DNA of 64,000 bases, from contig CAYYFQ010000010.1 of the NCBI GenBank assembly GCA_964471475.1, positions 684 to 64,683 on the forward strand, in the 5' to 3' direction. Shown here piece after piece: positions 1-64,000 of the stretch. The stretch is from an uncultured Gammaproteobacteria bacterium. GTDB lineage: Bacteria > Pseudomonadota > Gammaproteobacteria > CAISUE01. Positions within the stretch are counted from its first letter, which is position 1, and every line of letters starts with the position of its first letter. Below the pieces are notes generated by a model. It ran no database searches. It had not been told where the DNA came from and was given only the letters and a program-made list of their open reading frames with translations. Position numbers and translations under genes: made by a program.

Positions 1-9161: not shown

Positions 9162-12100
9162 TTAAGCCGTGGTTTGTGCAATTCCATACAAAATACCCGC
9201 GGTAAAATTTGATGGTGTCGCAATGGCAGCAGGGGGAGTGGCATTAGAAGGATAGGCCCAATTGCTTCCAGCAAGATTGGAAGAACTCATCACCAAAGGC
9301 TTTTGTAAGCCACTAGTGGTATATGAAAAACCATCCGCAAAACATACTCCGGTAGTAGCGGAACAACTCACCCCATTGAATGAGCCTGAAAAACTTAAAT
9401 TAGTGGCTGCTAATGTCCACGCCGTAGTTCCATAATTATTGTTACTCATGGCTAATGGGGTCGTTGGAGCCAGTGATCCCGTAGCTGTTTGGTTACCTAC
9501 TGCCACACAGTAAGGGCTTGGGCTACTTGGGGTCCCTGCACAGCTTACCCCATTAAACACCGCAGAAACAGGAGAAGTATCCACTGGAATTAGTGTAAAA
9601 GAAGCACTCGGTGCTAACTGTGCGTAAATTAATGCATTTGATATGGTGGCAGACGTATAATGTTGGCCTGCAACCACAAAAGCCCCCGTACTATTCACAG
9701 TAATTCCATTAACTGTCACATTCGTTTGCCCAAAATTATTAGGAGTTTGTGCTGCCCAATCTAGCGCATTTCCCGCATTATAATAAACTCCTAATGCATT
9801 TGCACCAGTACCTCCAGCAAAATTATTACCAATAGCCATGCATTGCTGCGTAACTGTGCTGCAAGCAACGCCTGTTAACTGCGTACTTGATGCGCTGGGG
9901 AAATTAAGAGGTACTCCTGAATTCCAAGAACTTCCGCTATTTGAGCTGGAATACACAATAGGATAAAAGACGCCGCTACTGGTGTAATATCCTGCAATAT
10001 GACAATAAGTGCTGCCTCCATTCACCGCACACGTGATCCCCGTTAATGTTAAGGGATTATTGGAGGGAGCATAAAGAAGAATGGGTGAAATACCCCATGT
10101 TAATCCTTTATCGGAGCTTTGATAGACGTAACCAGCATTTAAGGTTCCAGAAGTACCTGAACCTATCGCAAGACAAGTATTCGTCCCCGCAATACATGTC
10201 ACTGCGCTCATTGTCAAATTTTCAGAGTTAAGCGGCAAGATGTAACTCGAAATATAAAAAGGGGTGCTTTGCGCAGGATAAGTCCCGAGTGTATAAGTAA
10301 ACGGAAGATGAGCCGTCGCCGCCGTAGAATAACTTCCTACCGCCACCGTCCCGGTGGAAGCAAGCTGTAAACTCGCACTCCCTACCACGCTATCTGTGGA
10401 AGTGGCTTCAATGGTGGTTGCCCCTATGGTGGTACCGGGCGATGCCACATTAGCCGCCAGCGAGACAATATTTGCCGTAGTTGATGTCCAGGTGACAAGA
10501 CTCGTCACATCATGACTGGATCCATCTGATTCGTTAGCTGTTGCCGTGTAAGTGATGGGAGAAGAAGTAAAGGTGATCGTAGAAGTAGCGGGAGCTACGC
10601 TAATAGACAAAACAATAGGACTTCCCGCTGTCAGAGTAACCGTTGAACTGATAGCGCCTACTTGCGCTTGAATCGTCGTGTGGTGACCCACAGTAGCCGC
10701 TGGTAACACGGGTGCATTGGCATAAGACCCTGAAGTGCTCTCTACAACGGTAAGAGGCGAAGCCACGATAGTGGTATCACTTGAAGTCCACGTAGCTTGA
10801 TCAGTGACATCATGGGTACTACTATCCGTATACGTCCCCAATGCGGTAAAGTGTTGACTGGTACCTACCGCCACTGTAAGGCTCCCTGGACTAATAGCAA
10901 TGGATTGTAAAGTAGCAGCGGTTACTGTCAACACATCAGCCGTGCCATTAGAGACTGTATACGTTGTGCCCCCTATGGTTTCTTGATACGTCGCATTAAT
11001 ATTGCTAGTACCCGTGGTCAAAGTACTGGCCAATCCCGAGCTGGAAATAGTAGCGACATTTTTATTGCTAGAAGTCCATGTGACCCCACTTTGGTATTTG
11101 GTACTACTCTTATCCGCAAAGGTCACTAAAGCAGTAAATTGTTGCGAAGCCCCAAGACCAATCGTTGGGTTAATAGGAGAAATAGTCAATGTGATAGGAA
11201 CTGGGCCTCCTATCGTTAAACTTGCTGTGGCTGAAGGCCCTCCGGTTCCCAGTTGCGCTGTGATAGTGACCGGTGTGGAGTTTTGACTGACCGCCGTTGC
11301 AAGCCCATGAGAACCTGCGGCATTACTGATGGTAGCCACCTCTGTATTACTTGAACTCCATGTGACATTCCCCGTAACATCTTGAGTGCTTCCATCTGTA
11401 AAGACGGCGGTGGCGGCATACTGCTGCGTGCCACCAACACCGACGCCAGTTAGCACAGGAATAGTTTGTGTAGCGGGGGAAATCGTAATATGGTCAATAC
11501 CTTTTACCGTCACGCTAGCTGAAGGAAAAGCCGAAATAGAGCCTACACTAGCAGTCACCCTGGTCGTCCCCGCTTTCACACCACTCACCGTCCCACCAGG
11601 AGGACTAGTAATGGAAGTTGCTGTGGCAATAGTAGGATCAGCACTTGTCCAAGTGGCAACAATTGCTTTGCTGGTTCCATCGCTATAATGTCCAATAGCT
11701 TGCCCGGCTACTGACGTGAGCCCGACACCTACCGTGTAAGAAGTCGGGCTCATGGTAATAGAGGTAAGCGCAGCAGCTTCGGCCGTCAGAGTCGCTGATG
11801 CACTAATGCTACCGGATGTCGCCACAATGCTTGCGGTGCCACTTGGGGCGATTGCGGTAGCAACACCGGTAGAGGAGTCAATTCTCGCTACGCTTGTCCC
11901 AGGCGGGTTAACAACACTCCAAATAACATCCGTAAATGGAGTAATCACCCTTCCATTGGACAGTGTCCCCGCGGCAATATAGGTTTGAGTTTTTCCATTA
12001 GGGACTACCGCACTGGAAGGCGCTACCGCAAGAGAAAGGAGAGTCGCGGGAACCACATTCACGGGGGTATTCGCGGAGACTCCTGTGGTGGCATCTGTAG

Positions 12101-13610
12101 CAATAATCGTTGTCGTTCCAGACACGCCTGGTGTTGCATAACCTTGTGTAGGAGAAGTGTTACTCACTGTCAAAATGCTCGTGTCTCCTGTTGTCCAATT
12201 CACCGAGTTGGTGATCGTCCCTGTTGATCCATCCGAATAGGTACCTGTAGCAGTAAATGCAGTAGGAGCACTCCCTTCCACCAGCGATGGTGAGGTAGGA
12301 GACAGCGTAATTTTAGTTAATACTTTGCTAGAAACGGTCAACGTGGTATTTCCACTAATATTGGTCCCTGGATCAGCCGCGGTAATAAGGGTGCTTCCAG
12401 CGCTTAAAGTCGTAGCTACTCCTTGCGTATCAGCGCTATTGCTGATAGTTGCCACGCTCACATCTTTCGAGTTCCAAGTTACTTGAGTAGTAATATCGTG
12501 TTGCGAATTATCCGAAAAAGTTCCGGTAGCAGTAAATTGCTCAGTTCGGCCCAATGCAATATTTGGATTAGTCGGTTCCACCTCAATGGATTTAAGCGTA
12601 GCAGCTGTCACTTCTAGCCCTGTTTGTCCAGTAGTAGTCACCCCCGAAATAATAATACTTGCTGAAACCGTTGTACTTCCTGCGGAAAGCGGAGAAACTA
12701 ACCCACCTGCACTAATACTAGCCACGACCCCTCCAGAAGATTCTGCCCACGTCACTGAGCTGGTAAGATTTCTTTTACTTCCATCGGAATAATTTCCTGT
12801 CGCCGTATATTGTTGAGTAGTACCACCGGCTGTCAAGGTAATATTTGTCGGCGTGACAGTAATAGAGTCTAAACTGGCGGTGTTTACAGCAAGTGATCCA
12901 CTTCCTGAGATATTTTGAAAAGTCGCCGTAATGCTTGCAGTGCCAGGGCCATTTGCACTCACATTCCCGGTAGAAGGATCGACAGAGGCAATACTGTCAT
13001 CACTACTTGACCACGCCGCCACGGTGGAGATATCCCCGCTCACCGTTCCGCTAGAATCGGAGGCTGTTGCGGCATATTGATAACTTTGTCCCACATATAA
13101 CGTATTGCTGGAAGGAGTCACGGTAATAGACGTTGCAGGAATGGCTTGCACATTCCAAGGTTGGTTATAACCCGTCCGGGCGGTACCGTCTTCGTTATAA
13201 ACATACAGTTCTGGAATATTATTGACGCTACCCGTAACAAGTAATTTCACTTCACAGCTATCACTCCCATCAGAGGCACCTGCGGGAGATAAGTCAAATT
13301 GACTGCCACAAATACCCGTGCCGGTTGTCACGAGTTGCGTATTATTAGGGATGGCTTCTACATAATTATTTTTTAAATAATGCGACGTATGGTTTGATAC
13401 TTTAAAATAAGCAGCGGTCTGTCCCTTATCGATCACTTGAGTGGGGAGATTAAGCCCCACAATAGTAAAGGCGCCTCCTTGAAAACGAGCACTTATTTCA
13501 TCAAGAGCCGTATGCATTTTCGGAAAAAAATCAGATGAAAGTGCTTGCGCAGACGAGAACAGCACACTCATCATGAACAAAAGAATAAAATGGATAAAAT
13601 AACGTCTCAT
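9162..13610 (-). CDS. Secreted adhesin-like protein: signal peptide, N-terminal Cys-containing domain, 10 Big_2 (Lig/intimin-type) Ig repeats, C-terminal Cys-rich beta-propeller
   Basis: Sec signal (..LFSSAQA); ten ~90-aa repeats of pattern SIxVxP..G.TQQFTATGxYSDGS..DVT..VTWxSS..VATIS..G; C-terminal xGVxC..CxAxG blades and an Asp-box SSDKGLTW. Confidence 0.85.
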   Translation of the reverse strand: MRRYFIHFILLFMMSVLFSSAQALSSDFFPKMHTALDEISARFQGGAFTIVGLNLPTQVIDKGQTAAYFKVSNHTSHYLKNNYVEAIPNNTQLVTTGTGICGSQFDLSPAGASDGSDSCEVKLLVTGSVNNIPELYVYNEDGTARTGYNQPWNVQAIPATSITVTPSSNTLYVGQSYQYAATASDSSGTVSGDISTVAAWSSSDDSIASVDPSTGNVSANGPGTASITATFQNISGSGSLAVNTASLDSITVTPTNITLTAGGTTQQYTATGNYSDGSKRNLTSSVTWAESSGGVVASISAGGLVSPLSAGSTTVSASIIISGVTTTGQTGLEVTAATLKSIEVEPTNPNIALGRTEQFTATGTFSDNSQHDITTQVTWNSKDVSVATISNSADTQGVATTLSAGSTLITAADPGTNISGNTTLTVSSKVLTKITLSPTSPSLVEGSAPTAFTATGTYSDGSTGTITNSVNWTTGDTSILTVSNTSPTQGYATPGVSGTTTIIATDATTGVSANTPVNVVPATLLSLAVAPSSAVVPNGKTQTYIAAGTLSNGRVITPFTDVIWSVVNPPGTSVARIDSSTGVATAIAPSGTASIVATSGSISASATLTAEAAALTSITMSPTSYTVGVGLTSVAGQAIGHYSDGTSKAIVATWTSADPTIATATSITSPPGGTVSGVKAGTTRVTASVGSISAFPSASVTVKGIDHITISPATQTIPVLTGVGVGGTQQYAATAVFTDGSTQDVTGNVTWSSSNTEVATISNAAGSHGLATAVSQNSTPVTITAQLGTGGPSATASLTIGGPVPITLTISPINPTIGLGASQQFTALVTFADKSSTKYQSGVTWTSSNKNVATISSSGLASTLTTGTSNINATYQETIGGTTYTVSNGTADVLTVTAATLQSIAISPGSLTVAVGTSQHFTALGTYTDSSTHDVTDQATWTSSDTTIVASPLTVVESTSGSYANAPVLPAATVGHHTTIQAQVGAISSTVTLTAGSPIVLSISVAPATSTITFTSSPITYTATANESDGSSHDVTSLVTWTSTTANIVSLAANVASPGTTIGATTIEATSTDSVVGSASLQLASTGTVAVGSYSTAATAHLPFTYTLGTYPAQSTPFYISSYILPLNSENLTMSAVTCIAGTNTCLAIGSGTSGTLNAGYVYQSSDKGLTWGISPILLYAPSNNPLTLTGITCAVNGGSTYCHIAGYYTSSGVFYPIVYSSSNSGSSWNSGVPLNFPSASSTQLTGVACSTVTQQCMAIGNNFAGGTGANALGVYYNAGNALDWAAQTPNNFGQTNVTVNGITVNSTGAFVVAGQHYTSATISNALIYAQLAPSASFTLIPVDTSPVSAVFNGVSCAGTPSSPSPYCVAVGNQTATGSLAPTTPLAMSNNNYGTTAWTLAATNLSFSGSFNGVSCSATTGVCFADGFSYTTSGLQKPLVMSSSNLAGSNWAYPSNATPPAAIATPSNFTAGILYGIAQTTA

Positions 13611-13614
13611 TGAG

Positions 13615-15075
13615 TTATAAAATAACCGTTAATTGCGCAAGTAATGCTTTTGTCGTTAAACTCGATTGTTTTAGCTCTCCAGCAACGGGTGTGACATTTC
13701 CATAGCTGATGATGCTAGCCCCCGCCGTGGAAGTTTCCCCTAAGTGACTAAACCGATACCCTGCACCTAAGCGTATATTTTGTGTTAAATCCACATCCAC
13801 ACCTAAACCTAAACTATAAGTAAACGAATTTACGGTATGTTCTGGAAAACTTAGTGTTGTAGTATCTGTAGGAGAGACACTGGTATCGACGGAAGAGGTT
13901 TTGTTGATTGATTCTCCCAACCCAACATAAGCATAGGGGTGAAAATATTTTCTAGTGGTGAAAAAGATTTTGTTATCCAATAACCATTGTTGAGTAAAAA
14001 CGGTATACCGATATTTATAAGTAGTGGTGGTAGGGGCAATCGTTTGATTAAGATCCCCCACCACATTCGTTGAATTTTGTGTCATATACCCTAAGCCAAT
14101 TTGCCAAGCAATGTCGTGAGGAAAGCGTAACTCATCCCCCACTGAAATCCCATATTCCCCTACTGTACTACCACTATTCGACGCGTCATAACTGTAGCCT
14201 GTAATACCGTAAGAAGTGGTAAGGCTCGTGTTTCCCAGATTAGTCCAAGCAGGACCACCCGAGAGGGTAAGGTAAGGGTGTCTATAATTCACTTGAATTT
14301 TTTGCAGTAAGTTCGTTTTTTTCTCAACAAGTGGTAATGGTGCATGATAGTCAGCACAAGGAATAGTAGGTTGCAGATAGCTGATTGTGCTCTTACTGGT
14401 AACGATGGACGAGAGCGCTTTACGCCGAACACGCGATTTAGTGTGGTGGTGATGGTAATGTATGACTTGTTTTGTATGGTATGTGGATGATTGCTTAGGC
14501 ATTACAGTTACTTTTCTAACTATTACTTTTTGGGTAATACGTGTAGGTGGCACAGAAGTAGTCGCCACAGGTATAAGTAACGGATGCACTCCTCCAGCAG
14601 GTGCAATTGATACTGATGGTGCTTGCATTGAAGACGGCTTCACAAGGGGGGCCTTAGCCTTAACTGGTGAAACCGTTTTTACCGGAGACACGTTGACTGA
14701 AGGTGCTGTCACTGGAAGAGCTGCTTTAACAGAGAGTGCGTTAACTGGGAGCGTTGTAGCTGGCGGCTTTGGCACTGACGGTGTCTTACTTGGAGAGGGG
14801 TTAACAAGAAGCCCTTTGACGGAAGGCGGTTTAGTGAGCGGCTCTTTCACCGGAGGCACAGGAACACTCATCCCTGTAGGGCCAATTGAAGCCATCACAG
14901 TAACAGGGGTGGTAGAAACCGGCGGTGCAATGGAAGACTTAGAGGGAGAAACTACTTGCTGTGTTTTTGTGGAAGGCAGGTTGTTATCATCCATACTGGA
15001 AGCAAAAAAAGCAACTGTCCCTAAAAAACAGGCCCCCACCACTAAGCTGATTATAAATAAAGTTTTCCGTTGCAT
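13615..15075 (-). CDS. Outer-membrane beta-barrel (OmpA-like/Omp25 type) with long N-terminal Pro/Ser/Thr/Val-rich stalk
   Basis: Hydrophobic N-terminus, ~200-aa P/S/T/V/K-rich region, then amphipathic strands (YLTLSGGPAW, PYAYVGLGES, FTYSLGLGVDV, RLGAGYRFSHLG). ORF track starts at 15099; ATG 15075 preferred. Confidence 0.8.
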   Translation of the reverse strand: MQRKTLFIISLVVGACFLGTVAFFASSMDDNNLPSTKTQQVVSPSKSSIAPPVSTTPVTVMASIGPTGMSVPVPPVKEPLTKPPSVKGLLVNPSPSKTPSVPKPPATTLPVNALSVKAALPVTAPSVNVSPVKTVSPVKAKAPLVKPSSMQAPSVSIAPAGGVHPLLIPVATTSVPPTRITQKVIVRKVTVMPKQSSTYHTKQVIHYHHHHTKSRVRRKALSSIVTSKSTISYLQPTIPCADYHAPLPLVEKKTNLLQKIQVNYRHPYLTLSGGPAWTNLGNTSLTTSYGITGYSYDASNSGSTVGEYGISVGDELRFPHDIAWQIGLGYMTQNSTNVVGDLNQTIAPTTTTYKYRYTVFTQQWLLDNKIFFTTRKYFHPYAYVGLGESINKTSSVDTSVSPTDTTTLSFPEHTVNSFTYSLGLGVDVDLTQNIRLGAGYRFSHLGETSTAGASIISYGNVTPVAGELKQSSLTTKALLAQLTVIL

Positions 15076-15190
15076 CGCATTTCTCAATCTTAGTAACACA
15101 TCACATCATTTTCCACAGCAGGATGATACAGGAGAGGAAATCGCTTGACAACAATCAAATGCCCTGATGTATCCCTAAGTTTTTTTAAGT

Positions 15191-15340
15191 TTGTCATGCC
15201 AGCGTAGGCTGGCATCCAGGCAAGTAAGCATCCTGGGAAGTAAAAGTGAAGCGTACCTATATTTGATAAGCTAAGATTTTCGTCGCTTACATTACCTAAA
15301 AACATGCTTAACTGGATGCCAGCCTTCGCTGGCATGACAA
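15191..15340. repeat. Palindromic element family B copy 1 (dRS3/RPE4/WPE-like, translates as MPAKAGIQ...WMPAYAGMT)
   Basis: Inverted arms ttgtcatgccagcgtaggctggcatccag/ctggatgccagccttcgctggcatgacaa; further copies at 45361-45502 and 57910-58057. Confidence 0.9.
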
Positions 15341-15473
15341 CCGCTTAAGTTGACGCAGCAGTCTTCGCTGATATCACAACCGTTAGAAATTTTAGGGATA
15401 CATTAGTCAAATGCCTTTGACTCTCATTATAATTCTTCGTACAATCATCGATCAAAATTTTATTGAGAAAAAT

Positions 15474-16937
15474 ATGAAAGTAAGAACGCGTTTTGCGCCG
15501 TCACCAACGGGTAGTCTCCATGTAGGAGGGGCTCGTACCGCTTTATTCAACTGGCTGTTTGCGCGCAAGCATCATGGTACATTTATTTTACGAATTGAAG
15601 ATACGGATGTCGCACGCTCAACGCATGAATCCGCACAAGGAATTATTGAATCGATGAAGTGGTTAGGGCTCGATTGGGATGAAGGCCCATTTTTTCAAAG
15701 TGATCGCTTACAAATTTATAAAGATCATTTAGATAAATTAAAAAAAGAGAGTTTTATTTACCCCGCTTTTGAAAGCAAAGAAGAGTTAGAAGCGATGCGG
15801 GCTAAGGCTGTTGCGGAAAAACGCAACCCCATTTATGACCGCGCTTCATTAAAACTTTCTCAACAAGAAGTAGACGCTAAAATAAATTCTGGCGCAGAAT
15901 TTGTATGGCGCTTTAAAGTACCGGATGAGGGGTACACTCCTGTACCGGAGCTATTGATGGCGGATGCTGATTATCGTTTGCAAAATAATACCATTGGTGA
16001 TTTTGTAATCACACGTCCTGGGACGAAAGAGCATCCGGGCATGCCGCTTTATAATTTTGTGTGCACCGTCGATGATGCCTTGATGAATATCACCCATGTG
16101 ATTCGCGGGGTTGAACATTTACCAAACACAGTGAAGCAAGTATTGTTGTATCAAGCCCTAGGCTATGCACCCCCGCAATTTGTGCATCTCCCCTTGATCA
16201 TGAAAAATGGTAAAAAAATGAGTAAGCGAGATGCTGATCCACAAGGGCGTTTCCCGGTGAGCGTTTTAGAAAGAAGAGACTTAGGCTACTTACCAGAAGC
16301 GACTTTAAATCACCTTGCTTTAATGGGGTGGTCCTCTCCGGACGGAGAAGAAATATTTTCGCAAGAAAAATTAATTAAAGATTTTGATTTAAATCGTTTA
16401 AGCAAAGCCAATGCAAATTTTGATGAAGATAAATATTTATTTTTAAATTCTCATTATTTGAAGGAACTCTCGGATGAAGCTTTAGCAGCGCTGGTTAAAC
16501 CGTACTTAACTAAAGCAGGCTTTGATTTAAACTTATTTGAGCCACATAAATTAACTCAATTAATTGCTTTAGAAAAAACGCGCTGCAAAATAGTATCGGA
16601 ATTTCCGGAAGCACTTGCCTATTTTTTTGAACCCCCCATGCAATACGATGAAAAAGGCGTGGCGAAATTTATTACCCACAATGAAAATGCCCCTAAAATT
16701 TTGCAAGCAAGTATTCACATGCTTGAAACACTCCATTCGTTTGAGTTAGAAAGCATTCACCATGGCTTGCATCAAATAATCGACCATTTAGGCTTAAGCT
16801 TAGGAAAAGTAGGCCCGATCATTCGTTTAGCTCTCACCGGTCGCACAAATAGCCCAAGCATTGGGGATATTATTTTTGCCTTAGGAAAAACAGAAGTGAT
16901 TAAGCGATTAAAGCGTTTTGTAGAACATTTTGTATAA
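15474..16937 (+). CDS. gltX: Glutamate--tRNA ligase
   Basis: RFAPSPTG, HVGG (HIGH), LRIEDTD and KMSKR motifs; ATG at 15474 preferred over 15411. Confidence 0.95.
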   Translation: MKVRTRFAPSPTGSLHVGGARTALFNWLFARKHHGTFILRIEDTDVARSTHESAQGIIESMKWLGLDWDEGPFFQSDRLQIYKDHLDKLKKESFIYPAFESKEELEAMRAKAVAEKRNPIYDRASLKLSQQEVDAKINSGAEFVWRFKVPDEGYTPVPELLMADADYRLQNNTIGDFVITRPGTKEHPGMPLYNFVCTVDDALMNITHVIRGVEHLPNTVKQVLLYQALGYAPPQFVHLPLIMKNGKKMSKRDADPQGRFPVSVLERRDLGYLPEATLNHLALMGWSSPDGEEIFSQEKLIKDFDLNRLSKANANFDEDKYLFLNSHYLKELSDEALAALVKPYLTKAGFDLNLFEPHKLTQLIALEKTRCKIVSEFPEALAYFFEPPMQYDEKGVAKFITHNENAPKILQASIHMLETLHSFELESIHHGLHQIIDHLGLSLGKVGPIIRLALTGRTNSPSIGDIIFALGKTEVIKRLKRFVEHFV

Positions 16938-16988
16938 GAGTGTATTCAACACAGAGTAGCAACGCGCTAATCAATCTTGATACACACC

Positions 16989-17058
16989 GTACATGAGGAT
17001 TTGAGTACCGAACCGACGCACAAATTTTCCACAGGAGTAGCGTTTCGAAAGAGGTCTA
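16989..17058. repeat. Partial RPE1-like (Rickettsia palindromic element) remnant
   Basis: gtacatgaggatttgagtaccgaaccgacgcacaaattttccacaggagtagcgtttcgaaagaggtcta translates VHEDLSTEPTHKFSTGVAFRKRS, resembling the RPE1 3' half as recalled (VREDASTGSTYKLPLEVEFGKRS); its end overlaps the TAG stop of the ABC ATPase. Confidence 0.6.
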
Positions 17059-17787
17059 ATAACAAAACGCACGCAAATCCTCAGTACTCAACTTGTGTTT
17101 TTCTTCGTTATTGTAATCCCGCATAATTTTTCCAGCTTGCAGCGCCAAAATTCGAGAACCATATTGGGTTGCAATATCTAAATTATGGGTGGTTAACAAA
17201 CAGGTAATGCCTAGACGCTTAACCAGTTGATCGGTGATAACCATCAGGCGATCAGCAGCATGAGGATCAAGAGCACTGGTATGTTCATCGAGCAATAAAA
17301 TTTTGGGAGATGCCAGCCCTGCTAACGCAAGCGCAAATGCTTGCTGCTCCCCACCTGAAAGCGAATCTACCAAATTTTTGAAGTGATGAGGTAAATTAGG
17401 ATTAAAATCGGCAAGATACGATTTTAAAGTTTTCTTATCGGTAAATTTTTTCTCGCGTGAATGACTAAGTGCAAGCAAACAATTTTCTTCTACCGTTAAT
17501 GAGGAAAACAAAGACTCTAAGGGATTTTGAGTCAAGCTGATTAATAATTTCGCAAAACCAATAGGTGAATAAGTAGTAATCTTTTTATCTTGAAGTAATA
17601 TTTGGCCGCATGTGGGATGATAGCGCCGATCTAACAATTTTAATAAAGAACTTTTGCCCGAGCCATTGCTACCCAAAATAATAACAAATTCGCCTGCACT
17701 AATTTGTAAATCAATATTTTTTAAAATATCATGGGCAGGATGTTTAACCGCAAAACCCACATTTGTTAATTGAATCATAAAGCTCAT
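17056..17787 (-). CDS. ABC transporter ATP-binding subunit (putative Trp/aromatic amino-acid importer)
   Basis: Walker A GSNGSGKS, signature LSGGEQQ, Walker B LLLDEH. Confidence 0.9.
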   Translation of the reverse strand: MSFMIQLTNVGFAVKHPAHDILKNIDLQISAGEFVIILGSNGSGKSSLLKLLDRRYHPTCGQILLQDKKITTYSPIGFAKLLISLTQNPLESLFSSLTVEENCLLALSHSREKKFTDKKTLKSYLADFNPNLPHHFKNLVDSLSGGEQQAFALALAGLASPKILLLDEHTSALDPHAADRLMVITDQLVKRLGITCLLTTHNLDIATQYGSRILALQAGKIMRDYNNEEKHKLSTEDLRAFCY

Positions 17788-17790
17788 GAC

Positions 17791-18657
17791 TTATCCTGCC
17801 TTACGCGCACTGGCACGCAAAAACAACACCAAAATAAACCCTAAAATAATTTTGACATATACAGGGTCAATTTCTAAACGTAATAATGTATTAATTGCAG
17901 CAAAATAAAATATCACTCCAATTAAACAAGCTAAAAATTCTAAGCTCGCACGCAAATAACGTCTATGCAAAGCATTAGTAAAAATTTCTTGACCTAAAAT
18001 GATAGCGCCCAAGCCGGTTAACGTCACACCAAATCCCATATTTACATCAGCGTAACTTACAGTTTGTGCTGTTAAACAACCCGCACACGCCGCTAAGCAA
18101 TTAGTGATAGCAAACCCCAGTAAGCGATATTTTTCAATGGAAAAACCTAACCGAGCCAATTGATTTGGATTATCTCCAAAAGCACGCAAGCGTAAGCCTA
18201 AGCGCGACTTCAAAAGTAATATAAAAAATAAGCAAATGAATCCACAATAAATAGCGGTTTCTAAATAACCTTGCCCATCACTCTTAGCAAAAGCTTGAGA
18301 AAGCAATGTAGTTTGATTAAGCAAACTGATATTGGGGCGCCCCATTACAACGAGATTTAATCCCGTTAAAATAAAGGTAGCTAAAATACCTGCCAGTAAT
18401 GCATCAATCCGTTGATGACGCTGGAAGCTTGCCACCATACAGCCCGTAAGAACTCCCGCTATCATCCCAACTAACGCAGCGATGATAGGCGAAAACCCAA
18501 GCACAATAGCATGAGCAAATACACCAGCACCTGCAACAAAACTACCATCTAACGTCATATCAGTAGCTTTTAGCAAATTAAAGCTCACATAAATAGCCAA
18601 AGCCAATGGCAAAAATGGAATACTTTGACTAATCGTTGCAAATAAAAAATTAAACAT
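17791..18657 (-). CDS. ABC transporter permease (BPD_transp_2-like)
   Basis: Multiple TM helices; DMTLDGSF, GLRLRAFGDN and YADVNMGFG motifs of this ABC family; ATG 18657 overlaps the SBP stop. Confidence 0.9.
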   Translation of the reverse strand: MFNFLFATISQSIPFLPLALAIYVSFNLLKATDMTLDGSFVAGAGVFAHAIVLGFSPIIAALVGMIAGVLTGCMVASFQRHQRIDALLAGILATFILTGLNLVVMGRPNISLLNQTTLLSQAFAKSDGQGYLETAIYCGFICLFFILLLKSRLGLRLRAFGDNPNQLARLGFSIEKYRLLGFAITNCLAACAGCLTAQTVSYADVNMGFGVTLTGLGAIILGQEIFTNALHRRYLRASLEFLACLIGVIFYFAAINTLLRLEIDPVYVKIILGFILVLFLRASARKAG

Positions 18658-36663: not shown

Positions 36664-38277
36664 ATGGCTTATCAAGTACTCGCACGCAAGTGGCGCCCCC
36701 AACAATTTAAAGATTTAATTGGACAAGCGACCATCGTACAAGCGCTCACACATGCCTTAACTTCTCAGCGTTTGCATCACGCTTATTTATTTACGGGCAC
36801 CCGGGGGATCGGCAAAACCACCATCGCACGTATTATCGCTAAATGTTTAAATTGTGAATCAGGGATTAGCGCCACCCCTTGCGGTCAGTGTGGCACATGC
36901 CAAAGTATTGAACAAGGGCGCTTTGTGGATTTGATTGAAGTCGATGCTGCCTCTAAAACTAAAGTTGAAGATACTCGAGAACTCTTGGAAAACGTCATGT
37001 ACGCGCCCACACAAGGGCGCTATAAAATTTATTTAATTGACGAAGTGCATATGCTTTCTACTCATAGCTTTAATGCGCTCTTAAAAACTTTAGAAGAACC
37101 CCCTCCCCATGTAATATTTTTATTGGCAACGACGGATCCACAAAAATTACCCATTACTGTCTTATCACGCTGCTTACAATTTCAATTACAAGCTTTAACA
37201 CCGGCTTTACTTACTCCTTATTTACAATGGATTTTGGAGCAAGAAACTATTTCTTTTGAAACTCGGGCATTGACATTACTTGCTCAAGCCGCTAAAGGTA
37301 GCGTACGAGATAGCTTAAGCTTGTTAGATCAAGTCATTGCAACAGGCAACGGATCGGTTAAAACAGAAACAGTGCAACAAATGCTTGGCATTCAAGGTCA
37401 ACATTTAATCTTCCCTTTAATGAAAGCTATTCTTGAAAAAAATCTAACCATTGCTTTGGAATTGTGTCAACAACTTGCCTTCATTAGTGCCAATTTTGAA
37501 TTTATTTTAGACCAATTACTTCAATTATTACATGACATCTCTATTAAGCAATTAGCTCCTGATTTCACGCTAGATTCATTAATCACCAGCAACGAAGACA
37601 TTAATTCATTAGCTACGTTAATCACCGCTGATGAAATCCAAGTGGTATATCAAATTGCGCTTCTTGCCAAACGTGATATTGCTTTAGCGCCTTCTGCAGA
37701 TACGGGTTTCCAAATGACGATCATGCGAATGGTGGCCTTTCGTATTAAAACCCAAGATACTCAAATTCATCCACCTGCACCACAAAAAACCACAACGACC
37801 TCTCCTCAAAAAACAGCATCTGAGGGTACTCTCTCTGGAGATGCCCTTAAAACTCCTAAAACACAACCCTCCTCTTCAGCTTCCACTCAAGCGCTGAGTG
37901 ATTGGCATCACATATTGCCTCACCTAGGGTTAACGGCATTAACGAAAGCCTTTGCAGAACATCTTTCACTCGAACGTCAAGAAGCAGAGCAATACTATTT
38001 CAGTCTCCCTGAAACCCATGCAGCTTTATTGCAAGAACGCCATCGTCAAAAATTGACAGAGGCATTAACAAAATATCTTCACAAACCGATTGTGGTTCAT
38101 ATTCAACTAGGCAAAAGTAAAGATGCCACACCATCCATGGTAGAACATCGCGCTGAGCAAACTCAGCAAAAAGTTGAAGAAGCACTGAATGATTTTCAAC
38201 GCGACCCTCAACTCCAAAAATTAATACGTACTTTTGATGGCAAACTTTTGCCAAACACTTTAAAACTGCATGAATAA
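36664..38277 (+). CDS. dnaX: DNA polymerase III subunit gamma/tau
   Basis: YQVLARKWRP, GTRGIGKT, C4 zinc motif, DAAS, IDEVHML, SRC. Confidence 0.98.
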   Translation: MAYQVLARKWRPQQFKDLIGQATIVQALTHALTSQRLHHAYLFTGTRGIGKTTIARIIAKCLNCESGISATPCGQCGTCQSIEQGRFVDLIEVDAASKTKVEDTRELLENVMYAPTQGRYKIYLIDEVHMLSTHSFNALLKTLEEPPPHVIFLLATTDPQKLPITVLSRCLQFQLQALTPALLTPYLQWILEQETISFETRALTLLAQAAKGSVRDSLSLLDQVIATGNGSVKTETVQQMLGIQGQHLIFPLMKAILEKNLTIALELCQQLAFISANFEFILDQLLQLLHDISIKQLAPDFTLDSLITSNEDINSLATLITADEIQVVYQIALLAKRDIALAPSADTGFQMTIMRMVAFRIKTQDTQIHPPAPQKTTTTSPQKTASEGTLSGDALKTPKTQPSSSASTQALSDWHHILPHLGLTALTKAFAEHLSLERQEAEQYYFSLPETHAALLQERHRQKLTEALTKYLHKPIVVHIQLGKSKDATPSMVEHRAEQTQQKVEEALNDFQRDPQLQKLIRTFDGKLLPNTLKLHE

Positions 38278-38292
38278 AATAAGGATTCTCGA

Positions 38293-39420
38293 ATGTCTCA
38301 ACCCAACGTAATTTTAAGCGGTACGGGCGTCTATGCCCCCCTTGAGATTATCACTAATCATGAGTTAGTGGAATCTTTTAATACTTACGTCCAACGATAT
38401 AACGCAACACATGCCGAACAAATTCTCGCTGGAGAAATTATGCCGCTCAAAGAGTCTTCTGATGAATTTATCGTGAAAGCTTCTGGCATTAAACGTCGTC
38501 ATGTCATGGATAAAAAAGGTATTTTAGATCCTAATATTATGCAACCCATTATAGCTGAGCGGCCTAATGATCAACTTTCTTTGCAAGCGGAATTCGCCGT
38601 TAATGCTGCTAAAATCGCACTAGAAAAAGCCAATAAGAAAGCTGAAGAGGTAGACATGGTGATCTTAGCTGCTTCCAATTTTCAACGTGCTTACCCCGCC
38701 ATGGCCATTGAAGTGCAATCTGCCTTGGGTTGCCGCGGATTTGCTTATGATATGAACGTCGCTTGCTCTTCAGTAACTTTTGGTTGGCAAGCAGCTTTCA
38801 ACGCCTTAAAAGCAGGAGCCGCAAAAGTCGCGCTCGTGATCAATCCTGAAATTACCTCCGCACATCTAAATTTTCGTGATAGAGACAGCCATTTTATTTT
38901 TGGAGATGCTTGCACCGCAGCGGTGTTAGAAATCCAAAGCACTTGCGACAATCACAATGGTTTTGAAGTGGTAGATTGTGAGTTATTAACAAGTTTTTCC
39001 AACAATATTCGCAACAATGCAGGCTTTTTAAATCGTACATGGCCTACCACCATCAATGCTCCGGATAAATTGTTTAATCAACAAGGACGTCAAGTTTTTA
39101 AAGAAGTTACTCCCATGGCCGCCAAATTTATTTTAGATCAATTACAAAAAAATCATATTAAACCTACTGAAATAAAACGTTATTGGTTACATCAAGCTAA
39201 CAGCAATATGAATAATTTTATTTTGCAAAAAATTTTAGGGGAAGAAGTAAGTGCAGATCGCGCGCCGCTCATTTTAGATGAATATGCCAATACCGCCTCT
39301 GCAGGCTCACTGATTTGTTTTGACCATTATCATAGCGATTTCAAAAAAGGTGACTTGGGATTAATGTCTTCTTTCGGCGCAGGTTACTCCATCGGTAGTA
39401 TTATTTTGCGAAAACTATGA
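38293..39420 (+). CDS. Beta-ketoacyl-ACP synthase III (FabH-like long form)
   Basis: DMNVACSS catalytic Cys, WLHQAN His, ANTASAGS Asn. Confidence 0.93.
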   Translation: MSQPNVILSGTGVYAPLEIITNHELVESFNTYVQRYNATHAEQILAGEIMPLKESSDEFIVKASGIKRRHVMDKKGILDPNIMQPIIAERPNDQLSLQAEFAVNAAKIALEKANKKAEEVDMVILAASNFQRAYPAMAIEVQSALGCRGFAYDMNVACSSVTFGWQAAFNALKAGAAKVALVINPEITSAHLNFRDRDSHFIFGDACTAAVLEIQSTCDNHNGFEVVDCELLTSFSNNIRNNAGFLNRTWPTTINAPDKLFNQQGRQVFKEVTPMAAKFILDQLQKNHIKPTEIKRYWLHQANSNMNNFILQKILGEEVSADRAPLILDEYANTASAGSLICFDHYHSDFKKGDLGLMSSFGAGYSIGSIILRKL

Positions 39421-39758
39421 CGTTTACCGAACTGCTCATCACAATGGCGCTCTCCACTTTGCTCTGGCTTGGAGTCCAAAGCACACTTTCTTTTTCAATA
39501 CAACAAAGTACGCGTAATCAACAGCTGCAATTGGCCACTCAATTGTTGAATAACATTGAGCAAGAGTTACTTTTAACTCAACAAAGTTGGAGCCACGCTC
39601 AAGAAAAAGAATGGCAAAGCTTAGTGAAATTTTATCTGCCAAACGCTCAATTAATCCTTACGCCTCATCATGTTGAAATTCATTGGCCAAGCGCCAAATC
39701 CATCGCCATTAATTGCCAGGCGAAAGGGGGGTATACTTGCTTAGGTACCCCACTTTAA
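39417..39758 (+). CDS. Minor-pilin/PilV-like small protein
   Basis: MTFTELLITMALSTLLWLG resembles the FTLxELL pilin N-terminal helix; ATGA overlap with the upstream stop. Confidence 0.55.
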   Translation: MTFTELLITMALSTLLWLGVQSTLSFSIQQSTRNQQLQLATQLLNNIEQELLLTQQSWSHAQEKEWQSLVKFYLPNAQLILTPHHVEIHWPSAKSIAINCQAKGGYTCLGTPL

Positions 39759-39776
39759 GCGAATTGTTAACACGCC

Positions 39777-40955
39777 CTACAAAAAGCTTACCCCATTTTT
39801 TAAAGCAGGAATTCCAAAAACTTTAGCTAAAGATTGTCCGATATCAGCGAAGCTTTCACGTATGCCGATCGTTTTCGGTTTGATGTTTGGACCAAAAACA
39901 ATGATAGGAATATTTTCGCGTGTATGATCAGAACCATGCCACGTCGGATCGCATCCATGGTCAGCCGTAATAATTCCAATATCATCAGGGCGCATACCAT
40001 GAATAAATTCTGCTAATTGTTTATCAAAAACTTCGAGCGCCTGAGCATAGCCAGCCACATCCCGACGATGACCATATAACATATCGAAATCCACAAAATT
40101 GGTAAATACTAAACTGCCTTTCGGTGCTTTAAATTGATACAGTAAAGTTTTAGCAAATAATTCTTGATTGCCATTGGCTTTTACTTCTTGCGAAATACCT
40201 TGATGCGCATAAATATCTGCCACTTTACCAATCGCAATTACTTCATGCCCATTTGCAACCAGTTGATCTAACAAAGTTTTTTCAGGAGGAAGAACCGATA
40301 AATCTTTGCGATTTCCTGTACGTTTAAACGCTCCTGGCTTGCCTTTGAAAGGACGAGCGATTACTCGCCCAATGTTATAGTCGTCTACTAGTTTACGTGC
40401 AATATTACACACTTCATACAGCTTTTGTAATCCAAAACTTTCTTCATGCGCCGCAATTTGAAACACACTGTCGGCCGATGTATAAACAATTGGTTTACCG
40501 CTTCGAATATGCTCTTCGCCAAATTCATCGATAATTTCAGTGCCTGAAGCTGCTTTCTCACCAAGCACCCCTGGAAGTTTTGCTTCCAAGATAAAACGCT
40601 CAATTAATTCCGGAGGGAAAGCTTTTTCACCTTGACCAAAATAACTCCACTCGAACTCTACAGGAATTCCCGCAATTTCCCAATGACCACTTGGCGTATC
40701 TTTACCTTTACTTTTTTCACTTGCGCAGCCCCATATAGATTCTGGCACTTGGTTAAAATCAATGCCATCCAAGGTTTTTCCTGTGCTCAGATGCGCGATA
40801 TGACCAAGCCCCAAAGACAAGAGGGTAGGAATTTTTAATCCGGGGTACCGTTCCCAAATATGGCCAAAGGTATCTGCTTTTGCTTCGTTAAATCGTGAGG
40901 CATCAGGTGCGCCCCCTACACCAAAGGAATCCAACAATAATATAAAGACTCGCAT
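39777..40955 (-). CDS. deoB: Phosphopentomutase
   Basis: RVFILLLDSFGVG, GKDTPSGHWE, YTSADSVFQIAAHE, NFVDFD..GHRRD, TADHGCDPT; ATG 40955. Confidence 0.97.
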   Translation of the reverse strand: MRVFILLLDSFGVGGAPDASRFNEAKADTFGHIWERYPGLKIPTLLSLGLGHIAHLSTGKTLDGIDFNQVPESIWGCASEKSKGKDTPSGHWEIAGIPVEFEWSYFGQGEKAFPPELIERFILEAKLPGVLGEKAASGTEIIDEFGEEHIRSGKPIVYTSADSVFQIAAHEESFGLQKLYEVCNIARKLVDDYNIGRVIARPFKGKPGAFKRTGNRKDLSVLPPEKTLLDQLVANGHEVIAIGKVADIYAHQGISQEVKANGNQELFAKTLLYQFKAPKGSLVFTNFVDFDMLYGHRRDVAGYAQALEVFDKQLAEFIHGMRPDDIGIITADHGCDPTWHGSDHTRENIPIIVFGPNIKPKTIGIRESFADIGQSLAKVFGIPALKNGVSFL

Positions 40956-41031
40956 CTTGCTTATCCTAGCAATAATTAATGGGTATAATACCACCATATT
41001 GGTGTTTTTGAACAAATAAATTCTATAAATA

Positions 41032-42888
41032 ATGATTCGACCGCCCTCCCAAAAAAGTTTATTGAGAATAGCAAAGCCACGCTATGCACTTATAACAGGC
41101 TTACTATGCGTGGGGGTATCTTTCTTAACTTTTGCTCAAGCACAACAAAGTACTGTTGAACATAGTGCCCAACCATCTTCTTCATCCATACAATTACAAC
41201 CACACATTCATGGCTTAGAAAAAGCACCTGCACAAAATGTCAGTAATCGCTTAAATGAAGTGATTCAAAGCTTACCCAAACCATTTTCCGAAAAAGATGC
41301 GAGGGATTTCTACGATTATAGCGGACACACCGTCAAAGAAGGCTTAGAACCATTTGCTTATTTCACTCCCGATGTAAAAAAATCGATCGATAAAACTGCA
41401 CAAATCTGGCAACTGGATTATCAAATTACTCCAGGCCCTCAAACTAAAATAACAACCATACATCTAATGCTTTCTGGCGAAGGCGCTAACCAACTTGCCT
41501 TACAAAAATTATTAGAACAAGCACCGTTTAAAAAAGGAAAGCCTTTTTTAAGCGAAGCCTATGAAAACTTCAAAACAACATGGTTAAATACCGCGAATGA
41601 CTTAGGCTATATTAAAGCGACTTACGTGAAACATGAGGTATTAATTAATCGAAAAACTCATAGCGCTCAAATTACACTTATTTTAGACACAGGGCCACGG
41701 TATTATTTTGGCCCCGTACATTTTAGCAAAAGCCCATTACGAGATTCTTTTTTACAGCGTTATGTAAATTTTAGTACGGGACAAGCCTATGCTGCTGATA
41801 AAGTGAATCAATTGCAAACCGACTTAACGAACACCCCTTATTTCAGCTCAGTGGCAGTCACACCACAAACCGATGATGCCGCTAAAGATCATACAGTCCC
41901 CATCACAGCGCATATCACTATGCGCCCAAAACAACGATATATCTTAGGAGCAGGTTACGGCACAGACACCGGGCCTCGCATCACCGCAGGCAGTACCTGG
42001 CGTTACGTCAATAGTTATGGACATCGGTTTGATACCTTATTGAGACTCTCTAAAGTACAAAATACAGCCTCTATGAAATATATTATTCCCGGCAAACACC
42101 CTTTAACGGATGAATACAACATCAATGCTAGCTTACAAACCAACAATATCAACCAAGGCAACAGTCAAGTTCGTCAAGTCGGCACCGCCTACACCTTAAC
42201 CCGTGGAAACTGGCAGCGCTGGCAGCGCACGTTTTCATTAAGTTATCAAATTGAGCATTATAATTTTTTTAATAATCCCTACCAAACCTCTCATTTACTC
42301 TTACCGGGATTCAGTTTGCAAAATATCGTCACCAATAATCCTTTATTTCCTACGGAAGCGCATCGCTTTAATTTTAGTGTGATCGGCGCAAAACAAGCGA
42401 TCATGGCCGATACCAGTTTAATTCAAGCTAAAATATCCGCCAAATGGATTCATTCTTTGAGTGAAAATAATATGATTGTACTGCGTAATGATACCGGTTA
42501 CACCGCTATTCATAATCTCAATTTATTGCCGTTGTCTTTGAATTTTTTCGCCGGTGGATCACAAAGTGTACGCGCATATGCTTATAATAATTTAGGGCCT
42601 GGACGCTATTTATTTGTAGGAAGTGCAGAATATCGCTACCAGGTAATTCCCAAATGGTACGCCAGTACTTTTATGGATATTGGTAATGCTTTTAATAACT
42701 TCCCCACTGCACCACATCATGGTTTAAAAAGTAATTTGGGAGCTTTCTATAATTCTTTGCAACGAGGCGTCGGGGTAGGTGTTGTGTGGAACTCTCCTGT
42801 GGGTGCCATGGAGTTAACTTTTGCCAAAGGAGTAACACGCCCTGATCGCTCCAATAAAATTCAATTTAACATGGGTACTGATTTTTAA
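41032..42888 (+). CDS. tamA: Omp85-family translocation and assembly module protein
   Basis: POTRA-like N-half (GLEPFAYF, DTGPRYYFG), GAGYGTDTGPR, FFAGGSQSVRAY lid motif, C-terminal aromatic residue (GTDF). Confidence 0.88.
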   Translation: MIRPPSQKSLLRIAKPRYALITGLLCVGVSFLTFAQAQQSTVEHSAQPSSSSIQLQPHIHGLEKAPAQNVSNRLNEVIQSLPKPFSEKDARDFYDYSGHTVKEGLEPFAYFTPDVKKSIDKTAQIWQLDYQITPGPQTKITTIHLMLSGEGANQLALQKLLEQAPFKKGKPFLSEAYENFKTTWLNTANDLGYIKATYVKHEVLINRKTHSAQITLILDTGPRYYFGPVHFSKSPLRDSFLQRYVNFSTGQAYAADKVNQLQTDLTNTPYFSSVAVTPQTDDAAKDHTVPITAHITMRPKQRYILGAGYGTDTGPRITAGSTWRYVNSYGHRFDTLLRLSKVQNTASMKYIIPGKHPLTDEYNINASLQTNNINQGNSQVRQVGTAYTLTRGNWQRWQRTFSLSYQIEHYNFFNNPYQTSHLLLPGFSLQNIVTNNPLFPTEAHRFNFSVIGAKQAIMADTSLIQAKISAKWIHSLSENNMIVLRNDTGYTAIHNLNLLPLSLNFFAGGSQSVRAYAYNNLGPGRYLFVGSAEYRYQVIPKWYASTFMDIGNAFNNFPTAPHHGLKSNLGAFYNSLQRGVGVGVVWNSPVGAMELTFAKGVTRPDRSNKIQFNMGTDF

Positions 42889-43619
42889 TGCGTATTTTAT
42901 TAAGCGTCGAATATGATGGCAGTGATTTTCACGGGTGGCAAAAACAACCTAAGTTACGCACAGTACAATCTGAACTGGAAAAGGCCCTTAGCGAAATTGC
43001 ACAACATCCCATTGAAGTTACTTGCGCAGGCCGTACCGATAAAGGCGTACACGCGCTTGAGCAAATCGTACATTTTGATACTTTCATCGAAAGACGCCTA
43101 GAAGCATGGATTTTTGGCACTAATCATTTTTTACCGAGAGATATCAAAATCCATACTGCTAAAACCGTTGATGAACATTTTCACGCACGCCACAGTGCTC
43201 TCGCGCGCACTTATCACTATTGGATAGATAACCATCCCACTCCTTCCGTCATTTATCGTAAACAACGCTTTTGGTTTCCACGAGCATTAGATGTACATGC
43301 AATGCATGATGCGGCTCAACATTTAAGAGGTGAGCATGATTTTAACGCCTATCGCGCAGCGGAGTGCCAAGCTAAGCACCCCATTCGAGAAATAAAAAAA
43401 ATCGAGGTAACACGCGAAAAAAATTTAATCCTAATTGAAATTACCGCGAATGCTTTTTTACATCATATGGTTAGAAACATCGTCGGTACTTTATTACCCA
43501 TCGGTTTAAAAGAAAAACCTATCGATTGGACACAGGAAGTCTTAACCTCCAAACAACGCGCAAGAGGAGGAGCCACAGCGCCTCCGGAAGGGTTGTTTTT
43601 GGTTAAAGTAGCATATTGA
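42888..43619 (+). CDS. truA: tRNA pseudouridine(38-40) synthase
   Basis: EYDGSDFHGWQKQ, AGRTDKGVHA, FHARHSA, ANAFLHHMVRNIVG. Confidence 0.98.
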   Translation: MRILLSVEYDGSDFHGWQKQPKLRTVQSELEKALSEIAQHPIEVTCAGRTDKGVHALEQIVHFDTFIERRLEAWIFGTNHFLPRDIKIHTAKTVDEHFHARHSALARTYHYWIDNHPTPSVIYRKQRFWFPRALDVHAMHDAAQHLRGEHDFNAYRAAECQAKHPIREIKKIEVTREKNLILIEITANAFLHHMVRNIVGTLLPIGLKEKPIDWTQEVLTSKQRARGGATAPPEGLFLVKVAY

Positions 43620-43644
43620 CAAAATCCTAAAAATGGAGGCACCC

Positions 43645-43867
43645 TTAAGGGCACCTCTATAAATTGCTCTTTTGCGCAATAACTGCGTTGCACGCGAATT
43701 TTAAATGCTCATTTATTCAAATATAAACTCCGCTTTAAAAATCAGCAGGATGGCTGATTTCGGCGCGCGTAGCGCGGGCGGAGCCCTCAAAACATGGATG
43801 TTTTGAGTCACAATTCTTGTGCGCCTTGTTCTCGCACAAAATTTCTAATTTATAGAGGTGCCCTTAA
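43645..43867. mobile_element. MITE family A copy 2 (inverted relative to copy 1)
   Basis: Same 223-bp span including both TTAA; about 7 mismatches to copy 1 by eye; right TTAA contains the asnS stop codon. Confidence 0.9.
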
Positions 43868-45258
43868 TACTCCGCATGTTTCGACGTGCGCGGAAAGGGA
43901 ATAACATCACGTACATTTCCCATGCCAGTCACGTAGCTCACCAAGCGCTCAAAACCTAAACCAAAACCCGCGTGCGGAACAGAGCCATAGCGTCTTAAAT
44001 CTCGATACCACCAGTAAGTTTCTTTGTCGATGCCGGCTTCTAGCATGCGTTGATCAAGTACACTCAGTCGATCTTCGCGCTCAGAACCTCCAATAATTTC
44101 ACCAATGCCGGGCGCTAAAATATCCATGGCCGCTACCGTTTTTTCGTCATCATTTAAACGCATGTAGAAGGCTTTAATCTCTTTAGGGTAATTCATTAAT
44201 ACCACGGGTTTTGCAAAAACTTCTTCCGCTAAATAGCGTTCATGTTCCGATTGCAAATCTAATCCCCATGAAACAGGATACTCAAAAGTTTTATCTGCTT
44301 TCTTTAAAAGCTCGATGGCGTCCGTATAATTCAATTGTTCAAAGGGATGATGGATCACATTTTCTAAACGCGAAATACAGCTTTTGTCGACACGTTGCGC
44401 AAAAAATTCCATATCATCCAAGCGCTCATTGAGCACCGATTTAAAACAATAGCGTAGTAAATCTTCAGCAAGCTTCGCATCATCAAATAAAGTGGCAAAT
44501 GCAATTTCTGGCTCAACCATCCAAAACTCTGCTAAGTGACGGCTCGTGTTAGAATTTTCAGAACGAAAAGTAGGACCAAACGTATAAACTTTGGAGAGCG
44601 CTAGACAATAACTCTCCACATTTAATTGCCCTGAAACCGTTAAAAAAGCTTCCTTACCAAAAAAATCTTCTTTAAAATCTATCGCGCCCTGTGCCGTTTT
44701 TGGTACGTTCATTAAATCCAAAGTGCTCACACGAAATAATTCACCCGCTCCTTCACAATCACTGGTAGTAATGATCGGCGTATGCACCCATAAAAAACCT
44801 TGCTCGTGCAAAAAACGATGTATTGCTTGCGCCAAACAATCTCGCACGCGCGCGACAGCACCGATGGTATTGGTTCGCACACGTAAATGCGCAAAATCAC
44901 GTAAATATTCGAGCGTATGATGTTTAGGTGAAATAGGATAAGTCTCAGGATCTTCCACCCCTCCAACAATTTCTATACTTTCTGCTTGAATTTCGACAGC
45001 CTGTCCCTGCGCTGGAGAAGGAATAAGCTTTCCGCGGACAACCATCGAGCATCCTGCTGTCAATTTTAAAACTTCATCCACATAATTAGGCAAGGTATTA
45101 GGCGCTACGACTTGAATAGGGGCAAAGCAAGAGCCATCATGCAAAGCAATAAAAGAGAAACCTGCTTTAGAGTCTCGACGAGTGCGCACCCAACCTTTTA
45201 AGATTACTTGAGAATGCGCGGCCACTTTATTTTTTAAACAGTCAGCGATAGAAACCAT
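43864..45258 (-). CDS. asnS: Asparagine--tRNA ligase
   Basis: [56 protein letters not shown]. Confidence 0.98.
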
Positions 45259-45264
45259 GTATTG

Positions 45265-45288
45265 TAGACCTTTTCAGATAATTATTCG
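45265..45288. repeat. Palindromic family C arm immediately upstream of asnS
   Basis: tagaccttttcagataattattcg; on the minus strand it supplies AAAAGGT 9 nt before the asnS ATG. Confidence 0.75.
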
Positions 45289-45327
45289 AAAATCATTTCG
45301 GCTTGTAATACCCGCTAAACCGCATAA

Positions 45328-45502
45328 GCATCAACTTAAGGAGTTTATGCTAAAAACCACTGTCATGCCAGCGTAGGCTGGCATCCAGTCAGGCATGCTT
45401 TTAGGTAATACAAGCGAAAAACCCTAGTTGAAGTTAAATGCACTTTATTTTTACTTCCCAAGATCCTTATTTACCTGGATGCCAGCCTACGCTGGCATGA
45501 CA
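45328..45502. repeat. Palindromic family B copy 2 with 33-bp leader segment
   Basis: Arms at 45361 and ending 45502; core inverted relative to the other copies; preceded by gcatcaacttaaggagtttatgctaaaaaccac as at 57821-57853; overlaps the metIQ stop. Confidence 0.88.
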
Positions 45503-46971
45503 GTCGCTGAGTTAAGCGCTTTACTCCATCCAGGAACAGCTCCACCTTTTGCAAAAACTTTTTGGCTTGCCACGATGGTTTGTGGCGATTGAAAAGCTTC
45601 TACTAATTCTTTTATTTCGGGGCGATTTTTATCGCTTGCTCGGATTGCGATGATGTTGACATAAGGCGAATTGGCGCTCTCTTTAAGTAAAGCATCCGTA
45701 ATCGTAAACCCGGCATTTTCAATATAATCATTTGTGAGCCCTACCAAATCAGCATCATGCAGAACGCGTGGTAGTTGCGCCGCATCTAATAATTTAAATT
45801 GTAAGTGTAGTGGATTACTCACAATATCTCGCGGGGTGGCAAATAATCCTACATGAGGCTTAAGCTTGATTAAACCTCCTTGTTCCAACAATAAAAGCGC
45901 CCTCCCTTCGTTGCTCGGATCATTGGGAATAGCCACAATAGCATTCGCTGACAAATCATGAAGATTTTTAAATCTCGCCGAATAAAATCCAAAAGGATAA
46001 ACAAAAGTTTTAGCAATCGGAATTAAGCGATAACCATGCGCTGCACTTTGTGATTTTAAATAAGGAATGTGCTGAAAAATATTAGCATCAATGCTGCCAT
46101 TATTTAAAGCCGTATTGGGCAATACATAGTCATTAAAAACTATCAATTTTAAATCTAAACCAAATCGATCACGTGCTACTTTTTGCACCGTATGCATTAC
46201 TTCTTCTTGAGGACCTCCAATAATCCCTACTTTCAAAGAGTTCTCTCGAACGGTATAATGCGTCCAAATCCATGGTGCCATCATAAAAAATAAAAATAAG
46301 GCGGTTGCTCCCCACAACACCATTTTTTGTTTTTTTTTGGTAGCGAGAGTATCTCCCAACCATTGCACAAATTGTACAATAATCACGAGTAATACTACCG
46401 TTTCTAACATCACAGCCGCATCAAAGCGCTGATAGCCGTAATTAATAGCGAGCTCTCCCAAGCCACCTCCCCCCACCACACCCGCCATGGCAGAGTACCC
46501 AATTAAACTGATAATGGTTAAACTTGCGCCTCGAATTAAAGCAGGCATCGCTTCTGGTAATAATACTTTAACAATTAATTGCCAGTGTGTAGCACCAATA
46601 GCATGCGCCGTTTCAATTAAACCAAGCGGTAATTCGCGTAAAGCATTTTCGGTAATCCGTGCATAGAATGGAATAGCAGCAATCATTAAAGGAACAATAG
46701 CCGCATTCGTCCCAATGGAAGTACCCACCAACAGTCGCGTTAAAGGAATAATGCTAATCAATAAAATAATAAAAGGGATGGAACGCACTACATTAATAAT
46801 AAACCCTAAGCTGTTATTCAACAATGCGTTATCAAAAATCTGACCCCGACCACTAAAAAAATACAAAACGCCCAACCATAATCCTATGCTAATGCTTAAA
46901 AAACCAGCAATATAAACCATATAAACCGTTTGCCAGCTGGCAATAATTAAAGGCCACCCAATATTATTCAT
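45487..46971 (-). CDS. metIQ: Fused methionine ABC permease MetI + substrate-binding MetQ
   Basis: N-half RSIPFIILL..AAIPFYARITE..GAVGGGGLG-like segment (MetI); C-half FNDYVLPNTAL..DANIFQHIPYL..AIPNDPSNEGRALLLL..SPYVN (MetQ), in one frame. Confidence 0.9.
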   Translation of the reverse strand: MNNIGWPLIIASWQTVYMVYIAGFLSISIGLWLGVLYFFSGRGQIFDNALLNNSLGFIINVVRSIPFIILLISIIPLTRLLVGTSIGTNAAIVPLMIAAIPFYARITENALRELPLGLIETAHAIGATHWQLIVKVLLPEAMPALIRGASLTIISLIGYSAMAGVVGGGGLGELAINYGYQRFDAAVMLETVVLLVIIVQFVQWLGDTLATKKKQKMVLWGATALFLFFMMAPWIWTHYTVRENSLKVGIIGGPQEEVMHTVQKVARDRFGLDLKLIVFNDYVLPNTALNNGSIDANIFQHIPYLKSQSAAHGYRLIPIAKTFVYPFGFYSARFKNLHDLSANAIVAIPNDPSNEGRALLLLEQGGLIKLKPHVGLFATPRDIVSNPLHLQFKLLDAAQLPRVLHDADLVGLTNDYIENAGFTITDALLKESANSPYVNIIAIRASDKNRPEIKELVEAFQSPQTIVASQKVFAKGGAVPGWSKALNSATVMPA

Positions 46972-47995
46972 AACCCATGACCTCTACTTCGACATGTAAA
47001 GTTTTTAAATAAGTGATCGCCTCGGTGATATTGGCGGGTTCTCCAATAAAAAGACAAAGCATAAAACCTACCGCCGCTTCATTAATCATTTCTAAATCGG
47101 CTTGCAAGATATTCACCACGACATTAAATCGAGTATGCATAGCATATAGTACAGGTTCATCCGCCATGTTCCCTACAAAGGCTAAACGCACTACTAAAAT
47201 AAGCTCCGACGCAAATTTTTGCTGTAGCCGTTTTTGGATTTTCGGAGATACTTTTAAGTTCAAACTTTCTTGTGTTAAAGCACGTGTAATTTGACTACGT
47301 GGTTTGGTAAAAATATCGAGCACCAAACCTTCCTCAACGACTCTCCCTTGATCAATCACTGCGACACAGTCACAAATTTTTTTGATTACACTCATTTCAT
47401 GAGTAATCACTACAATCGTAATTTTCAAACGTTGGTTAATTTCTTTAAGCAGGTCTAAAATGGAACGTGTCGATTCAGGATCCAACGCGGAAGTAGGTTC
47501 ATCGCAAAGTAAGACGGCAGGATCAGTAATCAAAGCGCGAGCAATAGCTACGCGTTGTTTTTGTCCCCCACTTAAATGCGCCGGGTAAAGTTGCGCTTGC
47601 TCAGTTAAATTTACTAAAGCAAGTTGTTGCTTTACTTTTTGGTCAATTTCAGTAGGTTTTTCACCTAAAATCTCTAAAGGGAGCGCAATATTCTCAAAAA
47701 CTGTTCTTGAGTTAAGCAAGTTATAATGCTGAAACACAATACCAATTCTACGACGCACTGCTCTTAACTCCGAATTTTTTAACTTATTCACACACAGTTG
47801 CTCTAAATAAATATCTCCACTACAAGCCTGATCTAACAAAGCAATGCACCGCAATAAGGTAGTTTTTCCAGAACCACTGCGCCCAATAATTCCAAATATT
47901 TCCCCTTTTTTTATATTTAAATTAATATTATGCAGCGCTCGCGTCGCATGGCTATTATAAAAAAAAGTTTTATGTAAATTTTTAATATGAATCAT
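46964..47995 (-). CDS. metN: Methionine ABC transporter ATP-binding subunit
   Basis: GRSGSGKT, LSGGQKQRVAIARAL, CDEPTSALDP, C-terminal NIL-type domain. Confidence 0.95.
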   Translation of the reverse strand: MIHIKNLHKTFFYNSHATRALHNINLNIKKGEIFGIIGRSGSGKTTLLRCIALLDQACSGDIYLEQLCVNKLKNSELRAVRRRIGIVFQHYNLLNSRTVFENIALPLEILGEKPTEIDQKVKQQLALVNLTEQAQLYPAHLSGGQKQRVAIARALITDPAVLLCDEPTSALDPESTRSILDLLKEINQRLKITIVVITHEMSVIKKICDCVAVIDQGRVVEEGLVLDIFTKPRSQITRALTQESLNLKVSPKIQKRLQQKFASELILVVRLAFVGNMADEPVLYAMHTRFNVVVNILQADLEMINEAAVGFMLCLFIGEPANITEAITYLKTLHVEVEVMGYE

Positions 47996-48005
47996 AAAAT
48001 AAAAG

Positions 48006-48596
48006 CTATTTCATTTTCTTAGATATATTTGCAACTCGCTTCCCCAGCGCAATGCAAATTCTGATTTCTTCTTCTGACAAAGGTAAATTATCTTGACCGC
48101 CTGCGAAGTGGGTGGCTCCATAAAAACTGCCGCCCGTCCGCGTAGATAACGTATCCGGCTCAGAAGCTGGAACCCCCACAATAATCATGCCATGATGTAA
48201 CAATGGGATCATCATAGTTAACAACGTGCTTTCTTGTCCTGAATGCATGGTAGATGTTGAAGTAAATAACCCCGCGGGTTTATTGATAAGCGCGCCTGAA
48301 AACCAAATACTCGCCGTAGTATCCCAAAAATTTTTAAGCCCCGCTGCCATATTGCCAAAACGTGTAGGACTGCCCATGACTAAACCATCACAATTTTTTA
48401 AATCGTCCAACGTCACAAAAGGGTCTAGAGCTTCATGCTTAGTCGCATGATGTATTTGATCAGCTTCGCTAAAAGGCACAGTGCGTAAAACGGCTTCGCA
48501 ATCTTTGACAGATTCGACGCCTTGCGCCACTTTTTGCGCCATCGATTTCACTGCACCAGTTCTTGAATAATATAAAATTAAAATTTTATTTTCCAT
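48006..48596 (-). CDS. wrbA: NAD(P)H:quinone oxidoreductase, flavodoxin-like
   Basis: LYYSRTG, GSPTRFGNMAA, TSTSTMHSGQESTL, GGSFYGA. Confidence 0.93.
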   Translation of the reverse strand: MENKILILYYSRTGAVKSMAQKVAQGVESVKDCEAVLRTVPFSEADQIHHATKHEALDPFVTLDDLKNCDGLVMGSPTRFGNMAAGLKNFWDTTASIWFSGALINKPAGLFTSTSTMHSGQESTLLTMMIPLLHHGMIIVGVPASEPDTLSTRTGGSFYGATHFAGGQDNLPLSEEEIRICIALGKRVANISKKMK

Positions 48597-48598
48597 AT

Positions 48599-49015
48599 TT
48601 ACTCCAAATTATGTGGCCCAAAAGAAAGCGGAAGCAATTCTTCTAAAAGATGCATACGATAGTTGCCTGCGCCATTATACATATAAACTTCTAAGTCTGA
48701 GACTGCAAATTCGCGCAGTCGTTGGCGACATGCGCCACAAGGTGAGCAATAAGGTTCCCCTGAACTCACCACCACTATTCCCACAATATCTTTTTCACCA
48801 GCGCTAATCATATTTGCAATTGCGCAGGCTTCTGCACATTGCACTAAAGAATAACTTGCATTTTCAATATTACATCCGCTAAAAAATTGATTGTTTTTAG
48901 TTTTGAGACAAGCACCTACTTGAAAATTGGAATAAGGAGAATACGCATGTTTTAGCATGAAACGCGCTTGTTGAAACATCTTTTCTAATTCTTCTTTCGT
49001 TATTTTACTTGACAT
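48599..49015 (-). CDS. cdd: Cytidine deaminase (homotetrameric type)
   Basis: AYSPYSNFQVGA, GCNIENASY, CAE, SPCGACRQ, LLPLSFG; ATG 49015. Confidence 0.96.
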   Translation of the reverse strand: MSSKITKEELEKMFQQARFMLKHAYSPYSNFQVGACLKTKNNQFFSGCNIENASYSLVQCAEACAIANMISAGEKDIVGIVVVSSGEPYCSPCGACRQRLREFAVSDLEVYMYNGAGNYRMHLLEELLPLSFGPHNLE

Positions 49016-50411
49016 GGCTGTTTTCCTGTTTGCGCCATTTAACTCCTTGAGGAGTGTCATCAAGAATAATGCTTTTAGCTAATAATTCTTCACGTAAATT
49101 ATCCGCCTTTTCCCAATTTTTTTCCGCTCGAGCCAATTCACGCTCAGCAATTAAATTTTCTATCCACGAAATTTCAGTCGTATTAATTTGCTGTCGAAAA
49201 TACTGCTCTGGATGTTGTTGGCAAATACCAAAAATTTTGCTTAATTCGACAAGTAATTTACCATAAGATTCCGCTTGTTTTTTATCAGTGTTTTTTAAGC
49301 GATTAATTTCACGTGCAAGCTCAAAAATTACCGCAAAAGCTTCCGGCGTATTTAAGTCATCGGCTAATGCTGCCAAAAATCGCTTAGTATAATCTTCCTC
49401 GTGCGGCACTTGAGCTTTTGTTAAATCTAAATCTCTCAAAGTAAAATATAAACGATCTAAACTTTGCTTAGATTGATCTAAAGCTTCAGTGGAATAATTA
49501 ATGGGACTCCTATAATGTGAAGTAGTCAAAAAATAACGCAACACTTCTGCTGAATAATTTTTTAACACATCGCGGATGGTAAAAAAATTACCGAGAGATT
49601 TAGACATTTTTTCATGATCGACTTGCACAAATCCACAATGCATCCAAATATTCACAAAAGCTGTATTACAAGCACCTTGGCTTTGCGCTAATTCATTTTC
49701 ATGGTGAGGAAATAACAAATCATGACCACCACCGTGAATATCAAAATGATCCCCTAATAATTTGCTCGACATTGCTGAACATTCGATATGCCATCCTGGA
49801 CGTCCTTCTCCCCACGGAGAAGGCCACGTAGGTTCTCCAGGTTTGCTTTTTTTCCATAATACAAAATCTAATGGATCTAATTTATCTTCACCAACTGCTA
49901 CGCGAGAACCTGCTCGCAATTTCTCAAGATCTTGCCCGCTTAATTGCCCATATGCTGGAAAGCGATTCACTGCAAAACATACATCACCATTCGGTGCCAC
50001 GTACGCTAAACCATTGTGAATTAGTTTTTCGATAAAGCTAATCATTTCTGTCACATAGGCAGTGGCTTTAGGTGCATAAGTCGGTGGTAAAATATTTAAA
50101 GCCGCGCAATCTTGATCAAGCGCTTCAATATAAGTTTGAGTGAGTGCTTGGGTGCTTTGGTGGTTTTCATTTGCACGCTTAATAATTTTGTCGTCGATAT
50201 CCGTAATATTTCGTACATAGGTGACTTGATATCCCATTTTTCGTAAAGCACGCGTCAAGACATCAAAAGCAATCATCACACGAGCATGCCCTATATGACA
50301 AAAATCATAAACCGTCATGCCACAAACATATAATTTTACATGCCCAGTTGTTAAAGGTGTAAATGGCTCTTTTTGTCGAGACTTAGAATTGTAAAGAATG
50401 ATCGGCAGCAT
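49005..50411 (-). CDS. cysS: Cysteine--tRNA ligase
   Basis: YVCGMTVYD..HIGH, GRPGWHIECS, DIHGGG.DL.FPHHENE, KMSKS. Confidence 0.98.
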   Translation of the reverse strand: MLPIILYNSKSRQKEPFTPLTTGHVKLYVCGMTVYDFCHIGHARVMIAFDVLTRALRKMGYQVTYVRNITDIDDKIIKRANENHQSTQALTQTYIEALDQDCAALNILPPTYAPKATAYVTEMISFIEKLIHNGLAYVAPNGDVCFAVNRFPAYGQLSGQDLEKLRAGSRVAVGEDKLDPLDFVLWKKSKPGEPTWPSPWGEGRPGWHIECSAMSSKLLGDHFDIHGGGHDLLFPHHENELAQSQGACNTAFVNIWMHCGFVQVDHEKMSKSLGNFFTIRDVLKNYSAEVLRYFLTTSHYRSPINYSTEALDQSKQSLDRLYFTLRDLDLTKAQVPHEEDYTKRFLAALADDLNTPEAFAVIFELAREINRLKNTDKKQAESYGKLLVELSKIFGICQQHPEQYFRQQINTTEISWIENLIAERELARAEKNWEKADNLREELLAKSIILDDTPQGVKWRKQENSHVK

Positions 50412-50460
50412 AGCACACTCAAGTTATATGGAAGAAAATTATAACACGTCACCGTTCACT

Positions 50461-50545
50461 GGGTCAGGCTTCGTTTTTTTGGTTTTTCGTTTTTTGGTCT
50501 GATTAGATAAAGGGAAGGGTTTTCAAAAACCGAAAGCCTGATCTC
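50461..50545. repeat. Degenerate inverted-repeat remnant between plsY and cysS
   Basis: gggtcaggcttcgttttt ... aaaaaccgaaagcctgatct imperfect arms with a T-rich interior. Confidence 0.4.
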
Positions 50546-50548
50546 AAT

Positions 50549-51142
50549 TCATTTTTGTCCAATTTTTGTTTCCTCTCCAAGAACCAAACGTTTAATATTG
50601 CCGCGATGGCAAATGAGGATGATAGCTGTCATAAAGAATAACGCAGGAAGCAACGGAATAAGCTTAAGCATGTAAGCATAGGCTGGGAGAGATAGAACCA
50701 TCACAATGGAAGCTAAAGAAGAATAACGAAAAATAAAAGCTACAAGGAGCCACGTCAAGCTTGCCGCAAAACCTAAAGGAACATTTAAAGCAAATAAAAC
50801 CCCCAAAGTAGTAGCCACTCCCTTCCCTCCTTTGAATAAATAATAAACGGGGAAAATATGGCCAAGGATTGCGGCAAGCGCAATGAGTCCTTGGAAAAAA
50901 AGTGGAACATGTAAATATTTCGCTAATAAAACCGGGAGCACCCCTTTAGCAACGTCTCCGATAATAACAAAAACAGCAGCGCTTTTCCCGCTCAAACGTA
51001 ACACATTAGTCGCACCAGGATTTTTAGAGCCCGCTGTGCGAGGATCTGCAAATTTAAAAATCTTAGCGGCTATCAAAGCAAAAGACAGCGAACCTACTAA
51101 ATAAGCAATTACCAGTAAACTTAGCACTTGCACCAGCATCAT
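50549..51142 (-). CDS. plsY: Glycerol-3-phosphate acyltransferase
   Basis: AYLVGSLSF, GSKNPGATNVLR, DVAKG, GHIFP, GGKGVAT, HRGNIKRLVLGEE; ATG 51142. Confidence 0.97.
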   Translation of the reverse strand: MMLVQVLSLLVIAYLVGSLSFALIAAKIFKFADPRTAGSKNPGATNVLRLSGKSAAVFVIIGDVAKGVLPVLLAKYLHVPLFFQGLIALAAILGHIFPVYYLFKGGKGVATTLGVLFALNVPLGFAASLTWLLVAFIFRYSSLASIVMVLSLPAYAYMLKLIPLLPALFFMTAIILICHRGNIKRLVLGEETKIGQK

Positions 51143-51210
51143 GACTATTTTCCTTAAAGACAGTTCGGAGTATACTGGACGGCCCAAGACTTATTGTCAA
51201 GCAACCTCTT

Positions 51211-51765
51211 ATGAAACCCAATGCCAACCATTTAATTTGGATCGATCTAGAAATGACGGGTCTCAATGTCGATAATGATCAAATTATTGAAATTGCGATG
51301 GTCGTCACGGATAACCAACTGACCGTTTTAGCCGAAAGCCCAGTGCTTGCAATTTATCAACCCCCCGAAATATTGGCTAAAATGGATGAGTGGAATACCA
51401 AGCAACACCAAAAATCAGGCCTCACCGCACGCGTTATAGAAAGCAAAATCACTGTGGAAGCTGCGCAGCAAGTGATGCTTGAATTTTTAGCGCCTCTTGT
51501 GCCAAAAGGAAAATCCCCCATGTGCGGCAATAGTATCTGTCAAGACCGCCGATTTTTATATCGCTTTATGCCCCTGCTCGAAGCTTATTTTCATTATCGC
51601 AATTTAGATGTGAGCACCCTTAAAGAACTGGCGAAACGTTGGACTCCTGATCTTGTGAAATCATTCAAGAAAAAATCACGCCATTTGGCCTTAGAAGATA
51701 TTTATGACTCCATTAACGAATTAAAATATTATCGCGAACATTTGTTTAAAAACGAGTGTGATTAA
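51211..51765 (+). CDS. orn: Oligoribonuclease
   Basis: [45 protein letters not shown]. Confidence 0.98.
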
Positions 51766-51844
51766 AAGTGACCCGCTAACTATGGCGTGTTGACAATTTA
51801 TAATCGTGTATAATGTTCCCTTTTTATTATTCAACATATAAACC

Positions 51845-54559
51845 ATGGCGTTTAACATTATCCGTAAAATTATTGGTTCACGAAACGATCGTGTACTTAA
51901 GCAATTAAAAAAAATTGTTCAAGTCATCAACGCGTGGGAACCCAAACTGCAAAACCTTTCCGACGAAGCACTTAAAGCCAAAACGCTGGAATTTAAAGAG
52001 CGTTACCAAAAAGGTGACACACTCGATCAATTGCTGCCTGAAGCTTTTGCTGTCGTGCGCGAAGCAAGTAAGCGAACATTGGGTTTGCGTCATTTTGATG
52101 TGCAATTAATTGGCGGCATCGTATTACATCGCGGCAAAATCGCAGAAATGCGCACAGGCGAAGGAAAAACTTTAGTTGCCACCTTGCCCATTTATTTAAA
52201 CGCACTCACTGGTAAAGGCGTTCATTTAGTCACCGTCAATGATTACTTGGCAAAACGTGACGCCGAATGGATGATGCCCATTTACAATTTTTTAGGGTTG
52301 AGTGTAGGAATCAATCTCTCTGACATGCCAGCGCCTCTCAAAAGAGACGCCTATGCTGCAGACATTACTTACGGCACCAATAACGAATTTGGATTTGATT
52401 ACTTGCGTGACAACATGGCGTTTCACTTGGAAGATCGTGTTCAACGCGGTTTGAATTTTGCAATTGTCGATGAAGTGGATTCTATTTTAATTGATGAAGC
52501 GCGTACCCCTCTTATTATTTCAGGCTCGGTGGAAGATAGTTCTGAATTGTATATCCGCATTAATAAACTCATTCCAAAGCTGGTACGTCAAATAGAAGCC
52601 AACGGCACTGGCGATTTTAGTGTCGAAGAAAAGATGAAACAAGTTTCTTTAACAGAACAGGGCCATGAAAAAATAGAAGTTTTATTAATGGCTGAAGGCT
52701 TATTAGGTGAGAGTGAGAGCCTTTATGCCCCTAGCAACATCCGTTTAATGCATCATGTTTACGCCGCTTTACGAGCCCATACATTTTTTCAAAAAGACAT
52801 CGATTATATTATTCAAAATAATGAAGTGGTGATTGTGGATGAACATACAGGGCGCACCATGCCAGGACGTCGCTGGTCAGAGGGTTTACATCAAGCGGTA
52901 GAAGCCAAAGAAGGCTTAAAAATTCAAAACGAAAATCAAACCTTAGCTTCCATCACTTTCCAAAATTATTTTCGCTTGTACCAGAAACTCGCGGGCATGA
53001 CAGGAACCGCTGATACCGAAGCTTACGAATTTCAACAAATTTATGGCTTGGAAGTCATTGTCATTCCTACTAACAAACCTATTTCTCGTCAAGACTTAGC
53101 TGATAAAATTTATCTTACGCAACAAGATAAGTATGGCGCCATCATCGATGTTATTAAAAAGTATATCGCCAAACAAGCACCTGTATTAGTTGGGACAGCA
53201 TCGATTGAGAGCTCCGAGTTATTATCTTCACTATTAAACAAAGAAAAAATTCCGCATCAAGTACTAAATGCTAAATATCACGCGCAAGAAGCGCAAATTA
53301 TTGCTCAAGCCGGCCGTCCTGGCACAGTAACTATCGCGACCAATATGGCAGGTCGCGGAACAGATATTGTTCTAGGGGGAAATCCTGAAGCAGAAATTCA
53401 AGCGTTAACTGAACCCACCGAAGCTCAAATTCAAGAAATTCGCACGCATTGGAAAAAACGCCATGGTGAAGTCATCAATGCGGGCGGTTTACATATTGTC
53501 GGTACAGAGCGCCATGAGTCACGCCGTATTGACAACCAATTGCGTGGTCGCGCAGGGCGCCAAGGAGATCCCGGTCAAACACAATTCTATTTGGCATTGG
53601 ATGATAACTTAATGCGTATTTTTGCAGGCGAATGGCTCAAAACAGCCATGCAAAAACTCGGGATGAAAGAAGGCGAGTCCATCGAACACAACATGATATC
53701 GCGTGCAATTGAAAAAGCGCAGCGTAAAGTAGAAGGTCGAAACTTTGATATCCGTAAACAACTGCTCGAGTTTGATGATGTGGCTAATGATCAGCGTCGG
53801 GTGATTTATGCAAAGCGTGATGAAATTATGCACGCTGAAGAAGTTGCCGAAATGATTCGTTCATTTCGGGCAGATGTATTACATCACTTTATTAATCAAT
53901 ATATCCCCTTAAATAGTTTAGAAGAACAATGGGACATCCCAGGCTTAGAAAAAGCTTTGCCCAATTTATTTGATTTGTCTTTACCTGTAGAAGCCTGGTT
54001 AAAAGAGGACGAAAGTCTTGACGAAGAAAAATTGCGCACGCGCCTTTTAACGGAACTCGATACTGTATACGCAGCCAAAGAAAACCAAATTGGCTCACCC
54101 AATTTACGCCAGTTCGAAAAAAATATTCTCTTGCAAACTCTTGATCAACAATGGCGAGAGCATTTAGCAGCCATGGATTATTTGCGTCAAGGCATTCACT
54201 GGCGTGGTTATGCACAAAAAAATCCTAAACAAGAATATAAGCGCGAAGCCTACGAATTATTTGCAACTATGTTAGAAAGTATTAAAACAGAAGTCACTCG
54301 TATACTAAGCCATATTCAAATTCAAAGCGCGGAAGAAATTGCGGCGTTAGAAGCTCAGCAACAACGATTAGCTACTGAGCAAAGAATGCAATTTGCGCAT
54401 GAAACTCCTCGTGAATTCGGCGTAGAAGCACCTCCTCTAAACAATCAACAATCTCAACAACGCACTATGTTAAGTGGTCAAGGAAAAATAAGTCGTAATG
54501 CGACTTGCCCTTGTGGGTCAGGTAAAAGATATAAACAGTGCCATGGGAAGTTAAGCTGA
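51845..54559 (+). CDS. secA: Protein translocase subunit SecA
   Basis: [51 protein letters not shown]-terminal [14 protein letters not shown]. Confidence 0.99.
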
Positions 54560-54608
54560 TCTTCCGAATCTCTCTATGAATTGAGCATTGTCCTGTCAAT
54601 TTTACCCA

Positions 54609-54659
54609 GTGTCACAAGCTACATTCAGATTTCACGAATAATTATCTGACAGACTGTAG
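54609..54659. repeat. Palindromic family C half-copy
   Basis: Reverse complement ctacagtctgtcagataattattcgtgaaatctgaat matches 33581-33617; carries gtgtcacaagct shared with 24567-24578. Confidence 0.8.
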
Positions 54660-54661
54660 TT

Positions 54662-54694
54662 AGTAAAAAGCCCGCAATAAGCGGGCTTTTTACT
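54662..54694. terminator. Bidirectional intrinsic terminator between secA and the H1-like gene
   Basis: agtaaaaagcccgc-aataa-gcgggctttttact, a perfect 14-bp inverted repeat with A/T tracts on both sides. Confidence 0.9.
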
Positions 54695-54715
54695 TAAAAA
54701 GAAATAAAGTAGAAC

Positions 54716-55060
54716 TTATTTCTTTTTAGCAACCTTCTTTTTTACTACTTTCTTTTTAGCGACTTTTTTCTTCGCGACTTTTTTCTTAGCAACTACTTTT
54801 TTCTTTACGGCTTTTTTCACTGTTTTCTTAACCGCTTTTTTAGCGACTTTTTTCTTCATCACTTTTTTCGCTGCTTTTTTCTTCACAGTTTTTTTAGCTC
54901 CAGCTTTTTTTGCTTTAGCAGCTGGTTTTTTCTTCGCAGCTGGTTTAGCTTTTTTAGCTTTTGCTTTCTTTGGTTTAGCTGCGACTGCAGCAGTTTTAGT
55001 GTGTGCAGCATCAGCTTCTGGTGAAGTCAATTTCACTGCCTTAGCATTCAAGTTTGGCAT
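54716..55060 (-). CDS. Histone H1-like Lys/Ala/Val-rich DNA-binding protein
   Basis: Repeats of KKxAK/KKVAK/KKPAAK; SD aagga before ATG 55060. Confidence 0.85.
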   Translation of the reverse strand: MPNLNAKAVKLTSPEADAAHTKTAAVAAKPKKAKAKKAKPAAKKKPAAKAKKAGAKKTVKKKAAKKVMKKKVAKKAVKKTVKKAVKKKVVAKKKVAKKKVAKKKVVKKKVAKKK

Positions 55061-55213
55061 AATCAAAGTTCCTTGTTTCAATAAAATAAAGTATAACCCA
55101 AGCGTGATTGTATCATAAATTTTATTTCATACAAGTACCCTGTCCTGCTTCAGTACTTTTAAAATTTCATGCGATAATGCAACTTTCCCATGAATGAAAA
55201 ATAAAATTTTTTT

Positions 55214-55840
55214 ATGCCAAAACAATCTAAAACAAGCCGTCAATGGTTAAAAGAACACTTCACCGACCCTTATGTGATAGAAGCGCAAAAAAAAGGATAT
55301 CGCTCACGCGCGGTTTTTAAATTACTGGAGATTCAAAACAAAGATCGCATCATTAAACCAGGCGCTTGTATTGTTGATCTTGGAGCCGCCCCAGGCGCCT
55401 GGTCACAAAGCTGTACAGAAATCTTAAAGGGCTCTGGAAAAATTATTGCGCTAGATATTTTACCTATGACCGCTTTAGAAGGCGTAGAATTTATTCAAGG
55501 AGATTTTCGAGAAGAAGAAACTTTAGCTAAATTAGAATCTGCATTAAATCATCAACCCATCGATCTTTTACTTTCCGATATGGCTCCTAATACTTCCGGA
55601 ATTAATGCCGTTGATCAACCTCGCGCGATGTACCTAGCAGAATTAGCAATGGAATTGGCTATTTCTCATCTAAAACCTAAAGGGGATTTTTTGGTAAAGA
55701 TTTTTCAAGGCCACGGTTTTGATGAGTACGTGCGAACTGCTCGCACTTTATTTAACCAAGTAGATATTCGCAAACCTAAAGCCTCTCGTGCTCGTTCAAA
55801 AGAGGTGTATCTACTGGCGCGAAACAAGAAAATCAGGTAA
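55214..55840 (+). CDS. rlmE: 23S rRNA Um2552 methyltransferase
   Basis: WLKEHFTDPY, YRSRAVFKL, DLGAAPGAWSQ, SDMAPN, KPKASRARSKEVY. Confidence 0.98.
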   Translation: MPKQSKTSRQWLKEHFTDPYVIEAQKKGYRSRAVFKLLEIQNKDRIIKPGACIVDLGAAPGAWSQSCTEILKGSGKIIALDILPMTALEGVEFIQGDFREEETLAKLESALNHQPIDLLLSDMAPNTSGINAVDQPRAMYLAELAMELAISHLKPKGDFLVKIFQGHGFDEYVRTARTLFNQVDIRKPKASRARSKEVYLLARNKKIR

Positions 55841-55879
55841 GCTAACCAAGTTTAAACACTAATTTATTAAATACCAACC

Positions 55880-57766
55880 ATGAGTGATACCTTCAAAAAT
55901 ATATTAATCTGGATAACGATTATAGTAATTTTTTTCTTGCTTGCTTCCAATTTTAATTCGCATGATAGCAATGAACAAAAACTCAACTATTCTGAGTTTA
56001 TCCAAGATGTCCAAAAAGGCAGTGTGAGCAACGTCAAAATAAATGATATTACGATCACAGGTACTTTAAAAGATAGTAAAAGCTTTATCACCTATATGCC
56101 AATTCCGGATCAAAATTTACTTTCTTTCTTAGTGAAAAATAATGTTGAGGTTGCAGGTACCGCCCCCCCCCAAGATTGGTGGCGTAGCTTACTAATCTAC
56201 GGCCCGTCCGTGCTGATTTTCATTTACTTCATTTATATGATCCGCATGATGCAAGGAGGCAATAAAGGCGGAGCTTTTGGATTTGGCCGCAGTCGTGCCA
56301 AATTATTAAATGATACAAAAAACAAAATCACCTTTGCTGATGTCGCTGGTTGCGATGAAGCAAAAAATGATGTTCAAGAATTAGTAGAATTTTTAAAAGA
56401 CCCTCCTAAATTTCAACAATTAGGAGGACGAATTCCACGCGGCGTACTATTAATGGGCCCTCCAGGAACCGGTAAAACTTTATTAGCCAAAGCGGTAGCA
56501 GGAGAAGCGAAAGTCCCTTTCTTTACTATCTCAGGTTCTGATTTTGTAGAAATGTTCGTAGGGGTTGGTGCATCACGCGTACGCGATATGTTTGAGCAAG
56601 CTAAAAAACAATCGCCTTGCATTATTTTTATCGATGAAATTGACGCGGTTGGACGCCATCGAGGCGCTGGTCTTGGTGGTGGTCATGATGAGCGCGAGCA
56701 AACTTTAAATCAATTACTCGTTGAGATGGATGGCTTTGAAGGTAGCGAAGGCGTCATTGTGATGGCAGCAACCAACCGTCCTGATGTGTTGGATCCAGCT
56801 CTCTTACGCCCGGGACGTTTTGATCGCCAAGTGGTGGTAGGTTTACCAGATATTCGTGGTCGCGAACAAATTTTAAAAGTGCATTTACGTAAAGTGCCAC
56901 TGGCCAATGACGTTATTCCTTTAGTAATTGCGCGGGGTACGCCTGGCTTTTCAGGTGCAGATCTCGCTAATTTAGTTAATGAAGCCGCTTTGCTGGCTGC
57001 GCGCGCCAATAAACGCATCGTTGACATGAAGGAATTAGAGCGAGCAAAAGATAAAATCATGATGGGTGCTGAACGCCGCTCGATGGTCATGAATGAAAAA
57101 GAAAAACGCCTCACTGCTTATCACGAAGCAGGTCACGCCATTGTAGGGCGATTGGTTCCAAGCCACGATCCTGTTTATAAAGTCACTATTATTCCTCGTG
57201 GTCGCGCTTTAGGTGTCACGATGTTTTTACCTGAAGAAGATCGTTATAGCTACACTAAAGAACGTTTAGAAAGTCAAATATCTAGTATGTTTGGTGGTCG
57301 CTTGGCTGAAGAATTAATTTTTGGCCAAGAAAATGTCACGACAGGGGCCTCCAATGATATTGAGCGCGCTACTGATATTGCACGCAATATGGTCACCAAA
57401 TGGGGATTGTCTGAACGCTTAGGGCCACTTACTTATGGCACAGATGAAGGAGAAGTCTTTTTAGGTCACAGCGTTACTAAACGTAAAGAACTTTCAGAAG
57501 ATACTGCCAACTCTATTGATCACGAAATCCGCACCATCATTGATCGCAACTATCTGCGAGCGCGTAATTTATTACAAGCAAATATTAATATCTTACATGT
57601 GATGGCAGACGCTTTAATGAAATATGAAACTATTGATAGCGATCAAATTGATCAAATCATGCGTGGCGAAACTCCGATGCCACCCAAAGATTGGGCAGAA
57701 ATAACCAAACCGATGAGTGCTACCACGCCAACAGATACTGGTACGGAAGCTGCACAAAAAGCGTAA
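55880..57766 (+). CDS. ftsH: ATP-dependent zinc metalloprotease FtsH
   Basis: Two TM helices, [26 protein letters not shown]. Confidence 0.99.
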
Positions 57767-57797
57767 ACATAGCCTTTAAAAGAACGCGCACAGCATT

Positions 57798-58057
57798 TGT
57801 CATGCCAGCGTAGGCTCATGGCGTCAACTTAAGGAGCTTATGCTAAGAACCACTGTCATGCCAGCGTAGGCTCATAGCGTCAACTTAAGGCGCTTATGCT
57901 AAGAACCACTGTCATGCCAGCGTAGGCTGGCATCCAGGCAAATAAGGATCTTGGGAAGTAACAGTAAAGTGTACTTAACTTCGTAAACTAAAATTTTCAT
58001 CGCTTGCATTGCCTAAAAACATACTTAACTGGATGCCAGCTTACGCTGGCATGACAA
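57798..58057. repeat. Two tandem 56-bp units followed by palindromic family B copy 3
   Basis: Unit tgtcatgccagcgtaggctcat(g/a)gcgtcaacttaagg(a/c)gcttatgctaagaaccac at 57798 and 57854; full element 57910-58057. Confidence 0.9.
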
Positions 58058-58175
58058 TTATCTCCTAATAACTTCAACAAAAGTTATGTGGTTTATGTCT
58101 CGTTGCGCGCAACGTGGTGCCCTTAATTTGCATCTAAGCTACTATCATTCCGCGCAAAGTTTTAGAAATGACTAT

Positions 58176-58484
58176 ATGATCGACTCCACCTTATTCAACG
58201 AAGAATTTTATCTCAAAGATCATCACACCTGGACGAAAACACTTGCAGAATTTTTAGCACATAAAGAAAATATTCAACTAACTGAAGCACACTCGGAAGT
58301 TATTCACTTTGCGCGCAGTTTTTATCAGCAATACCATTACAGCCCCATTCAGCGATTAATCATAAAGCACATGCAAAAAATCGATCCATCTTTTAATAGC
58401 ATCGTGTTACAAACACTTTTCCCTAAAGGTCCAAGACAAATTTGCTTAATCGCTGGTTTACCAAAACCCGCAAGATGCGTCTAA
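58176..58484 (+). CDS. tusE: Sulfur-relay protein TusE/DsrC
   Basis: LTEAHSEVIHFARSFY..LFPKGP..AGLPKPARCV with the penultimate Cys; ATG 58176 preferred over 58086. Confidence 0.9.
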   Translation: MIDSTLFNEEFYLKDHHTWTKTLAEFLAHKENIQLTEAHSEVIHFARSFYQQYHYSPIQRLIIKHMQKIDPSFNSIVLQTLFPKGPRQICLIAGLPKPARCV

Positions 58485-58491
58485 TTAACAA

Positions 58492-64000: not shown

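Follow-up and report, generated by a model that had tools for sequence, protein, structure and literature searches.

How proteins that are neither lipidated nor autotransporters are placed on the surface of Gram-negative bacteria is only partly understood. In the 64,000-nucleotide stretch of DNA analysed here (the window), one gene for a small outer-membrane barrel directly precedes one gene for a long Ig-repeat adhesin, and the locus raises the question of whether the barrel could anchor the adhesin. Both genes, and all the features described below, are on the minus strand. The barrel gene P0001 (13615..15099) encodes 494 residues when read from its GTG codon; the ATG at 15075 is the likelier start, because the resulting length of 486 residues agrees with that of the database protein P0004. 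The adhesin gene P0002 (9162..13610) encodes 1482 residues. The TAA stop codon of the barrel gene (13615–13617) and the ATG of the adhesin gene at 13610 are separated by the 4-nt spacer ctca (13611..13614), which cannot hold a promoter; the two genes therefore form one operon. The two reading frames, the 4-nt distance and the operon are all as proposed in the first-pass annotation. Translational coupling at the junction is possible, judging from the spacing. A consensus scan identified one promoter-like site (TTGTCA-17-TATCAT, 15123..15151) upstream of the barrel gene; it is weak evidence, since such sites are not more numerous in this region than in shuffled sequence.

The barrel domain of P0001 (residues ∼272–494, 13618..14286) matches PF13505 (OMP_b-brl) over residues 292–455, scoring 34.2 bits (cut-off, 28.7). 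It is of eight-stranded antiparallel fold, similar to NspA, OmpA, Opa and OmpW; one 10-stranded (OmpT/OpcA) reading, which came from the Foldseek ranking, was ruled out by VIA-align. POTRA, TPS and IAT domains are absent, and the earlier description of the protein as a small OmpA-like barrel, neither of TpsB nor of inverse-autotransporter type, holds. The C-terminal strand ends in LLAQLTVIL, with a hydrophobic last residue rather than the canonical terminal Phe; the family consensus is LAQLTxxx with F, L or I at the end. The Atlas neighbours of the barrel include PagN and Hra1. Word-indexed homologue searches with the full barrel protein, and with the N-domain region (see below) of P0160, returned the self-clusters only; being too insensitive, they were replaced by exhaustive phmmer and genome profile searches. 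Exhaustive phmmer placed the barrel in a distinct sequence family with 869 representatives. By our own reading of the DSSP string, the conserved residues of the family look structural, lying in the lumen or in the periplasmic half, and the loops vary; no conserved docking surface is thus evident.

One low-complexity extension (residues ∼36–255, 14335..14994) separates the signal sequence from the barrel. It is ∼220 residues in length and rich in P, V, S, T and K by composition; it ends with HYHHHH, thus including one HHHH run, and one basic patch. It matched nothing in sequence searches of Pfam, NCBIfam and the PDB. Homologues of the barrel are known here in which this place is taken by an extension that is rich in His, Lys and Pro or contains a SPOR domain. 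Because of outer-membrane protein topology and these SPOR domains, the extension is probably periplasmic; of the 'stalked barrel' proposed earlier, the extension itself is confirmed, whereas its placement on the surface is not supported.

P0002 begins with a Sec-type signal peptide (residues 1–23, 13542..13610), which starts with MRRYF and, as read by eye, is cleaved at about the junction of SAQA and LS. The signal peptide, MRRYFIHFILLFMMSVLFSSAQA followed by L, contains no Cys and hence no lipobox as in LigA and LigB, which rules out a lipoprotein. Residues 160–1083 (10362..13133) form tandem Big_2-type Ig-like repeats; Pfam Big_2 (PF02368) matches P0002 with E = 1e-55 and seven passing stretches, and one self-built repeat HMM gives exactly ten repeats. 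No RTX, barrel or TPS domain was found in P0002 by Pfam. Together with our reading of the sequence, these searches bear out the earlier account of a Sec-exported protein with ten Ig repeats and no lipobox, barrel or RTX signal of its own. An RTX/LapA-like adhesin of a type I secretion system (T1SS) is ruled out by the N-terminal Sec signal, the lack of any RTX match in Pfam and the lack of T1SS neighbours; the genes flanking the pair are effector-like ORFs.

The C-terminal ∼380 residues of P0002 (9165..10313) form another repeat domain, whose blades follow the pattern G(V/I)xC...C.A.G, with two canonical Asp boxes (SSDKGLTW and SSNSGSSW) and degenerate ones. Residues 1070–1482 have no Pfam match even at E ≤ 1, and NCBIfam and PDB sequence searches with the C-terminal domain were also without match. 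BLASTP aligns the domain, at E = 2e-4, with a cassette partner's propeller in genome G109; that partner itself matches PSII_BNR/BNR_2. Judging from the Asp boxes and this match, the domain is probably a BNR/Asp-box-type β-propeller.

Between the signal peptide and the Big_2 repeats is one further domain (residues ∼46–160, 13131..13475), referred to here as the N-domain. It is ∼110 residues in size, follows directly after the signal peptide and is of confident Ig-like fold in the AF2 model (pLDDT 94); in the family alignment, one pair of Cys residues, C101 and C119, is nearly invariant. The N-domain belongs to no Pfam family, and NCBIfam and PDB sequence searches with it were also empty. It is specific to gene pairs of the present kind, and it is our candidate docking domain.

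The gene pair is one copy of a recurrent two-gene cassette, in which the N-domain is fixed and the remainder of the partner is variable. We collected 26 unique cassettes, belonging to about a dozen families; in all 26, the partner has a Sec signal followed at once by the N-domain. The barrel gene comes first in 24 of them, with gaps of 0–71 nt (exactly 9 nt in eight cassettes). Over 300 genomes of the class, the N-domain profile gave 14 matches in 10 genomes; in 11 of the 14, a barrel of the family is immediately upstream on the same strand, and the remaining three comprise one with a divergent barrel, one at a contig edge and one without barrel. The barrel is present in 18 of the 300 genomes, and an N-domain ORF adjoins it at 21 of 35 loci; the other 14 have no detectable adjacent partner, some of them being at contig edges. 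In metagenome contigs, the pair was found in four of six informative barrel contexts. ORFs of 137–142 residues in G257 and G063 might suggest a partner made of the N-domain alone; as the next ORFs are in frame after the stop or frameshifted, the genes have probably been broken or wrongly assembled. Outside the class, weak matches to the N-domain occur in G334, G404 and G643; they fall on generic Ig repeats arranged in tandem in giant proteins, lack a nearby barrel and do not represent cassettes.

After the N-domain, the passengers vary widely. They include Big_2 arrays of 10–17 domains, propellers (BNR, lactonase-like and Rax2-like), thaumatin and Lcl_C domains and one weak NlpC/P60 match. The first-pass annotation had suggested a check of the barrel neighbourhoods for Ig-repeat genes. 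The conserved two-gene unit is there; however, its constant partner is the N-domain, and the Big_2 array is interchangeable.

Barrel and N-domain also diverge together. The Mantel correlation between their distances is r = 0.73 (p ≤ 2e-4), although linkage by itself can yield such a correlation. Among paralogues within one genome, r is 0.88. Barrel and N-domain have the same nearest neighbour in 14 of 25 cases. Co-divergence is expected of any two tightly linked genes. The two proteins may accordingly be read as co-expressed but physically independent components of the envelope, the barrel being an adhesin or invasin like Opa, PagN or Coxiella OmpA and the partner being exported separately, with synteny reflecting only shared regulation and joint inheritance. 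Eight-stranded barrels of this fold do act as adhesins or invasins on their own, as reported for Coxiella OmpA (PMC3961360), the Atlas neighbours PagN and Hra1 point in the same direction, and about 40% of the family barrels have no adjoining partner. What makes this reading unlikely is that exactly one N-terminal module stays constant across very different passengers and is nearly always beside the barrel; co-regulation alone leaves the retention of only the N-domain unexplained. Moreover, old paralogous cassettes, with 20–30% identity, are still paired within one genome.

Starting from the gene pair, the two folds, their co-occurrence and co-divergence and the modular passengers, all of which were shown, we infer that the two proteins dock physically, that the partner is located at the surface and that it has a role in adhesion. 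We give a probability of about 0.5 to the following model, in which the cassette is modular and the barrel anchors its partner through the N-domain. The first gene would supply the OmpA/NspA/Opa-like eight-stranded barrel, with a long and probably periplasmic low-complexity extension in this copy. The second gene, translated from the same mRNA, would supply one non-lipidated protein, exported by Sec, in which the predicted disulfide-containing Ig-like N-domain is the first of the folded modules; the exchangeable passenger follows, here ten Big_2 domains and the BNR-like propeller. The N-domain would dock non-covalently on the cognate barrel, which acts as the membrane anchor, and the anchored rod-like adhesin or lectin may serve host-cell contact of a Dot/Icm-bearing intracellular bacterium.

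DotH/IcmK was found in 15 of the 18 barrel genomes and in 9 of the 10 N-domain genomes, compared to 72 of the 300 genomes overall, and it is present in G000; the cassette occurs mainly in Gammaproteobacteria with Dot/Icm. The window comes from a Dot/Icm-bearing gammaproteobacterium that belongs to an order of four genomes.

An eight-stranded barrel is too narrow for an export pore, so the partner must cross the outer membrane in another way; a type II secretion system (T2SS), a machine like that of type IV pili or co-assembly assisted by BAM might provide it. G109, G177 and G211 have GspL and a GspD match above the cut-off. In G000, G001 and G002, GspL was not found and secretin matches were below cut-off only; the canonical T2SS is doubtful as the universal export route. 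The lack of any other evident export machine in this family, together with the tight coupling (4–9 nt) that would deliver both proteins together and the order of barrel, Ig array and C-terminal lectin-like domain, which mimics intimin and invasin, could suggest that the barrel itself is part of the export step: like one split autotransporter, its BAM-dependent folding would carry the N-terminus of the partner across. We consider this very improbable. A barrel of eight strands offers no pore that could be used, a signal peptide is already present on the partner, and the mature N-terminus is a folded, disulfide-bonded domain with no linker to thread; no natural barrel-partner fusion was found among the 150 best barrel homologues.

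The partner may instead never leave the periplasm, its N-domain binding the periplasmic face or extension of the barrel, comparable to Pal and TolB, so that enzymes or propellers would be kept beneath the outer membrane. The cassette encodes no dedicated translocator and canonical T2SS was not found in this family; besides, the conserved barrel residues are mostly toward the periplasmic half by our own reading, the extensions (SPOR included) are probably periplasmic, and some passengers are propellers or NlpC/P60-like. On the other hand, arrays of 10–17 Big_2 domains, Lcl_C lectin-like and thaumatin-like domains are modules of a typically extracellular kind, and the periplasm is narrower than the length of a rod made of ten Ig domains and a propeller. 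A purely periplasmic tether is therefore quite unlikely, slightly more so than independent proteins, and we retain docking at the cell surface as the preferred reading.

At least 26 cassettes, combining one unnamed Ig-like domain with one eight-stranded barrel family and exchanging passengers freely, make a concrete two-component system. Adhesins and invasins are poorly known in the Dot/Icm-bearing relatives of Legionella and Coxiella, in which Coxiella OmpA is already an eight-stranded invasin. If the docking model is true, two uncharacterised families would gain name and function, surface proteins of Dot/Icm-bearing bacteria would become predictable from sequence, and the cassette would offer a compact natural scaffold for outer-membrane display. 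The recurrent pairing of this barrel with the N-domain, beside a variable passenger, suggests a means of fixing proteins to the cell envelope that has not been described so far; our literature searches found no published description of the barrel/N-domain cassette.

Compared to the known systems, the pair fits no type V subclass, as had been noted before: the barrel has eight strands, the genes are separate, and POTRA, TPS and IAT domains are lacking. TpsA/TpsB systems (type Vb) are alike in having one operon of an outer-membrane barrel and a large exoprotein with a conserved N-terminal domain. However, Pfam and NCBIfam gave no TpsB, POTRA or TPS (Haemagg_act) match in P0001 or P0002, the barrel is not a 16-stranded Omp85 barrel and, with eight strands, cannot translocate protein, and the N-domain is an Ig-like sandwich rather than a β-helix. 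Inverse autotransporters (type Ve; intimin and invasin) share the module order of periplasmic region, barrel, Ig-like array and C-terminal lectin-like head. In type Ve, one polypeptide contains both the 12-stranded barrel and the passenger, with the linker through the pore; here, two genes, eight strands and one passenger signal peptide are found, and IAT_beta and LysM are absent from the pair by Pfam.

The solo eight-stranded proteins NspA and Opa of Neisseria, PagN of Salmonella, Tia/Hek of E. coli, the OmpA N-domain, OmpW/OprG and CBU_1260 act alone through their loops; CBU_1260, the OmpA of Coxiella burnetii, is an invasin encoded by a solo gene, reported outside any operon (PMC3961360). 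Different from these, the cassette barrel mostly comes with a partner gene whose product contains a cognate domain, and in some cases it bears a periplasmic extension. The tandem Big_2 rod of P0002 is shared with Leptospira Lig and other Big_2 adhesins, but Lig proteins are lipoproteins, whereas P0002 has no lipobox and contains the cassette N-domain and the propeller head. LapA/LapE and RcsF-OmpA are similar in that a surface protein is retained by an outer-membrane barrel via its N-terminal region. LapA, however, lacks a Sec signal, is exported by a T1SS and is retained in a pore of TolC type, and in the lipoprotein RcsF a disordered linker passes through the barrel; the cassette has none of these features.

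Nearest in working principle is the type-B CTD cargo of type IX secretion systems (T9SS) in Bacteroidota, which has a conserved Ig-like sorting or anchoring domain and is anchored on the surface by one adjacent small PorP/SprF-like barrel (PMC9143113). In both cases, diverse Sec-exported cargo carries one Ig-like domain and is encoded next to a cognate barrel. The phylum and the barrel family differ, the conserved domain is C-terminal there and N-terminal here, and export there is by the T9SS. The barrel here is OMP_b-brl and not PorP, and the likeness is that of a working analogue only. Tentatively, and with rather less confidence than in docking as such, the cassette could be a dedicated display and anchoring system of Legionellales-type (Dot/Icm) Gammaproteobacteria, in which the N-terminal Ig-like domain serves as the address that sends any Sec-exported, non-lipidated protein to its cognate eight-stranded barrel, with BAM co-assembly possibly being the outer-membrane route as well; it would then be the proteobacterial counterpart of PorP/type-B-CTD anchoring without T9SS.

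Two ORFs, both on the minus strand, occupy positions 9162–15099 of the window. The upstream ORF (13615–15099) encodes the barrel protein P0001, which is 494 residues in length when counted from a GTG codon; the database version is 486 residues and starts at the ATG at 15075. Its stop codon TAA (13615–13617, minus strand) is followed by 'ctca' and then by the ATG of the partner protein P0002 at 13610. Because the 4-nt spacer has no room for a promoter, the two genes form one operon; their translation may be coupled. One weak sigma-70-like site (15151–15123) is located upstream of the barrel gene. Just upstream of this site lies an element of ~240 bp with inverted repeats at its ends (15164–15406), which is also found at ~45362–45501 and ~57911–58055. 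Inside it, palindromic arms of 34 nt (GTCATGCCAGCG.AGGCTGGCATCC) are 91% complementary, and its core motif occurs six times in the window, as three pairs, against 0 expected; the element resembles a MITE or a REP-like repeat.

P0002 is 1482 residues in length. It contains one classical Sec signal (MRR..SAQA followed by LS) without lipobox cysteine, one N-terminal domain of ~115 residues and, at residues 160–1083, ten Big_2-type repeats, identified by Pfam (E = 1e-55) and by ten matches to a self-built HMM. The two ORFs, the 4-nt operon junction, the Sec signal and the lipobox-free ten-repeat adhesin were thus all found as the first-pass annotation had described them. The C-terminal repeat domain (~380 residues) contains a pair of canonical Asp boxes, and its blades follow the pattern 'GVxC...C.A.G'. 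The Pfam search gave no match of its own for this domain, and BLASTP aligned it with a PSII_BNR/BNR_2-type propeller in a related partner protein (E = 2e-4). The domain is probably a carbohydrate-binding propeller.

P0001 is composed of a hydrophobic N-terminal signal, a low-complexity stretch of ~220 residues in which P (16%), V (14%), S (13%), T and K are abundant, a HYHHHH-plus-basic patch and a C-terminal OMP_b-brl barrel (34.2 bits; cut-off, 28.7). With residues 240–494 as query, exhaustive phmmer searching identified 869 representative proteins (E ≤ 1e-3), of which 320 remain at E ≤ 1e-10. The majority of the proteins are ~250 residues in size and consist of signal and barrel. At the sequence level, no solved structure matched the barrel except, marginally, Opa. 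One phmmer match, the metagenomic protein P0116 (902 residues), is of unusual architecture, one polypeptide with four OMP_b-brl barrels in tandem. N-terminal extensions are present in a minority of the family. Some are His/Lys/Pro/Thr-rich and of low complexity, resembling that of P0001; in the homologues P0071 and P0145 the extension is a SPOR peptidoglycan-binding domain, consistent with an Atlas cluster of SPOR-plus-barrel proteins (n = 136). Both termini of an even-stranded outer-membrane barrel are in the periplasm. The extension of P0001, correctly noticed in the first reading but called a stalk, is therefore most likely periplasmic and not a surface stalk, as the SPOR-bearing homologues also suggest. 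Such a location raises the reading that the pair is a periplasmic tether, which we consider unlikely.

In the two closest genomes, the gene behind each good barrel paralogue encodes a secreted protein, and the passengers, the remainders of these partner proteins, differ: 17 Big_2 repeats in P0008 (1901 residues), a thaumatin-like passenger in P0007, a weakly NlpC/P60-like one in P0006 and no recognised type in P0005. All four share one ~110-residue domain, the N-domain, directly behind the signal peptide. This domain, which no Pfam model describes, follows the approximate motif ..Y.VTN.T...LP..V......C...F.L....SC.L.L... and has a Cys pair that hardly varies. The AF2 prediction (pLDDT 94) is of a generic Ig-like sandwich, with predicted PapD/HYDIN-like and macroglobulin-like similarity (TM ~0.6); one AFDB neighbour, A0A0W0YN84, is, judging from the accession series, presumably a Legionella-genus entry.

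The pairing was tested both ways, with N-domain and barrel profiles run on the same 300 genomes, sampled evenly from the class. The N-domain profile gave 14 matches in 10 genomes; 11 of the 14 have a family barrel immediately upstream on the same strand, and one each has a divergent barrel, a contig edge or no barrel. The barrel profile was positive in 18 genomes. At 21 of 35 loci with a barrel, an N-domain ORF, detected by iterated HMM, adjoins the barrel (gene order reversed in two), and the pair was present in four of six informative metagenome contigs with representative barrels. The expected conserved neighbour is thus real, but its shared part is the N-domain; Ig repeats are only one passenger.

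We collected 26 unique cassettes, each a barrel gene with its adjacent N-domain partner gene. In all 26, the partner has a Sec signal without lipobox and then the N-domain at once. Passengers include Big_2 repeats, propellers (BNR/YCF48-like, lactonase-like and Rax2-like), thaumatin, ASH/HYDIN-type Ig repeats and Lcl_C, which forms the lectin-like head of the collagen-like adhesin of Legionella. In barrel-first cassettes, 0–71 nt separate barrel stop and partner start; eight cassettes of different families (loci L011, L072 (two), L073, L074, L075, L076 and L088) share a gap of exactly 9 nt, which may reflect a conserved set-up for translational coupling. The genome that holds the window (G000) has a second cassette outside it (G000:C1:181496–183600, locus L006/L097). 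It is highly diverged, with 21% barrel and 17% N-domain identity to the window copy and a partner of ~421 residues. G001 carries five cassettes. Three cassettes look damaged, be they pseudogenes or products of faulty assembly: the barrel is broken up over two ORFs at L074 (G057:C7, 3–843), an in-frame stop interrupts the partner right behind the N-domain at L075 (G257:C56, 3361–5457), and the partner is frameshifted at L077 (G063:C3, 4924–6019).

Barrel-to-barrel distances correlate with the distances between the matching N-domains (Mantel r = 0.73, reached in 0 of 5000 permutations), also among within-genome paralogues (r = 0.88). Cassette paralogues share 20–30% identity, and in 14 of 25 cassettes barrel and N-domain have the same nearest neighbour, often from a distant genome. 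The correlation indicates that cassettes are old units, inherited and duplicated whole, whose passengers were exchanged. As linkage alone could give such co-divergence, the sequence pattern is consistent with cognate pairing without proving it. That barrel and partner are independent proteins, linked by co-regulation only, seems rather unlikely.

The window's order comprises four genomes only, and the barrel family is present in all four. Outside the class, the N-domain search gave nothing but weak tandem Ig repeats with no barrel nearby. DotH/IcmK, which G000 encodes, is found in 15 of the 18 genomes with the barrel and 9 of the 10 with the N-domain, compared to 72 of 300 overall; since related genomes do not count independently, the comparison is only descriptive. 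Immediately downstream of the adhesin gene, with only 50 nt from its stop to the first, lie two very large minus-strand ORFs of 1582 and 1296 residues (4363–9111 and 78–3968). Helical or coiled sequence abounds in both, and neither matches a Pfam or NCBIfam family; they look like Dot/Icm effectors, also the first-pass view.

GspL and above-cut-off GspD are present in three genomes (G109, G177 and G211) but went undetected in G000 (87% complete), G001 (95%) or G002 (99%), which carry other secretins with matches below cut-off; a canonical T2SS is therefore doubtful as the universal export route. An 8-stranded barrel has no pore through which a polypeptide could pass, so the barrel may be an anchor, not a translocator. 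That the barrel takes part in export, as a kind of split autotransporter, is very improbable, as this fold and the folded partner N-terminus speak against it. By membership tests the pair is neither Va–Ve nor TPS, in agreement with the earlier placement outside classical type V; T1SS-RTX and lipoprotein adhesin membership were also rejected.

The most economical reading, to which we give a probability of about 0.5, is one modular docking cassette. The barrel would be the membrane anchor, its extension optionally tying it to the cell wall or periplasm; the N-domain would be the cognate docking module, and the passenger the functional head. In P0002 the head would consist of ten Ig domains in a rod, with the probable propeller at its tip. 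With Ig domains ~4 nm long, the rod is estimated at ~35–40 nm, and together with its propeller would suit host-cell contact. The original proposal of a barrel tethering a secreted adhesin is partly supported, and sharpened to N-domain-specific pairing. That the cassette is a distinct display system is put forward only tentatively.

Our literature search found no paper describing the barrel/N-domain pair. The barrel alone resembles Opa, NspA, PagN and Coxiella OmpA, the last of which, an 8-stranded invasin, is reported to be encoded by a solo gene (PMC3961360). In supposed working, the nearest match by analogy would be the T9SS type-B CTD/PorP-SprF pair of Bacteroidota, in which diverse cargo with a common Ig-like domain is anchored by an adjacent-encoded cognate barrel (PMC9143113). 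Different from the cassette, however, are its phylum, its barrel family, the position of the domain and its dependence on the T9SS.
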